DNA from: Bacillota bacterium
GTDB lineage: Bacteria > Bacillota > Bacilli > Bu12
Reading direction: 5' to 3'
DNA: 64,000 nucleotides
Assembly: GCA_014896485.1 (NCBI GenBank)
Contig: JADBKH010000005.1
Location: 7,500-71,499, forward strand
Positions 1-64,000 of this stretch are shown here, one piece after another. The translations under genes were made by a program, and so were the position numbers. Under the pieces are notes generated by a model, which ran no database searches, was not told the origin of the DNA, and saw nothing but the letters and a program-made list of their open reading frames with translations. Positions within the stretch are counted from its first letter, which is position 1, and every line of letters starts with the position of its first letter.

Positions 1-762
1 GAGATCGATCCCGCCAGAGCCGCCGTCACCGGGGTACCTTGGGGCACCTACGGCACACAGAGCTTGGGGCGTTGGTTTACCGCCTTGGGTATTTCCATGG
101 AAGATGAACAGACAAGCAAGGCACTTTTGCACATGAACGATACCCGTGTCCCGATGTTTAACCCGCTGCCCACCCTCACTCCGGTACGTAGTGGTACCCA
201 AATCCCTTTCGCCGGAACAGAAGCGATCATCCTTTGGGCACCGGGGCATACCCCGGGGCAGCTCAACCTCTATCTGCCGCAAACCCACGAACTCTTCTCC
301 GGCGATCATATTCTGCCCAAGATTACGCCGAACGTAAGCCGTCTGCCTGGTGGCCTGTTGAATCCGTTGGCATCCTACATGGAAAATTTGCGCCAATTGT
401 TGATGCTGCCGCTGGGCACCATCTACCCAGCTCACGGGAAAGTGCTGGAAGAAGGGGTCCGCCGTGTCATCGAGCTGTACGATCACCACATTGAGCGTGC
501 CCAACTGGCAGCAGAATGCGCACAGGGTGGCCGCAATGTCTTCGACATTACGATCGATCTGTTCAGCTATCGGCAACTGAAGGTTTGGGATTATCCATTG
601 GCCCTCGGTGAAGCGCTGGCCCACCTGGAGTATATGGTCTCCCAAAACCGCGTCGATCGTCTGATCGATGGCAAGCCGACCCTACCGGAGACTCGCTTGG
701 AAAGTGTACTACTCGATGTTCCTGAAGCAGAGATGCCCACTTTGCGTTACCGCAGCAAGTAA
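1..762 (+). CDS. MBL-fold metallo-hydrolase, 5' end truncated by the window edge
   Basis: Frame is open from nt 1. Translation has metallo-beta-lactamase-fold motifs (WAPGHTPGQ, SGDHIL). Confidence 0.6.
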   Translation, partial: EIDPARAAVTGVPWGTYGTQSLGRWFTALGISMEDEQTSKALLHMNDTRVPMFNPLPTLTPVRSGTQIPFAGTEAIILWAPGHTPGQLNLYLPQTHELFSGDHILPKITPNVSRLPGGLLNPLASYMENLRQLLMLPLGTIYPAHGKVLEEGVRRVIELYDHHIERAQLAAECAQGGRNVFDITIDLFSYRQLKVWDYPLALGEALAHLEYMVSQNRVDRLIDGKPTLPETRLESVLLDVPEAEMPTLRYRSK

Positions 763-795
763 TTGGATCAACCCAACCGAAGCGTTTTGGATAGC

Positions 796-830
796 AAGGA
801 GGAGCAGCAATGCGCTGCCCCTCCTTTTGT
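796..830 (+). terminator. Rho-independent terminator after the MBL gene
   Basis: GC-rich hairpin AAGGAGGAGCAGC-aatgc-GCTGCCCCTCC followed by TTTTGT, 35 nt after the stop codon. Confidence 0.5.
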
Positions 831-848
831 CCACAGGTTCCATCCTTT

Positions 849-1634
849 TCAGACAGCGCTTTGTCCTCCGTCGACTGCGATCACCTGACCAGTGATATAG
901 CTGCCTGCATCCGAAGCCAACAAGAGGGCGATGCCCTTCAGCTCCTCTGGTTCACCCAACCGCCCCAACGGGATAAACGCCGAAAGACGGGCGACATACT
1001 GCGGATCTTCGACGATGAACTGTGTCATGCGCGAAGGGAAAAAGCCCGGGGCAATTGCATTGACCCGTACATTGTAAGGAGCCCACTTGACCGCCAAGTC
1101 GCGCGTCAAGCCGTCGACCGCCGCTTTGGAAGCATTGTAGTCCAAAGCATTGAGCACCTGTGCGGGAATCCCCTTTTGACCAGCGATCGACGAAATGTTG
1201 ATCACCGAGCCCTTTCTGCGTTGGATCATTTGTCGACCAAATGCCCGTGTCATCAGCCAAGTGCCGCGGACATTGGTATCAAAGACGTCGTCCCATTTGT
1301 CGATCGGGATCTCCAGTGGATCCGCTCCCCAGGAGCGACCACTGTTGTTGACGAGCACGTCGACGGCACCAAACGCTTCCAAGACACTCTCAGCAAATGC
1401 GTCGATGTGTGCCGGATCGGTCACATCACAGGCTTTGACCAACGTCTTTGTACCGTACTGTCGCTCCAGCTCCGCAGCGACATGTTCGAGATTTTCCACA
1501 CGGCGGGAGCAGAGGGCGATGGCAGAGGCACCTGCTTCGGCAAAAGCCTCGGCGATCACTTGCCCCAAACCTCGCCCACCACCGGTCACCACGCACGTCT
1601 TGCCCTGCAGGGAAAAACGCTCAATGCTGGACAA
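849..1634 (-). CDS. SDR-family oxidoreductase (short-chain dehydrogenase/reductase)
   Basis: TGGGRGLG Rossmann motif; NNSG; catalytic YNASK. Likely start is the TTG at 1634 ([12 protein letters not shown]..., SD AGGAG 9 nt upstream). It overlaps the thiolase 3' end by 14 nt. Confidence 0.75.
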
Positions 1635-2805
1635 ATTCGAACACTCCTGCCGCTCCCATGCCGCCCCCAATGCACATCGTCACCAACCCATAGTGGGCGT
1701 TGCGCCTTCGTGCCTCTTCGATGATATCCACAGTCAAGCGGGCACCCGAGCACCCCAACGGATGGCCGATGGCGATAGCACCGCCATTGACGTTGGTCTT
1801 CTCTGGATCCATGCCCAACGTGCGCATCACGTAGAGCGATTGGGAGGCAAAAGCCTCATTGAGTTCGATGAGATCGATGTCCTCCATCGTCAGGCCGGCC
1901 AATCGCAGTGCCTTGGGCACAGCTGCGACAGGACCAATTCCCATCACGGTGGGATCGACACCGCCGACTGCAAAGGAGCGAAAGATGGCGGTAGGTTGCA
2001 GTCCCAACGCGGCTGCCCGCTCCTCCGACATCACGACAACGCCAGCAGCGCCATCGGAAGTCTGGGAGGAATTGCCCGCTGTCACGCTGCCTCCTGCCTT
2101 AAAGACAGGGCGAAGTTTGGCCAACGCCTCGAGGCTCGTTTCACGGCGTGCGCCTTCATCCCGGTCAAAGAGGATCTCCTTCTCGATCCGCTGTCCGTCA
2201 GGTGTAATCGTCACCTGGCGGACGGGCACCGGAACGGTCTGTGCCTTCAGCTTGCCGGCATCCTGCGCCGCAATGGCCCGCTGATGGCTACGCAATGCGA
2301 AGGCATCCTGATCTTCCCGAGAGATCCCAAAGCGTGAAGCGACCTCTTCGGCGGTCAGGCCCATCCCCCAGTAAGCTCCGGGGGCAATCTCCAACAGACG
2401 CGGATTGGGCGCTGCCTTGGTACTTCCCATGGGCAAAAAGCTCATGCTCTCTACTCCGCCTGCGATGATCGTCTCGGCAAAACCACACATGATGTGCTCC
2501 GCTGCCAAGGCGATCGATTGGAGACCGGAAGAACAAAAGCGGTTGATCGTAAAGCCCGGTACGCTCTCTGGCAATCCGGAAAGAAGGGCCACCTGCCGCC
2601 CCATGTTCATCCCTTGCTCTGCTTCAGGCATCGCTGTGCCAAGGATGACGTCTTCGATCTCGCTCGGATCGACTTGCGGCAGACGCCGCAGTAAATCTTG
2701 AATGACCAGCGTGGCCAGATCGTCTGGACGTGTATGGCGCAACGTGCCCCGCGGCGCCTTGCCGACTGGCGTGCGCGACCCTGCAACAATGACAGCTTGG
2801 CGCAT
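1621..2805 (-). CDS. fadA: Acetyl-CoA C-acyltransferase (thiolase)
   Basis: [17 protein letters not shown]-terminus, NRFCSSGLQ active-site Cys region, C-terminal CIGGGMG. The track ORF has a 28-aa upstream extension; true start taken as the ATG at 2805. Confidence 0.85.
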
Positions 2806-2819
2806 CGACGATTCCCCCT

Positions 2820-5225
2820 TCAATTGCGCACGGGCTTTCCCGTGGTCAATAGCGCGGCAATACGCTGTTGTGTCTTCGGCTCGCCACACAGGCTCAAAAA
2901 CGCTTCCCGTTCCAAATCCAGCAGGTAGCTTTCTGGCACCAGCGTGTTCTTCGGCACATCGCCGCCGGTGAGCACCCTGGCCAGCTTGGTTGCGATCAGC
3001 CGATCATGATCGCTGATCTGCCCGGCGACGTACATCCCTTCCAACATGGCCAGCAAGGTGCCATACCCCGAGACACCCAGCACGGGAACAGGTTTCGGTT
3101 GTCGTGGACGATATTGCTCCCCCAAGGCGAGCACACGTTGTTTGGCCTGTGCCAGCTGTAGATCGGACTGGATGGAAACCTGATCGGTCGGCCGTAAAAA
3201 TGCCCGGCTTCGCGCATCCTCGGCACTCGAAGAGACGGTGGCCATCGCGATCGTTTGGAAAGTATGGATCAGATAGGGCTCCAGATCGACATGGGTCCCT
3301 TCGGGAATCGATTCGATATGACGCAGGTAGAGCTCTTTGTTGCCGCCACCACCCGGAATCAAACCGACGCCTGTCTCGACCAGACCGAGGTAAGTCTCCG
3401 CATCCGCCTGAATGGCATCTGCCGCAAAGCTGATCTCACACCCACCGCCCAACGTACGTTGATAGGGCGCAGCTACAACGGGGCGATCCCACATCTTGAG
3501 GTGGTAAAGGGCATACTGGAAACGGCGAATGAATGTCTCAAGCAGCTCCCAGGGACTCTTGCCTTGGGCATTGGCTTGCATCATCATGCCGAGGTTGGCC
3601 CCTGTACAGAAGTTCTTTCCCGATGCTCCGATCACGACGCCGACAAACCTTGCCGGGAGCGATTCGACGACGCGTTCCAGGGCTTCGATGACAGCATCAT
3701 CGATGGTATTTTTGGGACCGTGCAAGTCGAGCAGCGCTACATCGTCACCGATGTCGTAAAGGCTGGCCCCATCATTTTCAAAGAGCTTCGTTCCCTCCTT
3801 GCGCAAGGAGGCAATATCGATACGCTCCGGCAAGCGCCATTGGGGTCGGTAGCTGCTGTGTTGTGGTTGCTCGGCATCCAAATGAAAGGCACCCTCTTGG
3901 GTGTAGAAGCGATCGTAGCCTTTCGCCAGCAACGCCTCGACAATAGGTGGAACACGTCCCCCTTCCTGGCGGATGCGTTGTGCTGTCGCTTCTACCCCCA
4001 GGGCATCCCACATCTCAAAGGGACCCGCTTCCCAGTTGAAGCCCCACTTCATGGCATTGTCGATTGCTTCAATGTCGTCGGCAATTTCCGGAACGCGTTC
4101 TGCAGCATAGCAAAGCGTATCGCGCAAGACCTCCCACGCAAATCGGCTGCCTTCATCCTCACCGCTTGTCAAAGCACGCAATCGCTCGGACAGCGATTTG
4201 GCTTGCTGAGCTGCACGCAAGGAGGGGAAATCCACCGTCTTTGGTGACCGGTAGGTAAAGCTCTCTAGGTCCAAGACTAGCCGCTGTCCCCGTTCTTTCT
4301 TGTAAAAACCTGCCCCGCTTTTGTCGCCCAACTGTCCCTGGTCGATCATCTTCTGCAAGATGGGCAGAAAACCGCCCAGGTCGGCTTCGCCGGTATTCTC
4401 AGCGACATGTAGCATGGTATCCAAACCGACCATATCGAGGGTGCGGAAGGTGGCACTGTTGGGGTGCCCCATCACCCGTCCGGTCAAGGCATCGACCTCT
4501 TCGATCGAAAGATGGTGGTGCTGCATCGCTGCCAAGGTGGCCAAAAAACCGTAATTGCCAATGCGGTTGCCAACAAAGTTGGGGGTATCTTTGCCAATGA
4601 CCACTCCTTTACCCAAGCGCCGGGTTCCAAACTCCCGGAACCAGCTGACCAGCTCTGGATCGGTCTTGGGGCCTGGCACCACCTCGAGCAATCTCATGTA
4701 GCGTGGGGGGTTGAAAAAATGGGTGACCAAAAAGCGGGATTGAAGGGCCTCTGGGAGTGCCTCGGCCATCGCCGCAACCGAGATGCCAGAAGTGTTTGAC
4801 GAAACGATGGTGTTTTCTCCGACGATCGCGCCTACTTTGGCAAGGATCTCTCGCTTGACGTCGAGCCTTTCGACGACCGCTTCAATCACCCAATCCACCT
4901 TGGCACATTGTTGCAGGTCGTCCTCGATGTTGCCACAACGGATTGCATCCGCAAACGAAGGGTGAAAAAGCGCGGGCGGTCTACTTTTGAGGACACGCTG
5001 TTTTCCCGCTTCGGCAAGGCGGTTTCGGACAACTTTGTCCTGCAAAGTAAGGCCTTTCTTTTCTTCTTCAGACGTCAATGCAGTGGGAACGATATCGAGC
5101 AACAGAGTAGGGATGCCAACATTGGCCAGATGGGCGGCGATCTGCGCTCCCATCACCCCGGCACCCAACACTGCGGCACGCCGAATGGGCGTTAGAATCA
5201 CGAAGCCTGCCTCCTTTGGATTCAT
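2820..5225 (-). CDS. fadN: Bifunctional 3-hydroxyacyl-CoA dehydrogenase / enoyl-CoA hydratase (FadN type, 801 aa)
   Basis: N-terminal NAD Rossmann [13 protein letters not shown] (HADH) and C-terminal crotonase-fold region. ATGA overlap with the upstream ACAD stop. Confidence 0.85.
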
Positions 5226-6361
5226 TTGAGCAGTGCTCGAGAGATGACAATGCGCTGAATTTCGTTGGTTCCCTCATAGATCTGCGTGATCTTGGCATCG
5301 CGCATGAAGCGCTCGACAGGATATTCAACGGTGTAGCCATAGCCACCGAAGATCTGCACCGCTTGTGTCGCCACCTGCATCGCGGTGTCCGAAGCGAAAA
5401 GTTTGGCCATGGAAGAAGCCATCCCGTGTCCGCCCCCATGATCTTCCATCCAGACGGCATGGTAGGTAAGCAAGCGACTTGCTTCAATTGCCGTCGCCAT
5501 ATCGGCAAGTTTGAACTGGATCGCCTGGAAATCGGCGATCGGCCTTCCAAACTGTTCCCGCTGCTTGGCATAAGCGATCGCTGCCTCCAAGGCCCCCTCG
5601 GCAATGCCTAAAGCCTGCGCGGCGATACCGTTTCGGCCACCATCCAGTGTGGCCATCGCGATCTTAAAACCCTCTCCCTCCTGACCAAGGCGGTTCGCTA
5701 TCGGCACTTCGACATTCTCAAAGAGGAGTTCTTGGGTTGTAGAAGAACGAATCCCCATTTTGTGGATCTCTTTGCCGAAACTGAAGCCGGGCATCCCTTT
5801 TTCCACGACAAAAGCGGTCACGCCATGAGCGCCTTTCGACGGATCGACTGTAGCGAAGACGACGTATGTATCCGCCGCTCCCCCGTTGGTGATGAACGTT
5901 TTCTGCCCGTTGAGCAAGTAGGTATCGCCTTGGCGCTGTGCTCGGGTTTGCAGATGAGCTGCGTCGGATCCAGCCCCCGGTTCGGTTAACGCAAAAGCCC
6001 CCAAGGCACGTCCTTCGGCCAGCGGGGTCAAGAAACGCTCTTTTTGCTCATCCGTGCCAAACCGGTCGATCGGCCAACTACACAGGCTGACATGCGCACC
6101 CAAAACGACCGAGAGCGAAGCATCGACTTTGGCGAGTTCCTCCATGGCGATGATATAACTCGTAAAGTCCGCTCCCGCTCCACCGTACTTTTCGGACCAA
6201 GGAATGCCGGTCAATCCCAATGCTGCCATGCGCTCGAAGAGGGTGCGATCAAAATGCTCTTGCTGATCCCGCTGCGCGGCACCAGGTGCTACCTCTCGTC
6301 GGGCAAAGTCACGCACCATCTCCCGCATCTGCCGGTGTTCTGGTGATTCGCTGAAGTCCAA
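5222..6361 (-). CDS. Acyl-CoA dehydrogenase
   Basis: Canonical ACAD motifs: [17 protein letters not shown], catalytic Glu in IYEGTNEIQ. Confidence 0.9.
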
Positions 6362-6372
6362 ACCGCTGCCCC

Positions 6373-7584
6373 CTAGACTCGAATCCCGTGCGCTGCGTAT
6401 AGACGCCGCGCGACCACCAGGTGCTGCACCTGATTGGTCCCTTCAAAAATATCAAAAACCTTGCAATCCCGGTAGAGCTTTTCGACAGGATGATCGACTA
6501 CACCGGTTGGGCCCAAAAGTTCCAGCCCCATGGCACAAACTTCAAGGGAGACACGTCCTGCATAGGCCTTCGACATGGAAGCTTCTTTGCTGTTGGGCTC
6601 TCCGATATCACCCTTCCAGGCCGCTTCCCAGACGAGGCTGCGGGCAGCTTCGATCTTGCGATACATCTCGGCCAAGCGCTCGCGGGCACTGTGGTAAAAA
6701 TGCCCCGTTGGCGCGTAGCCCTGCCGGAGGATTTCAAGCGTGTACTCATACGCCGCCCGTGCGATGCCCATCGCCATGGCAGCCACCACGGGCCGCGTGT
6801 TGTCAAACGTCTGCATGGCAACGCGAAATCCCGCTGGCCCATTGCTGCGTGCTTGGTACTGCGCTTCGCCTCCCAGCAGGTTCTCGTCCGGAACGAAGCA
6901 ATCTTCAAAGAGCAGCTCCGCCGTCTCAGAAGCGCGTAATCCCATCTTGTGCAAAATACGCGTACAAGTAAAGCCCGGCGTTCCCTTCTCGACAAGAAAA
7001 GCCCGCTGACCAGCCCGCCCCAGTGTCGGATCGACAGTGGCAAAGACGACGTTCCAGGCCGCCCTTCCCCCGTTGGTGATGAAGATCTTGCGGCCATTCA
7101 AGATCCAGCCGCCCTCGACCTTCTTTGCTGAGGTGCGAATGCCGGAGACATCGGAACCAGCTTCCGGCTCGGTCAGGGCATAGGCCCCCCACATCGGTTC
7201 CTTTGCTCCTCGGAACATTCCCAGGTACTTCTCCTTTTGAGCAGGAGTCCCCATCAAAGCCACCGGGGGACCTCCCAATCCTGGACCGGGCAGAGCCAGT
7301 GCCAGTCCCGGATCTCCCCAGCCGATCTCTTCGGCCAGGAGTACCCCGTTGCGGTTGGCCGTGCGCTCTTGGGGTCGATCGTCCGCCCTTTCCGCCCCAC
7401 TTTGCCCAGGTGCGCCGCCCAGATCGAGACCGACGCCGAGGGCCATCGCTTGCTGCAAATAAGCCTTGGGTGCATCTTCGATGCGATCGGCTTCCATGGC
7501 ATACGGCCGCATCACACCTTGTGCAAACGCATGCGCCATCTCACGCAGCTGCTTTTGCTGCGGAGTCAATGTAAAATCGATCAT
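6373..7584 (-). CDS. Acyl-CoA dehydrogenase with an N-terminal low-complexity insertion
   Basis: [17 protein letters not shown], catalytic Glu in IFEGTNQVQ. Atypical insert of about 45 aa ([25 protein letters not shown]...). Confidence 0.85.
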
Positions 7585-7596
7585 CTGCTTCCTCCC

Positions 7597-8760
7597 TCAG
7601 GCATTTTCTGCGAGCCGAAAGCCGGCCGTGCCGTCCTTCGCGCCAGCCTGCCACAACGCATCTCCAAGTACGGACTGCAGCTCCAACTCCCGACCAAAGA
7701 GCAACACCTGCGCCTCCGCATCGCGCATCCATTTCTCAACCGGATGATCCTGGACGAACCCATGACCACCGAGCAATTGCACAGCATTGCTGGTGACAAA
7801 TCGAACCGCCTGATGCGCATGGGCCAGAGCCATCGCTGCCGTGCTAAAGGCATCCTCCCCCTTGTCACCTTGCACGGCGGCTTTCCAAATCAGATTTCGC
7901 GCTGCTTCTGTCTCAATGGCCATATCGGCAGCGACAAACGATACCCCTTGGAAAGCAGCGATCACCTGCTGAAAAGCTCGACGCTGCGCGGTATATGCGA
8001 CGGTATACTCTGTAGCAGCGCGACAAGCACCCACTTCCAACGCCCCTTGTTCGATCGCCAGCGTTGTCAGCGCCTGTCGAATCGCCGTTTGTGCAGTCTC
8101 TCCAACAGCGAGCAAGTCTGCTTCCTCTAGGCGCACATCCTCGAAGCGAACCGATCCTACTCCAGCTGCCAGCATCCCCAAAGCGAGGGCATGGGGGCGA
8201 AAGTGCACTCCTGCTGCCGCAGAGGGAATGGCTAGGATCGCCATCCCCTCTTGCCCCCCTGCTGCTACCAAAAGATGTGCAGCATGCTGTGCGCCAAGGG
8301 TAATGGCGGATTCTCCGGAAAGCACCACACCACCAGCATTGCGTTGCCAAGCAAGGGAGCCATCGGCTTGTGGACGTTCTCCCCATACCGGTGCCACCCA
8401 GCAGACCGATGTCTCCGCCAAATCGCGCAGCCGATCCTGCGTTGGGGTCTGGCTGGCCAGTGCTGCCAACAAATGATGCCCGGTTTGGGCTCCCAACAGG
8501 GCTTGACTGCTACCTAAATCCCCCCAGCCCAACGCTTCGTAGGCAATCGCTTGGGTCACCAGGTTCAAACCAGCACCGCCCAATGCCTCTGGCAAAGAAA
8601 GGGCGGTTAGCCCCAGAGAGACCGCCTCTTGGAGTATCTGCGGGGGCAGCGCCCGTTTCGTCTCGACTTCTCGAGCGTTGTCGTGCAGATAGCGTTGCGC
8701 GAAAGCGTGCACGCTTTCGGCTAAGGCACTCTGGGCCTCTTCAGGTTGAAACGCGATCAT
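7597..8760 (-). CDS. Acyl-CoA dehydrogenase-like protein, divergent; canonical catalytic Glu not conserved
   Basis: C-terminal LGGHGFVQDHPVEKWMRDAEA aligns with the ACAD GGYGY..PVER.MRDA block, but the YEG catalytic position reads LFG. It is the first gene of the operon, with SD AGAGGAAGGAG. Confidence 0.7.
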   Translation of the reverse strand: MIAFQPEEAQSALAESVHAFAQRYLHDNAREVETKRALPPQILQEAVSLGLTALSLPEALGGAGLNLVTQAIAYEALGWGDLGSSQALLGAQTGHHLLAALASQTPTQDRLRDLAETSVCWVAPVWGERPQADGSLAWQRNAGGVVLSGESAITLGAQHAAHLLVAAGGQEGMAILAIPSAAAGVHFRPHALALGMLAAGVGSVRFEDVRLEEADLLAVGETAQTAIRQALTTLAIEQGALEVGACRAATEYTVAYTAQRRAFQQVIAAFQGVSFVAADMAIETEAARNLIWKAAVQGDKGEDAFSTAAMALAHAHQAVRFVTSNAVQLLGGHGFVQDHPVEKWMRDAEAQVLLFGRELELQSVLGDALWQAGAKDGTAGFRLAENA

Positions 8761-8780
8761 CCGGTCGCTCTCCTTCCTCT

Positions 8781-8796
8781 TGATTCAAAAGAATCA
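8781..8796. promoter_or_regulatory. Perfect inverted repeat TGATTCAAAAGAATCA in the 5' UTR of the beta-oxidation operon (candidate repressor operator)
   Basis: 6-4-6 perfect palindrome between the predicted -10 and the SD of the first ACAD gene. Confidence 0.45.
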
Positions 8797-8812
8797 GTTA
8801 ATACTTGCGCGT

Positions 8813-8841
8813 ATTCTAAACCAAACGGTCGTCCGATTCAA
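8813..8841 (-). promoter_or_regulatory. SigmaA-type promoter for the ACAD-fadN-fadA operon
   Basis: Minus-strand TTGAAT -17 nt- TAGAAT, about 55 nt upstream of the ATG. Confidence 0.45.
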
Positions 8842-8953
8842 GGCGGCCTCACCGACTTTGCTTCTCCTCCCCACCGCTTGATACCATAGGAGTGCCATCG
8901 GAAAGGGGACCCGTTCGGGCCATCGAAAGAATCGTTGTGGAGGTGAACAAGCG

Positions 8954-9544
8954 TTGGCGTACGATGTGTTGATTGTCGGCGGGGGACCGGCAGGATGTAG
9001 CGCCGCGATCTTTCTCGCACGTGCAGGCAAACAGGTGCAGGTCATCGATGATGAGACGGGAGGCAGCCAACGTGCCCTGGTACGAAATCACTATGGACGG
9101 CCGGAGGATACCCCAGGCCCAACGTTGCTTGCCGATGGCAAACAGCAAGCGAAGAAATACGGTGCCTCTTTTGCGAATGAAAGGGTCCAAAAGGCGGAAC
9201 GCATCGGCGATCTCTGGCGCCTGACGACGCCTTCGCATACTTTTGAGGCACCGATCCTCGTTTTGGCAACCGGTACCCAGACACAGCTGGCCGAACAGAT
9301 CGGTGTCCCCCTCCAACCCGGCCGTGAGCCCCATGTCCGCCAAATCGCTGTACATGATGGCCGGGGTAAGACCGCTTTGCCCGGCTTGTGGGTTGCGGGT
9401 ATTCTCTTCGGTGTCAGCGTGCATACCATCATCACTGCCGGTAATGGTGCCCAAGTTGCCGTGGAGATCCTCAGTGAAGAGCGTGGGACGCGCTTCGTCG
9501 ATCACGACGTCCTTTCGTCTCAACCGACAGCCTCTAATTCCTGA
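8954..9544 (+). CDS. Small FAD-dependent oxidoreductase (thioredoxin-reductase-like fold, lacks the NAD(P)H-binding domain)
   Basis: TTG start with SD GGAGGTG. N-terminal VLIVGGGPAGCSAAI (GxGxxG) and C-terminal GLWVAG motifs. Only 196 aa. Confidence 0.6.
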   Translation: MAYDVLIVGGGPAGCSAAIFLARAGKQVQVIDDETGGSQRALVRNHYGRPEDTPGPTLLADGKQQAKKYGASFANERVQKAERIGDLWRLTTPSHTFEAPILVLATGTQTQLAEQIGVPLQPGREPHVRQIAVHDGRGKTALPGLWVAGILFGVSVHTIITAGNGAQVAVEILSEERGTRFVDHDVLSSQPTASNS

Positions 9545-9757
9545 ATCAAGCACAGTACTGTTGAAAGCGGAAGGGGATAGCCTTCCGCTTTCTTTTATCC
9601 ACTACACGATAGGCTCACCTCGAGCAGGCAATCGTGTATACTCCGAATGTAACCAGGGAAGGGGAGGATAACAGCGGACCGTCGCCAAGCGGTACGACGT
9701 GTATGGCTCTCTCTCAGCTTTTCTGCGACGATTCTGGCAGCTGAGCTGGCAGGGGGG

Positions 9758-10543
9758 TTGATCGCGCACAGCTTGGCATTGTTGGCCGATGGGTGGCATA
9801 TGTTGGCAGATATTGTGGCCCTGGGAATCACCCAGTGGGCTTTTTGGTACGCCAGCCGTCCGGCGCAACAACATCGTTCTTTTGGTAACCTGCGCTCGGA
9901 GATCCTGGCTGCCTTTGGTAATGGTCTGCTGCTTATAGTGGTGGCCGTTTGGATCTTTGTAAGCGCTTGGCAACGTTTCCAACACCCTCAGCCCGTTTTG
10001 GGAGGATGGATGTTTGGATTTGCCCTCGTCTCGACGCTACTCAACGGCCTCTCCAGCTGGATTCTGCATACCGATAACGCTGAAAACCTCAACCAACGCG
10101 GTGCCTTTCTTCATGTCCTTGGAGATTTGGCAGGGGCAGTCGGGGCCTTGATCGCCGCCGTCGTCATCCGCCTGACCGGCTGGCATCTCGTTGACCCAGC
10201 GGTCTCGGTGTTGATCGGTTTGTTTGTCACCTTCACCGCCGTTCAATTGTTGCGAGACAGTGCCGCAGTACTGATGGAAGAAGTCCCTTCCGGACTTTCG
10301 GTCGCCGAAATCCTTGAAACGATCGAAAAAATAGACGATGTCATCAGCGTCCACGATCTCCACATTTGGACGGTCACCAGTGGTTTTGTCTCCCTCTCTT
10401 GCCACCTACAGATCACGGTCGGCGCAGACGAGCAGACCGTGATCGACCGCGTCAGCCGCAAACTTTACGAACGCTATGGAATTAAACACACCACCATACA
10501 AGTTGAACGCAGCCATCCTTTGGGTATCCATGCAGATCTGTAG
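9758..10543 (+). CDS. Cation diffusion facilitator (CzcD/ZitB-like) transporter; annotated from the first canonical start, but the coding sequence appears to extend upstream
   Basis: HSLALLADGWHM and HVLGDLAGAVGAL CDF signatures; C-terminal cytoplasmic domain. TM1 and the RRVW motif are encoded in-frame upstream of 9758, where no ATG/GTG/TTG exists. Confidence 0.7.
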   Translation: MIAHSLALLADGWHMLADIVALGITQWAFWYASRPAQQHRSFGNLRSEILAAFGNGLLLIVVAVWIFVSAWQRFQHPQPVLGGWMFGFALVSTLLNGLSSWILHTDNAENLNQRGAFLHVLGDLAGAVGALIAAVVIRLTGWHLVDPAVSVLIGLFVTFTAVQLLRDSAAVLMEEVPSGLSVAEILETIEKIDDVISVHDLHIWTVTSGFVSLSCHLQITVGADEQTVIDRVSRKLYERYGIKHTTIQVERSHPLGIHADL

Positions 10544-10569
10544 CCCCCCTGTGCCGGATTGACTGCCTT

Positions 10570-11850
10570 TTACCGCTGCTGCAGCGCCCAGCGTAACGCC
10601 TGCGCCCCGATATCTTTCCGGTACTGCATTCCCCGAAAAGAAAGGGTGCGTATGCCTTGGTAGGCTGCCGCAACCGCCTCCAGCAAAGTCGGACGCACAG
10701 CGACCACAGAGAACACACGGCCACTTGCGGTGTATAGCGACCCGCCCTCAACCCGCGTACCGGCTTGAAAGAGCAACAGATCTTCTGACAGAGACGCAAG
10801 ACCTTCAATACGATCGCCGAGCCGCGGGGCGGCAGGATAACCCTCAGATGCGGCGACAATGCAACAACTGGCGGTAGAAGCAAAAGAGATCGCATGCGTC
10901 TGCAAGGCCCCTGTTGCGGCACTGTACAGCGCCGTGGCCAAAGATCCTTGAACGAGAGGCAGCAGTGCTTGGGTCTCCGGATCGCCAAAGCGGGCATTGA
11001 ATTCCAGCACAACCGGTCCTTGTTTGGTCCACTTTAAGCCGGCGTACAATAGCCCCACAAACGGTCGACCTTCGTCGGCCAAAGCACGCAACGTGGGGGT
11101 AAAGACATGGGTCATCACCGCACGATACCCTTCGGCGGGAACGAAGGCTGCCGGGCAGATGGCGCCCATGCCCCCCGTATTTGGCCCACGGTCGTCTTCG
11201 AGCAACGCTTTATGATCCATGGAAAACGGAAAAGCGATGAACCGCTGCCCATCGGTCAGCGCAAAGGCGGAAAACTCCGGTCCCTCTACGTAGCGTTCGA
11301 CCAAAATCTGGTTTCCTGCTTCGCCAAAGCGCCGTTCAACAAGTGCAGCATCGATGGCTTGTTGCGCCGCTTCTGTCGTTTTAGCAACCGTTACCCCCTT
11401 TCCAGCAGCCAGTCCATCTGCCTTGATAACAACGGGACACCCCATCGCTTCGACGGCTGCCCACGCCTGTGCTGGCGTGATACATAGCTGTGCCTGGGCA
11501 GTTGGCACCCCGGCCCGCTCCATCACCTCCTTGGCGGCTGCTTTACTCCCCTCTATTTGCGCTGCAGCTTTGCTCGGTCCAAAGACCGTCAGGCCAGCTT
11601 GGCGCAGATCATCTGCCAACCCATTGACCAACGGCTCTTCAGGTCCGATGACAACAAGGTCGATCTCCTGGCTACGGCAGAAATCGATGAGTGCTCCAGC
11701 ATCGCTTTCGCCGATCGCAACGTTTTCCGCAAGGGTTGCCGTGCCGGGATTACCGGGTGCGACAAAGAGGGCCTCCGTCTCGGCATCTTGGCGCAGCCGC
11801 CAGGCCAATGCATGCTCGCGACCGCCTTTGCCGACGATCAGAATGCGCAC
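10570..11850 (-). CDS. purD: Phosphoribosylamine--glycine ligase
   Basis: VRILIVGKGGREHALAW N-terminus. GTG start at 11850 preceded by SD AAAGGAGGGGGG; full-length PurD homology. Confidence 0.9.
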   Translation of the reverse strand: MRILIVGKGGREHALAWRLRQDAETEALFVAPGNPGTATLAENVAIGESDAGALIDFCRSQEIDLVVIGPEEPLVNGLADDLRQAGLTVFGPSKAAAQIEGSKAAAKEVMERAGVPTAQAQLCITPAQAWAAVEAMGCPVVIKADGLAAGKGVTVAKTTEAAQQAIDAALVERRFGEAGNQILVERYVEGPEFSAFALTDGQRFIAFPFSMDHKALLEDDRGPNTGGMGAICPAAFVPAEGYRAVMTHVFTPTLRALADEGRPFVGLLYAGLKWTKQGPVVLEFNARFGDPETQALLPLVQGSLATALYSAATGALQTHAISFASTASCCIVAASEGYPAAPRLGDRIEGLASLSEDLLLFQAGTRVEGGSLYTASGRVFSVVAVRPTLLEAVAAAYQGIRTLSFRGMQYRKDIGAQALRWALQQR

Positions 11851-11933
11851 CTTCCCCCCTCCTTTCTCCCCACGCTGCACCTATTGCTATCCAAACCCAG
11901 AAGCTTCCCATTTTCTCCTTGGCCTAGCCAGAT

Positions 11934-13508
11934 TTAAGCATGTCGAAAGTGACGAATGCCTGTAAAGAGCATGGCGATCCCGTTTGCGTCGCAGACTTCG
12001 ATCGAATCTGCATCTCGGATCGATCCACCCGGCTGGATAATCGCCGTAATGCCCGCCTGTGCAGCCGCCTCAGCGGTATCTGGCATAGGAAAGAAGGCAT
12101 CAGAAGCCATGACGCTACCCCTAGCCTGCCCCTTCGCCTGAGCAATGGCAATCTGTGCGGCACCAACGCGATTCATCTGCCCTCCGCCGATGCCGACGGT
12201 CTGAAAATCCTTGGCCAAAACAATGGCATTGGATTTGACAAAGCGGACCACCGTCCATGCAAAACGCAGTTGTGCCAATTCTGCCTCACCCGGCGCACGA
12301 CGGGTCACCACCTGCAGCTTTGTTTCGTCCAGATCGAGATCATCACGCTCCTGCAGCAAGATCCCTCCCCCAATTTTCAGCGTCTGGTAAGTGGACAAGA
12401 CGGCCGCCTGGACCGGCAGAGGGGGAACTTCCAACAGACGAATGTTTTTCTTCTGGGAGAGCAGTGCCAGGGCGTCTGCTACATACCCCTGTGCGATGAC
12501 CACTTCGATGAACAGCTCGTGTACTGCTTTCGCAACCTCCACATCAACCGGCCGATTGAAGGCAAGGATACCCCCGAAGATCGAGACCGGATCCGCTGCA
12601 TAGGCTTTTTGGTACGCTACAGCGAGTGTTTCCCCGACACCGACCCCGCAGGGCGTACTGTGTTTGACAGCCACAGCAGCCGGCCTTTCAAAAGACTGGG
12701 CCAAGCGCCAAGCGGCATCGGCATCCATGATGTTGTTGTACGAGAGCGCTTTGCCATGCAGCTGCCGAGCTGTCGACAACGTGTTGGGCTCTGGGAAGCA
12801 ATCCCGATAGAACGCCGCTCGCTGGTGCGGATTTTCTCCATACCGCAGGAGCTGCTGGCGCTCAAAAGTAAGTGTTACCTGAGGTGGAAAAAGTGCTTCG
12901 ATCTGTTCTTGTGGATCGGAGGAGTGTTGCCGCACTTGTTCTTCCAGGTAGGCTGCGATCACAGCGTCGTACGCAGCTGTATGCTGAAAGACCTTGGTGG
13001 CATAGCGGAAGCGCTGCTCTTTGCTGGGGCCGCCATGGCGCAATTGCTCCGCGGCCTGCGTATAGTCGGCAGGATCACAGAGGACGAGAAGATCCGCGTA
13101 GTTCTTTGCTGCAGCGCGCAACAGGGTCGGACCACCGATGTCGATCTGTTCGATCGCGTCTTCTAGGGTCACCTTCGGATCGGCAATCGTCGCTGCAAAT
13201 GGATAGAGATTGACAACAACCAAATCGATCGGGCGAATGTCCAGCTGTTTCAACTGTTCCATCTGGTCCGGACGATCCCTTCGTGCCAACAAACCCGCGT
13301 GGATTGCCGGATGCAGCGTCTTGACACGGCCATCGAGCATCTCTGGAAAGCCGGTCACTTCCTCCACAGGCGTCACTGCAATGCCCGCGTCCTGCAAAAG
13401 CGCAGCCGTTCCTCCTGTGGAAACCAATTCCCACCCCATCTCCTGCAGCTGTTTGCAGAATGGGACCAGATCTCGTTTGTCTGATACACTGACCAAGGCA
13501 CGATGCAC
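11934..13508 (-). CDS. purH: Bifunctional AICAR transformylase / IMP cyclohydrolase
   Basis: ALVSVSDKRDL N-terminus (MGS-like domain) plus AICARFT domain. GTG start at 13508 with SD GGAGGT 8 nt upstream, 14 nt after the purN stop. Confidence 0.9.
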   Translation of the reverse strand: MHRALVSVSDKRDLVPFCKQLQEMGWELVSTGGTAALLQDAGIAVTPVEEVTGFPEMLDGRVKTLHPAIHAGLLARRDRPDQMEQLKQLDIRPIDLVVVNLYPFAATIADPKVTLEDAIEQIDIGGPTLLRAAAKNYADLLVLCDPADYTQAAEQLRHGGPSKEQRFRYATKVFQHTAAYDAVIAAYLEEQVRQHSSDPQEQIEALFPPQVTLTFERQQLLRYGENPHQRAAFYRDCFPEPNTLSTARQLHGKALSYNNIMDADAAWRLAQSFERPAAVAVKHSTPCGVGVGETLAVAYQKAYAADPVSIFGGILAFNRPVDVEVAKAVHELFIEVVIAQGYVADALALLSQKKNIRLLEVPPLPVQAAVLSTYQTLKIGGGILLQERDDLDLDETKLQVVTRRAPGEAELAQLRFAWTVVRFVKSNAIVLAKDFQTVGIGGGQMNRVGAAQIAIAQAKGQARGSVMASDAFFPMPDTAEAAAQAGITAIIQPGGSIRDADSIEVCDANGIAMLFTGIRHFRHA

Positions 13509-13522
13509 GAGCGTACGACCTC

Positions 13523-14137
13523 CTAAGGCAATCCTTCTACAAAGACATGACGCCCATTGATATGAACACGATCCTCTGCAAACCATTGCAGGACGGTTGG
13601 CAACAAGCGATGTTCCACTTCGTGAATGCGGGCGCGCAGGCGGTCAACATCATCCGACTGCAGGACGGGAACAGCCTGCTGGGCAATGATCGGTCCTGTA
13701 TCGACGCCTTCGTCAACTAGATGGACGGTACAGCCACTGACCCGCACGCCTGCCGCCAAAGCCTGTCCGACGGCATCCAGACCTGGAAAAGCTGGCAAAA
13801 GGGCCGGGTGCAGGTTGATCATCTGCCCAACGAAGGCGCCGCGCAGGGTAGGACCGCAGATCCGCAGGTAGCCGGCCAAAACCGCAAAATTGGCTTGCCA
13901 GCGTCGGGCATGCGCGACGAGTGCCGTTTCAAAAGCGGCCTTGTTCGGAAAATCAGCTGGGGAGACACCGTAGCTTGGTATCCCATGCGCTTCTGCTCGC
14001 TGCAAGGCAGGGCAATCCGGACGATCGCTTAAGACGACCGCCACCGTTGCCTGTAAAGCCCCGCTTTCGATCGCTGCGAGAATTGCGGCCAAATTGCTCC
14101 CTTCCCCAGAGGCAAAGACGGCAAGACGCATCTCCAT
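13523..14137 (-). CDS. purN: Phosphoribosylglycinamide formyltransferase
   Basis: LAVFASGEGSNL ... NLHPALLPAFPG motifs. Confidence 0.9.
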   Translation of the reverse strand: MEMRLAVFASGEGSNLAAILAAIESGALQATVAVVLSDRPDCPALQRAEAHGIPSYGVSPADFPNKAAFETALVAHARRWQANFAVLAGYLRICGPTLRGAFVGQMINLHPALLPAFPGLDAVGQALAAGVRVSGCTVHLVDEGVDTGPIIAQQAVPVLQSDDVDRLRARIHEVEHRLLPTVLQWFAEDRVHINGRHVFVEGLP

Positions 14138-14138
14138 C

Positions 14139-15167
14139 CTACTCCTCCCAGCGAATCCCGCGCGGCCCCTTTTCGACCTGACCCAGCATGACCGGTTCCT
14201 CCCCGCTGTCCGCTAAACGAACCATGATTGCTTCAGCCGCTTGGGCATCGACAAGGAGCACCATGCCGATGCCCATGTTAAATGTCGCAAACATCTCCTC
14301 GGTGTTGATCCCACCCCATTCCGACAGCTTCCAAAAGAGCTGGGGAACTTCCCATGCTGTCCGCTGTACATGGGCGCAGCAGTTTTGTGGCAAGACACGC
14401 GGCAAGTTGCCCTGCCACCCTCCCCCTGTAAGGTGCGCCGCAGCATGCACGCCACCGATCCGTAGCGCTTCCTGCAACGCGTGCACATAGAGGCGGGTAG
14501 GCGTAAGCAACACTTCCCCCAGCAGACCAATCCCAGGAACCACATCGTCGTAGCGCAATCCCTGCTCGACAAGAATACGCCGGACCAATGCATAACCGTT
14601 GGCATGCAGTCCACTGGATGGCAGCCCGATCAGCCAATCACCAGGTTGTACGGCACTGCCGTCTAAAATCTGATCCCGGGCAACCACTCCAACGGCAAAG
14701 CCAGCCAGATCCATCCGTCCCACAGGATAAAAGCCAGGCATCTCCGCCATTTCCCCGCCGAGCAGAGCGGTTTGGATCTGTGAGAGTGCTCGGCTCATCG
14801 AGGCAACAACACGTTCAATCGCCTCAGGATCCAGCCGTCCTGTGGCGATGTAATCGAGAAAGAAAAGGGGTTGGGCTCCGACTGTGACGATGTCGTTGAC
14901 ACACATAGCCACCAGATCGATGCCAACCGTCTCCCACGATCCCAACGCTTCTGCAATCGCCAGCTTGGTACCGACGCCATCACATCCGGCCACCAAGACA
15001 GGATCTGTCACTCCCTGTGGCAGCCGGAAAAGGCCAGCAAAGCCGCCCAAGCCACCGATGACCTCAGGCCGGAACGTATGTTGCGCCCATGGTTGGATAC
15101 GTCGCACCGCCTCTTCTCCGGCTGTGACGTCTACACCGGCGCTGCGGTAATGCGAGCGCTCATTCAC
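14139..15167 (-). CDS. purM: Phosphoribosylformylglycinamidine cyclo-ligase (AIR synthetase)
   Basis: YRSAGVDV N-terminal motif, PurM fold. GTG start overlaps the purF TGA (GTGA); SD AGAGGAGGGAAG. Confidence 0.9.
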   Translation of the reverse strand: MNERSHYRSAGVDVTAGEEAVRRIQPWAQHTFRPEVIGGLGGFAGLFRLPQGVTDPVLVAGCDGVGTKLAIAEALGSWETVGIDLVAMCVNDIVTVGAQPLFFLDYIATGRLDPEAIERVVASMSRALSQIQTALLGGEMAEMPGFYPVGRMDLAGFAVGVVARDQILDGSAVQPGDWLIGLPSSGLHANGYALVRRILVEQGLRYDDVVPGIGLLGEVLLTPTRLYVHALQEALRIGGVHAAAHLTGGGWQGNLPRVLPQNCCAHVQRTAWEVPQLFWKLSEWGGINTEEMFATFNMGIGMVLLVDAQAAEAIMVRLADSGEEPVMLGQVEKGPRGIRWEE

Positions 15168-16582
15168 CGCCTGCTTCCCTCCTCTTGAAGGGAGCTTTGG
15201 CCGATCTCCTCTTCGATGGGAGTTGGATAGACACCGGTAAAGCACGCCGTGCAAAAAGACGCTGCAAGCTCGCTTTCAGAAACTGCCCAAGCCAACCCTT
15301 CAACAGAGAGGTAAGCCAAAGAGTCCGCTCCGATCCTTTCACGCACCCCATCGATCCCCCACTGGGCAATGGCCAGCTCCTTCGGATCTCCGGTATCGAT
15401 CCCATAAAAGCAAGGGAAACGCACTGGCGGGGAGGCAATGCGCATGTGCACTTCCAAGGCACCTGCCTCACGCAGCAATCCAACGATGCGGCGGCTGGTC
15501 GTTCCCCGCACGATCGAATCGTCGACGACCACCACGCGTTTTCCTGTAAGGACACCCGGTACTGTCGTCAGTTTGAGACGCACTTTGCCTTCGCGTAAAG
15601 AGGGGGAAGGCTGGATGAAAGTACGGCTGGCATAGCGGTTGCGCATCAACCCCATCTCGTAGGGCAGACCGCTTTGCTCCGCGAAGCCCATTGCTGCGGA
15701 GAGCCCCGAATCCGGAACGCCAATGACGAGATCGGCGTCGACAGGCGCCTCTTGTGCCAAGCGTTCTCCAGCACGGCGCCGCCCTGAATGGACAGCAAAA
15801 CCGGATGGAAGCAAGGAGTCAGGCCGTGCAAGATAGACCGACTCAAACAGACAGCCCCTGCTAGAGAGGCGATCGTCAAAGCGCACCGACTTCACTCCCG
15901 CTTCGGTAATGACCAACAGCTCCCCCGGCTCCACTTCCCGTACATACGTCGCCCCGATCAAGTCAAACGCACAGCTCTCTGAGGCAAGATACCAAGCTGT
16001 CTGGGAACGACCTAAGCACAGCGGCCGAATGCCATTGGGATCGCGTGCACCCAGGAGGGCATGGGGCGTCAGAAAGAGAAAGGCATAGCCCCCGCTCACT
16101 TGTCGCAATGCGGAGACGATCGCGTCGATGCGCTTTGCTCCTCCCCCCCGTGCAATCAGGTGGAGCAACACCTCACTATCGACGGTCGAACGAAAGATCG
16201 CGCCTTGCGCCTCTAACCGACGGCGCAAAGACAATGCATTGGTCAAATTGCCGTTGTGGCAGAGGGCCAAAAATCCGTCGAGGGAACGCATGCCAAACGG
16301 CTGTGCGTTCTCGATGACGGTCTCTCCCTGTGTGGAGTAGCGCACATGGCCGATGGCGGCACGCCCTTGCAGGGCAGCGACGTCGATGTTGGCCAATGCC
16401 TCGCCCAAGAGTCCCAAGCCAGTGTGGAGGGTCAGTCCGTCGGGTCCGGCCACCGCGATGCCTGCGCTCTCCTGACCGCGATGTTGCAGGGCATATAAGC
16501 CCAAGTAGACGTTGGCGGCCGCCTGTGGATCTCCGAAAGCACCGAAGATGCCACAGGCTTCCCGCATACCCGTCGGTTTCAT
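15164..16582 (-). CDS. purF: Amidophosphoribosyltransferase
   Basis: Propeptide followed by the catalytic CGIFG; PRTase motif VVVVDDSIVRGTT. ATGA overlap with the purL stop. Confidence 0.9.
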   Translation of the reverse strand: MKPTGMREACGIFGAFGDPQAAANVYLGLYALQHRGQESAGIAVAGPDGLTLHTGLGLLGEALANIDVAALQGRAAIGHVRYSTQGETVIENAQPFGMRSLDGFLALCHNGNLTNALSLRRRLEAQGAIFRSTVDSEVLLHLIARGGGAKRIDAIVSALRQVSGGYAFLFLTPHALLGARDPNGIRPLCLGRSQTAWYLASESCAFDLIGATYVREVEPGELLVITEAGVKSVRFDDRLSSRGCLFESVYLARPDSLLPSGFAVHSGRRRAGERLAQEAPVDADLVIGVPDSGLSAAMGFAEQSGLPYEMGLMRNRYASRTFIQPSPSLREGKVRLKLTTVPGVLTGKRVVVVDDSIVRGTTSRRIVGLLREAGALEVHMRIASPPVRFPCFYGIDTGDPKELAIAQWGIDGVRERIGADSLAYLSVEGLAWAVSESELAASFCTACFTGVYPTPIEEEIGQSSLQEEGSRR

Positions 16583-18843
16583 GCCGTGCCCTCCCGATAT
16601 GCTTTAGCAAGCGCATCTCTTGGCCATTTCAACCTACCCATCTCTCCCGTCGCTACCGTCAATTGCGGCTCCTGCTCTTCTCCAACGGTGCCTATGGCCG
16701 TCAACTGGATTCCGTCTGCTTGCGCCTGCACGGTGAGTGCGGCTGAAACTTCTGCTGGTGCAGCCAATAAAAATCGTCCGGCGCCTTCCCCAAAAAGGAC
16801 GGCGCCTGCCTGCGCAATCGTCAACGACGGAAGCACCACCTGTACACCGAGACTGCTTTCGACCGTTTCTTGTGCCAAAGCCACGAGCAAGCCCCCCTCC
16901 CAGAGAGGCTCGGCAAAGGAGAGCAACTGCGCTTGCCAAGCCGTACGCACAAAGGCACAGGTACGGAGAACGTAATCCACATCCAAAAAGGGAAGATCGA
17001 TTTCTTCAGGAGGCGTCTCCAGCAAAGCCTCGGCCATGCTGCCCGACCAGCTTCCCGCCAAAGAACCAGCCACCCACAACCGATCTCCCCGCTGCCAGCA
17101 GCCTTCCTGTGACCGCGGTTGCCAAGCGTCGATCCGGCCAGCTGCTCCAATGACCAACGTCGGTGGAATGGCACCCAGTGCGCTCTCGTTGTAAAGGCTC
17201 ACATTGCCGGAAACGACAGGAAGGCCGAGCATTCGACATGCATCCGCAGCGCCGGCCGTCGTCCGATCGAGCGCAACGGCACCTTGGGGGGTTTCTGGAT
17301 CGCCCAAGTTGAGGCAGTCGGTCACACCCAACGGCGTGGCACCGACTGCAGCCAACCGTTCGACTGCCTCGATGACGGTGAGCGCAGCTCCGCGATACGG
17401 ATCGCGGGCGGCATAGCGTGGATTGGCTGTCATTGTCAGAGCAAAAGCCGATCGCACCTCTTCGTCCGCTTCCTCCGTGAGCAAAACGGCAGCGCCCGCA
17501 CCCGGACCCCGAGCTGTCCTGCCTCCGACACCGCTGTCATAGCGCTCATAGATAGCTGCTTTTTGCCTAAACCGCGGATGAGCCAACAAGCACAGAAGCA
17601 GTTTCTCTATCTCAGCTGATTCGGAGATAGGGGCAAGGGATACAGGGTGGAGTGGGCCCTTTTGCGGGAGGAGATACGATTCTTGTGAAAGGGAGACCAC
17701 CGGCACTTCGGGGGCCTCACACAGCAGTCCCACCGGTAGATCGGCCACGCACTCCCCGTGGTGATAGACAACATACCGGGGCGCCTCGGTCACCTCTCCC
17801 ACCACCGCGACCTGCAGCTGATAACGCTCCCCGAGCGCTTCGAGACGTGGGTAAATGTCTTTGGAAATTTCCACCAACATGCGTTCCTGTGACTCAGAGA
17901 GCAGAATTTCCCAAGCAGCCAGGCCTTGTTGCCGCAACGGTACGTGGTCTAACTCGAGGCGACAACCCCATCCCCCCTTGTGACACAGTTCCGCACTGGA
18001 CGAAAGCAGTCCCGCAGCTCCCATATCCTGACATGAGACCAACCACCCTGCCTCGACGGCTTCTAGGATCGCTTCGATCAGCCGCTTTTCCGCAAACGGA
18101 TCGCCCACCTGAACGGCTGGACGATCGGCCGCCGCATCGCTGCGCAACTTTTCCGAAGCGAATGCCGCACCACCGACGCCATCCCGGCACGTCGTCGCCC
18201 CGATCAAGACGAGCAAGTTTCCTGGCCGTTGTGCACGGCCAAAAACGATCCGCTGGAGTGGAACCAAACCGACGGCCATGGCGTTGACCAAAGGCTGGCC
18301 CCGGTACCCCGCGTCGATCCGCGTCAGGCCACTCACCGTAGGCACACCGACGGCGTTTCCATAGCTGCTCACACCTGTGACAATTCCTTCTGCCAAGAAG
18401 CGATCGGCGGGGAGATCCGAGGGGCCAAAAAAAAGCCCGTCCAACAGCGCCACAGGGCGGGCACCCATCGCCAAAATGTCGCGCAAGATACCACCTACGC
18501 CAGTCGCTGCTCCTTGAACAGGGTCGATCGCGGAAGGATGATTGTGGCTCTCGACTTTCATTGCCAGCCCCATCCCTTGACCGAGATCGAGAATGCCGGC
18601 ATTCTCCCCAGGCCCTTGCACGACAGCGGTACCTTTTGTCGGAAAGCGGCGCAAGAAGGGACGGCTGTGCTTATAGCTGCAGTGTTCCGACCACAGTGCA
18701 CCAAACAGACGCAGCTCGACGGGGTTGGGCAGGCGCTGGAGCTCACGTATCAACCGTTGAAGCTCATGGTCGCTCAGGTGAAGGGCATGGGCCTGTGCCA
18801 CCATCGTTTCTGAGAGCACGCTGTTATCGGTGCTTTCAGACAT
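16579..18843 (-). CDS. purL: Phosphoribosylformylglycinamidine synthase II (large subunit)
   Basis: Full-length PurL homology (LWSEHCSYKHS...). Start taken at MSESTDN (18843), just after the purQ stop. Confidence 0.9.
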   Translation of the reverse strand: MSESTDNSVLSETMVAQAHALHLSDHELQRLIRELQRLPNPVELRLFGALWSEHCSYKHSRPFLRRFPTKGTAVVQGPGENAGILDLGQGMGLAMKVESHNHPSAIDPVQGAATGVGGILRDILAMGARPVALLDGLFFGPSDLPADRFLAEGIVTGVSSYGNAVGVPTVSGLTRIDAGYRGQPLVNAMAVGLVPLQRIVFGRAQRPGNLLVLIGATTCRDGVGGAAFASEKLRSDAAADRPAVQVGDPFAEKRLIEAILEAVEAGWLVSCQDMGAAGLLSSSAELCHKGGWGCRLELDHVPLRQQGLAAWEILLSESQERMLVEISKDIYPRLEALGERYQLQVAVVGEVTEAPRYVVYHHGECVADLPVGLLCEAPEVPVVSLSQESYLLPQKGPLHPVSLAPISESAEIEKLLLCLLAHPRFRQKAAIYERYDSGVGGRTARGPGAGAAVLLTEEADEEVRSAFALTMTANPRYAARDPYRGAALTVIEAVERLAAVGATPLGVTDCLNLGDPETPQGAVALDRTTAGAADACRMLGLPVVSGNVSLYNESALGAIPPTLVIGAAGRIDAWQPRSQEGCWQRGDRLWVAGSLAGSWSGSMAEALLETPPEEIDLPFLDVDYVLRTCAFVRTAWQAQLLSFAEPLWEGGLLVALAQETVESSLGVQVVLPSLTIAQAGAVLFGEGAGRFLLAAPAEVSAALTVQAQADGIQLTAIGTVGEEQEPQLTVATGEMGRLKWPRDALAKAYREGTA

Positions 18844-19549
18844 GGCCAGCCACCTCCTCACGCAGCCGTTGAAAAAAGAAAAGTCCGTCAACGTTACCGA
18901 GCCGCCGATCGGCCGCACGTTCTGGATGGGGCATCAGTCCAGCGATGCGTCCGGACGGATCGCAGATGCCGGCAATGCGATCGACACTGCCATTCGGATC
19001 GTCTGCATAGACCGCCAAGACGCGCCGATGCTCCCAAAGGGTATCCAACTCGGAGTCCTCTGCCCAGAAGCGCCCTGCAGCATGAGCGATCGGCCAGGAA
19101 AGGGGCCTCTTTCCCAACGCCCGCCCAAAAGGGCCCTGGGCGTTTTGCGGAAGGATCTGCTCTGCCCTACAGCGAAACCCGACCGGTTCGTTAGGGAGGA
19201 GCACCCCAGGAAGCACACCGGCTTCCAAGAGAATCTGAAAACCGTTACAGATGCCCAGCACCATTGCCCCTTCAGCTGCAGCACGCAGGATGGGACCAAG
19301 CTGCGGACGATGTGCGGCGATGGCACCCGGACGCAGATAATCGCCGTAGGAGAAGCCACCCGGCAACACGTACAGATCGTAGCCCACGTCCACCTCGGAC
19401 GCCCAAAGACGCGTTGCCTGCCACCCTGCGCGTGTGAGCGCATGATAGGTCTCGCGATCGCAGTTGGTTCCGGGAAAAAGGACGACCGCCGCCCGCGGGC
19501 GCTTCTCCCCAGGCTGTGATCCGAAAGTCGGCACTGCCTCAGCGTTCAC
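18836..19549 (-). CDS. purQ: Phosphoribosylformylglycinamidine synthase I (glutaminase subunit)
   Basis: AAVVLFPGTNCD, glutamine amidotransferase class I. Putative GTG start overlaps the purS TGA (GTGA); exact start uncertain. Confidence 0.8.
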   Translation of the reverse strand: MNAEAVPTFGSQPGEKRPRAAVVLFPGTNCDRETYHALTRAGWQATRLWASEVDVGYDLYVLPGGFSYGDYLRPGAIAAHRPQLGPILRAAAEGAMVLGICNGFQILLEAGVLPGVLLPNEPVGFRCRAEQILPQNAQGPFGRALGKRPLSWPIAHAAGRFWAEDSELDTLWEHRRVLAVYADDPNGSVDRIAGICDPSGRIAGLMPHPERAADRRLGNVDGLFFFQRLREEVAGHV

Positions 19550-19812
19550 GATGCCGCCTCCAAATAGGGGTGGACTTCCACGGTAAAGTGCTCGCTCACC
19601 GGGTTGGCCAAAATGCGCCGTGCCATCTCTTCGGCGCGCTGTTCTGCCAAAGCGAGGGAAGGGGTCTCTTCTGTCCAACGATAGATTTTGCCGACATGCA
19701 TCGCTTCCACGTTGTCAAACCCCAAATCGGCCAGCGCCACCGTTACGGCTTCGGCTTCGGGATCACGCAATTGCGGCTGTGGTTCGACCGTCAGCGTGAC
19801 CTGTACTTTCAC
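19546..19812 (-). CDS. purS: Phosphoribosylformylglycinamidine synthase subunit PurS
   Basis: About 88 aa; VKVQVTLTV ... LANPVSEHF typical of PurS. GTG start overlaps the purC TGA. Confidence 0.85.
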
Positions 19813-20540
19813 GCGAGCACGCCTCCCAAACGATGGAGCATCTCTTGGTACGCTTCTTCTACGCCACCCATGTCCCGCCGAAAACGATCCTTGTCGAGCT
19901 TTGCATGAGTCTGGACATCCCAAAAGCGGCAGGTGTCTGGCGAAATCTCATCAGCAACCACGATCTGTCCGTCTGTATCCTTGCCAAATTCCAGCTTGAA
20001 ATCGACCAGCAGTACATTGCGCCGAAGAAGATCTGCCGAAAGCACGTCGTTGACCCGCAAAGCCAGGCGACGCATTTCGTCCACTTCTTCTTCCGTCGCC
20101 CACCCCAACACAGCCACCTGCTCTTCGGTCACCAGTGGATCGCCAAGTGGATCGCTCTTGTAGTCAAATTCAACGGTGGGATGGCGCAACGGCGTCCCTT
20201 CTTGCAGACCCAGCCGCTTGGCCATCGATCCAGCTACGAGATTGCGCACGATCACCTCGAGCGGAAAGAGATCGACTTTGCGTACCAAGCTCTCGTTTTC
20301 TGAAAGCTTGCGCACATGATGGGTCGGTACCCCTGCCTGCTGGAGCATCTCAAAGAAGATGGCCGAAATGGCATTGTTCAGTGCGCCTTTGCCCGAGATT
20401 TTCGCTTTCTTCTTGCCATCAAACGCGGTGGCGTCATCCTTGTAGAACATCACATAACAATCCGGCAGGTTACATGTATAGAGTTGCTTTGCCTTGCCCT
20501 CATACAACATTTCGCCCCGCCGGATCTCTTCCATCGCCAT
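19809..20540 (-). CDS. purC: Phosphoribosylaminoimidazole-succinocarboxamide (SAICAR) synthase
   Basis: [11 protein letters not shown] ... LVDFKLEFG motifs. Confidence 0.9.
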
Positions 20541-20600
20541 GTCGATTCTCCTCCTCGCATTTGCCGCGTCCGCTCCGTTCTTTCCTCTCCTGTCTTTTCG

Positions 20601-21911
20601 TCATTGTGCAGGCGGAGGTGACTCTAGGCCAGCACGTTGAAACAGATCGTCGATATGTCCCAAATACACCGCCGGATCAAAGAGCGCATCGAGCTGGTCG
20701 AGACTCAAAAAACGCTCTATTCCAGCTTCCATCAGCGTCTCCCGGAAAGGACGCTCTTGCTGCCATGCCGTCATCGCCGCTTTCTGTACCAGATCGTAGG
20801 CCTGTTCTCGGCTCAATCCGGTATCGACCAACGCCAGAAGAACCCGTTCCGAATGGTAAAGGCCTTGGGTAAGGGAAAGGTTCTTAGACATATGCTGTGT
20901 CGAGACCTCAAGTCCCGATACGATCTGCTCCATCTGCCCAAGCAGGTAATGCAGTAGGGTCGTGGCATCCGGAAGGATCACCCGCTCGACCGAAGAATGG
21001 GAGATGTCTCGCTCATGCCAAAGCACCACATCCTCCAGCGCCGAAAGTACAAAGCCACGCAATACCCTTGCCAAACCGCTCACTTGCTCGGATTGGATCG
21101 GATTGCGCTTATGGGGCATAGCCGAAGATCCCTTTTGTCCGCTGGAAAAAGGCTCCGCCACCTCCCGGACCTCGGTCTTTTGCAGCGCCCGAATCTCTGT
21201 CGCAATGCGATCCAGTCCCGTCGCTGTAAGTGCGATCGCGAAGATCAGCTGGGCATGTCGATCGCGTGCCACCACCTGGGTAGCCACCGGTTCAACGCCG
21301 ATCCCCAGATGGGAACAGACATACGCTTCGACCCGTGGATCAATATTGCCGAAGGTACCGACGGCACCGGAGAGCTTGCCAACAGCCGCCTGAGCGAAGG
21401 CATCCTGCAAACGCGCGCGATTGCGTTGGAGTTCGGTGTACCAGCCGGCCACTTTGATCCCAAACGTGATCGGTTCGGCATGAACCCCATGTGTCCGCCC
21501 GATCATCACGGTCTGTTTGTGCCGCAAGGCCAGTGTGCGCAACGCTTCCAACAGTGCCTCCAGGCGCGTGTCGATCAACGCACCGGACTCTTTGATCAAG
21601 ACCGCTTGCGCGGTATCGACCACATCGTTGCTCGTCAATCCGTAGTGCACCCAACGCCGCTCCGCACCCATCGACTCCGAAAGGGCACGCGTGAAAGCGA
21701 CGACATCATGATGGGTCTCCTGCTCCAGGGCGGCGACACGCGCTACGGTAAAATGAGCATTACGCCGCACTGCCTCTGCTTCTTCTACAGGAACGACACC
21801 CAAGCTGGCCCAAGCTTCGACGGCCAGGCACTCCACCTCGCGCCACAGTTCATACTTGTGCTGGACGCTCCACAGCTGGGCCATCTCAGGCCGGGTATAC
21901 CGTTCGATCAT
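20601..21911 (-). CDS. purB: Adenylosuccinate lyase
   Basis: MIERYTRPEM N-terminus, fumarate-lyase signature region GSSAMPHKRNP. Confidence 0.9.
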   Translation of the reverse strand: MIERYTRPEMAQLWSVQHKYELWREVECLAVEAWASLGVVPVEEAEAVRRNAHFTVARVAALEQETHHDVVAFTRALSESMGAERRWVHYGLTSNDVVDTAQAVLIKESGALIDTRLEALLEALRTLALRHKQTVMIGRTHGVHAEPITFGIKVAGWYTELQRNRARLQDAFAQAAVGKLSGAVGTFGNIDPRVEAYVCSHLGIGVEPVATQVVARDRHAQLIFAIALTATGLDRIATEIRALQKTEVREVAEPFSSGQKGSSAMPHKRNPIQSEQVSGLARVLRGFVLSALEDVVLWHERDISHSSVERVILPDATTLLHYLLGQMEQIVSGLEVSTQHMSKNLSLTQGLYHSERVLLALVDTGLSREQAYDLVQKAAMTAWQQERPFRETLMEAGIERFLSLDQLDALFDPAVYLGHIDDLFQRAGLESPPPAQ

Positions 21912-21933
21912 GAGAAAGTTTCCACCGCCGAGT

Positions 21934-22458
21934 TCATCCCCGGGTCCCTTTCCGCTGCAAGTAGCCGTCTACCCCATACGATTGCAAAAGCGCATCCTTC
22001 TCTGCCACTTCGGCAGCAAGATGTTCCCGATAGGCCACAAGACGTTCTTCCAAAGACGGGTCACCGACAGCCAAAATTTGGCAAGCTAACAATCCCGCAT
22101 TAAAGGCGCCATCGATGGCCACTGTAGCGACCGGAATCCCTTTCGGCATCTGTACTTCAGCCAGCAAGGCATCTAAGCCAAGCAACTTCCCCGAGAGTGG
22201 CACAGCAATCACGGGCAGGAGGGTGTGGGCAGCGACTACCCCAGCCAAATGAGCAGCCGCACCCGCTCCGGCAATGATGACGCGAATCCCCCGTTCTGGC
22301 GCTTTTTTCATCAAATCAGCCAATTGCTGGGGCGTACGGTGTGCCGAGAGGATGTGCACTTCGGTGGTCACCTGTAACGCAGCCGGCGCCTCAAGCGCGG
22401 CACGCATAACAGGTAGGTCGGAATCGCTACCCATCAAGACCAAGACGCGAGTTCCCAA
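21934..22458 (-). CDS. purE: 5-(carboxyamino)imidazole ribonucleotide mutase / AIR carboxylase catalytic subunit
   Basis: [14 protein letters not shown] ... [13 protein letters not shown] ... PVIAVP. Start taken at the TTG at 22458 after SD AAAGGGGG; the track ORF is extended about 36 aa upstream. No purK follows. Confidence 0.8.
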
Positions 22459-22500
22459 ACATATGCCCCCTTTATCCGGCAGAATAAGCGACAGATTCGC

Positions 22501-22543
22501 AAAAAATACGAACGAATGATCAAATGCTGACTTTATCGTTCGT
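22501..22543 (-). terminator. Intrinsic terminator or leader attenuator between the MATE gene and purE
   Basis: Minus-strand hairpin ACGAACGAT-14 nt loop-ATCATTCGTTCGT followed by ATTTTTT. It lies about 60 nt after the MATE stop and about 45 nt before the purE start. Confidence 0.55.
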
Positions 22544-22547
22544 CTAT

Positions 22548-22576
22548 AGCATAGAACAGCTGACATGACTCGTCAA
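22548..22576 (-). promoter_or_regulatory. Candidate sigmaA promoter of the pur operon (TTGACG -17- TATGCT)
   Basis: Sequence match only. The predicted TSS lies immediately upstream of the terminator hairpin. Confidence 0.3.
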
Positions 22577-22606
22577 ATCGAAATCCGTTTAAATGGCGCT
22601 CAAACC

Positions 22607-24025
22607 CTACACCTCGATCTGCTGCCAGCGATTTTTGCGAAAGCGAAACCAGATCAAAAGAGCCCGTACCCATTGATCGACCACAACACCCAACCAAACG
22701 CCAGAAAGTCCCATCTGAAACACCTTGACGGCCAACGTGCCGATACCCAAACGCAGCGCCCAAAGGCCGATAAAAGTCAACAGCAATGGCGCCCGCGTAT
22801 CTCCCGCACCGCGCAGGGATCCAGCGACCACCTGGTAAATGCCCAATCCAGGTTGGCTGAGTGCGGCCCAACGCAGTGCCAATGCTCCCAGGGCAATGAC
22901 ACGGGCATCCGTCGTAAAGAGGCCGACAAGCGGCACGGCAAAGAGCAAAAAAAGCAATGCGATGAGCGTCTGCAGACTTGCACTGAGCACCAAGGCAATG
23001 CGCGTCGTCTTGGCGGCCAGCGTAGCCTTGTGCGCACCCAATACCTGCCCGGTAAAGGCACTGGCTGCAACGGCAAATCCAGCCGCCAAAGGCTGACAAA
23101 GATTGGTGATGTTTACAGCAATTTGATGCGCAGCGTATGCGTCGGTGCCCAACGAAGTGACCAACCGTGCAAAGACGAGAATGCCACCAGAAAGAATCAG
23201 CTGCTCCAATCCAGCGGGAAGACCGACGTTGAGAATCCGCTGGATCAGTGGAAAATTGACGTACAACCGGTTTCGAAAGCGAACATACAACAGGAGTTTT
23301 CCAGATTGCAGCGCAACCATAAAAAGCAGCAATGCCACGAGCGTCGAAACAACCGTCGCGATTCCCGCACCGATCAACCCAAGAGGTGCAATCCCCAATC
23401 CGCCGTGGATCAACCAATAGGCCAATCCCAAATTGAGCACGCCCCTGAACGCGTTGATATACAATGGCGTGCGCGTATCTCCTGCGCCGCGCAACGCACC
23501 GGACAGACACGCGGCATCCGCCATAAACAAGGTAGAGATCAGCAGTAAACGCAGGTAGGGGGTCCCCATTGCCGCTAAAGATGAAGAAAGGCCCATAAAT
23601 TGCAAGATTTCCGAAGAAAAAGAGCACCCCAACACGAGAAGTACCAACCCTGCCAGGGTCGTAGCGATTACAGCCTGCACCGTCGCTTCGACGGCCAGCT
23701 TCTCATCTGTACCTCCCTTGGCTCGTGCCACCAAGGCCGTCGCACCGATGCCGAAAGCGAAAAAGGCCGAGACCAAAAACCAATTGATCTGACCGGCCAA
23801 TCCGACCACAGCAATGGCCTGGGGACCCAAGCCCCCGACCATCCACAGCATTGCCAACTGGATCAACCCGAAGACAAACTGTTCTCCAATCGCAGGCAAG
23901 GAGAGCTGGAGAACGGCCCGTACCAATGTACGGCGATCGGCTTGCTCGCCAAAAGAGAGCAAAGCCCGATTCCCTCTCGGTGCATCCGTTACGATTTCAT
24001 CCGTGTCAGAAGAATGTTTATCCAT
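22607..24025 (-). CDS. MATE-family multidrug/oligosaccharide efflux transporter
   Basis: 12-TM profile, 472 aa, MATE-like N-terminus (LLSFGEQADRRTLVRAVLQLSLPAIGEQ...). Confidence 0.8.
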   Translation of the reverse strand: MDKHSSDTDEIVTDAPRGNRALLSFGEQADRRTLVRAVLQLSLPAIGEQFVFGLIQLAMLWMVGGLGPQAIAVVGLAGQINWFLVSAFFAFGIGATALVARAKGGTDEKLAVEATVQAVIATTLAGLVLLVLGCSFSSEILQFMGLSSSLAAMGTPYLRLLLISTLFMADAACLSGALRGAGDTRTPLYINAFRGVLNLGLAYWLIHGGLGIAPLGLIGAGIATVVSTLVALLLFMVALQSGKLLLYVRFRNRLYVNFPLIQRILNVGLPAGLEQLILSGGILVFARLVTSLGTDAYAAHQIAVNITNLCQPLAAGFAVAASAFTGQVLGAHKATLAAKTTRIALVLSASLQTLIALLFLLFAVPLVGLFTTDARVIALGALALRWAALSQPGLGIYQVVAGSLRGAGDTRAPLLLTFIGLWALRLGIGTLAVKVFQMGLSGVWLGVVVDQWVRALLIWFRFRKNRWQQIEV

Positions 24026-24343
24026 TTTATTCCTTTCTTAAAGATTTGTTCCTTCAAGCCAGACCATCGTATCGCATCCGCATTTGTGTCAGCTTCGGAT
24101 GACAAAGGCAGTGGAGGATACTGCACCGCTTCTCATCTGTCGAATCATCCGTTGATGACCGCTTGATTCTCTTGGATCCACTTCTGGGCAGCAACTGCGG
24201 CTCCATCGCATGATCAACGCAGTTTCATGGATCAATACCCCTGCTATCTTCGTTTAAAGTATAAATAGTATCCTTGGAGAAATCCCGCACCACAAGACGC
24301 AAGGGGTGCTAAGATAACGCAGTGGTGCTAAAGGAGGGAGAAG

Positions 24344-25189
24344 GTGGCTCATCCTTCTATTCGTCTGCTCGCCGTCGATTTAGACGGCACATTGCTCCCC
24401 CAAAGCAAACAGATTCTCCCCCGAACTCGAGAGGCACTTCGCCAAGCAGTGCAAAAGGGAATCCACGTCGTCTTGGCTTCTGGACGGATGCCGGCTTCTA
24501 TCGGCGTCTACGCAGATGGGTTGGAACTCACTGATCCCTATGCTGCCCTCAACGGCGCGATCCTCGCTCAGCAGGACGGGCAACGGTTACTGCGCCTTCC
24601 CATACCCCAGCCAACGTTGGCCGACCTGCTCCGCCTCCTCAAGCAAGCTGGTCTTCCCCTCCAGCTGTACGGGGATAACCACCTGTTCATCCAAGAGCCA
24701 GATGAACACCTGCTGCGGTGGTTCAAACGCAATGCGGTCAAAACAGGAAAAAAGACGACACCTGCATTTCGCGTCACAGCACTGGGAGATGCTCTTTTCT
24801 CTGCCGAGGCCTTTCGAGAGGAGATCTACAAAATCGCTGTCTTCTCTGGCAACAAGGCAGAGGTAGAGCAACTCCATCGACAGCTCGTCCGCTTCCCGGT
24901 CACCGTGGCTTCTTCTGCCGCGCACAACCTGGAGATCACCGCACCTGCAGCAGACAAGGGCGAGGCGCTGCATTTTTTGTGCAACCACTTGCAGATCCCG
25001 CTCGAAGAAACAATGGCCATTGGGGACAATACCAACGATCTTCCCATGCTTCGAGCAGCGGGGCTGGCCATTGCCATGGGAAACGCCCCGGCTGCCGTGC
25101 GCAACGCTGCCCATTGGGTGACACAGGACTGCGAACATGACGGAGTCGCCATTGCCGTCGAGCGCTTCCTCTTTGCTCCACAGCACTGA
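24344..25189 (+). CDS. Cof-type HAD-IIB family hydrolase (sugar-phosphate phosphatase)
   Basis: LLAVDLDGTLL motif I, GDNTNDLPML motif IV. GTG start with SD AAGGAGGGAG. Confidence 0.85.
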   Translation: MAHPSIRLLAVDLDGTLLPQSKQILPRTREALRQAVQKGIHVVLASGRMPASIGVYADGLELTDPYAALNGAILAQQDGQRLLRLPIPQPTLADLLRLLKQAGLPLQLYGDNHLFIQEPDEHLLRWFKRNAVKTGKKTTPAFRVTALGDALFSAEAFREEIYKIAVFSGNKAEVEQLHRQLVRFPVTVASSAAHNLEITAPAADKGEALHFLCNHLQIPLEETMAIGDNTNDLPMLRAAGLAIAMGNAPAAVRNAAHWVTQDCEHDGVAIAVERFLFAPQH

Positions 25190-25244
25190 TCGCAAGAAAA
25201 CGCTGCCAAGCCGTCCTTTGACCCAAAGAGCGCTGGGCCACTGC

Positions 25245-25640
25245 TTAGGGACAGATCACACCCTCTTCCAGGCGCACTTCGACAACTTCAAAGCGAATGC
25301 CCCGGTGAGACCGTTTGTTCTCTTCGACCAGGATAAAAAGGCCATGGCGCATTCCGTCTTGCAAGGCCAAGGTAAGCTCAACCGGAGATCGGTCCCCAAA
25401 TTGTTGTGCAAGAGCGGCAAAGGGAAGGCGCTTTTCGGGTGCCCCACACAAAGTCTCGGTGATGGCTTGAATCAGAGGATCATGGACCTCAGCCCGTCGA
25501 CGACCACGCAGAAAGCGCCCAACCGGAAAAGGCCGATCGGGCACTTTGACCGTCTGTTCCAGGCGATCTTGCATGGGGTTTTCCAACCAGCGGTCCTGCA
25601 TCTGCCACGACTGCCAAGCCGCCACGTGCTCACCTTCCAT
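25245..25640 (-). CDS. Hypothetical protein (131 aa), immediately downstream of the purine permease
   Basis: ORF 16 nt after the permease stop on the same strand. No recognisable motifs. Confidence 0.4.
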   Translation of the reverse strand: MEGEHVAAWQSWQMQDRWLENPMQDRLEQTVKVPDRPFPVGRFLRGRRRAEVHDPLIQAITETLCGAPEKRLPFAALAQQFGDRSPVELTLALQDGMRHGLFILVEENKRSHRGIRFEVVEVRLEEGVICP

Positions 25641-25655
25641 GCGAAAACAACAGTC

Positions 25656-27026
25656 CTATATCTCGATAAAGATAAAGCGCGCGATCACCAAAAGAAAGAG
25701 CACCCACATCAACCAGTGAATCTGCTCGACCTTTTCTCCCCTTGCACGCAGAACAAGATTGCGAACGCCGTTGATGATACAGTAAGAGACGATGCCAAAG
25801 GAGACACCGTTGGCAATCGAGTAGGTAAATGGCATCATGACAATCGTCAAAAAAGCCGGTATGGCATTGCGGAGCTCGGACCAGTCGATCAAACGAACCG
25901 ACTGCATCATCAACACGCCCACCAAGATGAGGGCAGGGGCAGTAGCCGCATCCGGAATAATGCCCGCCAGTGGTGCCAGCAGCAAAGCCAGTAGAAAGAC
26001 CACCCCTGTGGTCACAGCGGTCAAACCGGTGCGGCCGCCAGCGGCGATACCCGTCGCACTTTCTACGAAGGCCGTAATCGTGCTGGTGCCCATCAGTGCA
26101 CCGAAAGAGACGCCCGATGCATCGACGAGCATCGCCCGTCCCAGACGCCGCTGCCCATCTGGTCGTTCAAGCAACCCTGCCCGTTGTGCCGTCCCAACCA
26201 AAGTCCCAAACGTGTCAAACAACTCGACAAACGTAAAGGTTGCGATCATCTCGATGATGCCGGAATCGATGGCACCACGGATGTCCAGTTTGCCTACTGC
26301 CAAATGGCTCAGGTTGGGCAGAAACTGTGGGTGCTGCAGGGCAGCCGTATTGCTCACACCGAGCGGAATGCCGATCAGTGTCGTCACCAAGATCCCGATC
26401 AGCAACGCTGCAGGTATCCGCAGCACCATCAGCAGCGCATCGAGAAAGAGTCCCACAATGCCCAGCAGCATGACCCGGTCATGAACCACATTGCCAATGC
26501 CCAAGTTCCAATCCAGATTGGGTACAATCCCTACGGCATGGGGTATCGTCAAAGAGATGCTCATGAAATTGCCAAGCTTTAAACCGATCACGGTGATGAA
26601 CAGCCCAATGCCGACAGTAATAGCATACTGAATAGCGGTTGGTACAGCGACGACCAACAATTGGCGAACGCGTGTCACTGTCAGGATGATAAAGATAATG
26701 CCTGAGATAAAGACAGCACCCAAGCCCACCTGCCAGGTGATGGCCCCATTGGAACCGAGCACGACGGTCATAAAATAGGCGTTGAGCCCCATGCCTGGCG
26801 CGAGCGCAATGGGGAAGTTTACAAATAATCCCATCGCCATGGTCACGACGCCCGCGCCAACGGCCGTGGCAAAGAAAACCGCATTGCGATCCATTCCGGT
26901 AGCACCGAGAATCGAGGGATTGACGAACAAGATATAGGCCATCGCCACGAAAGTGGTGAGGCCCGCAATCACTTCTGTCCGAATGTTGGAATTGAATTCA
27001 CTGAGATGAAACCATCGCTCCATCAC
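25656..27026 (-). CDS. pbuG: NCS2/AzgA-family purine permease (hypoxanthine/guanine/adenine)
   Basis: MMERWFHLSEFNSNIRTEVIAGLTTFVAMAYILFVNP N-terminus characteristic of AzgA/PbuG permeases; polytopic. Position after guaA matches B. subtilis synteny. Confidence 0.8.
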   Translation of the reverse strand: MMERWFHLSEFNSNIRTEVIAGLTTFVAMAYILFVNPSILGATGMDRNAVFFATAVGAGVVTMAMGLFVNFPIALAPGMGLNAYFMTVVLGSNGAITWQVGLGAVFISGIIFIILTVTRVRQLLVVAVPTAIQYAITVGIGLFITVIGLKLGNFMSISLTIPHAVGIVPNLDWNLGIGNVVHDRVMLLGIVGLFLDALLMVLRIPAALLIGILVTTLIGIPLGVSNTAALQHPQFLPNLSHLAVGKLDIRGAIDSGIIEMIATFTFVELFDTFGTLVGTAQRAGLLERPDGQRRLGRAMLVDASGVSFGALMGTSTITAFVESATGIAAGGRTGLTAVTTGVVFLLALLLAPLAGIIPDAATAPALILVGVLMMQSVRLIDWSELRNAIPAFLTIVMMPFTYSIANGVSFGIVSYCIINGVRNLVLRARGEKVEQIHWLMWVLFLLVIARFIFIEI

Positions 27027-27065
27027 GACCGGCCTGATCTCCTTCCGTTACTCTAAAACGGAGTG

Positions 27066-27095
27066 AGTGTAGCAGGTGCAGTCCGCCCTCGTCAA
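27066..27095 (-). promoter_or_regulatory. Candidate sigmaA promoter for the permease gene (TTGACG -18- TACACT)
   Basis: Sequence match only. A short leader with a small hairpin (CCGTT/AACGG) lies next to the SD. Confidence 0.3.
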
Positions 27096-27153
27096 CAAAA
27101 TTCGAACGATCCTACAAATCAATAAAACAACGTACGCATTTTCGCACACTTTT

Positions 27154-28674
27154 TTATTCCCACTCGACGGTCGCCGGTGGTTTGGTGGTGATGTCGTAGA
27201 CCACCCGACTCACCTCGGGAAGCTCGTTGCATAACCGTTGCGCAATCTTTGCGAGCAACGCAGGCGGCAGAGGGGCCCATTCCGCCGTCATCCCGTCTTG
27301 AGAGCGCACAGCACGAACGGCGATTGTCTCACCATAGGTGCGCGCATCCCCTTTAACCCCGACGCTTCGTATACCGGGCAGAACGGCAAAGTATTGCCAA
27401 AGCTGGCGATGGTATCCGCTCGCTTCGATCTCTTCTCGCACAATGGCATCGGCCTGACGGACCAGCTGAAGACGCTGTGGTGTCACAGTGCCAATGATGC
27501 GGATGGCCAATCCTGGGCCAGGAAAAGGTTGACGCCAGACCAAGGTTTCCGGCAAGCCAAGCAGCAAACCGACCTGGCGCACCTCATCTTTGAAGAGCCA
27601 ACGGAGCGGCTCGACCAGCGAGAAGTGCAGATCTTCTGGCAACCCCCCGACATTGTGATGCGATTTGATCGTGGCCGACGCACCACTCCCTGACTCAATG
27701 ACATCCGGATAGAGGGTACCTTGCACCAGGAAAGGGACCTCTCCCCATCGCTTTGCCTCCACTTCAAACGTGCGGATAAAGGCCGCTCCAATCCGTTTGC
27801 GTTTCTCTTCCGGATCTACAACTCCTTCCAACTGACGCAAAAAGCTCTCCCGCGCATCGACATAGTGCACCTCGATGTGCAGCCGAGCAAAGCTTTCCAG
27901 GACTTGGGTTGCCTCACCCTCCCGCAGCAATCCATGGTCGACAAAAATACAATGCAGCCGGTCTCCCAGGGCACGTCCGGCAACCGCTGCTGCCACAGCC
28001 GAATCGACCCCACCGGAAAGTGCGCAGATTGCTTCTTCCTGCTCGCCCACCTGAATACGTACCTGATCGACCAACTGCTGGACGACGTCTTCCAACCGCC
28101 ACTCTCCCTGGCAGTGACAAATATCCATTAGAAATCGGCGAATCAGCTGCATCCCTTTGGGTGTCTGCGAGACTTCTGGATGAAACTGAACTGCGTAGCG
28201 CTTGCGCTGTGTATCGTGCATCGCTGCGATCGGCGTCTCCTGTGTCTGCGCGTCGACGACAAAACCCGGCGGTGCCACGAGGACGCGGTCCCCATGGCTC
28301 ATCCACACGGGCTCTTCCGCCCCCCAATCGGAAAAGAGCGGCCCTCCGTGGGTGATGTGCAAGGATGCCGGTCCATACTCTGCATGCTCTCCACCCGCTA
28401 CTTTCCCCCCATAATGCTGCGCCATCAACTGCAGTCCGTAGCAGATGCCAAGAATGGGAACTTCCAACTCCCACAGCGACGGATCAGGATAGAGGGCATC
28501 TTTTGCGTAGATGCTCTTCGGCCCTCCCGACAAGATTAACCCCTTTAACGGTAGATCCCGCAGTTTCTCAACCGGGAGATCAGCCGGCAGCAGTTCACTG
28601 TAAACCCCACATTCACGAATGCGCCGACAGATCAGCTGATTGTATTGGCCTCCAAAGTCAAGCACCGCAACCAT
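27154..28674 (-). CDS. guaA: GMP synthase (glutamine-hydrolysing)
   Basis: MVAVLDFGGQYNQLICRRIRE (GATase class I) plus ATP-pyrophosphatase SGGVDSAV motif and C-terminal dimerisation domain. Start taken at the ATG at 28674; the track ORF has a 42-aa extension. Confidence 0.9.
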   Translation of the reverse strand: MVAVLDFGGQYNQLICRRIRECGVYSELLPADLPVEKLRDLPLKGLILSGGPKSIYAKDALYPDPSLWELEVPILGICYGLQLMAQHYGGKVAGGEHAEYGPASLHITHGGPLFSDWGAEEPVWMSHGDRVLVAPPGFVVDAQTQETPIAAMHDTQRKRYAVQFHPEVSQTPKGMQLIRRFLMDICHCQGEWRLEDVVQQLVDQVRIQVGEQEEAICALSGGVDSAVAAAVAGRALGDRLHCIFVDHGLLREGEATQVLESFARLHIEVHYVDARESFLRQLEGVVDPEEKRKRIGAAFIRTFEVEAKRWGEVPFLVQGTLYPDVIESGSGASATIKSHHNVGGLPEDLHFSLVEPLRWLFKDEVRQVGLLLGLPETLVWRQPFPGPGLAIRIIGTVTPQRLQLVRQADAIVREEIEASGYHRQLWQYFAVLPGIRSVGVKGDARTYGETIAVRAVRSQDGMTAEWAPLPPALLAKIAQRLCNELPEVSRVVYDITTKPPATVEWE

Positions 28675-28711
28675 CTCAGATTCAATGAAACCGCCGCCTC
28701 TCTTCTTCTGT

Positions 28712-31219
28712 TCATCCGTTGCCTCGGGCACGTCTTGCCTCCTCTTCTTCCGTATTTGCCGTGACTTGACCGCCTGCCACTGCTGGTTGTCGTAGGGCAA
28801 CGATCAACGCCAGACCATCTTCACGCAGCTTTCGCACGTCTGCCTTTGAGGGACGCGGCCCAAAGCGCAGGCGCTCGTAGCTTTCGACAAACGCATCGGC
28901 AGCTCCAGCTGCTTGGGGAAATGCCCGGATAAGCGATTGCGCCCAAGCGACAGGAAGCCGTGTTGGGTCAACCGCACCAAACAGACGGCAGATGATTACC
29001 ATCCGCCGCATCGCACGATCGGCAGTCCGGCGGACCTCGGAAAGCCCCTCATCGCGCCAACAGACGCTCCCCCAAAGCAGGGGTGGCAGCCAATGACGTC
29101 GCAACAAGAGCGCAGCAATCAGTGCCACGACAAACAAACTACCACCGGTGGCGATCGGCCAAAAGGGCAACTGCTCGGTGTCTCGGCCCTCTTTCGTGCT
29201 TGCTGCCGCAAGCGATTCTGCCTGCTGCGGAATTGTTGGTGCCGGCTTCATCGTCCGTGGATGCTCTTCCTGAGTTGCAGGAGGATGTTGCATCGAGCGG
29301 TTGTTCACCGGCAGCGCAGCTTCTCCCCAGGGGGTTGCAGAAGAAAACCCCGGCGTCGGATCAAACGCAACCCACCCCACTTGTGGGAGAAAAACCTCCA
29401 CCCAAGAATGTGCATCCCTTGCCCGAACCTCGTACTGATGTGTTCCTACCTGCGTCCCTGGAGCGAAGCCTTTCACCCACCGTGCGGGAATACCTTCCGC
29501 ACGCAAGAGCACCACCATTGCCGATGAAAAGTAATCGCAGTAACCGGTGTGGGTATCAAAAAGGAACTGATCGACGAAATCTCGTCTCGGATCGATAGCT
29601 GGAGGATGCAATGTGTATTGAAAATGCTGGGAGTCGTTGAGATACTGCTGGATCGCCAGCGCTTTGTCGTAGAGGCTCAAGGATTCTCCTGGTGCCTGCT
29701 TGGTCGCATCAGCAATGATCTGGTCCGCCAATTGATAGACCCGTTGTGGAAGCTCGCTTGGAAGCTGGAGATAGGGAGCCCAAGCGTTCCATAAGGTAGG
29801 ATCTTGCAAGGCAGGCGCGGCTTTCAAGAGTTGCTCGGACGGCGCCTGCAAACTTTCCTGAACCGAAGCCGGAGCATCCGCTTGGGACTGCGTCACGATC
29901 TGCGGCAAACCGTTCTGATCGGCAAGTACGGAACCGGTGTCCAGGCCGTGTGCCTGACGGATGTTTTCCGGATCGTCCCAAGCAAACGGCCCCCGGCTGC
30001 TGTTGCGTAGCTGCTGGGGAGTATAGTCCGGCGGTTGCCAAACCACTCCGTACTGACTCCCTGCCTGCACCGATCGATTGGGCAGTCGCACCGCGCCACT
30101 CTCCGGATCCAACTCCATCCCAAGGTCGTCTGCCCGGGCTTGGCCATCGACCCACTCCGTGCCAAAAAGGCGCGGGAAAGATCGCGTTGGCCAGGGGAGC
30201 ATCAACTCCGGCAATGTGGCGGAAAGACGCACGTAGGCCGATGACCCGAGCGCATGTCCCGAAGCACCTGCGGTGTCCAACGCAGAACTTGGCACCTTGG
30301 CAACCAACTCGGCCTCATTGCCTATCCAGCCGTGACCCGTATAGAAATCCTTGGACTCCCCCCGCCACAGCGTAGGCTGTTGTGCAGTCACCGTCATCAC
30401 CAAGGCATCGCTTTCCGACAGTCCCCCTCCCAGCTTGCTGTCATCCTTTGAATAGCCAATCGTCTTGGCCCCCAAACCCGCCTGACCGAACACGTGTCCG
30501 TGCAGTGGATCTGGCCAAGCGGGATTGGCGCTCGGTGCAGCCCAGCCTATACCAACAATACAGAGCGACGCTACCAAGGCAGGAAGCAAAAAGCGAGAGA
30601 GAAAGCCACGCCATACCGAAGTGGCCGCTGCTACTCGTTCATACTGAGCCAAGGCGAGCAAAACCACACCGACGCCTGTAAAAACGACAAACGGCCATTC
30701 CAGCCGATGACCCCCAAAAGCATCCATCATCCCCAAAACGACCAACCCGGCTGCAAAGAGCGGCAGAACGCGTTGCCGACGAACAGCGATCTCCGCAAAC
30801 AGCATGGCGCACAACCCAACCAGCAACCAGGAGAGTTCCGGGTAAAAGAGAATGACGAATGTAGAAAGGATCATCTCTGGATTGTCGTGGATCGAGAGTT
30901 GCTGCAACCCCAATGCGATGTTTTCGAAGCGCTGCTGCCAATATGTTTCTAGGTTTGCGTAAAAAGGCAACTCCCCCGGTGCACCGCTTCCCTCTACTCC
31001 CAGTATCAGATCGGAGAAGGCCCAGACCAACAATCCTGCTGGCAAACGCAGGTACCAAGATCGAAGCAGTACCTGAATCGCCACTTGCAACAAGATCGCG
31101 AAAAAAAGCAAGAGATTGGACGGAAGGGCAAGCGTCTGTGCAAAGGGCTGAAAGAGGGCAAACAACCAGACAGCAAGCAGTGGAAGGTAGAGCGCTTTCA
31201 CCCAGGTACGGTTAGGCAT
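28712..31219 (-). CDS. Transglutaminase-like domain membrane protein (YebA-like, 835 aa)
   Basis: N-terminal multi-TM region; C-terminal transglutaminase-like core with Cys (GYCDYFSSAMVVLLRAEGIPARWVKGF), His (HSWVEVF) and Asp (AFDPTPG). Confidence 0.8.
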   Translation of the reverse strand: MPNRTWVKALYLPLLAVWLFALFQPFAQTLALPSNLLLFFAILLQVAIQVLLRSWYLRLPAGLLVWAFSDLILGVEGSGAPGELPFYANLETYWQQRFENIALGLQQLSIHDNPEMILSTFVILFYPELSWLLVGLCAMLFAEIAVRRQRVLPLFAAGLVVLGMMDAFGGHRLEWPFVVFTGVGVVLLALAQYERVAAATSVWRGFLSRFLLPALVASLCIVGIGWAAPSANPAWPDPLHGHVFGQAGLGAKTIGYSKDDSKLGGGLSESDALVMTVTAQQPTLWRGESKDFYTGHGWIGNEAELVAKVPSSALDTAGASGHALGSSAYVRLSATLPELMLPWPTRSFPRLFGTEWVDGQARADDLGMELDPESGAVRLPNRSVQAGSQYGVVWQPPDYTPQQLRNSSRGPFAWDDPENIRQAHGLDTGSVLADQNGLPQIVTQSQADAPASVQESLQAPSEQLLKAAPALQDPTLWNAWAPYLQLPSELPQRVYQLADQIIADATKQAPGESLSLYDKALAIQQYLNDSQHFQYTLHPPAIDPRRDFVDQFLFDTHTGYCDYFSSAMVVLLRAEGIPARWVKGFAPGTQVGTHQYEVRARDAHSWVEVFLPQVGWVAFDPTPGFSSATPWGEAALPVNNRSMQHPPATQEEHPRTMKPAPTIPQQAESLAAASTKEGRDTEQLPFWPIATGGSLFVVALIAALLLRRHWLPPLLWGSVCWRDEGLSEVRRTADRAMRRMVIICRLFGAVDPTRLPVAWAQSLIRAFPQAAGAADAFVESYERLRFGPRPSKADVRKLREDGLALIVALRQPAVAGGQVTANTEEEEARRARGNG

Positions 31220-32423
31220 GGGTACCCTTCCCCCGCCCCATCGCCGTTGACAACGTCACCACGTTGGCTCCTGAAAATTCCAACGGCACCCTATGATTTC
31301 CCCCGTCTGTATCGAAAAGGTGGAGCATCACACGAATCCGTCGCGCCAGTAAAGGCATCAGAAAGCGGGAGAGATAGATCTCGCCGACCCGGCTCGAAAC
31401 CACGACCACCCGATCTTGTGCGGTGAGAATGGGTGCAAAGGCCGCGATCTCCTCGCCGGCTCCCCGTGACGCATTCGGTTGGATGGCAGCCAACCGATCC
31501 AGCAACGGGTCAACGCGCCCCCGAGGTGCTCCCATCGGGTGTGCCTGACCATCGATCACCAAAAAGCCTTGTCCGCCGAGCTGTTCCCACTGCCACAGCA
31601 GAGAAGCGCCCCAAGAGACAACTTGTTCGAAAAGCGCTTGCGGCATCCCCTGGTAACGATCCTGTTTGCGATCGATTACCAGCCAGAGTCGTTCGTCTGA
31701 TCCGTGTTCGAACTCCTTGCTTTGTGGTGTTCCGGCTTTTGCAGTCAGCTTCCAGTGAATGCGGTTGATCCGATCACCTGGCTGATAAGGGCGCACACTA
31801 GACAGACGTGAGACATCCTCTTGGTAGCGTCCTCCGGGACGCGAGCCAAAAGAGAACTGAGATGAAAGTGGGTCCTCGGGAATAGGAATCAGACGTGGGT
31901 AGACAATCAATTGTCCAGGTGCCCGAAAGCGGCGTTGCAGCGTGATGAGCCCAAAAAGATCACCAGAGCGAAGCACAAGGTGGGAAAAAACGTAAACGCC
32001 GCGCGGTACGTTTTCCAATGTTGTTTCCCAGATTGCTCCCTGGGGCCCCATCACTGCCCACTGCTGGCGGCGTACATGCTGCTTTAGCCCCTGTGGCCAT
32101 TGTTCTGCAACCTGCCAACCAAAATGTGGCCAACCCCGCCGGGCTTGGATGTGGACGGATAGATGCACCGGCTCATTGGCGAAATATCGTGGGGCATCAA
32201 AGCTACGTGAAACTCGAATGCCAAAGAGACCCACCACGGCAGCACCCACCGAGAATGCCAACAACGCAGAGGTTGCGTATAAGACGAAATACGGTCCAAA
32301 TCCACCTTGCACGCGGGCATAAACAAACGCCACTCCAAGGAGAGCCACACACAGGAACAGTGCACGTACGACAAGCCACATCGAGCTTTGGCGCACTTGC
32401 CGCAGCCGATCGCCTCGTTTCAC
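31212..32423 (-). CDS. DUF58-family protein (YeaD-like)
   Basis: TM anchor plus DUF58-like core (…YQPGDRINRIHWK…); conserved partner of MoxR ATPases. GTG start overlaps the moxR TGA (GTGA). Confidence 0.7.
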   Translation of the reverse strand: MKRGDRLRQVRQSSMWLVVRALFLCVALLGVAFVYARVQGGFGPYFVLYATSALLAFSVGAAVVGLFGIRVSRSFDAPRYFANEPVHLSVHIQARRGWPHFGWQVAEQWPQGLKQHVRRQQWAVMGPQGAIWETTLENVPRGVYVFSHLVLRSGDLFGLITLQRRFRAPGQLIVYPRLIPIPEDPLSSQFSFGSRPGGRYQEDVSRLSSVRPYQPGDRINRIHWKLTAKAGTPQSKEFEHGSDERLWLVIDRKQDRYQGMPQALFEQVVSWGASLLWQWEQLGGQGFLVIDGQAHPMGAPRGRVDPLLDRLAAIQPNASRGAGEEIAAFAPILTAQDRVVVVSSRVGEIYLSRFLMPLLARRIRVMLHLFDTDGGNHRVPLEFSGANVVTLSTAMGRGKGTHA

Positions 32424-33388
32424 CGCGCTCCCCTCCGCATCGCGGAGGGCCACTTGGCAACCAGTTCTTCGACAAGCGATTCCGCTTTGACACCGTCCAT
32501 GCGGGCTTGGGGGGTCAGTACCAAACGATGGGCCAGAATAGGTACCGCCAACGGCTGAAGATCCTCCGGGGTCACATAGCTGCGCCCTGCAAGATAGGCG
32601 CTCGCCTGTGCCAAACGCATCCATCCCAGCGACGCGCGCGGGCTTGCTCCCAATGCCACCACAGAGAGCTCCCGCGTCGATTGGACAAAGGCGACAATGG
32701 CTCGCTGGAGGCTCTCTTCCACATAAACTTGCTGCACCTCACTGCGCGCACTGCGCAAATGTTGCGCCGTTGCAACAGGCTGCAGCGCCTCTGGAGAAAC
32801 GCGATCCTGCCACTCGCGCAAAAGTCGGATCTCTTCTTCGCGGGAAAGATACCCCAGATGGACTTTGATCAGGAAACGGTCGAGCTGGGCTTCAGGCAGC
32901 GGAAAAGTTCCCTCGTATTCGATCGGGTTCTGCGTCGCCATGACCAAAAACGGATCAGGCAACGGATGGCGCTCGCCGTCGACCGTGACCGCACGCTCTT
33001 CCATTGCTTCGAGTAAGGCAGCCTGCGTCTTGGGTGAAGTGCGATTGATCTCATCGGCAAGGACAATATTGGCCATGATCGGTCCCGGGCGAAAGAGGAA
33101 CCGACCACTCTCTTGGTCATAAACAGAAACACCGGTCACATCGGTGGGCAACAGATCCGGGGTAAACTGAATGCGCTTGAACGTACAACCAAAGCTTTGT
33201 GCAATTGCACGGACCAAGGTGGTCTTGCCAACACCCGGAACGTCTTCGATAAGCACGTGACCGTCGGCCAGCATCGCGGCAAAGAGCAACTGTACCACGC
33301 GATCTTTTCCCAAAATGACGCGCAGCACGTTCTCATATGCTTGCTGCACATGCTCCCTCGCCTCGGACGTATGTTCCACATCGATCAC
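32420..33388 (-). CDS. MoxR-family AAA+ ATPase (YeaC-like)
   Basis: Walker A DVPGVGKTT, Walker B VLADEINR, sensor ATQNPIEYEGTFPLPEAQLDRF. GTG start after SD AGGAGGCGG. Confidence 0.85.
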   Translation of the reverse strand: MIDVEHTSEAREHVQQAYENVLRVILGKDRVVQLLFAAMLADGHVLIEDVPGVGKTTLVRAIAQSFGCTFKRIQFTPDLLPTDVTGVSVYDQESGRFLFRPGPIMANIVLADEINRTSPKTQAALLEAMEERAVTVDGERHPLPDPFLVMATQNPIEYEGTFPLPEAQLDRFLIKVHLGYLSREEEIRLLREWQDRVSPEALQPVATAQHLRSARSEVQQVYVEESLQRAIVAFVQSTRELSVVALGASPRASLGWMRLAQASAYLAGRSYVTPEDLQPLAVPILAHRLVLTPQARMDGVKAESLVEELVAKWPSAMRRGAR

Positions 33389-33537
33389 ACTGCCCCGCCT
33401 CCTTGCCCGGTTTCTCCGTGCCATAAAACGCTTGCGCAGACCACTTGCTCTCATCGGTAGCACCGGTGCTGGCTTCAGTCTGCTCGCTTTTCTGCTCGTC
33501 CAACCCAGGCAAGTGCGAAAAATCACTGCCTTCTATC

Positions 33538-33572
33538 TTAACACGAAAGGGGCACCCAACGGGTGCCCCTCC
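33538..33572 (-). terminator. Rho-independent terminator of groESL
   Basis: Minus-strand hairpin AGGGGCACCC-GTTG-GGTGCCCCT then TTCGTGTT, 18 nt after the groEL stop. Confidence 0.6.
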
Positions 33573-33588
33573 TTAAGCTGGACGCCGA

Positions 33589-35531
<1,943 letters not shown>

Positions 35532-35587
35532 GCCTCGTTCCTCCTTTACCGTTCCAATGGCCGCACTCCCCGACTGTTTGAAGGCGG

Positions 35588-35614
35588 CTGGCACTCACTT
35601 GAGTTGAGTGCTAA
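35588..35614 (-). promoter_or_regulatory. CIRCE operator (HrcA binding site)
   Basis: Minus strand TTAGCACTC-AACTCAAGT-GAGTGCCAG, a near-perfect match to TTAGCACTC-N9-GAGTGCTAA, between the promoter and groES. Confidence 0.85.
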
Positions 35615-35627
35615 CACCCCACGGCCA

Positions 35628-35656
35628 TTATAGCCGTCACAGGCGCAATTGCAAAC
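35628..35656 (-). promoter_or_regulatory. SigmaA promoter of groESL (TTGCAA -16- TATAAT)
   Basis: Perfect -10 TATAAT, with TTGCAA -35 immediately upstream of CIRCE. Confidence 0.6.
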
Positions 35657-35659
35657 CGG

Positions 35660-35947
35660 TCACCCTTCTTGCGGAATTTGCAGCCGCGTATGCTGCTCGA
35701 GAAAACGCCACGTCGCTTCATCGCACACACCGAGCTCTTTTGCAGGAATGTTTTTCGTCATTTGGAGATCCCGCACCGCGACATTACAGATGTAATCAAA
35801 TTCATCGTTCGGCATCTGATTTGCCTCACCGGCGACGGTATTGTGCCAGTAGAAGCCCAGATCGACCAATGCCAGTTTGAGTGTCCGCACCCAAGGTCCC
35901 CGATCGCCCATTCGCAACGTTGGAAAATGCACAGCTGCCTCTGCCAT
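35660..35947 (-). CDS. Small peptidoglycan-binding-domain (PG_binding_1-like) protein
   Basis: 95 aa; LRMGDRGPWVRTLKLALVDLGFY resembles the PG-binding helical repeat. Confidence 0.45.
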   Translation of the reverse strand: MAEAAVHFPTLRMGDRGPWVRTLKLALVDLGFYWHNTVAGEANQMPNDEFDYICNVAVRDLQMTKNIPAKELGVCDEATWRFLEQHTRLQIPQEG

Positions 35948-36051
35948 TGTGCCAACCCCCCAGATCGGTGAGATCCTTACTGCATCGTTTGCGTGCTTGA
36001 TGGCACGCCTGGAAGTATAGCACCATCACAGCAGAAACAGCCATGTGAAAG

Positions 36052-36070
36052 GCGGGAAAAGGTTTTCCGC
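36052..36070 (-). terminator. Possible weak terminator hairpin after the 743-aa gene
   Basis: GCGGAAAACC/TTTTCCCGC hairpin 10 nt after the stop, but a poor U-tract (CTTTCAC). Confidence 0.25.
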
Positions 36071-36080
36071 ACAGGTTGTA

Positions 36081-38312
36081 TCAGGCGGCTTCGCTCAGGA
36101 AAAGGCGCACCCATTCTCCAGCAGCCAGCGTCACCGTAAGCGGCTCGCCAGGTGACAGCTGCGTTGCAACACGATCATTTCCTTGACCACTCACCACGAC
36201 AGTCAGCGGGGCGTGCGAACCCCGCTGGAAGTGCAGCTGGGTAGTCCGAGCAGTTTCCAACGGGTTCCACAGCAAGAATCGGTAACCTGGCCCATCGACG
36301 CCCGCATGGGGATCGAGCAGATCAAGACAGAGCAGCATACATTCCTCATCTTCACTCTGTGCATACTGTTCAAACAACAAGGCCAACCAGAACACTTCGC
36401 CAGCCCCGTAGACCTCCTTGCCGATCTCCCCTGTCTGTCCCTCAAACTCCAGCATTGCCAAATTCTCATAAGGAATATAACGGGCACGCGTGTCATCAAA
36501 TTTGAAAAAGTAGAGATCGTTTTTACGCTGCAAGTTCAAAACACGCAGCATCAGAGGAGGAACGATGCCAGCGTCGATGAGGTGTATCCAGGGCAAGATC
36601 GCTTCGACGGATTCTTTGAGAGCCGGATAGAGCACAGAGGCGCAGGCCTGAAACATGCCCTGTACATTGACACCATGCGAACGGCGACTGGGATCACGAT
36701 ACCAATAGGCCATGCGCATTTGGGTGTCAAAAATCTGTTTCGCCCACTGGAGAGTCATCGGATCTCCTACAATCGCTGTCAACCAGGCCGCTGCAGCAGC
36801 GCCGAATGCCAATTCCTGGGGTTCATGATGCACCAAGTCAATCGGCAAATTGCACAAGACTTCCAGCGCCGTGTAGGCTTCCCGCAGATAGCGCTCTTGC
36901 TGGGTCAATTGGTAAGCAAGCAAGGCAGCGTACGCATACAGACCGTTATTGGCAAAATTGTAGCCATAGAGCGGCTCCTGTTGAGTCGCTTCATAAAACA
37001 TTGGAAAGAGATAATGGACTTTTTCAGCCAGAACGGTTGCGCGATCAAATGCGAGCAAGAAATCATTGACGAGCGTCGCATCGTTGGAGAGCAGAGCGAT
37101 CCATCCCCATTTGACCAAACCATTCTCGAAAAAGTACCAGCTGTCCACCGTTTCCGGTCCATCGGGTAGCGGAAAATCGTTGCTGATGAAGCGTTCCGAA
37201 GGGCGGAAAAAAGCATGGAGCTGTTTTTGCAGGACAGCGATGCGTTCTTGCAACGCCTGTGAACCAAAATCCCGTTGCCACAACAACCAAGGCCAGAGCA
37301 GATCGGTCTGGGTGACCAATTCCAAATGGGCTTCGGTTTCAAACCATTGAGAGCTCTTCGGGACATACGCGAGATACCCAGCCCCTTCTCCAACGGAAGT
37401 AAAGGCCAAGTTCTCATCGATCAATTCCTGTTTGGCCCCCTCTGCCACCTGATGCCAAGAGATCTCCGGTACGGGCCACGGCGTCGTGGTTGGCAGAAAC
37501 GGGACCAAGGCCTCTATCAAGGTCGAAATCGCTTGGGCAGCTGCTGGCGTCTGCTGCTGCTCATCGCAGCGGAGATACCACTGAAAACGCTGCTTCCCCT
37601 TCGGGAAGTCGCTGCCGAGATAGTCGTTTGCCCACAGGCCAATGCCATAACGATCTTGACCAGCAAAGACCATTCGCGCCGCACATTCATAACTGAGGAA
37701 GCGTGCCATGTTGCGATGGGTAAACCAGCGCATCTCTTCCATATCGAAGTAGAGGATCCAAACCGTCTTATGCATGGGATCATAGTAATAGAGCCCAGGC
37801 AAATCATTGCCCCGTACACCCTGTGCCGAAGGCGTCGGGTTGGCGATCTGCCATTGGTGCCATTCTAGGTATTGGCGATCTTGAAAACCGTGCAAATCGC
37901 CCAGCCAAACGACAATCTGGGGTTCAATCTCTCCTTGATGCTGCAGGGACAACGGCGCATTTAAATCTACCTGCACCGAAAAGCGGAACCACCCTTCGCT
38001 GGGTGAAAGGGTCACATTCCCCTCGAAAGGATAGGGAAGCGGTGCTCCCTGACGATCGGTCGCAAGGCCTTGTCCAGAAAAGAAAAGGGTATCCCCTTGT
38101 AGTGTCACTTGTGTTGGAACAAGATCAAAAGAAGGTCCGCTGATCAATCGATTCGGAAGGGAGATGACCTGCCACTCTCCGGCTTGACGGCGTTCAAAAT
38201 GATAGAGATAACCGCCTTCTTCTTGAAGCACGAAGCAGAGACGGGTGTCGCCGTTCTCTAATGCGACAAATCGCTCCGACAAGCGTTTGGGTTCGTCGGG
38301 CTGTGAGTACAT
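36081..38312 (-). CDS. Large hypothetical protein (743 aa); N-terminal beta-rich region and C-terminal helical, (alpha/alpha)-toroid-like, Trp/Tyr-rich region; possibly a glycoside-hydrolase or polysaccharide-lyase-like enzyme
   Basis: Long uninterrupted ORF with coherent coding composition. No motif I can assign confidently. Divergently paired with two Gfo/Idh/MocA genes. Confidence 0.6.
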   Translation of the reverse strand: MYSQPDEPKRLSERFVALENGDTRLCFVLQEEGGYLYHFERRQAGEWQVISLPNRLISGPSFDLVPTQVTLQGDTLFFSGQGLATDRQGAPLPYPFEGNVTLSPSEGWFRFSVQVDLNAPLSLQHQGEIEPQIVVWLGDLHGFQDRQYLEWHQWQIANPTPSAQGVRGNDLPGLYYYDPMHKTVWILYFDMEEMRWFTHRNMARFLSYECAARMVFAGQDRYGIGLWANDYLGSDFPKGKQRFQWYLRCDEQQQTPAAAQAISTLIEALVPFLPTTTPWPVPEISWHQVAEGAKQELIDENLAFTSVGEGAGYLAYVPKSSQWFETEAHLELVTQTDLLWPWLLWQRDFGSQALQERIAVLQKQLHAFFRPSERFISNDFPLPDGPETVDSWYFFENGLVKWGWIALLSNDATLVNDFLLAFDRATVLAEKVHYLFPMFYEATQQEPLYGYNFANNGLYAYAALLAYQLTQQERYLREAYTALEVLCNLPIDLVHHEPQELAFGAAAAAWLTAIVGDPMTLQWAKQIFDTQMRMAYWYRDPSRRSHGVNVQGMFQACASVLYPALKESVEAILPWIHLIDAGIVPPLMLRVLNLQRKNDLYFFKFDDTRARYIPYENLAMLEFEGQTGEIGKEVYGAGEVFWLALLFEQYAQSEDEECMLLCLDLLDPHAGVDGPGYRFLLWNPLETARTTQLHFQRGSHAPLTVVVSGQGNDRVATQLSPGEPLTVTLAAGEWVRLFLSEAA

Positions 38313-38423
38313 GGGTTCTCCCCCTTGTTCTCCATCTTGTCCTGTATCATACTGTTAAAAGCTTTGCGATTCAAACGAAAAGAGCGACGAAGAACAGGCC
38401 ATCGCTGAAGGGGGGAATAGCAG

Positions 38424-39560
38424 GTGAGCTCCAAGCATTTTTCTGTAGGGATTGCTGGCGCCGGCGCTTTTGCAACTTTTCTCGCCGAAGCGCTCGCCCC
38501 ACTTCCCGCTTTTTCACTTTCCGCTGTCGCCGGACATACACCTTCCAAGCGCGACGCTGTCTTGGCTGCCTATCGCAAGGCACGCCCTCAAGCGGCTACC
38601 CCACGTCAATACGATACGGCAGAAGCACTGATCGGTGATCCACACGTTGAGATCGTCCTCATCGTGACGCCACCGGCTACCCATGCCGAATTCACGGCGG
38701 CTACCCTGCAGGCCGGCAAGCACGCTTTCGTGGAAAAACCCGGTGCCTTGTCGGCTGCGCAATTGGAACAAAACCGGCAGCTTGCCGCATCGACGGGGCG
38801 TGCGCTGGCCGTCGATTTGGTCATGCGCCATCATCCTTTGACGGAAGCGGTACAGCAGCTGTTGTCACGGTGTTTGGTCGGTGAAGTCGAACATGTAACG
38901 TTGGTCAATGCCGTTCACCACGTCAAAAGCGGCCATTGGTTTTGGGATAAACGGCAGAGCGGTGGCATTTTCACAGAACATGGGGTCCATTTCTTCGAAG
39001 TGGCGCGACATTGGTTCGGAGAAGCAGAAACAGCAAGCGGCAGCGCACAAATAGATGGACAACAGGAGGAATCACGGGTCTGGGCAACTGCTTGTCATCA
39101 GGCAGCAGGTGTGCCGCCGGTACCCGTTCAGTACTACCATGGGTTCACACGGGCGCAAGAGGTACCAGAGCAGACAGAATGGCGCATCGAAACCAGCCTT
39201 GGAAGGATAACGCTCACCGGATGGATTCCAGAAAAATTAGAGATTGAAGCGGCATTGACGCCCGCACAGATCGAAGCGGTAGATACCCTTTTGCAGGCGA
39301 TTCCCCAGCAGCCGAGTCCCTTTTTGCAAGCTGCTGTCCAAGAGGTTGGCAGCAGCTTGCAAAAAGTGGACGATGCTGGTTCACCCCGCTGGATTCAGCG
39401 CACAACAATTTGTGCCGATCGCCAAGGCTGGTATAACGCAATGGTTCAGGCACGCTTTCTCGATCTCTGTCGTGCCATCGATGATCCCGGCTATGAGGGT
39501 TTGATCACACTGCAGGACGCTGTCGCTGACTTGGCTTTGGCCGAACGCTGCCGTGTTTGA
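38424..39560 (+). CDS. Gfo/Idh/MocA-family NAD(P)-dependent oxidoreductase
   Basis: N-terminal Rossmann VGIAGAGAFA, consensus EKP motif (AFVEKP), C-terminal alpha/beta domain. Confidence 0.8.
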   Translation: MSSKHFSVGIAGAGAFATFLAEALAPLPAFSLSAVAGHTPSKRDAVLAAYRKARPQAATPRQYDTAEALIGDPHVEIVLIVTPPATHAEFTAATLQAGKHAFVEKPGALSAAQLEQNRQLAASTGRALAVDLVMRHHPLTEAVQQLLSRCLVGEVEHVTLVNAVHHVKSGHWFWDKRQSGGIFTEHGVHFFEVARHWFGEAETASGSAQIDGQQEESRVWATACHQAAGVPPVPVQYYHGFTRAQEVPEQTEWRIETSLGRITLTGWIPEKLEIEAALTPAQIEAVDTLLQAIPQQPSPFLQAAVQEVGSSLQKVDDAGSPRWIQRTTICADRQGWYNAMVQARFLDLCRAIDDPGYEGLITLQDAVADLALAERCRV

Positions 39561-39587
39561 CAAAAAGCAGGGTCCACAGGAGAGGAG

Positions 39588-40727
39588 ATGTCTCCCATCC
39601 CGGAGTACAACGTACCTGGTCCGTCTCGGTCCCCTATCCGAGTGGCACTGGTTGGATTGGGTCGTATTGCGGTCAGTCATGCAGCTGCGCTGCAAGCAAG
39701 CGGCGCTGCACAGCTGGCGCTTGTCGTCGACCACCGCCTCCAACGGTGTCAGCATTTCAGCGAACGCTACAATGTACCGTATCTGGACGATTTCGAAGCC
39801 ACGCTATCGCGTGCCGATATCGATGCCATTGAGATTTGCACCCCGCACGTCACACACCCGGCCTTTGCCATTGCTGCCGCTTGCCATGGCAAGCACGTCC
39901 TTACAGAAAAGCCCCTGGCCACGCGAATCGAAGCCGCGGATGCGGTCATTGCTGCAGCACAGCTGCATCACATACAGGTTGGTGTCGTCTACCAGATGCG
40001 TTTTACGCCAGCTGCCCAGCAGCTGAAAAAATGGATCGAGGAAGGGGCCATTGGCAAACCCCTCGGTGCACGGGGTGTGTTGACGTGGCACCGTCCCACC
40101 CACTATTATGCCGGTTCCACCTGGAAGGGACGGTGGGCTACCGAAGGCGGCGGTGTCCTGATCAATCAAGCGATTCATCTGATCGATTTGATGTTGTGGT
40201 ACTTGGGTGAAGTTACCCAGGTACGTGCTTACTACGCCAATGTCGCTCATCCAGAAGTCGAAGTGGAAGATACCGCGCAGCTGCACCTCCGTTTTTCAGA
40301 GGGTTCGACAGGAATCATCTATGCTTCGACAGCGTATGTGGCGGACGCCCCGCTTTTCTTGGAGATTATCGGAGAACAGGGCACCTGCCGACTTATCGGT
40401 GAAAGCGCCCTTTTAGAGAAGAAGGGTAGCACCACCCGCGTTGAAGGCACAGCAGCTTCTACCGGCGGTCCCTCCTACTGGGGTTCCGGCCATGATGCTT
40501 TGATCGACGCCTTCTATCACAACGTGCAAGAGGAACGTCCTTTTTTGGTGGATGCCCAGGAAGGGCGCAAATCGTTGGCCGTCGTACTGGCAGCTTACGA
40601 CTCCGCACGGCTGAACGAGCCCGTCTCTTTTCCCTACAGCCATACTTTGACCGAAATCGATCCGAAAAATATGCCACACCCGGCTTTGGTCATCGAAGAG
40701 GAGGAAGCAGCACTGCGGAAGAACTGA
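39588..40727 (+). CDS. Gfo/Idh/MocA-family NAD(P)-dependent oxidoreductase
   Basis: VALVGLGRIAVSHAAAL Rossmann, VLTEKPLA motif. Confidence 0.8.
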   Translation: MSPIPEYNVPGPSRSPIRVALVGLGRIAVSHAAALQASGAAQLALVVDHRLQRCQHFSERYNVPYLDDFEATLSRADIDAIEICTPHVTHPAFAIAAACHGKHVLTEKPLATRIEAADAVIAAAQLHHIQVGVVYQMRFTPAAQQLKKWIEEGAIGKPLGARGVLTWHRPTHYYAGSTWKGRWATEGGGVLINQAIHLIDLMLWYLGEVTQVRAYYANVAHPEVEVEDTAQLHLRFSEGSTGIIYASTAYVADAPLFLEIIGEQGTCRLIGESALLEKKGSTTRVEGTAASTGGPSYWGSGHDALIDAFYHNVQEERPFLVDAQEGRKSLAVVLAAYDSARLNEPVSFPYSHTLTEIDPKNMPHPALVIEEEEAALRKN

Positions 40728-40731
40728 ACAC

Positions 40732-41382
40732 TCAAAGAATCCCGCGCAACCAGGCGACCCGGACAGCGTCAATACGCGAACTGACTTGCAAGCGATTGAA
40801 AAGTGTCCGAATGTGCGTCTCGACCGTACGACGGCTCAGTCCCAACTGCTTGGCAATCGCCTCGTTCTTCCAGCCGTCGGCGATCAATCGCAAAATCTCC
40901 AGTTCCCGCGGTGTCAAACTGTCGGCATCCTTTTTCCAGTCGTTAAAGCGTATGGTTATTTCCGGAGAAAAAACCCGGTTGCCCCGAGCCACTTGCCGGA
41001 CCGCTTCTGCTAAAAATCCCGGCTCCGCTGATTTGAGAAGATATCCCCAGGCCCCACTCGATTGTGCTGCGACAATGTACTCCATATAGTCATATCCACT
41101 CAACAACAACACCCGACTTTGCGGCGCCTGAAGCCGTAACTTCGGCATCAAGGCAAAGGCATCGCCGTCTCCCAGGGCAATATCGAGCAGGATGACCTGG
41201 GCCTCCATTTTTTCGATCGCACGAAGTGTCTCGTTGACGCTTGTCGCCGTCCCTACGACTGTAAGCCCGTACTCTTCCAAAATGCTTGCCGTCCCTTGAA
41301 CGACAACGGGATGATCGTCCACCACAAGCACCGTCACTTGCTCGGCCGCCTGTTCAACGCCGGAAGGGTGTGACAACGCCAT
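40732..41382 (-). CDS. LuxR/NarL-family response regulator (ComA-like)
   Basis: Receiver domain (VLVVDDHPVV ... phospho-accepting Asp in ILLDIALGDGD) plus C-terminal HTH_LuxR (LTPRELEILRLIADGWKNEAIAKQLGLSRRTVETH). The start may be the GTG at about 41337 (VTVLVVDDHP). Confidence 0.85.
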   Translation of the reverse strand: MALSHPSGVEQAAEQVTVLVVDDHPVVVQGTASILEEYGLTVVGTATSVNETLRAIEKMEAQVILLDIALGDGDAFALMPKLRLQAPQSRVLLLSGYDYMEYIVAAQSSGAWGYLLKSAEPGFLAEAVRQVARGNRVFSPEITIRFNDWKKDADSLTPRELEILRLIADGWKNEAIAKQLGLSRRTVETHIRTLFNRLQVSSRIDAVRVAWLRGIL

Positions 41383-43840
41383 GGTGCTGCCCCCTTCGCG
41401 TCTCCTGCCGCTGCTGAGATAGGCCGAAATCGGATACAGAGCGGCTGATCGGCAATGTCACATGAATGCGTGTTCCTTCCCCCGGAACCGAGTGCAGCGT
41501 CAACGTACCACCCATCCAGCGACAGCGATCCTTCATGTTCACCAACCCCGTATGTCCACTGACGATCAACTCATGATCAGAGAGTGGCTGAAAACCGACC
41601 CCATTGTCCCACGCATCGAGCAGTACATGATCTTCTTCTACCTGCAAGTGCATTTCGACATCGGTCGCAGCGGCATGACGCGCTACGTTAGAGAGGATCT
41701 CTTGAGCCAACCGATAGAGGGTCAATTCGATCTCCGGATGGATGCGCTCCCCTCGACGAGGGCCAGATGAAGTAAAGTGGACCGTAAAGTCTTCCCGACG
41801 CATCGTCTCTTCGGCCAACCATTGCAACGCAGCTTCAACGCCCAAATGCTCCAAGACCGTCGGGTAGAGTTGGGCTGCCGTCTCACGCAACTCAAATGCC
41901 GTATCCTTTGAAAGCTCGATGGCCTTGTCGAGCTGGCCGCGCAGCCGAGGATCGGCCAGTTGACCGCACACTTCTTCCATCAAACGCACGGCTGCCAAGT
42001 GGTTTTGCAGGAGTTCATCGTGCAGATCGGCAGCCAGCCGGCGGCGCTCCTGCTCCTGCAGCGAAACACGCAGTTTGTTCATCGCTGCCAGCTGTTCGGA
42101 ATCGCGACGGTTGCGCCACGATTCCCCGAGCAGATCGTCGACCCGCTGCTCAAGCTGGGCGATCAGACGCGCGTTTTCAAAAGCTGTAACGGCTTGGTTG
42201 GCGATCGTCTGCAGCCATGCCAAGTCTTGTCCGGACAAGCGCGTACGCGTTGTGCGCCGATCCAGGAAAAGCGCCCCGATGGTCACCCCATCCCGACAGA
42301 AAGGAACCAAAACCGAACCGGGCGCACCGGGAGGCAGGTACTCGGGTTCTGTCAGGGAACGCCACCACCAAGCAGCCGCTTCGACTTGCTGACGTAGCTT
42401 TTCGTTTTGGGCATAACTTCCTGCTGCTGCTGCCACATAGGGAAGGCTTTCGCGCTGATCCAGCACCAGGCAACTACCTTCCAGATGCATCACCTGCATC
42501 ACTTCTTCGCTGACCAGTCGTGTCAGTTCCCCAATGGTGTGCGGCTTTGCGATCGCTGCGCTCAATGCCTGCAGAGCCTGCCGGTAATCATACCAATCGC
42601 GAAAGACCGCTTTTTCAAGCCAACCTTGCAGTCGCTCCCGCAACGCCATAAAGGCGAGGAGCAACGCCAGGTTGATCAAGATGGCCGCTGTCACCACATT
42701 GGCTGTCAGTACCGTACCACTGCGAAAGATCAAAAAGAGGGCGACTGCATAGGCCCCCAGCAGCAACAAGCCGAAAAAACCGTAGACGAGGCTGCGGCGA
42801 AAGAGTGGACGGATGTCGATCACTTCATCGCGGGCAAAGACGTAGCCGATGGAAAGCGGAATAAAGAGAATGAAAAGGGTCCACAGCGGGTTTAACAAGA
42901 TCTCCGAAGGTGGACCAGCCAGTGGTTGGATATTGAGCAATAGTGTCTGCAGGCCGACCGTCAGCACAATCGGGGTAATTCCGACCAAAGCCCCAAAGAG
43001 CATCACCCGCAGCTGCGCCCGGACCAGTGGAGTAGTCGTACGCCAATGGGGCACGATCGCCTCCAGGCTCCAGCAGCCAACCCAAGCCAGGCTGATCAGC
43101 AAAGCACCCATGTTCAGCAGATGCAATTGGGTGAACCCCGCCTGATCGAGCAGTGCAACGATCGCCAAAAGCAGCGGCCAGGCAAGGATACCCCCCTGCT
43201 CCCATCGTTTTGCCGCATAGCCGAGCAAGTTATGGAAGAAAAAGGGTAGCGCTGCCGTAGCCGCAGCCAAAGCAATGCGTTCCAGCACAAAGAACCCGTA
43301 AATTCCAATGCTTGAGGGATGTGCGACAGCCAAGGCCAATCCTGCAGAGACACAAAAGAGATAGAGCCGATGGGCTGGGGGCCACCATTTGCGCTGTGCC
43401 AACACAAACCATCCGGCGGCAAAGAGGCTAATGCCCAAGGCGTACTCCAGCCAGAAAACCAAGCTTGGGCGATTGCTAAATGCGCCTATTGGATAGGTGA
43501 TATGAACGATACCATGCGAGGTCTGCACTGTGAATTGTTCGACTCTAGGAATCGTGGTATCCCCAGGGCGAATCACGGCTTCGGCCGGTTTGCCGTTGAC
43601 CTCCAAAAGCCGATCGCCGATCTGTATACCGGCTTGTGCTAGCTTGGAATCATGGGTGATCCCTGTAAAGATCACCTGTCCTGCCGGGTCACGTCCTACA
43701 AAAGCTTGCGAATCAGGGTAATTACTATCCAGCACAGGTATTAAGAGAAAGAAAGCCAAGAGGATCGGGGTAAAGACCTGGTGCCACCAAGGTCCTCCAC
43801 GCTCCTGTTCTTCCTGCGCTTCAGCGGTGACAGCACTCAT
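41354..43840 (-). CDS. Membrane sensor histidine kinase, ComP-like: PDZ-like extracytoplasmic loop, about 10 TM, cytoplasmic linker, HisKA_3 and HATPase_c
   Basis: TM1, then loop with PDZ-like GIQIGDRLLEVNGKPAEAV. Nine more hydrophobic segments. ERRRLAADLHDELLQNHLAAV is the HisKA_3 H-box; LLDAWDNGVGF is the ATPase G1 box. ATGA overlap with the upstream gene. Confidence 0.8.
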   Translation of the reverse strand: MSAVTAEAQEEQERGGPWWHQVFTPILLAFFLLIPVLDSNYPDSQAFVGRDPAGQVIFTGITHDSKLAQAGIQIGDRLLEVNGKPAEAVIRPGDTTIPRVEQFTVQTSHGIVHITYPIGAFSNRPSLVFWLEYALGISLFAAGWFVLAQRKWWPPAHRLYLFCVSAGLALAVAHPSSIGIYGFFVLERIALAAATAALPFFFHNLLGYAAKRWEQGGILAWPLLLAIVALLDQAGFTQLHLLNMGALLISLAWVGCWSLEAIVPHWRTTTPLVRAQLRVMLFGALVGITPIVLTVGLQTLLLNIQPLAGPPSEILLNPLWTLFILFIPLSIGYVFARDEVIDIRPLFRRSLVYGFFGLLLLGAYAVALFLIFRSGTVLTANVVTAAILINLALLLAFMALRERLQGWLEKAVFRDWYDYRQALQALSAAIAKPHTIGELTRLVSEEVMQVMHLEGSCLVLDQRESLPYVAAAAGSYAQNEKLRQQVEAAAWWWRSLTEPEYLPPGAPGSVLVPFCRDGVTIGALFLDRRTTRTRLSGQDLAWLQTIANQAVTAFENARLIAQLEQRVDDLLGESWRNRRDSEQLAAMNKLRVSLQEQERRRLAADLHDELLQNHLAAVRLMEEVCGQLADPRLRGQLDKAIELSKDTAFELRETAAQLYPTVLEHLGVEAALQWLAEETMRREDFTVHFTSSGPRRGERIHPEIELTLYRLAQEILSNVARHAAATDVEMHLQVEEDHVLLDAWDNGVGFQPLSDHELIVSGHTGLVNMKDRCRWMGGTLTLHSVPGEGTRIHVTLPISRSVSDFGLSQQRQETRRGQHHGVVTPFRR

Positions 43841-44766
43841 GAGCTCGGCTCCTCGTCGTACTGTAGCCATTGGCGCGCGATAGCCTCATCGGGAGCACAG
43901 CGTTGCGCTTCGGCTGCGATTGCAGCGCTGCACGCCCAGGTGTAGGCGAGACCACCGCTGGCGCGGATCGCTTCGCTTACCTCAGAAAGCGGCACCTCTC
44001 GGTGCTGCAGATAATAGGCTTGCAACGAATCTAACGCATCGCCCTTGGCTTGGTCCAGCGCATAGCGGACCGGCAGGGTGATCAGACGCTTTGCTAGATC
44101 GGCGAAACGTTGCGGATCCAGCACGGCCCGGGCATCGTTTTCCAACTGGTAGGCGACCCCGACCCGTCTTCCGAAGCAGGCCCAGGCCTGTTGGCGCTGG
44201 TCGTTGGCCCCAGCGGCCGCTGCCGCAAAGCGACAGATACCGCCAAACAGGGCGCCGGAACGGGCATCCAGAACCTGCAGAATGCGTTTCTCAGAGATGT
44301 CCGGCCGAAAGAGCTCCTGCTCCAACTGTGCTCCACTCGCAGCTTCAAGCACGGTTTGCTGCAAAATCGATACAACCGAATGGCCAGTCTTTTCGTCTAC
44401 CTTTTGTGCAGCACACAACGCCAACCCGGTGAGCTGCATCGAGACAAGGGCCAATTCCCCGGTCGACCACGTCGCCCAAGGAAGCGTGTCTGCATCCCCA
44501 TCGAGCGTATCATCGAGCAGATCGGCTGCCAAAAAAAGCCAACGACAGGCAAGCAACGCGTCGCAATCGGGGGCTACCTTTCCTTCGGCACGAAAGATAT
44601 CGGCAGCATATACGGCTGCATCGCGCACTTCTCCTGAGCCACATGCGTCATTGGTTTGTTTGGACAAAAAAAGGCCGTCAAAGAGCGAAAAATAGCGCTC
44701 TTCTGCGGCGTGCAGCGCCTGCTGCAAGTTCGACGCAACGCTCGTACGCAAAGGGTTACCGTTCAC
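43837..44766 (-). CDS. Polyprenyl-synthetase-fold protein with a single Asp-rich motif (ComQ-like isoprenyl transferase candidate)
   Basis: 309 aa; FARM-like LFLAADLLDDTLDGDAD (DDxxD). The second Asp-rich motif is degenerate (AYQLENDARAV). GTG start. Confidence 0.6.
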   Translation of the reverse strand: MNGNPLRTSVASNLQQALHAAEERYFSLFDGLFLSKQTNDACGSGEVRDAAVYAADIFRAEGKVAPDCDALLACRWLFLAADLLDDTLDGDADTLPWATWSTGELALVSMQLTGLALCAAQKVDEKTGHSVVSILQQTVLEAASGAQLEQELFRPDISEKRILQVLDARSGALFGGICRFAAAAAGANDQRQQAWACFGRRVGVAYQLENDARAVLDPQRFADLAKRLITLPVRYALDQAKGDALDSLQAYYLQHREVPLSEVSEAIRASGGLAYTWACSAAIAAEAQRCAPDEAIARQWLQYDEEPSS

Positions 44767-44791
44767 CGATAGGGTTCACCTTCGCATCAGC

Positions 44792-44974
44792 TCACCAGCA
44801 GCTTCCAACCGTGTAAAGGCTGCGCCCTTCACCTTTGCGACTCTGCTGGTCCGCTTCGATTCCGGAAAGAATTGCCCGCTGCTCACTCGGTGAAAGCTCC
44901 ACTCCCGCCATCGCAGCCTCTGGTGTCAACCCAGCGCGAAGTGCTTCCCAGACCTGTGCGAACTTTTCCCGCAT
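44792..44974 (-). CDS. 60-aa peptide ending ...YTVGSCW (candidate ComX-like pheromone precursor)
   Basis: Strong SD GAAGGAGGTG 6 nt before the ATG. C-terminal Trp, as in ComX precursors. Lies 25 nt upstream of the ComQ-like gene. Confidence 0.45.
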   Translation of the reverse strand: MREKFAQVWEALRAGLTPEAAMAGVELSPSEQRAILSGIEADQQSRKGEGRSLYTVGSCW

Positions 44975-45042
44975 ATCCTACACCTCCTTCGGCGCGATGT
45001 CACCACTTCTGCTAAGATTCGGCAAATTTCGCGCCCCTTCGC

Positions 45043-45074
45043 ATCATAAGCGTCGGCTTGTCGATAGACAAGCC
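45043..45074 (-). promoter_or_regulatory. Promoter with a perfect 8-4-8 palindrome GGCTTGTC-TATC-GACAAGCC overlapping the -35, then -10 TATGAT; candidate response-regulator box
   Basis: The palindrome at 45055..45074 is perfect. Minus-strand TTGTCT -17- TATGAT sits about 70 nt upstream of the peptide ATG. Confidence 0.45.
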
Positions 45075-45153
45075 ATTGGTCCTACGTGATCTCCGTACAT
45101 TTATCCACAATTTCCTGTGGGTAAACCGTTTCCCACCCATGTGGAGAGAGAAT

Positions 45154-45924
45154 TCAGGAGGAGGCTTGGGGCTGCATGGCCAATGCATTCCGACGCTCCA
45201 CACGCCGGTAGGTCCAGCGTGAAAGAGCGATGGCCCCTTCGTAAAGTGCGATAAAGGGAAGGGCAACCAGCGTCTGGGACAAGACGTCTGGTGGCGTAAG
45301 CAATCCGGCTACGACAAAAGCGGCCAGGATCGCTATCTTTCGACCTTTCTTGAGCAACGCAGGGGTAATCAGGTGAATCTCTGTCAAAAAAGAGGCAACG
45401 GCTGGCAACTCGAAGATCAAAGCCGTTGGAAAGACCAGATTGATCATAAACGTGATGGTCTGCGAAGCTGAAAGCATCACTTCGACACCAGCGCGGTGGG
45501 AAAATGTGATCATGAAGTGCAGAATACTGGGATAGAGAACAAAAAATCCGAAACTTGCTCCTGCACCAAAGAGCAGAACAGCTGAGGGCAGATAGAAATA
45601 GACCATGCGCCGTTCAGCAGGTAAAAGTCCTGGTTTGGCGAAAGCCCATGCCTGCCACAAGGCGACTGGAATGGTGATCAGAGCACCAACCAGAGCGGAG
45701 AGGCGCAGATAAACGCCGAAAATCTCCCCAGGAGAAAGTTGCACCAGGGGCGGAAGTCCCCGCGTCAGATAGCGAAAGATAGGCGTTGCAAACATAAAAG
45801 CTGCAAGGGTTGCCAAGACAAAGCAGACGGCCACTACGATCAGCCTACGGCGTAGCTCTTTGAAATGATCCGTAAAGTTCCCATTCCGTTGCGTGTCGCG
45901 GCGGCGTCGGTGCCAACGTCTCAT
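45154..45924 (-). CDS. tatC: Twin-arginine translocase subunit TatC
   Basis: FTDHFKELRRRLIVV N-terminus, 6-TM TatC profile. Start taken at the ATG at 45924; the track ORF is extended 39 aa. Confidence 0.85.
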   Translation of the reverse strand: MRRWHRRRRDTQRNGNFTDHFKELRRRLIVVAVCFVLATLAAFMFATPIFRYLTRGLPPLVQLSPGEIFGVYLRLSALVGALITIPVALWQAWAFAKPGLLPAERRMVYFYLPSAVLLFGAGASFGFFVLYPSILHFMITFSHRAGVEVMLSASQTITFMINLVFPTALIFELPAVASFLTEIHLITPALLKKGRKIAILAAFVVAGLLTPPDVLSQTLVALPFIALYEGAIALSRWTYRRVERRNALAMQPQASS

Positions 45925-45949
45925 CTTTTTCCGCCCCCATGAAGCATGC

Positions 45950-46456
45950 TTACTCTTCTTTGATATGGTTCTCGCCCGTGTGCTGCGTGTGACCGTGGGC
46001 AATCTCAATCGCGTGGCGCAGGACCTCTCCGGCCAATTCAAAAGCCTGACGCACCGCTCGCGGATTGCCGGGTAGATTCCAGATCAACGTCTCCTTGGAC
46101 ATGCCAGCCAAGCCCCGCGTCAGCAGCGCAGTCGGGGTCTCCCGAAAGGCAAGCAGCCGCACTGCTTCGGCCAACCCTGGAAGGTGGCGTTCCAACAAGG
46201 GTGCCGTCGCTTCCGGCGTGTGATCCCGAGGGCCTATACCGGTCCCTCCAGAAGTGATGATCAGATCGACACCCCGGTCGATCCCCGTCTGAAGCGCTGC
46301 ACGGATCTGTTCGACTTCATCCGGCACCACCGCTTTGCCAGAGACCTCAAAGCCCAGCTTTTGTAGCGCTTCCGTTGCCACTTCGCCACTTGCATCTTCT
46401 CGAACACCAGTTGCGACCGAATCGCTGATGGTCAACAGAAAGGCCGTCCAACTCAT
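45950..46456 (-). CDS. Molybdenum cofactor biosynthesis protein MogA/MoaB (molybdopterin adenylyltransferase family)
   Basis: GVDLIITSGGTGIGPRDHTPEA core motif. Confidence 0.8.
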   Translation of the reverse strand: MSWTAFLLTISDSVATGVREDASGEVATEALQKLGFEVSGKAVVPDEVEQIRAALQTGIDRGVDLIITSGGTGIGPRDHTPEATAPLLERHLPGLAEAVRLLAFRETPTALLTRGLAGMSKETLIWNLPGNPRAVRQAFELAGEVLRHAIEIAHGHTQHTGENHIKEE

Positions 46457-46944
46457 CCACGCATCTCCTCTGGAAAGAAGAAATCGCCGCTTTTCCCGCC
46501 ATGCTTTTCAACCAGATGCACCCTGTCGAGCACCATCGTCTTGTCGATCCCTTTGCACATGTCGTAGATGGCCAGGGCTGCCGCTGTCACTGCGCACAGC
46601 GCTTCCATCTCCACTCCCGTAGCATAGTCCGCTGTCGCTTCCGCACGTATCTGGAGGGCTGCATGCGGCTCATCAAACTCAAAATGCAATCCGACATGCG
46701 TCAGCGGAATGGGATGGGCCAATGGAATCCATTGCGGCGTCTGTTTTGCCGCCATCACGCCTGCTACCTCAGCCACTGCCAACGGATCTCCCTTCGGCAC
46801 GCGGTGTGCACGGATAGCTGCCAACGTCTCTGCCTGCATTCGCAAACAACCTTCGGCAATGGCAGAGCGGTGGGTCATTCGTTTACCCGAGATGTCGACC
46901 ATGTGCAACTCTAGCGGTTCCGTCTCATTTTCTTCCTCGTGCAT
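46453..46944 (-). CDS. moaC: Cyclic pyranopterin monophosphate synthase MoaC
   Basis: HMVDISGK ... MAAKQTPQWIPLAHPIPLTHV ... CAVTAAALAIYDMCK conserved MoaC blocks. Confidence 0.85.
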   Translation of the reverse strand: MHEEENETEPLELHMVDISGKRMTHRSAIAEGCLRMQAETLAAIRAHRVPKGDPLAVAEVAGVMAAKQTPQWIPLAHPIPLTHVGLHFEFDEPHAALQIRAEATADYATGVEMEALCAVTAAALAIYDMCKGIDKTMVLDRVHLVEKHGGKSGDFFFPEEMRG

Positions 46945-46958
46945 CCACGCTCTCCTTC

Positions 46959-47501
46959 TTACAAATGCTTCGTACAATCGACAATCTCTTTGTCGGTTAC
47001 CACTGCAGAAAGGGGTACGTCCCAAGGATCATGAGGCAGCGCATCGGTCAACTGAAAAGCAAAACAAAGCCCGATCTTGAAACCGGAAACGCCAGCCAAC
47101 AAGCGATCGAAGTAGCCCTTTCCATAACCCATCCGAAATCCCTGCCGATCAAACGCCAATCCTGGAACAATGAAACAATCTACCTGTGTAGCAGGTACGG
47201 TTTTCCCGGTCGCAACAGCTGGCTCCCGAATGCCAAATCGTCCACGTCGTAACGTTTTCCAACGATCGAAAGCAATCAGCTGAAGCTGTTCCCCTTCTAC
47301 CCTCGGTACGACCACCTGCTTCCCGACACGCCAAGCCCATTCTACAATGGGGTCCGTCATAGGCTCGGTTCCATGGGACAGGTAGGTGCATAGCAGACGA
47401 GCCTGAGTCAGCGCCTTTACACCCATCAACCGACGAAGCACTTGTTCAGAACGTAGAACCAACGTTCCCGCAGAAAGTTGGTCCCTGCGGAAACGCATCA
47501 G
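46959..47501 (-). CDS. 5-formyltetrahydrofolate cyclo-ligase
   Basis: VPGLAFDRQGFRMGYGKGYFDR C-terminal signature. Start chosen at the ATG at 47501 to avoid overlap with the PAP2 gene. Confidence 0.75.
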   Translation of the reverse strand: MMRFRRDQLSAGTLVLRSEQVLRRLMGVKALTQARLLCTYLSHGTEPMTDPIVEWAWRVGKQVVVPRVEGEQLQLIAFDRWKTLRRGRFGIREPAVATGKTVPATQVDCFIVPGLAFDRQGFRMGYGKGYFDRLLAGVSGFKIGLCFAFQLTDALPHDPWDVPLSAVVTDKEIVDCTKHL

Positions 47502-47547
47502 GTGCCGCCACTCCTCCTTCTCCCATCGCCTCGCAAGAGCCTGCCGA

Positions 47548-48429
47548 TCATCGATCACGCACTGCACCGCCCCGCTCGCCTGACTCGGCCAGACGTAATC
47601 GGACAAAGAGCCAGGGAGCCCCTCCAGCACCCCAGGCTCCCAAGAGAAGGCCTTCTAAAAAAGGAACAAAGGGGGAATCTGGAAGCAGCGGATAAAGGCC
47701 CACATACAGAATCACTATCCCAGCCACGCCGAGCAGCACACGGCCTACATACTGCCAGGGTTTGCCACTCGCCACAAAGTGCGTTGTCCGACGTTCTGCC
47801 CAATACGCTTCTCCAAGGGCGAGCAGTATTCCCATGTAAAAAAGGCTGTCGTGTGAACGATGGGCAACTGCCGCCCCAATCGTGATCACTGCCCATATCC
47901 CATGCTTTTTCCAGCCCCACTGTCTAACGATGGGCCAGTATCGCAACGCCAACGCACCCAACACTACAAAACATCCGCCTATCAGGATACCGCCAATCAC
48001 GTCCCAGGGCCAGTGTACGCCGAGATAGAGTCTTGAAAAGCTGACCAGTAACGTCAGCACGATGCCCACCACCAAAACCCAGCGGCGCCGTGTCAGATAC
48101 CACAGAAACCCCCAAAAAGTGATATTTCCTTGGGCGTGTCCACTCGGAAACGCATAGCCAGTAGCTTTTCCAATGGACAAGATGCCGGGAAAGTCAAGGG
48201 GCCTCGGTTCCTGAACGGTCTCCTTAATCCAAATGTTGGACTCTATGGAAAACAAGAACACGGTGACCAGGCGCAGGGTCAACGCAGGACTGACACACCA
48301 AAAGAGGATCAACAACACGGCCGTATAAAAAGTCGGGTCACCGAGCTGGGTCACCATGCGGAAAAAGCTGTCCAACGCCGGTGTATGGATCGACTGAATG
48401 GCATACAGCCATGCAAGTTGCCCCTGCAC
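47548..48429 (-). CDS. PAP2-superfamily membrane phosphatase
   Basis: KETVQEPRP, PSGHA and SRLYLGVHWPWDV match the three PAP2 motifs; multi-TM. Confidence 0.8.
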   Translation of the reverse strand: MQGQLAWLYAIQSIHTPALDSFFRMVTQLGDPTFYTAVLLILFWCVSPALTLRLVTVFLFSIESNIWIKETVQEPRPLDFPGILSIGKATGYAFPSGHAQGNITFWGFLWYLTRRRWVLVVGIVLTLLVSFSRLYLGVHWPWDVIGGILIGGCFVVLGALALRYWPIVRQWGWKKHGIWAVITIGAAVAHRSHDSLFYMGILLALGEAYWAERRTTHFVASGKPWQYVGRVLLGVAGIVILYVGLYPLLPDSPFVPFLEGLLLGAWGAGGAPWLFVRLRLAESGERGGAVRDR

Positions 48430-48430
48430 C

Positions 48431-50635
48431 TCATTTCTCCTTTCCGGCAGTCCAAAGGATTGCGATGGCCAGATAGATCCACATCGCCCCTGCAGCGGTC
48501 ACACCGGTATCGTTGATGAGAAATGCAACCACGCCAGCTGCCCCTGTCGCCCAAATGGCGGACTGCCACGGGCGAGGAAGCGGACGGCGATGATCCAAGC
48601 GACCGCGCCAAAGGGCTACCGCCCCGAGCAAAAGGGTGATGAGCGCCACCCAACGCCAACTGCTATAACCAAGTACATTCATATTGGCCGCCCACTTGCG
48701 GGCAATAATGTTGCCAATGTCAGAAAAATCGCCGCGGAACAAAAGGCCTACAGCACGGCCAATATGTGATGCAACTCCTGGCAGCAGCACAGAAATTCCA
48801 ACCAGCAACGCAACTCCCCCGAAAGCGCCGGCAAAAGTCCATGCCCAAGCACGCCAACGACGCTCTTTCAGGAGATAAAGGCTAAAAAAGAGTGCTGTTC
48901 CAAAAGCAGCGGTGATGGCGCCACCCGCATTGGTGCCCAAGGTCGGCCAAGCCAGGAGCAAAAGCACACCTAAAAGAGATCCTAGTGCAGCCATTTGCAC
49001 CCATCGTCTCGCTCCACCTAAGCTCACCCCAGCCCCGGCTGCCAGCAACGCACTGCCAATCAGTACCCCCATGTACTCGTTGCTGATCCCGTAGTTGCGT
49101 ACGCCCACAATCGGGTCGAAGGAGAGATAAGCATAATACATCGGCCAATCGCCAGCACAAACCGCAGCAGCGACGCCGAGCGCAACCGTTCCCAAAATCG
49201 CAAGGAGTCGACGCACGGGGTCCCGTACGGCAAAGGTCAGCACGGTCCATCCGGCCGTTTCCCCTACCAGCAGCAGTGCGTCGCTCCAAGCCGGCTGAGG
49301 TTCGGAAAGCGTCAAGGTAAGCATGGCCAACGGCACCACAGCCAGCGCTGTCCACAGGGGACGCAGCAGGCGTAAGAGCCCGCGTTGTCCCAGCAACAAC
49401 AGAACCGTACCAATCCCAAAAGCTATGATCAGGATCCACTCATAAGTCGCCAGTACACCACCACGGGTCTGGTAGGTCGTCACTGTCTTGTCAAAGACAG
49501 CGTGCAGGGTCTGCAGAGGATAGGTCACCTCCACGGCTGTTGCAGGTAGTCCGGACATCTGTGCAGGTTGCGACATCCCCAAAAAGTAAAGGATGGTCGG
49601 CGCAATGTCGACATTTTGCACAATTCCTGTACGCCGTGTCGTCGGGCTTGTCCACAATGTACCCGGTGGAATGTTCCCGCCTACTGCAATGACCGGTGCC
49701 AAGCGTTCCCCTTCTTGCCAAGCTTGCGTCGAGACGACAGGGGAGAGAATGATCAGCATCCGGTTGGGACCAAGCAACGGTAACAGTTGGCCGACAGTAG
49801 CATCCAAAGATGCTAAGAAATGTTGTTTTTGCTGTGCATACGCCTGAGGGCTCATCGCTGTAGCGGCACGATCGAGTCGTATGCCGTCGCCCGGATCGAT
49901 AACCGTGAGCGTCGCCTGCGGCAGAATCGCGCTCAATTGGCGGTGAATAGCGGCAGTATCCGCCTCAACGCCGAAAGCAGCCGTCGGTTGCGCCTGAAGC
50001 ACAGATGCTGAGACCGTTCCCCGGTCGACTGCCCCAGCTTCATCCATTCCTATCCAGGGACCATAGCGTTGCAACTGGTCAGGGCCGCTGTCCGCGTTGC
50101 CGATGACCGCTGTTGTCCCACCGTAGCGATGGATGGTCTCCCCCAACAATCCAACCACCGCTTTGGGAGGCAAAGACGCATTCTGCTGCGTTGCCTCACC
50201 TACACCAGCGACCAGAACATCGCCGGAAGGGGTGGAACGTCCATTCAAACGCCGGTAGAGTGTTGAACCGCTGCCAGCTCCGACAGGTGTCTGGGATACG
50301 AACTCATTACGATCCAGGGTCAATCCTGGCAACGCACCAGCAACCGCCTTCGCTCCCGCGCCGATCGTTGCGTAGGCATTGCCGTCACTGATGCCACCGC
50401 CTGTCGTGATGTTCATCAACCCCACCGCCCCATCCTCTTCCGCTTCATGCAGATGAGGCAAGGAGGAATCGATCAGATCAGAAAACGAAAGTCTGTCAGC
50501 TACCAATAGAATCACTTGTCGTTGCTGCTGCTGTGCATCAGCTGTCTCAGACGAGGGAAAGAGGGCCATCAGCAAAAGCGCAACGACCAAAGGAAAAGTT
50601 CGTGCTACTACATGAAGTCGACAATGACGCTTCAC
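48431..50635 (-). CDS. Membrane protein, paralog 1: N-terminal secreted alkaline-phosphatase-superfamily-like domain plus C-terminal about 10-TM domain (function unknown)
   Basis: Signal/anchor, then VILLVADRLSFSDL (Asp/Ser nucleophile-like start) and ...NVDIAPTILYFLG block, then polytopic C-terminus with YGISNEYMGVLIGS. Confidence 0.7.
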   Translation of the reverse strand: MKRHCRLHVVARTFPLVVALLLMALFPSSETADAQQQQRQVILLVADRLSFSDLIDSSLPHLHEAEEDGAVGLMNITTGGGISDGNAYATIGAGAKAVAGALPGLTLDRNEFVSQTPVGAGSGSTLYRRLNGRSTPSGDVLVAGVGEATQQNASLPPKAVVGLLGETIHRYGGTTAVIGNADSGPDQLQRYGPWIGMDEAGAVDRGTVSASVLQAQPTAAFGVEADTAAIHRQLSAILPQATLTVIDPGDGIRLDRAATAMSPQAYAQQKQHFLASLDATVGQLLPLLGPNRMLIILSPVVSTQAWQEGERLAPVIAVGGNIPPGTLWTSPTTRRTGIVQNVDIAPTILYFLGMSQPAQMSGLPATAVEVTYPLQTLHAVFDKTVTTYQTRGGVLATYEWILIIAFGIGTVLLLLGQRGLLRLLRPLWTALAVVPLAMLTLTLSEPQPAWSDALLLVGETAGWTVLTFAVRDPVRRLLAILGTVALGVAAAVCAGDWPMYYAYLSFDPIVGVRNYGISNEYMGVLIGSALLAAGAGVSLGGARRWVQMAALGSLLGVLLLLAWPTLGTNAGGAITAAFGTALFFSLYLLKERRWRAWAWTFAGAFGGVALLVGISVLLPGVASHIGRAVGLLFRGDFSDIGNIIARKWAANMNVLGYSSWRWVALITLLLGAVALWRGRLDHRRPLPRPWQSAIWATGAAGVVAFLINDTGVTAAGAMWIYLAIAILWTAGKEK

Positions 50636-50659
50636 GCTGCACTCATCCGTCTTCTCGTT

Positions 50660-52933
50660 TCACAGCGCCTCCACTTCGCCAGCAGGCTTCCACAAGGCAT
50701 GGATCCACATCCAAAGTTGGCGTCCAAAAAAGGGCAAGTTTGGTCTCGATAAGACCGCCACAAGCCAATACAGCAGGATGAACCCTGCAGCCGTGATGCC
50801 CGTATCGTTAAACAGAAGGGCGCCGATTGCACCGATGGTCATGCCCACCTCCATACTTTGGGACCAAGAGGCGTTTCCATGTCGGCGCAGGACGGGCCAC
50901 AAGACAGCTGCTGTCATCCCTGCCACAAAAAGTAGTACCAGCCATCCTAACCCTGCCGTGCCAACAGTAGCTAAATAGAGCCCTATCTTACTCCACACCA
51001 GGGTGATCACCGCTGCCCATTGGCCACCGGCCACTTCTTGTGAAGCGCGGGTCACATGGGTGGGTGCCGTCGCCCAGAAGGCACTCAACGTAACAAAAGC
51101 CAAGCCGATACAAAATGCGCCCAAAAGGCTTACCACTGTCCACAGGCTGTAGCGGCGCCATAACCCCCATGCAGCTGCTGCAAAAGCCACTGCTGCCGTC
51201 AGCGTCCCTCCGGCGTTGGCACCCAGTGTCGGCCAACCCAATAAAAAGGTCGTACCCGCCATCAGCAGCACGGCCATGTCCCTTTGCCATCGCTGGGGCA
51301 GAATTTCCAGTGAGGGAAGCGCCGCGAACACAAGCAGCAAGCTGCCGATCAGCACACCCATGTATTCGTTGCCGATACCGTAGTAACGACCTCCGGCGAT
51401 GGGATCATACGAGAGAATGGAACGATGCGCCAAGGGACCACCGAGCAATGCGTCGACAACAACCGGTAACCAGGTAAGGAGACCGAGGCCTAAAAGGGCC
51501 CAAGGTCGGGGGAATCGAGAAAGGACCCCTGCAAGGAGCACATCGACACCCAAAAAAAGCAGGAGTGTCTCAACGGCCCCAAAAGTTCCCGCCAAGGGAA
51601 GCAGGAAAAAGCTTGCCGGCGCTGCTCCTATCCCGAGCAAAACGGGCAGCACATACCGATGTCGTCGACGGCCCCAAACCACAAAGACAAATGCAAGTGC
51701 CAACAGCACAAAAAAGCCTACCAAGACGGCAGGCCGTTCGTTGTAGACGGTGATCATCTGATGATGAAATCGATCCAAAAAGGCCACTCCCGTCTTCCCA
51801 GAAGGGACCGTCGACGTTTCGATAGCATCCCCGGCAGCATGTAGCCCATTGAGCCCCAACAGATGGGCAAGCGTTGGCGCCAAATCGATCGAAGTCACCA
51901 GTCCAATGCGATGCGTCGTCGCACTCGTCAACAAGGTCCCTCCAGAAAAAGGCCCACCGACCGCAATCATCGGCGCCAACGGATCCGGCTGATTCGATAC
52001 GGCAGAAACTTGCGGAGAGAAAGCGATCAGAACCTGGCCTGGTCCAAGCTGCCTGCGGATTTGCTCGAACAGCGCATCCTCATGCGACAACGCTGCTCTT
52101 TTCAGTGCAGCACGCTGGGATTCTGCCAGGCCAGGCATATGTTCTGCTCGGAAGAGATCACCCGGATCGACGACAATCAGGGAAGCGTGTTTCATGGTCT
52201 TCCATGTGTCCATTACCGCCCGAGAATCGGACCAGACCCCGAAAGGCGCTGTAGGGTCCAATCGCAGCAATGCCGGTCCCGACGCACCGCCGTCAATCAA
52301 CCCCTGCGCGTCCATGGCCAAGATCCCCGCAAGCCTTTCCTGGGGAATCTCTCCAACAGGTAAGGCGGGCAAAATGGCCGCAGTCTGTCGACCCTGCTCA
52401 TGAAGCAGAGTCCCCAAGTTTTCGATCTGATGCCCTGCGAAAAGGGAAGGAGCTTGCAGAGAGAACAGTGCCCCAGGGAAGGGTGGAACCCCTCTTGTCC
52501 AAGTAAACATCGCCTCGGCAGGAACACCATCGACTTTTTCGCCGATCTGTGCAAAGGTCAGACTAGAGGTGAGGGAAAAGGGACGACCACTGCTGAGCGT
52601 AAGGTAGGTTTGTGCAGGATCGGTCTTTTCCGGTGGAATACGCAGCAAACCTGTTGCCCCAAAAGCAGCCGCCTCTGTCAATGCCGGCGGTGCCAGTGTC
52701 CGATAGTCCTTGTAAGAAAGGTCATCCAACACAAAAAGCGTCACCTGATGTACAGGTGGCTGTGCTGAAGAGGCTTTGACCGGCTGTCCCTCTGTGACAC
52801 CCAGCAGCAAAAATGCGAGCAGCATCCAGCCAACACATGCCGATCGCTTATGTAACTTTCGCTCCACCCGTTTCAGAGCATCCCCGCCTGCCCCCCTACC
52901 GTTTATTTGCTTACAGCTAGAGAACGTCTCCAT
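50660..52933 (-). CDS. Membrane protein, paralog 2 of the preceding gene
   Basis: Same architecture and conserved blocks (VTLFVLDDLSYKD, SIDLAPTLAHLLG, YGIGNEYMGVLIGS). The true start may be downstream of the track ATG (signal peptide MLLAFLLLGV). Confidence 0.7.
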   Translation of the reverse strand: METFSSCKQINGRGAGGDALKRVERKLHKRSACVGWMLLAFLLLGVTEGQPVKASSAQPPVHQVTLFVLDDLSYKDYRTLAPPALTEAAAFGATGLLRIPPEKTDPAQTYLTLSSGRPFSLTSSLTFAQIGEKVDGVPAEAMFTWTRGVPPFPGALFSLQAPSLFAGHQIENLGTLLHEQGRQTAAILPALPVGEIPQERLAGILAMDAQGLIDGGASGPALLRLDPTAPFGVWSDSRAVMDTWKTMKHASLIVVDPGDLFRAEHMPGLAESQRAALKRAALSHEDALFEQIRRQLGPGQVLIAFSPQVSAVSNQPDPLAPMIAVGGPFSGGTLLTSATTHRIGLVTSIDLAPTLAHLLGLNGLHAAGDAIETSTVPSGKTGVAFLDRFHHQMITVYNERPAVLVGFFVLLALAFVFVVWGRRRHRYVLPVLLGIGAAPASFFLLPLAGTFGAVETLLLFLGVDVLLAGVLSRFPRPWALLGLGLLTWLPVVVDALLGGPLAHRSILSYDPIAGGRYYGIGNEYMGVLIGSLLLVFAALPSLEILPQRWQRDMAVLLMAGTTFLLGWPTLGANAGGTLTAAVAFAAAAWGLWRRYSLWTVVSLLGAFCIGLAFVTLSAFWATAPTHVTRASQEVAGGQWAAVITLVWSKIGLYLATVGTAGLGWLVLLFVAGMTAAVLWPVLRRHGNASWSQSMEVGMTIGAIGALLFNDTGITAAGFILLYWLVAVLSRPNLPFFGRQLWMWIHALWKPAGEVEAL

Positions 52934-53030
52934 CTCTTACCATGCATATGGTAACAGTTCCTTCGCGTTGACGGCAACTCCTTTTGGAGGGGGAAGGCTT
53001 TCCCTTCAATGTGCGGTGCAAAAAAGATCT

Positions 53031-54230
53031 TTAGCTGGCGATGGAACGGACATCCGACAGCTGAGCAGGCTGTGCATGCGGCAGTGCAACGACAAAGCAA
53101 GCGCCGGCAGTATACGTCTCATCCAAGGCAATCGTTCCGCCGTGCTCCTCCGCGATCTGCTTGGCTACAGCCAACCCCATGCCTGTACCTGCTTCTTTGG
53201 TAGTATAGAAAGGCTCAAATAAGTGCACTTTTTGTATCTCTGTCAAACCAGGACCGGTGTCTGCGATGCGGATACGGTACCAGTCGTTGGCGATCTCGCC
53301 ATCGATGCGAATCTTCCCACCGTTCGGCATCGCCTCGACGGCATTGCGCAGCAAATTCAGAAAGATTTGACGGCCGCGCCGGGCGTTTCCGACCATTTCC
53401 AAGGGATCTTCGGGCAGCGCATAGATCAATGTAACGTTGTGCTGCCGTGCATACGTCTCAAAGAGGGTCAGCATGGAGCAGAGAATCTGTCGCAAGGAGA
53501 AGCGCTCTGTCGCAACCGGAAACGCCGTTCCCGAGCGAGACAATTGTAAGAAATCGTTGAGAATATCGAGTGCTGCATCCAATTCCTGGAGCATAAGATC
53601 ATAATACCGGCGCACTTCGACCGACTTGTTTGACTGTTCGGCCAGCATCTCCGTAAAACCGCGTACGGTCGTCAAGGGATTGCGGGCCTCATGGACCACG
53701 CCCGCAGCCAATTCGCTGACCGCAGAAAGTTGTTCTGCGCGGGCAAGCTGCTCCGCAAGACGATGCTCCAAAGTAACATCGCGAAACATGACCCACCAAC
53801 CGCGTTCGTCTTCTCCCGTATATACCGCACGCACTTCACACCACTGGGGACCCGAAGCAGTCGTCAGTGCAATCGTCTGAGTAAAAGAAGGGGTTGGAAA
53901 GGGCCAAACTGCCTGCAATGCATGCTGCAAATCCGGTTGTGATGCGGTCATCTCCAGCAGATGCTGTCCAAATAAAGCCTCCTGAGAGATACCAAAGAAT
54001 GCTGCTGCCCGTTCATTGCCAAAGGCGATACGACCGTCACTGCCACACAACAATAAAGGGGCAGAGATCAAACCAACCAACGCGCGCATCGTCGAACTCT
54101 CGCGTAGCGCTTCTCCTAGCTGATCCGATGTAGGGGAGACTTGGCGCGCAGTAATTTCGTTGTGTCGACCCTTTCCTTTCGGCCAAATACGTCGCCTGCC
54201 CCTTTCCTCTTCCGATTGCGTGCGTTTCAT
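53031..54230 (-). CDS. Soluble PAS-domain sensor histidine kinase (HisKA plus HATPase_c)
   Basis: PAS-like N-terminus, H-box VHEARNPLTTVRGF, N/G boxes (LLRNAVEAM, DTGPGL, GTGMGLAV). Start uncertain: GTG 54263, ATG 54254, or ATG 54230 with SD GGAAGGGGGAAG. Confidence 0.8.
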   Translation of the reverse strand: MKRTQSEEERGRRRIWPKGKGRHNEITARQVSPTSDQLGEALRESSTMRALVGLISAPLLLCGSDGRIAFGNERAAAFFGISQEALFGQHLLEMTASQPDLQHALQAVWPFPTPSFTQTIALTTASGPQWCEVRAVYTGEDERGWWVMFRDVTLEHRLAEQLARAEQLSAVSELAAGVVHEARNPLTTVRGFTEMLAEQSNKSVEVRRYYDLMLQELDAALDILNDFLQLSRSGTAFPVATERFSLRQILCSMLTLFETYARQHNVTLIYALPEDPLEMVGNARRGRQIFLNLLRNAVEAMPNGGKIRIDGEIANDWYRIRIADTGPGLTEIQKVHLFEPFYTTKEAGTGMGLAVAKQIAEEHGGTIALDETYTAGACFVVALPHAQPAQLSDVRSIAS

Positions 54231-54566
54231 TCGCTCCGCTTCCCCCTTCCTCATCGCACTCACTCGTGCGTAACGAAGCTCTCTACAAAGAATAAAGAAT
54301 GTAGATCATCCACTTCTCTTGTTGGCAACTTTGCACAGTATGCAAGCAAGATGTGTACAATTATGAAAACCATCTCTTTACCTGTCTCGTAGTTCCCTTT
54401 TACCATGCGTATTCTTAGCGTATCGCGCAAAGGAAGATAGGACAAGTCCTTTAAAGAAGCATTATCGAGAGAAAAGAGGCAGAAATTCCAAAATTTTGGG
54501 GAAGTAGGGTGCCATTCCAGGTGTGGACAACCTTTTTGCACAAGCTGGGGATACTGTGGATAGCGT

Positions 54567-55565
54567 TTATCCTGCCGATTCGATGGGCAGATCAGCTGCA
54601 GCAGTCAACGTTAGCGATGCCGAACAGCCACGCTGCCAGGCATCGAAGGTGGCCGCAGCGACCATCGCCCCATTGTCGGTACACAAGGCGGTGGGCGGAA
54701 AATGAAGGCGGAAACCATCCACCTGCGCAGCTTCTTCGAGGCGCTGGCGGAGCAGTCCATTTGCGGCAACATCACCACCGATGGCGACCAGCTGCTCGCC
54801 AGTTTGGGCGACAGCACGACGCGTCTTTTCAACCAGGACGTCGACAACTGCCGCTTGACATGCAGCGGCGACGTCGGCAGCAGGAGCACCGTGAACAAGA
54901 GCACGGAGGACAGCCGTCTTAAGACCGCTGAAAGAAAAATCAAATCCTGGCTCGTCTAAAAGTGCCCGTGGAAACGCAAATCGGCGGGGATCTCCTAAAG
55001 CCGCCAAACGCTCCAACTGCGGACCTCCTGGGTATGGAAGCTCCAAAGCGCGGGCGACTTTGTCCAACAGCTCTCCGGCGGCATCATCCCGGGTACTGCC
55101 CAACCGTTGATAGACACCATACGCTTTCCACAAAACCAGCTCTGTATGGCCGCCGGAGACAAGCAGGCAGAGCATGGGGGGATCCAGATCGCTTTCCAAG
55201 AGATTGGCAAACAGGTGGGCCCGCAAATGGTGGATTCCAAAAAGAGGGAGTCCCGCACCGAAGGCCAATCCCTTGGCCGTTTCGACGCCAACCATCAACG
55301 AACCGATCAGGCCAGGCCCAAAAGTAACACCGATCCCCGTCAGTTCCGAAAGGCCAACGCCCGCCTGACGCAGTGCCTCATCGACAACAGGCAACAGACG
55401 AGAGACGTGTTCACGGGCGGCCAATTCTGGGACGACCCCGCCATAACGCTCGTGCATCGGAACTTGCGAAAAGACCACATTGGAGCAAATCGATCGCCCC
55501 TCAGCGACAACGGCAGCCGCTGTCTCGTCACAAGAGGTCTCGATCCCCAAAAACAGGGGACTCAC
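54567..55565 (-). CDS. tsaD: tRNA N6-adenosine threonylcarbamoyltransferase
   Basis: LGIETSCDETAAAV N-terminus, HH metal-binding motif (GIHHLRAH), Kae1/Gcp family. Confidence 0.9.
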   Translation of the reverse strand: MSPLFLGIETSCDETAAAVVAEGRSICSNVVFSQVPMHERYGGVVPELAAREHVSRLLPVVDEALRQAGVGLSELTGIGVTFGPGLIGSLMVGVETAKGLAFGAGLPLFGIHHLRAHLFANLLESDLDPPMLCLLVSGGHTELVLWKAYGVYQRLGSTRDDAAGELLDKVARALELPYPGGPQLERLAALGDPRRFAFPRALLDEPGFDFSFSGLKTAVLRALVHGAPAADVAAACQAAVVDVLVEKTRRAVAQTGEQLVAIGGDVAANGLLRQRLEEAAQVDGFRLHFPPTALCTDNGAMVAAATFDAWQRGCSASLTLTAAADLPIESAG

Positions 55566-56044
55566 TGCTCACCCGCCTCACCCTGCTGTGTCCGATCCAG
55601 ATCGGCCCACATGATGTAGGCGTCTTCGTGATTGTCGGTGTAGTAGCCACGCCGCACACCTTTTACGGCAAAACCCAGTTTGCGGTAGAGATGTTGCGCA
55701 GAGGTATTGCTCACCCGCACCTCCAGGGTAATCCCCGAAAGGCCTGCCTGGCGCGCGATCGACATCATGCGCATCAACAACCGTTCGCCAATATGTTGGC
55801 GACGAAAATCCGGATGCACAGCGATATTGGTGACATGGGCTTCGTCCAGGATCAGCCACATGCCTCCATAGGCAGCGATCGTCGCATCGACCATCGCCAC
55901 CAGATAATAAGCGAAATAGTTGTTTGTCAATTCGTTGACGAAAGCGCCCCGTGACCATGGCGTGGTAAAGGACTCCCGCTCGATCTCCTGTACACAGTCC
56001 AAGTCTTCCAACTGCATCCGTCGAAAGGTCAATGTGTCGATCAT
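55562..56044 (-). CDS. rimI: Ribosomal-protein-alanine N-acetyltransferase (GNAT)
   Basis: GNAT acetyl-CoA motif (IAVHPDFRRQHIGERLL), position between tsaB and tsaD. ATGA overlap with the tsaB stop. Confidence 0.8.
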   Translation of the reverse strand: MIDTLTFRRMQLEDLDCVQEIERESFTTPWSRGAFVNELTNNYFAYYLVAMVDATIAAYGGMWLILDEAHVTNIAVHPDFRRQHIGERLLMRMMSIARQAGLSGITLEVRVSNTSAQHLYRKLGFAVKGVRRGYYTDNHEDAYIMWADLDRTQQGEAGEQ

Positions 56045-56745
56045 GGCAATACCTCCTTTCGACGCTGCTCTTGCAACGTCAATGCCTGAACAGCACGTAA
56101 GTATTTCGGTTGAAGCACATGAGGGGCTACCGAACGGCCACGCTGCCACGCAATCTCGGTCGCCAAAGCCAACGTTGCGCCACGCAAGACGGAAGGAGCA
56201 TTGTCAAAAGCCACGGTTTCCCCTACCGCTTGGACGACCATCGGATAAACCTGCTCTCGTTGCGGTGTAATGAGCCACACCGACGTCGTCTGGTTGGACA
56301 GCCATGCAGTCAGTTGGGAAGCAGGAAGAAAAGTATCCTCCTGCAACCGAATCACTTGACCTGCTGTACGCTGAAAAAGGGCAGCAAACAAGTTACCCCG
56401 GCGCGCATCGATGGCGCTTAGAAGCAAACCTTCCGCCTGCGAGGAGGCAGCCATTGCCCACAATGTCGAAAGGCCTACGGCCGGACAGCCCACAGCATAG
56501 GCCAGCCCTTGAGCAGCCGCGATCCCAATGCGGATCCCCGTATAGGAACCAGGCCCGTTAGTGACGCCGACGGCATCGAGCTGGGCAGGCACCAGGCCGC
56601 TGATCTCCAACAGGTGTGCAATCTGCCGCATCAACCGCTCGCTGTGCAGACGCCCGGAGAGGTTGGATTCTGCCAACAGCTGTCCATTTTCTGCGACACC
56701 GATTGCGAGTACATCCGTTGCCGTGGAAAAAGCGACTACGGCCAT
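56041..56745 (-). CDS. tsaB: tRNA threonylcarbamoyladenosine biosynthesis protein TsaB (inactive Kae1 paralog)
   Basis: YeaZ-like N-terminus VLAIGVAENGQLL..., operon context. Confidence 0.85.
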   Translation of the reverse strand: MAVVAFSTATDVLAIGVAENGQLLAESNLSGRLHSERLMRQIAHLLEISGLVPAQLDAVGVTNGPGSYTGIRIGIAAAQGLAYAVGCPAVGLSTLWAMAASSQAEGLLLSAIDARRGNLFAALFQRTAGQVIRLQEDTFLPASQLTAWLSNQTTSVWLITPQREQVYPMVVQAVGETVAFDNAPSVLRGATLALATEIAWQRGRSVAPHVLQPKYLRAVQALTLQEQRRKEVLP

Positions 56746-57197
56746 CGTTGAGCCACTTCAGTGAGCAATGCTGCACCCCTTGCCCCTCGTGCTGTCAAGT
56801 GAACCCATCGCTCATCGATCTTTTCCAACGGGGACAATTCCACCCACAACCCGTCCTCTGGCAACCAGGCAGCGACCTTGTCCGCCCATTCCAGAATGAC
56901 CGCTCCCTCTTGTAAATACTCCTCTACGGCGAGCCCTTCCACTTCCGAGGCATCGCGAAGACGATAGACATCAAGATGAAAAAGCGTAATACGGCCGGGA
57001 TAAACCCGCATTAGTGTAAAACTGGGGCTTTTCACCTCTGCCAGGCTCTGGGTACCGGCCGCGATGCCACGTGTCAATGTCGTCTTACCGGCTCCCAAAG
57101 GTCCGGTCAATGCGATCAAGTCGCCGACCCGTAGCACGCTTCCGATGATCTTTCCCAACCGCCCCGTTTCAGAGAGATTCCGCAAATAACCTTCCAT
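56736..57197 (-). CDS. tsaE: tRNA threonylcarbamoyladenosine biosynthesis ATPase TsaE
   Basis: P-loop LTGPLGAGKTTL. Start at the ATG 57197 or 57215. Confidence 0.85.
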   Translation of the reverse strand: MEGYLRNLSETGRLGKIIGSVLRVGDLIALTGPLGAGKTTLTRGIAAGTQSLAEVKSPSFTLMRVYPGRITLFHLDVYRLRDASEVEGLAVEEYLQEGAVILEWADKVAAWLPEDGLWVELSPLEKIDERWVHLTARGARGAALLTEVAQRWP

Positions 57198-57232
57198 CCT
57201 TGCTCGGCTCCGCATCTTAGAACAATATTGTA

Positions 57233-58921
57233 TCACAGGCGCCCAGAACGCCCAATGCCCCATAACAGCCACGTACCCGACCCGATTGCGCCGGCAGAAA
57301 AGAGTCCCAACAGAATCTCACCAAAACGCCAATGCACGTTTCCACTGAAGACGAGTACAGCAGCAGTCCCCACACACAGCAAGGCAAATCCAATGAAGAC
57401 CATTGCTGTCGAAAGCCGGTTGACCATGCGCGAAAGATGCTGCATCCATTTCTCTTCATCTCGCCGTCGCTGTGCAATGCGGACATTGAGCGCCCCTCCC
57501 TCTGTGATCGCCCAAACGTCATGCAGTTCATCGGGAAGGGCACGCAACAGGTCACGCGTTTCACGCAACGCCAGCTCCAGCTGATGCCATTCGTAACGTG
57601 GATCCAGCCGCTCCAAAAGCAGCCGGCGGCCGATCGGCTCAGCAATGGTCAGCATGTTCAATGTTGGATCCAACACATTGACGACCCCTTGCAATGTCAC
57701 CAGTGCGCGCGCCAATAAGGAGAAGTTGGCCGGAATGCGGATATGGTGGCGATAGGCCACCTGAAACAGGAGGGTAATGGTCTCGCTCAAGTCAATTTCT
57801 GAGAGAGGGACTTCCACATAACGTTGCCGAATCGTATCGACATCGCGAAAAAGCAGCTTGCGATCGACGCTTTGCGGAACGATGCCCATTGCCAACACGG
57901 CACGGGTGATTCGATCACTATCGCGCTGCACCATACCGATGGCCAGTTCTCCAAATTGTTGGCGCATATCGTCAGAAAGCCAACCGATCATGCCAAAATC
58001 GAGCAGTACGATTCGATTTTCGGACGTGATCAGCAGATTGCCAGGATGAGGATCGGCATGGAAGAGCCCATCCAAAAAGATCTGCTGAACGATCCCTTGC
58101 GTCAACCTCCGCGCAACCTGCTGCAGATCAATGCCGAGCCGCTGAAGGGCGGCTCTATCGGTGACCTTGACCCCCTCTTCGAAGGAAAGCGTCAGGACCC
58201 GCCGGGATGTCTGTTCCCAATAAACGTCTGGAATGATGAACCAGGGCCGCTGCCTGTTTTTCGAAGCGAGCAGCTCGGCATTGTGCGCTTCCTGGCGGTA
58301 ATCCAGCTCTTCATGGAGCGTACGCGCCAGTTCTTCGACGATTTCAGTGGGCCGATAAATGTCAAACGACTCAGATCGCTGCTCGAGCACCCCGGCCAAA
58401 AATGCCAATACACCCAGATCGGCTTCGATCTGCGGCTGGATTTCAGGGCGCTGAACTTTGATGACAACGTGGGTGCCATCCAGCAACCAGGCTTCATGCA
58501 CTTGACCCAAAGAAGCGGCAGCCAACGGCTGCGCCGAGATACGCGCAAAAATGCGTTCGGCCGGCGCCCCCAACTCCTCCTTGATCAACTGTAGTGCCTC
58601 TTCAAAAGGAAAGGGGGGGACTGAATCCTGTAGCTGCGTCAACGCGTCGGCGATGTCGGGTGGTATCAAATCGCGTCTGGTGGAAAGGACCTGCCCCATC
58701 TTGATGAAAGTGGGACCAAGCTGTTCAAAAACCCGCAACACCCGTTCTCCGCGCGAAAGCACCTCTTCTTCCGCATGCCGCCGATGTGGGACAAACCGGC
58801 CAAATCCCGTTTCTTCCCGGAGAAACGCAAAGCCATTCTGCGCCAAAACGTTCGCAATCTCACGCATTCTGCGCAGCCGGGAAGGGCGCAACCGTAAGGG
58901 TGATGGGCCGCGATTGATCAT
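57233..58921 (-). CDS. ABC1/UbiB-family atypical protein kinase
   Basis: LGQVHEA, HADPHPGNLLI and LLDFGMIG kinase-like motifs; C-terminal TM helices. Confidence 0.85.
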   Translation of the reverse strand: MINRGPSPLRLRPSRLRRMREIANVLAQNGFAFLREETGFGRFVPHRRHAEEEVLSRGERVLRVFEQLGPTFIKMGQVLSTRRDLIPPDIADALTQLQDSVPPFPFEEALQLIKEELGAPAERIFARISAQPLAAASLGQVHEAWLLDGTHVVIKVQRPEIQPQIEADLGVLAFLAGVLEQRSESFDIYRPTEIVEELARTLHEELDYRQEAHNAELLASKNRQRPWFIIPDVYWEQTSRRVLTLSFEEGVKVTDRAALQRLGIDLQQVARRLTQGIVQQIFLDGLFHADPHPGNLLITSENRIVLLDFGMIGWLSDDMRQQFGELAIGMVQRDSDRITRAVLAMGIVPQSVDRKLLFRDVDTIRQRYVEVPLSEIDLSETITLLFQVAYRHHIRIPANFSLLARALVTLQGVVNVLDPTLNMLTIAEPIGRRLLLERLDPRYEWHQLELALRETRDLLRALPDELHDVWAITEGGALNVRIAQRRRDEEKWMQHLSRMVNRLSTAMVFIGFALLCVGTAAVLVFSGNVHWRFGEILLGLFSAGAIGSGTWLLWGIGRSGRL

Positions 58922-58930
58922 GGTGTGCCG

Positions 58931-59299
58931 TCAAGTACCTGTCGTAGGAGCATGGGGGTCCTTCTCCTGCCCCTGCTGTTCAAGCGCAGCGACACGCGCT
59001 TCCAACGCTTCAAACTCTTCCCGGCTCACCAGATGCAGTGAGTTGACGAGACGCTCTATCTGCCGACGAACTTCGGCGTTGTAACGCCGGCGCTCCTCTT
59101 CGCCGCGCTCGGCCAACTCGTCGATCAGGCGACGCGCTGTCCCTGGGGAGACTTCTCCTCGGTCTACCCACCGGTTGACCAATTCTTCCGCTTTTTCACG
59201 GGTCATGCTGAGTGCCCCTACCCCCGCCAACGCCACGCGCAGCAGAGCGCCGCTGAGACGCTCTCCGGGCAGCGGCGGACGATGCCGTCGATCTTCCAT
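58931..59299 (-). CDS. Phasin-family (PHA-granule-associated-like) coiled-coil protein
   Basis: LVSREEFEALEARVAALE coiled-coil signature. Start at the ATG 59299 (MEDRRH...) avoids overlap with cysE. Confidence 0.55.
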   Translation of the reverse strand: MEDRRHRPPLPGERLSGALLRVALAGVGALSMTREKAEELVNRWVDRGEVSPGTARRLIDELAERGEEERRRYNAEVRRQIERLVNSLHLVSREEFEALEARVAALEQQGQEKDPHAPTTGT

Positions 59300-59327
59300 C
59301 CCCTGATGCTCCTTTACGCACCCCAAA

Positions 59328-60197
59328 CTACGTACGTACTTCGATGTTGGCACGATTGAGCACGCGCGTATAAGGGGGCACACTTTCAGTCAACCAGACA
59401 TTTCCACCGATGACAGAGTCGTGACCAACGACCGTTTCTCCACCCAAGATGGTCGCCCCAGCATAGATGGTGACATTCTCTTCAATCGTCGGATGGCGCT
59501 TGGTGCCGCGAATCAATGCACCCACCTCGTCTCTCGGAAAGCTTAGTGCCCCGAGCGTAACACCTTGGTATAACTTTACCCGATCGCCGATGACACATGT
59601 CGCGCCGATGACCACCCCGGTTCCATGGTCAATAAAGAAAGCACGGCCAATTTGCGCACCGGGATGAATGTCGATGCCCGTTCGGCTGTGCGCTATCTCT
59701 GTCATCGTCCGTGGCAACAGGGGTACATTACGCTCATACAGCGCATGGGCCAACCGATAGATGGTCACTGCATAAAAGCCGGGATACGTCAAGGCAATTT
59801 CGTCGAGCCCGACAGTGGCCGGATCTCCCTCATAAGCTGCCTGCAGATCATCTTCGAGCATCTCCCGGATCTCGACCAAACCTGCTATCCATCGTGCGGT
59901 TTCCTCCCGCGCCCAAGCCATCACGGCACAGGTACTCCATTCGTCGCAACGATGTGCAACCGCATGGTGCATTTCATGGCTCAAACCCATGTAGAGTCGC
60001 TGCAGACGTTGCTGCAATTCCGGACCACGGCAGGCATGTTGCTGCAATGGAAAAAGCAGTGTCGTCGTCTCATCCAACAATTCGACAAGGATGCGGCGAT
60101 CCGGCAAAGGCCGAGCAGGACCTGCTGCCGCAAAACGATCGTACGCTTTTTCCAAGCCATGCGCGGTTTGCGATACCACCGCCAACATATCGTCCAT
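59328..60197 (-). CDS. cysE: Serine O-acetyltransferase
   Basis: N-terminal SATase helical domain plus left-handed beta-helix hexapeptide repeats ([43 protein letters not shown]). Confidence 0.85.
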
Positions 60198-60266
60198 CGG
60201 TCATCGGCTCCTCAGCATTGCAGTTCGCTTTTCCCGCTCTCTGACGCCCTTTTTACAAATCTGTAT

Positions 60267-61058
60267 TTAAGAGGCCCGCCGGCCCGCCAATATTTCTTCC
60301 ACTAATTTCCAATCGCTGCTTTTGTCAACATCTGTACCAATCTCTGGATATTGTGAGACGATCGCCTTACCCTGCAAATGGAAGAGGTGCCCGATGTGCT
60401 CTTCTAACTCCCTGACAGAGACAATTCCCCAGACCTGACTGAGCAAGACACGTACAAACAGACCCCATCCGAGTTGTGAGGCAATGCGCAAGGGGTGCTT
60501 GCGCAGCTCAAAAAAGTGCCGAATCGCTTCTGCATTGGCGGCAATGGTGGTGGGACGGAGCAAGAAGAGATTGCCGCCTGTAAAGACCCCATCCTTCAGC
60601 TTCAAGTAGGTACGTGTCACACCGGGGTAAGCCTTTTCCGTCGCTTCTTTGGGAATGATGGGGTAGTAGATGTCTGCCTCGTATGCCGCACATTGGTGTA
60701 AAAAATCCTGCAGGGCCTGGGGCGTGAGCATCGGAATATCCGCCGTCACGGCGAGCACGCGGTCAGCCGTACCCAGCTGAGCGCACCCGTACAAGAAATT
60801 GTCAATGACGCTTCCTTGCTCTGCAAACAGCGGAATCTGTCCCGCATCGAGCACCTGCTGGAGCTGCTGGGGACCGATCACCGCGATGCGCTGTACTTCG
60901 GGCAACGCCGCAATCGCCTCACGGACATATGCGATCATGGGTTTTCCGCCGATCGGCAGCAATGCCTTGTTCGCAACACCGGCCAGCTGGGTAAGCGGTG
61001 TCTCTTCTGTCCCTGCCAAGATCAAGGCATCCACCGTCATCTTTCGGGTCACTGACAC
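60267..61058 (-). CDS. Nucleotidyltransferase-family protein (MobA-like NTP_transferase domain)
   Basis: ALILAGTEETPL...ALLPIGGKPMI resembles the GT-A nucleotidyltransferase N-terminal signature. Specific substrate unknown. Confidence 0.6.
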   Translation of the reverse strand: MSVTRKMTVDALILAGTEETPLTQLAGVANKALLPIGGKPMIAYVREAIAALPEVQRIAVIGPQQLQQVLDAGQIPLFAEQGSVIDNFLYGCAQLGTADRVLAVTADIPMLTPQALQDFLHQCAAYEADIYYPIIPKEATEKAYPGVTRTYLKLKDGVFTGGNLFLLRPTTIAANAEAIRHFFELRKHPLRIASQLGWGLFVRVLLSQVWGIVSVRELEEHIGHLFHLQGKAIVSQYPEIGTDVDKSSDWKLVEEILAGRRAS

Positions 61059-61127
61059 TTACCCTCCCCAAGTGCCGTCTCACACGATTTTAACATTTCC
61101 GTGCAGGCACCCTGCCGCAGCCCTTCC

Positions 61128-61478
61128 TCAGGAAGGTGGGCGTCGACGACGCAGGATCGCCAGCAAGGCAGGCAGCATAAAGAGTAGAAAGATGAAGGCA
61201 TTGACGATCCACCCAATCCACTGCCGACCCCCCTGCTGCTCTCCGGAGACCTGTTGTGCTTGCACCGACTGCTGCTGGGAGAGAGAGGAAGGAGGCTCAC
61301 TCTGCGGAGTTGTAGCTGCCGGTGGCACCAAAGGGGTAGGAGGTGGTACACGCGGCACGGCCGTTGCCACCCCTGCATTCCGTACAGCTGTCTCACTCGC
61401 GGCATAGACGGGTAGTTGCCCCGCCAACCAAAGCGTCAGCAGCAACACCGCAGAACCGCCCCATCGCAGCGCTCGCAT
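61128..61478 (-). CDS. Small secreted Pro/Gln-rich protein with a C-terminal TM anchor and RRRR tail
   Basis: Signal peptide (AVLLLTLWLAGQLPVYA), low-complexity PPPTPLVPP/QQQSVQAQQ segment, C-terminal hydrophobic helix plus Arg tail. No LPXTG. Confidence 0.45.
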   Translation of the reverse strand: MRALRWGGSAVLLLTLWLAGQLPVYAASETAVRNAGVATAVPRVPPPTPLVPPAATTPQSEPPSSLSQQQSVQAQQVSGEQQGGRQWIGWIVNAFIFLLFMLPALLAILRRRRPPS

Positions 61479-61687
61479 CCGTCAGCCTCTCCGCAGCAAC
61501 CCTGTGGATAGAACTTTCTTTCCTTGTGCTACTGTCATCGTACCATAGCCACTGTAGAATGGCGAAACGCCCACTGCTGGGCGCCGCCACATAGAAAGAG
61601 TAAAATGGGAGCGATCGGAGAATGGGGCCATTTGTACTTGTCCTCCCGCCTGATTAGGCTATCTCTTTTGGAAAGAAGTCGATCGTC

Positions 61688-62512
61688 GTGAGGGGAGATC
61701 AGGTAGATTCCGCCCTTTTCGTAGTCATCCTGCTCGCTGCAACACTGATGCCGTGGTTTCGCCAATCTTCTTCCGAGGCGCAACCTCAGACAAAGCCTCA
61801 GACTGTGCTGCGCGTGGTCAGTCTGGTGATGGCTTGGGTTGTCTTTGTCGTCACGCTCTTTTCCCCGCTCGCACAAAGTAACATTCACCACTGGATGGGG
61901 GGCACCGCGCTCCTGTACACCCTCCAGCCATTGGTCGGGGTTCCACTGCTGCTCACCGGGTTGCCGCCTACGTTTGATCTCGCACAGCGGCTTCGCAAAC
62001 GGCGGCTGAACCTGCTCGTCCATCCGATGCTCGCGCTGGTGCTCTTCAATACGGCCTACTCTTTGGCCTTCCATCCTTTTCTTGTCAATTGGTCGATGCA
62101 ATCGTTCGGGCACACCCTCATCACGCTGGCAGTGTTAGATCTCTTTGCCATCCTGCTGTGGTGGCCTGTCGTTCATCCATCGGAAGCCAATCCGGTCTCC
62201 GATGGGCCGGAAGTGCTCTATCTGCTCGGCAACAAGATAGCTTCCATGCCCATTGGATTTGTCTTGCTGGGCACGCAAACTAGACTCTATCCAATACCGA
62301 CACAACCACCGGTACATGGGCTTTTTACCCTCATGGTTGACCAGCAACTCGCCGCTGCCGTAATCTTCTCCGTTCCTTTGCTGATCTTTAGCGTCGCAGC
62401 GGCCGCCGTCTTTCTCCGCTGGTTTTCCGCACAACGGCAGCACGAACACGAGGGACATTGGGCTGAAGTCATTCCTTTGCCATACGGCGAATCGATGAAC
62501 ACTACAAGGTGA
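61688..62512 (+). CDS. Polytopic membrane protein, possibly caa3-type cytochrome oxidase assembly factor CtaG-like
   Basis: About 7 TM segments, conserved His residues. Family assignment tentative. Confidence 0.45.
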   Translation: MRGDQVDSALFVVILLAATLMPWFRQSSSEAQPQTKPQTVLRVVSLVMAWVVFVVTLFSPLAQSNIHHWMGGTALLYTLQPLVGVPLLLTGLPPTFDLAQRLRKRRLNLLVHPMLALVLFNTAYSLAFHPFLVNWSMQSFGHTLITLAVLDLFAILLWWPVVHPSEANPVSDGPEVLYLLGNKIASMPIGFVLLGTQTRLYPIPTQPPVHGLFTLMVDQQLAAAVIFSVPLLIFSVAAAAVFLRWFSAQRQHEHEGHWAEVIPLPYGESMNTTR

Positions 62513-62543
62513 GAGCGCTGTTAGAAGTATATGTAGCCAGGTG

Positions 62544-63977
62544 CTAAAAACCTGACAACTGCTCCATCCAAGTGACGACATTACTTTGAAGCAGGCGTTC
62601 ACGATCACGGCACTGATCCAGCAACATTTCCGCCCGTTCAGCGGCAAACCAACTGCGCAAGTTATTTTCAAACTTTTCCCACAACAATGGCATGCCTTCC
62701 TTACGCCGGCGGGGATGCCCAATCGGATATTCGACTTCTACACGAGGCGTAGAACTCCCATCCTTAAAAAAGACTTGAACAGCATTGGAGATGGAGCGTT
62801 TGTCAGGATCGAGGTAATCACGGGAGTATTGTGGATCTTCGACCACTTCCATCTTCTCACGCAACGCATCGATCCGTGGATCAGCCGCACGGGCGTCGAG
62901 ATAATCTTCCGCAGTGAGCTTGCCATCCAGCAGAGCCACCGCAGTCATGTATTGGATGCAGTGATCCCGATCTGCCGGATTGTACAGCGGACCGCTTTTG
63001 GTGATGATCCGCAGGGCGGATTCTTGGGTATCGATACGAATACGGGCAATCTCGCCGATACGATCACGCACCAATGGATGAAGTTGGATGGCGGCCTCTA
63101 CCGCCGTTTGTCCGTGAAACTCAGCAGGAAAAGAGATCTTAAACAAAACGTGCTCCATCACGTAATTGCCCAACGGCTGCGCCAATGTCAAGGGGGCTCC
63201 ATGCAACACGATATCTTCAAAGCCCCACTGGGAAGCTGTCAGTGGCGTTTCATACCCCATTTCACCGCTAAGTGTCAGCAACGCCAGACGGACCCCCCGG
63301 CTAGCGGCATCACCGGCCGCCCAAGATTTGCGCGAACCTGTATTCGGCGCGTGCCGGTAGGTACGCAAGCTCCCATTGTCGATGAAAGCTTGTGAGAGGG
63401 CGCGCCGAACAGCCCCTTCATCCCCCCCAAGCAGATGGGTGGCCACCGCTGTAGAAGCGATCTTGACAAAAAGGACATGGTCCAACCCCACGCGGTTGAG
63501 GCTGGTGTTGAGCGAGAGTACCCCCTGGATTTCGTGCGCTTCAATTTCTGCGGTCAACACATCTTTGATCGTCCACGGTGGCTCACCGCGTTGCATCCGC
63601 TGCAGACTACTCCATTCGGCTGCAGCCAAAACGGCGGCAAAGTTGTCTGAGGGATGCCCCCATTCTGCCGCCAAGAAGGTGTCGTTGTAATCAAGCCAGC
63701 GGTTCATCGCCCCAATGTTGAAAGCGGCTTGTATCGGATCCAGACGAAAAGGCAATCCCGGAACATGGCAGCCATTCGGCAACGTCGCACCGGGAACGAG
63801 CGGCCCCAAAAGCCGGCGGCATTGGGGGTATTGCAGCGCCAACAGCCCACATCCCACCGCATCGAGCAAATCGAGGTAAGCTGTTTCATAGGCCTGTGGT
63901 GAAAAATCCGGTGGATGATCGACATAAGCAGCGATAGTTTCGATGACAGCATCGGCAGCCAATAGGTTCCTCCTCAC
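62544..63977 (-). CDS. MmgE/PrpD-family protein (2-methylcitrate dehydratase-like)
   Basis: Full-length similarity to PrpD/MmgE (…[23 protein letters not shown]…, C-terminal domain). Confidence 0.8.
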
Positions 63978-64000
63978 AGATGCAATCCCTGGGGCCCGAT

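Follow-up and report, generated by a model that had tools for sequence, protein, structure and literature searches.

A probable ComQXPA-type quorum-sensing operon with permuted X-Q-P-A gene order in a Firmicutes MAG

Prenylation of a peptide tryptophan has been reported for ComQ, PalQ, and StheQ alike (PMC5331326, PMC10853753, bioRxiv 10.64898/2026.08.29.745113), and the resulting C3-prenylated, ring-closed Trp has been demonstrated in ComX, PalX, and StheX. The census of Dogsa et al. 2014 (PMC4008528) covers ComQXPA loci, including "non-B. subtilis-like" ones. The Pal cluster of Paenibacillus alvei (PMC10853753) consists of three genes, PalP, PalX, and PalQ, with the kinase gene first and no regulator listed; the gene for its trans-IDS-like prenyltransferase comes immediately after that for the precursor, and PalX ends in the acceptor Trp. 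In Sphaerobacter thermophilus, stheX lies downstream of stheQ, which encodes a ComQ homologue outside Bacillus featuring both a FARM and a pseudo-SARM, and the StheX precursor of about 69 aa carries its acceptor Trp as the penultimate residue, where it is part of a WW pair; that report does not describe a ComP/ComA pair (bioRxiv 10.64898/2026.08.29.745113).

The locus described here lies in a window of 64,000 nucleotides, by which we mean the whole stretch of DNA that was analyzed; its source is labelled a "Firmicutes bacterium" MAG at NCBI. Four coupled genes, all on the minus strand (44974..40732), follow one another in the order X-Q-P-A, just as an earlier sequence-only reading had described them; X and Q are spaced 25 nt apart, the stop of Q and the start of P share ATGA, and P and A overlap by 29 nt (Table 1). 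That reading also proposed a ComQXPA-like cassette in this order, which is supported; Q, P, and A are homologous to proteins of canonical loci. As in B. subtilis-type ComQXPA, the same four functions are encoded on one strand: Q shares the FARM and the NDxxx pseudo-SARM, the precursor likewise falls within 50 to 75 aa and has a Trp in its C-terminal region, the kinase shows homology to ComP along its length (TM1, PDZ-like loop, about nine more TM helices, HisKA_3, and HATPase), and the regulator combines REC and GerE; the P/A overlap matches the non-subtilis clade of the census (PMC4008528). The locus differs from ComQXPA in that the order is X-Q-P-A instead of Q-X-P-A, X is not recognized by the Pfam ComX profile, the Trp is the last residue whereas in ComX it stands 2 to 4 residues from the end, and Q is only 19 to 25% identical to the ComQ proteins compared. 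The locus is probably a ComQXPA-type peptide quorum-sensing operon of permuted order, its genes predicted to encode a precursor, its modifying enzyme, a receptor kinase, and a regulator.

Table 1. Features of the X-Q-P-A locus, in window coordinates.
Feature	Position	Strand	Basis
Perfect 8-4-8 palindrome GGCTTGTCtatcGACAAGCC (GGCTTGTC-N4-GACAAGCC)	45055..45074	-	81-100 nt 5' of X start
Sigma-70-like promoter TTGTCT-17-TATGAT, 9/12 positions	45043..45071	-	Consensus match only
Shine-Dalgarno GAAGGAGGTG	44981..44990	-	Read from sequence; 6 nt 5' of X ATG
X, 60-aa precursor peptide MREKF...GEGRSLYTVGSCW, then stop	44792..44974	-	ORF; NCBI: hypothetical protein IMW91_01445
Q, predicted ComQ-like trans-IPPS-fold peptide prenyltransferase, 309 aa, GTG start	43837..44766	-	PF00348, fold, neighbours
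FARM region of Q, DLLDDTLDGD, aa 82-91	44494..44523	-	D85, D86, D89 invariant in alignment A1
Pseudo-SARM of Q, Q207-L-E-N210-D211, replacing canonical DDxxD	44134..44148	-	Q207, N210, D211 invariant in A1
P, ComP-like sensor histidine kinase, 828 aa	41354..43840	-	ATG at 43840, overlaps Q stop as ATGA
P sensor domain, aa 29-410 (838-aa numbering)	42641..43786	-	Hydropathy scan; hhalign vs canonical ComP
PDZ-like segment of P loop 1 (...LAQAGIQIGDRLLEVNGKP...)	43577..43678	-	Sub-cut-off Pfam matches
GAF-like linker of P, aa 444-565	42176..42541	-	PF13185 (GAF_2) 28.9 bits, cut-off 28.6
HisKA_3 (H617 in DLHDE) and HATPase_c (N728, DNGVGF, GHTGL) of P	41447..42049	-	Pfam above cut-off; motifs
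A, 216-aa NarL/LuxR-type response regulator, REC and GerE HTH	40732..41382	-	Pfam Response_reg, GerE

The sole Pfam match of Q is polyprenyl_synt (PF00348; 46.6 bits, cut-off 27), NCBI names the protein "polyprenyl synthetase family protein," and its closest PDB matches are chain-elongating synthases, all of which would suit an ordinary polyprenyl diphosphate synthase lying beside a spurious 60-aa ORF and an unrelated two-component system. This explanation was already disfavored and we deem it very improbable, since ENDAR stands in the SARM position, the RRG that follows the FARM in chain-elongating synthases is absent from Q, and the scores against NCBIfam synthase equivalogs are all far under their cut-offs (e.g., 57.6 versus 450). 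The earlier claim that only the first Asp-rich motif is kept thus holds, with Q-x-x-N-D in the place of the second DDxxD. When grouping with bona fide FPP/GGPP synthases was checked, Q was found among ComQ-type proteins instead: in an exhaustive phmmer search, 25 of the best 30 matches are ND-type and 1 is DD-type, and the top matches include P0051 and P0007, the Q genes of canonical loci (Q, ComX [PF05952], HisKA_3 kinase, REC/GerE regulator) in Caldalkalibacillus thermarum and Paenibacillus tarimensis. The AF2 model (pLDDT 86, pTM 0.86) has a confident trans-IPPS fold, for which Foldseek returned TM scores of 0.65 to 0.78 against trans-IPPS structures and of 0.70 against the indole prenyltransferase Ord1. 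StheQ has this fold and an Ord1-like active site in common with Q, and its residues Q212, N215, and D216 correspond to Q207, N210, and D211 of the window protein. PalQ, with which Q was compared by published description, is likewise trans-IDS-like, and it makes the C3-prenyl, ring-closed Trp that is presumed for Q too; however, PalQ keeps D200 and D204 at the SARM, where Q has the ComQ-type N-D, and PalQ, annotated as a terpene synthase, falls in a similarity cluster of its own, whereas Q matches PF00348.

Equally at odds with a spurious ORF are the strong Shine-Dalgarno sequence of X, which the sequence-only reading had called perfect, and its coding-like codon usage. The codon-usage score is positive solely in the frame of X itself (+0.18 bits/codon), a value that none of the off-frame 60-codon windows taken from real genes reaches, and by this test X looks coding. 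Its similarity to ComX is not significant, and the Pfam profile search gave no ComX match; when the 784 ORFs of the window were scored with an HMM of 8 Q-adjacent peptides, X ranked first, with an E value of 0.42. The leader of X has the motif G-V-E-L-S-P-S-E-Q-R-A-I-L in common with ComX-type and NHLP-like precursors. The C terminus reads ...TVGSCW, with Cys59 and Trp60 as the final two residues. StheX resembles it in having Trp at the C-terminal end, although not as the last residue, and in PalX, as in X, Trp is C-terminal. The terminal Trp had been regarded as unusual, but it is published for PalX/PalQ (PMC10853753) and recurs in L018/L020, L028, and L030.

The same four-gene block was found again in other lineages, which further argues against an ordinary synthase next to an unrelated two-component system. 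The X-Q-P-A order occurs in at least three of them (L002/L017, L009/L010, and L018), and X-Q(-P) with a Trp in the last 1 to 9 residues of X in about 17 distinct recovered loci, although the 17-to-3 count is biased because the motif used for retrieval was taken from X-first-type sequences. In the relatives checked for the peptide ORF, a short Trp-tailed ORF adjoins Q. The X-Q-P-A order is real, but X-first loci exist elsewhere too; no description of this order was found in the papers searched. X-first order is common in uncultured bacteria, and the cassette in the window is a very divergent example of it: no close relative was detected among 5.8 billion proteins, and the best homologue of this orphan is 34% identical. 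Ktedonobacterales-type loci (L005, L019, and others) are closer to StheX than the window is.

In a crude NJ tree, the two clusters that join the window Q are L008 and L016, whose paired peptides end in ...VFSC or ...VFAC and are devoid of Trp throughout, so that Trp as the acceptor is not guaranteed. Since MAFFT places their terminal Cys on Cys59 of ...VGSCW, Cys59 might be modified instead of or besides Trp60, by S-prenylation or as a disulfide-linked dimer, yielding a signal chemically unlike ComX. We hold this to be quite improbable, given that the alignment with these peptides is not significant (BLASTP E value of 0.18), that the characterized trans-IDS-like peptide prenyltransferases all act on Trp (PMC13290415), and that Q still has the Gln and Asn to which positioning of the indole is ascribed. 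Moreover, the codon after the Cys is TGA in both L008 and L016, and either a TGG-to-TGA loss or a UGA read as Trp would explain the missing residue.

The kinase P may also start at an ATG at 43870, which lacks a Shine-Dalgarno sequence and would give 838 aa. According to the hydropathy scan, TM1 (aa 29 to 47) precedes a roughly 90-aa extracytoplasmic loop, after which about nine more TM helices extend up to aa 410. As had been proposed, P is ComP-like: its sensor domain is homologous to those of canonical ComP over 355 columns (hhalign probability of 99.7%, E value of 7e-26) and does not belong to another sensor family, and nearly full-length alignments were obtained with the L002 kinase (aa 67 to 807, E value of 3e-62) and with the L004 ComP (aa 65 to 820, E value of 1e-40). 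The loop matches PDZ_6 (PF17820) at 23.5 bits (cut-off 27) and PF00595 at 19.8 bits, both under the cut-off; canonical ComP shows equally weak PDZ matches at the same place and with the same motif, where it aligns with P, so this segment is not the unusual trait it had been taken for. The GAF-like linker, absent from the earlier description, has a weak counterpart in the L002 kinase. In A, the catalytic residues of the REC domain (D22, D23, D67, S95, and K117) are intact, and its identity to the regulators in the ComA position of L001, L002, L004, and L009 is 30 to 33%.

The homology of P to ComP, the known ComX receptor, bears on a further explanation, that of a PalPXQ-type RiPP cluster in which the prenylated peptide is a secondary metabolite, e.g., a membrane-active or antimicrobial lipopeptide, and the two-component system regulates or protects without sensing it. 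Such a cluster would also have a Trp-ended X ahead of Q, like PalX, and a histidine kinase, which adjoins PalQ (PMC10853753); peptides become more strongly antimicrobial on prenylation (PMC13290415). The leader in Pal is NHLP-like; sub-threshold NHLP or Nif11 leader matches exist for several X-first precursors (best E values of 2e-5 and 5e-5), and X has only a weak sub-threshold match to the NHLP clan (E value of 0.046). Besides the sensor domain, what speaks against it is that the NarL-type regulator is translationally coupled to the kinase, as in comQXPA, and that the flanking genes are housekeeping, with no transporter, protease, or immunity gene among those near the cassette. We therefore rate this explanation as unlikely, while noting that a RiPP product and quorum sensing are not mutually exclusive.

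Most likely, then, the locus encodes a prenyl-Trp pheromone system. In the mechanism that we propose, Q would bind the 60-aa precursor and, using a FARM-bound Mg2+/prenyl diphosphate (GPP or FPP), transfer the prenyl group onto C3 of Trp60, and a ring would close onto the backbone nitrogen of that residue. The leader would be cut off at a putative processing site and the lipopeptide exported, after which the sensor domain of P, with its multiple TM helices and PDZ-like loop, may detect the extracellular peptide. The kinase is expected to autophosphorylate at H617 and to pass the phosphate to D67 of A, which would act on its target promoters, possibly including that of its own operon via the palindrome 5' of X. 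This palindrome, which the sequence-only reading had placed at 45055..45074, is exact. We regard it as a putative operator that A, the NarL-type regulator, may bind. An autoregulatory site of this kind would differ from B. subtilis, for which PMC7794433 reports signal production without feedback. When the intergenic region that holds the palindrome was shuffled 5000 times, a perfect 8-bp inverted repeat arose in 89 of the shuffles, and within the window there is no second good copy of the palindrome. Sigma-70-like promoter matches numbered 3 versus 1.8 expected. Since the palindrome overlaps the predicted -35-like hexamer, its position suits a repressor no less well than an activator.

According to our analysis, the minus-strand region between 44974 and 40732 contains a ComQXPA-like cassette that is real, intact and highly divergent; it belongs functionally with ComQXPA and probably serves prenyl-peptide quorum sensing. 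Its four ORFs run in one direction and encode a precursor peptide (X), a ComQ-like enzyme (Q), a ComP-like kinase (P) and a ComA-like regulator (A). The sequence-only reading had placed them in the order X-Q-P-A, which was borne out with all four genes on the minus strand, and its coordinates, overlaps and motifs all proved correct when re-read on the sequence. For P, a longer ORF starting at 43870 lacks a Shine-Dalgarno (SD) sequence.

Genes of the X-Q-P-A cassette (window positions)
Gene	Position	Strand	Product	Start and junction
X	44974..44792	minus	60 aa: MREKFAQVWEALRAGLTPEAAMAGVELSPSEQRAILSGIEADQQSRKGEGRSLYTVGSCW	SD GAAGGAGGTG, 6 nt 5' of ATG
Q	44766..43837	minus	309 aa	GTG start, 25 nt past X stop
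P	ATG 43840	minus	828-aa kinase	ATGA overlap with Q stop; GAGGAG before ATG
A	start 41382	minus		starts 29 nt ahead of kinase stop; GAAGGGGG precedes start

The GC and GC3 values of the four genes agree with the window and their neighbours are housekeeping genes (TatC, MoCF, MoaC, 5-FTHF cyclo-ligase, PAP2, two GFO/IDH/MocA oxidoreductases and GroEL), so the cassette looks native and not like a binning artefact. Two large minus-strand ORFs of 743 and 734 aa (36081..38312 and 48431..50635) flank the region and matched no Pfam family at E<=1e-5. Rfam (gathering score) and tRNA scans of all 64 kb returned no family and no tRNA gene. Of the 32 2-kb windows, 31 have a negative GC skew and one has +0.005, and nearly all long ORFs lie on the minus strand.

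The identity of Q is carried by its motifs and its neighbours. Its sole Pfam match is polyprenyl_synt (PF00348; 46.6 bits), and every NCBIfam synthase equivalog scored far under its cut-off. In the alignment with Bacillus subtilis HepT, ENDAR of Q sits opposite DDILD, and therefore Q keeps the first Asp-rich motif of prenyl synthases (FARM; DDTLD, aa 85 to 89) and not the second (SARM). Retention of the first motif alone had been proposed from the sequence, and it holds: DDTLD is present, the SARM position reads QLEND/ENDAR, and neither the HepT alignment nor the column analysis revealed a second DDxxD in Q. Chain-elongating trans-isoprenyl diphosphate synthases carry an RRG after the FARM and a His before its DD, which bind IPP and diphosphate. 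The corresponding region of Q is AADLLDDTLDGDADTLPW and does not show this signature.

An exhaustive phmmer search with Q over 1.84 billion representatives gave 1037 matches, the best non-self one being 34% identical (E 3e-17); a word-indexed homologue search returned only Q itself and one weak match, and its version using the Q family alignment as profile returned 9 proteins. Among the best 150 of the 1037 matches, the SARM position is Q-x-x-N-D in 82, S/T/G-D in 22 and D-D in 45, with RRG after the FARM in 16 of the 45 DD-type and 3 of the 82 ND-type sequences; the top 30 comprise 25 ND, 4 S/T/G-D and 1 DD. D85, D86, D89, G145, Q207, N210 and D211 are invariant in an alignment of 31 Q sequences. 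The triad Q207/N210/D211 is the ComQ pseudo-SARM. It corresponds to Q212/N215/D216 of StheQ, the enzyme of the Sphaerobacter thermophilus StheQ/StheX pair, where mutations of N215, D216 and D219 lowered activity by 83 to 98% (bioRxiv 10.64898/2026.08.29.745113). According to a 2026 review, the SARM of trans-IDS-like peptide prenyltransferases has been repurposed for recognition, and a Gln close to these motifs is singled out as a putative Trp-recognising residue (PMC13290415).

The AlphaFold2 model of Q, built with the family alignment, is confident and all-helical (pLDDT 86, pTM 0.86). Foldseek matched it to trans-IPPS structures (TM 0.65 to 0.78) and to the indole prenyltransferase Ord1 (TM 0.70), and the Q family profile ranked Ord1 fifth (E 4e-35) in a copy of the PDB that holds no ComQ-family structure. 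The fold is as expected, and discrimination rests on motifs and neighbours, not on the fold. Q combines the predicted trans-IPPS fold with a DDxxD FARM and a SARM replaced by NDxxx, as in ComQ-type enzymes. Its closest sequence neighbours are ND-type and include the ComQ of canonical loci, as the proposed ComQ assignment had implied. Two such proteins, P0051 of Caldalkalibacillus thermarum (locus L001) and P0007 of Paenibacillus tarimensis (locus L004), are the first genes of their loci, which show the textbook order of polyprenyl_synt, Pfam ComX, HisKA_3 kinase and REC plus GerE; L011 is a third locus of this order.

The precursor X has the form of a ComX precursor, namely 50 to 75 aa, adjoining Q and with a Trp in the last 5 to 10 residues, here the terminal Trp60. 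A codon-usage log-odds score trained on 16 other window genes gave X +0.18 bits/codon, positive in its own frame only, compared with an average of 0.26 ± 0.11 for real window genes; none of the off-frame 60-codon windows attained this value. Pfam ComX (PF05952) did not match X at E<=1, and a collection of 5.8 billion proteins contained no close relative, the only match being X itself (hypothetical protein IMW91_01445 of a 'Firmicutes bacterium' MAG). Since neither a ComX match nor close relatives were found, the case for X is built on its location, its SD and codon usage, the Trp at its C-terminus and synteny at the family level. Precursors of both gene orders have a leader motif in common, G-[LVIF]-[ST]-x-x-[EQ]-x-x-[AIV]-[ILM]-[ILM]. 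A custom HMM of 8 Q-adjacent peptides ranked X first among 784 window ORFs, which we take as a hint and no more because its E value was only 0.42. With the NHLP-leader model NF038399, X scored 13.8 bits (E 0.046) against a cut-off of 40. An NHLP- or Nif11-clan leader model was the best match in six of nine scanned precursors encoded ahead of Q, X included, all such matches being below cut-off (best E 2e-5 and 5e-5). PalX, of the Paenibacillus alvei PalPXQ cluster, has been described as an NHLP-type precursor (PMC10853753).

A Trp as the very last residue had been considered unusual, and this view did not stand. PalQ is specific for C-terminal Trp (PMC10853753; PMC13290415), so a terminal Trp is published chemistry, and it recurs in one complete X-Q-P-A locus (L018) as well as in L020/L021, L028 and L030. 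X and Q share with PalPXQ a C-terminal Trp, the putative acceptor, and a precursor gene upstream of the prenyltransferase gene, as in PalP-PalX-PalQ (PMC10853753). The PalQ similarity cluster conserves D200/D204 (PMC10853753), and Q reads N-D-A-R-A there.

The Cys next to the Trp has a possible counterpart in conserved 51-aa peptides encoded directly upstream of ComQ-like genes in L008 (1794-1949; identical to L012) and L016 (2582-2737). These peptides lack any Trp, their last residues being …VFSC* or …VFAC*, and the Q clusters of both loci join window Q in a crude neighbour-joining tree. The stop after their terminal Cys is TGA, the window having TGC-TGG-TGA, and MAFFT places this Cys on Cys59 of X. 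Homology of X to the L008 peptide was not significant (BLASTP E 0.18), and the likeness is therefore kept as a lead only. The Trp-less peptides may reflect loss of the acceptor Trp codon (TGG), read-through of UGA as Trp, or a Cys acceptor, and the three accounts are equally good.

The kinase P has the layout of a ComP-type receptor, with TM1 at aa 29 to 47, an extracytoplasmic loop of about 90 aa, about nine more TM segments to aa 410, a GAF-like linker (GAF_2 barely above cut-off), HisKA_3 (H617) and HATPase_c. By BLASTP it aligns with the kinase of L002 over aa 67 to 807 (E 3e-62) and with the canonical ComP of L004 over aa 65 to 820 (E 1e-40), and its alignment with the L001 ComP takes in the N-terminal loop. 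In a profile-profile comparison of the sensor domains, limited to the first 420 aa, hhalign matched the kinases of X-first loci to canonical ComP with a probability of 99.7% (E 7e-26, 355 columns); TM-rich profiles can raise such scores, yet the match also spans the soluble loop. The ComP-like kinase with a HisKA_3 core proposed earlier is thus supported by the domains found and by the homology of the sensor domain to ComP. The PDZ loop is likewise real but not unusual: the PDZ matches of P are below the Pfam cut-off, equally weak ones lie at the same position in the ComP of L001 and L004 and in the L002 kinase, and the motif P-x-VG…GGLA..AGI.IGD.V..VNG can be aligned across all of them. The GAF-like domain of P (42176..42541, minus strand) follows the membrane domain and precedes HisKA_3. 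The canonical ComP sequences align through this region, yet have no Pfam GAF match there, and because of this alignment ComP may generally have a divergent GAF-like linker.

The regulator A is a standard NarL-type protein, with REC and GerE HTH domains (D22/D23, D67, S95, K117) encoded directly past the kinase; it is as expected of a ComA-type regulator, which is supportive and not diagnostic because REC plus GerE is generic for the NarL family. An 8-4-8 palindrome, GGCTTGTC-N4-GACAAGCC (whole GGCTTGTCtatcGACAAGCC), lies 81 to 100 nt upstream of X and overlaps the -35 of the sole decent promoter match. Chance seldom yields such a perfect inverted repeat (89 of 5000 shuffles), and its 4-nt-spaced geometry presumably resembles that of ComA boxes. 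It may be an operator for activation or repression, or have no function. A window-wide search revealed no second good copy and 7 two-mismatch matches against 2.6 expected, a number attained in 3 of 100 shuffles; this search lends no support to further sites for the regulator in the window. Nor do X-first loci appear to have an operator in common: L005, L007 and L009 have palindromes of unrelated sequence ahead of X, and L002 has none.

By analogy with ComQ/ComX, PalQ/PalX and StheQ/StheX, from which all steps beyond the gene and motif level are drawn, X would, in the favoured reading, be made as a leader-core precursor and Q would prenylate Trp60 from GPP or FPP, with Mg2+ bound at the FARM and the Q/N/D pocket positioning the indole. 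The prenylated peptide would then be trimmed and exported and be detected by the ComP-like sensor of P, whereupon phosphate would pass from H617 of P to D67 of A, and A would act on DNA.

For the gene order, contexts of Q homologues were recovered from several sources and scanned uniformly; a search of genomes and metagenomes with a 6-sequence alignment contributed at least 2 genome and at least 20 metagenome loci, and the sample is biased to the D[LV]LDDx[EL]DGD subtype. The canonical Q-X order was seen in the three loci L001, L004 and L011, and at least about 17 distinct loci have X before Q, with a 45- to 95-aa ORF directly 5' of Q and a Trp in its last 1 to 9 residues; the ratio of 17:3 is not an unbiased frequency, since the scan pattern was derived from X-first-type enzymes. 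The complete block X-Q-P-A recurs in L002/L003/L017 (tail …TPFEWP; overlapping genes; Q cluster of 13 members), L009/L010 (…RAWIPPATLVK) and L018 (…VSSVIAW*; 68% GC), the outcome of the comparative check suggested for the cassette. Locus GC spans 33 to 68%, and among the labelled examples are MAGs of Bacillota and Ktedonobacterales. L002 also carries, divergent from its X-Q-P-A operon, an extra soluble kinase of 458 aa (4216-5592, minus strand) with GAF, HisKA_3 and HATPase domains.

A Ktedonobacterales-type group is formed by L005 (6479-10720, in a MAG labelled Ktedonobacterales), L019, L022, L023, L025, L029 and L031. Its precursors, encoded upstream of the ComQ-like gene, share the leader MEEQQIxxFVHRxSTDExLRKEL… and have a C-terminal WW motif (tails …WW..), like StheX. 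Where the contig extends, a multi-TM kinase of about 970 to 1030 aa follows Q, that of L005 having HisKA and not HisKA_3, and an adjacent NarL-type regulator was not detected in the group.

In a 2014 ComQXPA census, comX lies between comQ and comP, at times on the opposite strand, and the X-Q-P-A order of the window is unlike every locus there (PMC4008528). The papers searched contained no description of a precursor-first comQXPA, and text matches to X-first names were no more than alternative spellings of the Bacillus system. Compared with ComQXPA, the cassette misses two formal features, gene order and a ComX-family sequence match; with PalPXQ it has two in common, X before Q and the terminal Trp. 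We consider it quite unlikely that the window represents, all at once, a widespread undescribed precursor-first prenyl-peptide branch bridging NHLP-leader RiPP clusters (PalPXQ) and Bacillus ComQXPA, with Cys-Trp chemistry beyond ComX and positive or negative autoregulation through the palindrome. Such chemistry, hinted at because the L008/L016 precursors are Trp-less and Cys-terminated, might consist of S-prenyl-Cys or a Cys-dependent cross-link, added to or replacing prenyl-Trp.

ComX-type prenylated pheromones have long been regarded as a Bacillus speciality, and to our knowledge related enzymes outside Bacillus have been shown only since 2023 (PalQ, StheQ). The cassette and the relatives recovered here show that the precursor gene can come first in complete precursor-enzyme-ComP-ComA circuits. 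Such circuits occur in several uncultured lineages and would be missed by censuses that seek comX between comQ and comP or use Pfam ComX. C-terminal-Trp prenyltransferases are under development for peptide lipidation (PMC13290415), for which the very divergent Q, from a MAG of 56% GC, would be a new scaffold. The return for the window itself is modest: a plausible, intact, orphan quorum-sensing system.

In the X-first L009 (5265-8035) and the canonical Q-first L004 (10677-12918), a thiopeptide-type precursor gene (PF19409 in L009) and a Lant_dehydr_N dehydratase gene start directly past the ComA-like regulator. Because of this position in both loci, such cassettes may control RiPP antibiotic clusters.

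What the first reader, a model, noticed from the sequence alone, without database searches (positions are those of the whole stretch)
45043..45074. Perfect 20-bp palindrome overlapping the -35 of the candidate pheromone-precursor promoter
GGCTTGTC-TATC-GACAAGCC is a flawless 8-4-8 inverted repeat centred about 95 nt upstream of the peptide ATG, immediately followed by TATGAT at the right spacing for a -10. LuxR/NarL regulators such as ComA bind inverted repeats near -35 and activate as class II factors, so this would allow autoinduction of the cassette. It is structurally TTGTC-N-GACAA, not the B. subtilis ComA box TTGCGG-N4-CCGCAA.
Basis: seen in the sequence. Interest (0 to 1): 0.55.

Follow-up and report, generated by a model that had tools for sequence, protein, structure and literature searches.

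The report
Palindrome in ComX-like cassette promoter
A perfect 20-bp palindrome lies over the likely promoter of a ComX-like peptide-signalling operon in an uncultured bacterium; it is a plausible but unproven docking site for the operon's own regulator, placed where binding would more likely block than switch on transcription.

Summary
GGCTTGTC-N4-GACAAGCC is at window 45055..45074. Its left arm supplies the -35 hexamer of the best promoter-like match in the gap (TTGTCT-17-TATGAT), 90 nt upstream of a 60-aa peptide gene. That gene heads an operon: peptide, ComQ-like prenyltransferase, HisKA_3 kinase, REC-GerE regulator.

The palindrome is unusual for its 179-nt gap (P about 0.015) but not for the 64-kb window. 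No second copy exists in the window. The cassette has no close relative in any collection searched, so conservation could not be tested.

Indirect support comes from distant cassettes. One large family keeps two canonical ComA boxes (TTGCGG-N4-CCGCAA) plus a half-site upstream of its peptide gene, and another lineage has a perfect 20-bp palindrome there.

The class II activation reading does not fit the geometry. With TATGAT as -10 the palindrome spans about -38 to -19, centred at -28.5 rather than -41.5. That is where repressors sit.

My best reading is a feedback operator for the cassette's regulator, with the sign unresolved and repression favoured. A hairpin at the 3' end of the tatC transcript, or chance, remain serious rivals. 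This is an ordinary kind of feature of modest interest.

The parts
45055..45074 (.). Perfect 8-4-8 palindrome GGCTTGTC-N4-GACAAGCC, the candidate operator. As RNA on the - strand it forms a hairpin of -13.7 kcal/mol.
45066..45071 (-). -35-like hexamer TTGTCT, lying inside the left arm of the palindrome
45043..45048 (-). -10-like hexamer TATGAT, 17 nt from the -35. It predicts a transcription start near 45036.
   Evidence: Two other promoter-like matches lie in intergenic gaps in the right orientation, ahead of the gene starts at 35594 and 38312; the second also has TATGAT as its -10.
44991..45036 (-). Predicted hairpin in the 5' UTR (GGCGCGA...UCGCGCC), immediately 5' of the ribosome-binding site
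   Evidence: whole gap z = -2.98; no Rfam match
44981..44990 (-). Shine-Dalgarno region GAAGGAGGTG, 6 nt before the ATG
   Evidence: read from the sequence
44792..44974 (-). 60-aa precursor peptide gene. It has a loosely NHLP-like leader and a C-terminal Trp (…TVGSCW).
   Evidence: No Pfam or NCBIfam hit. The L001 counterpart hits NF038399, an Os1348/NHLP clan model.
43837..44766 (-). ComQ-like peptide prenyltransferase candidate with the polyprenyl synthetase fold
41354..43870 (-). Membrane histidine kinase with PDZ, GAF, HisKA_3 and HATPase_c domains; ComP-like position in the operon
40732..41382 (-). Response regulator with REC + GerE/LuxR-type HTH (NarL/FixJ family). It is the only DNA-binding protein recognised among the neighbouring genes that were examined.
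   Evidence: neighbours
45154..46041 (-). tatC, the upstream gene on the same strand. Its stop codon is 80 nt 5' of the palindrome.

Best explanation
The palindrome is a dyad-symmetric protein-binding operator laid over the core promoter of the peptide / ComQ-like / kinase / regulator operon. The most likely binder is a dimer of the NarL/FixJ-type response regulator encoded at the end of that operon. The signalling system would then feed back on production of its own peptide.

The site covers the -35 hexamer and most of the spacer (about -38 to -19). A bound dimer would therefore compete with sigma region 4 and RNA polymerase. I expect the feedback to be negative or limiting rather than class II activation.

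Shown: the palindrome, the promoter-like hexamers, the gene content, and the absence of another regulator gene among the neighbours examined.

Inferred: that the promoter is used, that the regulator binds, and the sign of the effect.
For: - The palindrome is locally improbable (P about 0.015). It overlaps the only promoter-like match that leaves a 5' UTR with a ribosome-binding site.
- Sigma-70-like matches in this organism do fall in intergenic gaps in the right orientation.
- The 6-N4-6 (or 7-2-7) dyad within 16-20 bp fits NarL/FixJ-family dimers. The regulator's best solved relatives are NarL, VraR, ChrA, DesR and DevR, and ComA uses hexamer-N4-hexamer (PMC4797271).
- In the L001/L004/L015/L018/L019 cassette family, which has the same X-Q-P-A order, two TTrCGG-N4-CCGCAA palindromes and a third half-site are conserved while flanks and spacers diverge. 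That is a footprint of a DNA-level operator in front of the peptide gene.
- A third lineage, L024, has a perfect 20-bp palindrome 54 nt before its peptide ATG.
- Combined over five lineages without the window, Fisher P is about 0.01.
- The window regulator's recognition helix (RTVETHIRT) differs from that of the L001 family (RTVEFHITN). A different half-site is therefore expected.
Against: - There is only one sequence. The second copy, L003, is the same species with one SNP, so there is no phylogenetic footprint.
- There is no second site in 64 kb.
- The regulator has no close relative in the GTDB representative genomes.
- Three of the five other lineages (L021, L022, L023) show no significant inverted repeat upstream of the peptide gene.
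- The positions differ between lineages: upstream of a weak promoter in L004, downstream of the promoter-like match in L024, and over the -35 and spacer here.
- Perfect 8-bp inverted repeats are not rare across the window.
- The transcription start is predicted, not mapped.
Confidence: 0.3

Rival explanations
1. The regulator binds the palindrome and activates the promoter as a class II factor, giving positive autoinduction of the pheromone cassette.
For: - The binder and the dyad arguments are the same as for the best explanation.
- The L001-family promoters look activator-dependent. They have ComA boxes upstream and no consensus sigma-70 match, as in B. subtilis ComA targets, where a site adjacent to the -35 is proposed to act by a type II mechanism (PMC4797271).
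- The -35 here (TTGTCT) is imperfect, at 4 of 6.
Against: - With the only usable -10 (TATGAT) the site is centred at about -28.5 and covers the spacer, not -41.5.
- The promoter already scores 9 of 12 with an optimal 17-nt spacer, so it does not obviously need an activator.
- B. subtilis ComQXPA itself has no signal-dependent positive feedback (PMC7794433).
Confidence: 0.15
2. The repeat works as RNA. It is a stem-loop at the 3' end of the moaC-moaB-tatC transcript, acting as a terminator without a U-tract or as a 3' stabiliser that insulates the cassette from read-through.
For: - It lies 80 nt after the tatC stop on the same strand.
- The stem folds at -13.7 kcal/mol with z = -5.5.
- Canonical hairpin-plus-T-tract terminators are barely above shuffle level in this window (29 against 22.8 and 30 against 22.3). 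Non-canonical 3' ends are therefore plausible.
- Perfect inverted repeats are enriched in intergenic DNA, and one of them (33548..33570) sits between convergent genes.
Against: - There is no U-tract. The tail is GACGCUUAUGAUG, and the terminator scan does not list the site.
- The convergent-gene hairpin at 33548 is much stronger (-22.9 kcal/mol) and is followed on the - strand by UUUCGUGUU.
- The stem is only 5/8 G-C.
- In L004 the terminator and the regulator boxes are separate elements.
- The overlap with a well-spaced -35/-10 pair would then be a coincidence.
Confidence: 0.15
3. It is an operator for some other transcription factor encoded elsewhere, for example a CRP/FNR-type protein recognising TTGTC-N4-GACAA (the same 5-4-5 geometry as the FNR box TTGAT-N4-ATCAA), or Spo0A (the + strand reads TGTCGAT, 6 of 7 of the 0A box TGTCGAA). 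Both consensus sequences are quoted from memory.
For: - The geometric resemblance can be read from the sequence.
- Quorum-sensing cassettes are often wired to global regulators.
Against: - No such regulator gene was recognised among the neighbouring genes examined.
- By my estimate, partial matches to these short consensus sequences are expected by chance in a gap of this size.
- The position is wrong for class II CRP/FNR activation.
- There is no second copy of the core above chance.
Confidence: 0.1
4. It has no function. It is a chance palindrome that happens to include a -35-like TTGTC.
For: - About 10 nested hits for perfect 8-bp inverted repeats are expected per 64 kb.
- My estimate is about 0.5 expected in the 3.8 kb of intergenic DNA.
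- At least 120 unrelated exact copies exist in metagenome contigs, with no link to the cassette genes.
Against: - Perfect repeats are enriched in intergenic DNA, 3 of 11 in 6% of the window.
- It coincides with the promoter.
- Palindromes recur in the same place in independent cassette lineages.
Confidence: 0.3

Closest known systems
B. subtilis ComA box (RE1-N4-RE2, TTGCGG-N4-CCGCAA, with RE3/RE4 direct repeat next to the -35; PMC4797271)
   Same: - A dyad of two hexamers with a 4-nt spacer.
- A candidate target of a tetrahelical-HTH response regulator encoded in a ComQXPA-type cassette.
   Different: - The half-site is CTTGTC, not TTGCGG.
- It is a single dyad with no RE3/RE4-like repeat.
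- It lies over the -35 and spacer rather than upstream of the -35.
- It sits in front of the pheromone gene itself. [quoted passage not shown]
ComA-box arrays upstream of the peptide gene in the L001/L004/L015/L018/L019 cassette family
   Same: - The same X-Q-P-A gene order.
- A palindrome 85-125 nt upstream of the peptide ATG, against 90 nt here.
   Different: - Those carry two TTrCGG-N4-CCGCAA dyads 30 bp apart plus a half-site, upstream of a weak promoter. A separate canonical terminator sits further upstream in L004.
- They sit on what looks like an integrative element.
- Their ComQ-like proteins are only 15-17% identical to the window's in the alignment.
20-bp palindromic operators of LuxR/FixJ-family proteins, such as the lux box at -42.5 and the DevR/DosR box overlapping the -35 (both from memory)
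   Same: - 20-bp dyad symmetry.
- Overlap with the -35.
- A regulator family with a GerE-type HTH. DevR is among the solved relatives of the window's regulator.
   Different: - Those activator sites are centred near -41 to -43, while this one is centred near -28.5.
- From memory, a lux box moved between the -35 and -10 turns LuxR into a repressor (Egland and Greenberg 2000). That is the closer analogy.
PalP-PalX-PalQ (Paenibacillus alvei; PMC10853753) and StheQ-StheX (Sphaerobacter; bioRxiv 10.64898/2026.08.29.745113) peptide Trp-prenylation clusters
   Same: - A precursor with a leader and a C-terminal or near-C-terminal Trp.
- A neighbouring prenyltransferase of the isoprenyl diphosphate synthase fold (PalQ is placed in the wider isoprene synthase domain superfamily).
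- A histidine kinase in the cluster (Pal).
   Different: - In the passages read, those papers do not describe a promoter operator.
- The window's enzyme has no relative above 34% identity.
- The window's cluster also encodes the response regulator.

Membership tests
B. subtilis-type ComA box | Inverted repeat of the hexamer TTGCGG with a 4-nt spacer | tested here: not met
   The geometry matches (hexamer-N4-hexamer) but the half-site is CTTGTC/GACAAG. Consensus from PMC4797271.
B. subtilis-type ComA box | An additional RE3/RE4 direct repeat between the dyad and the -35 | tested here: not met
   The repeat finder on 44700..45300 reports no direct-repeat copy of either arm, and the dyad itself covers the -35.
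B. subtilis-type ComA box | Bound by the phosphorylated ComA-type regulator | not testable with these tools
   Needs EMSA or footprinting.
Class II (-41.5) activator site | Site centred about 41.5 bp upstream of the transcription start, overlapping the -35 but leaving the spacer free | tested here: not met
   With the -10 at 45048..45043 the centre is at about -28.5 and the span is -38..-19. The transcription start is predicted, not mapped.
Operator overlapping a core promoter (repressor-type) | Dyad symmetry lying between or over the -35 and -10 of a credible promoter | tested here: met
   TTGTCT-17-TATGAT scores 9 of 12, and the palindrome covers the -35 and 11 of the 17 spacer bases.
Operator overlapping a core promoter (repressor-type) | Arms conserved in related genomes while the spacer and flanks drift | tested here: inconclusive
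   The only other copy is the same species with 1 SNP. No orthologous cassette exists in any collection searched.
Rho-independent terminator | G+C-rich stem-loop shortly after a stop codon | tested here: met
   8-bp stem with 5 G-C pairs, -13.7 kcal/mol, 80 nt after the tatC stop.
Rho-independent terminator | A run of U immediately 3' of the stem | tested here: not met
   The tail is GACGCUUAUGAUG, and the terminator scan does not list the site.
ComQXPA-like quorum-sensing cassette (the context) | ComQ-like isoprenyl transferase, a short precursor with Trp near the C-terminus, a HisKA_3 kinase and a NarL-type regulator, all on one strand | tested here: met
ComQXPA-like quorum-sensing cassette (the context) | Gene order Q-X-P-A | tested here: not met
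   The order here is X-Q-P-A, as in L001, L023 and others.
ComQXPA-like quorum-sensing cassette (the context) | The peptide is prenylated, exported and sensed by the kinase | not testable with these tools
   Needs biochemistry.

The most novel reading that the evidence does not exclude
An uncultured Firmicutes lineage runs a ComX-type prenylated-peptide signalling system in which the response regulator binds a previously undescribed dyad (CTTGTC-N4-GACAAG) directly over the pheromone-operon promoter. Signal production is then under direct feedback, and probably negative feedback, from signal perception. B. subtilis ComQXPA lacks such a link (PMC7794433). Together with the conserved ComA boxes in front of the peptide gene in the mobile-element cassettes, this would mean that feedback on signal production is the common design of ComX-like systems and B. 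subtilis is the exception.
Probability: 0.3. Interest if true: 0.45.

Novelty: new member of a known kind. Interest (0 to 1): 0.27.

Why it matters
If the regulator does bind here, this cassette would be a ComX-like system whose signal production is wired to signal perception, unlike the B. subtilis model system. It would also add a new half-site specificity for a NarL/FixJ-type regulator. The position of the site predicts homeostatic (negative) rather than explosive (positive) feedback, and that changes how such a system would behave as a density sensor. Taken alone, though, it is one unconserved candidate operator in one metagenome-assembled genome.

Tried and rejected
- Orthologue footprinting failed.
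  - The ComQ-like protein has only itself in the word-indexed search. In the exhaustive phmmer search the next relative is 34% identical at E = 3e-17.
  - The only other copy, L003, is the same species.
The best relatives were 34% identical or less over most of the protein, and the source genome is not in that collection.
- The metagenome scan for the exact palindrome returned at least 120 matches. None has RR, HK, ComQ, peptide or TatC similarity, or any DNA similarity to the gap. They are chance occurrences, not a regulon.
- No repeated-element (REP-like) explanation holds, because there is no second copy in the window.
- There is no Rfam family in 44700..45300.
- A Spo0A 0A-box or FNR-like reading was considered. 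The partial matches are what chance gives in a gap this size, and no such gene was recognised among the neighbours examined.
- The second promoter-like match (GTGACA-17-TAGGAT, 45003..44975) abuts the ATG and would remove the ribosome-binding site, so I rejected it as the operon promoter.
- The viral-contig scan for the L001-type ComQ found nothing.
- Look-up of the Longilinea ComQ-like protein P0222 found no record.

Full report
**What is there.**
On the + strand, window 45055..45074 reads GGCTTGTCGATAGACAAGCC. On the - strand, which is the coding strand of the neighbouring genes, it reads GGCTTGTC-TATC-GACAAGCC, a perfect 8-4-8 inverted repeat.

It lies in a 179-nt gap on the - strand. The gap runs from the stop codon of tatC (45154; PF00902) to the ATG (44974) of a 60-aa ORF that is preceded by GAAGGAGGTG.

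The promoter scan finds TTGTCT-17-TATGAT at 45071..45043, with 9 of 12 matches. The -35 hexamer is part of the left arm.

**The context is a ComX-like cassette.**
Four genes follow on the same strand:
- A peptide, MREKF…TVGSCW.
- A 309-aa polyprenyl-synthetase-fold protein (PF00348).
- An 838-aa kinase with PDZ, GAF, HisKA_3 and HATPase_c domains.
- A 216-aa REC+GerE regulator whose best solved relatives are NarL, VraR, ChrA, DesR and DevR.

The gene order is X-Q-P-A rather than Q-X-P-A. The peptide aligns loosely (27-29% identity) with the 70-aa peptides of distant cassettes. One of those peptides hits the Os1348/NHLP-clan model.

A C-terminal Trp on an NHLP-type precursor next to such an enzyme and a kinase is what PalPXQ shows (PMC10853753). 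A ComQ-like pair has also been described in Sphaerobacter (bioRxiv 10.64898/2026.08.29.745113). The cassette is therefore of a known kind.

Its source is an NCBI MAG labelled 'Firmicutes bacterium'. None of the neighbouring genes examined, from the MocA-type oxidoreductase gene at 39588 to the PAP2 gene ending at 48429, carries a recognised DNA-binding domain.

**Is the palindrome more than chance?**
- Locally it is, though modestly. In 1000 dinucleotide shuffles of the gap, about 1.5% reach a perfect arm of at least 8 bp with a spacer of 0-8.
- Across the window it is not. There are 11 distinct perfect repeats of this kind, and a Markov model expects about 10 nested hits against 18 observed.
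- Three of the 11 are intergenic, although only about 6% of the window is.
- There is no second copy with up to 3 mismatches.
- The 14-bp core with up to 1 mismatch is not enriched.

**Is the promoter credible?**
Promoter-like matches in 30-50 kb occur at shuffle frequency overall, 9 against 8.8. However, three loci fall in intergenic gaps in the correct orientation, ahead of the gene starts at 35594, 38312 and 44974. One of the other two has the same -10, TATGAT.

Downstream of the palindrome, the only other TANNNT is TAGGAT, which abuts the ATG and would leave no ribosome-binding site on the mRNA. TATGAT is therefore the only usable -10, and it places +1 near 45036 with a 62-nt 5' UTR.

**Geometry.**
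With that start site the palindrome spans about -38 to -19 and is centred at -28.5. A class II activator site is centred near -41.5 and leaves the spacer free. A dyad covering the -35 and the spacer is the classical place for an occluding operator.

The idea that the cassette's regulator binds there remains reasonable.

**Orthologues.**
None exist.
- The ComQ-like protein has only itself in the 5.8-billion-protein index.
- In an exhaustive phmmer scan of 1.84 billion representatives, the next hit is 34% identical at E = 3e-17.
- A Logan contig (L003) carries the identical protein and differs by one SNP in the gap, so it is the same species.
- The regulator has no close relative in the GTDB representatives, and the source genome is not among them.

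**Distant cassettes give indirect evidence.**
- **L001 family.** Kinase homologues led to L001 and L004, and ComQ-profile hits led to L015-L019. All have a 70-aa peptide, a ComQ-like enzyme, a HisKA_3 kinase and a REC-GerE regulator.
- **Conserved boxes in that family.** In the alignment of the region upstream of the peptide gene, the flanks are divergent. Two palindromes TTrCGG-N4-CCGCAA, 30 bp apart, plus a third TTGCGG half-site are conserved, and their spacers vary. This is the B. subtilis ComA-box consensus (PMC4797271), here as a DNA-level footprint.
- **Layout in L004.** A canonical terminator lies just upstream of the boxes, and no consensus sigma-70 promoter follows them. That is the layout of an activator-dependent promoter.
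- **L024.** In this lineage the ComQ-like protein is 32% identical to the window's. It has a perfect 20-bp palindrome CACCGCTGGA|TCCAGCGGTG 54 nt before the peptide ATG, plus a third half-site. The palindrome lies downstream of the only promoter-like match.
- **L021, L022 and L023.** These show nothing significant.
- **Combined.** Fisher combination over the five lineages without the window gives P of about 0.01.

A palindrome in front of the peptide gene is thus a recurrent, though not universal, feature of these cassettes. Its sequence and position differ between lineages. The regulators' recognition helices also differ, RTVETHIRT here against RTVEFHITN in the L001 family.

**RNA alternative.**
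- **For it.** Transcribed from the tatC side, the repeat folds at -13.7 kcal/mol, 80 nt after the tatC stop. Canonical terminators are barely enriched in this window.
- **Against it.** There is no U-tract, and the terminator scan does not list the site. The hairpin between convergent genes at 33548..33570 is far stronger (-22.9 kcal/mol) and has a U-rich tail on the - strand.

I cannot exclude a 3'-end role. It could coexist with an operator role.

**Other checks.**
- There is no Rfam match in the region.
- The exact palindrome occurs at least 120 times in metagenome contigs. None of those loci encodes anything like the cassette proteins or resembles the gap, so it is not a widespread element.

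**Verdict.**
A feedback operator for the cassette's regulator is the best single explanation: I give about 0.30 to the repressive reading that the geometry favours and about 0.15 to the activating version.
- A 3'-end hairpin (0.15), another factor (0.10) and chance (0.30) remain.
- Compared with B. subtilis, where ComX production has no signal-dependent feedback and no regulator of the operon is known (PMC7794433), a regulator site on the pheromone promoter would be a real difference.
- The feature is still an ordinary kind of thing, a candidate operator, seen in one genome and with no way to test it computationally.

Noticed in passing
L001 3818..13990; L004 192..7780; L015-L019 (same layout): A widespread family of X-Q-P-A cassettes: a 70-aa NHLP/Os1348-like peptide with Trp near the end, a ComQ-like enzyme, a HisKA_3 kinase and a REC-GerE regulator. 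They sit between an HTH_17 excisionase-like gene with a 112-aa HTH protein on one side and one or two large serine recombinases on the other. This looks like a ComX-type signalling module carried on an integrative mobile element. Other ComQ-profile hits carry Longilinea and Anaerolineaceae names. No close relative was found in IMG/VR.
   Followed up: partly
L004 654..715; L001 4705..4763; alignment A5: Two conserved TTrCGG-N4-CCGCAA palindromes 30 bp apart, plus a TTGCGG half-site, lie upstream of the peptide gene of that family. This is the B. subtilis ComA-box consensus, seen outside Bacillus and in front of the pheromone gene itself.
   Followed up: partly
L024 436..455 and 390..398: A perfect 20-bp palindrome CACCGCTGGATCCAGCGGTG lies 54 nt before a 51-aa peptide gene next to a ComQ-like gene, with a third half-site CACCGCAGG 46 nt upstream. 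It lies downstream of the only promoter-like match, so it could be an operator or a hairpin in the 5' UTR.
   Followed up: partly
window 44991..45036 (- strand): A predicted long hairpin (GGCGCGA…UCGCGCC) lies in the putative 5' UTR, ending right at the ribosome-binding site of the peptide gene. The whole 186-nt gap folds with z = -2.98. There is no Rfam match.
   Followed up: partly
window 41354..43870 (- strand): The cassette's kinase carries PDZ and GAF domains ahead of HisKA_3. A kinase with the same architecture (P0005, 26% identical) sits in a plain regulator-kinase pair without a ComQ or peptide gene (L002).
   Followed up: no
window 44792..44974 (- strand): The precursor ends in a C-terminal Trp preceded by Cys (…GSCW). 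C-terminal Trp is the substrate rule of PalQ (PMC10853753) rather than the internal Trp of Bacillus ComX.
   Followed up: no
window 33548..33570: A perfect 10-bp-stem hairpin (AGGGGCACCC-AAC-GGGTGCCCCT; 12 pairs and -22.9 kcal/mol on the - strand) lies between two convergent genes. It is probably a bidirectional terminator, U-rich on the - strand only.
   Followed up: partly
window 9566..9589: A perfect 9-bp-arm inverted repeat AGCGGAAGG-GGATAG-CCTTCCGCT, followed by TTCTTTTAT, lies in a gap between divergently oriented ORFs, 13 nt from the start of the - strand ORF.
   Followed up: no
L025-L144 (metagenome matches to the palindrome): Among 120 exact matches to GGCTTGTC-N4-GACAAGCC in metagenome contigs, the spacers TCAC and GTGA account for 15. 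They may mark some conserved element unrelated to this cassette.
   Followed up: no
L021 346..361, 17..32 and 377..406: In the locus of the closest ComQ relative (P0049, 34% identical), a perfect TTGACA-17-TATAAT promoter precedes a 73-aa NHLP-like peptide gene. An imperfect palindrome GCTGTTTCGAACCAGC lies about 60 nt upstream of the predicted start, and a near-copy lies 330 nt further up.
   Followed up: no
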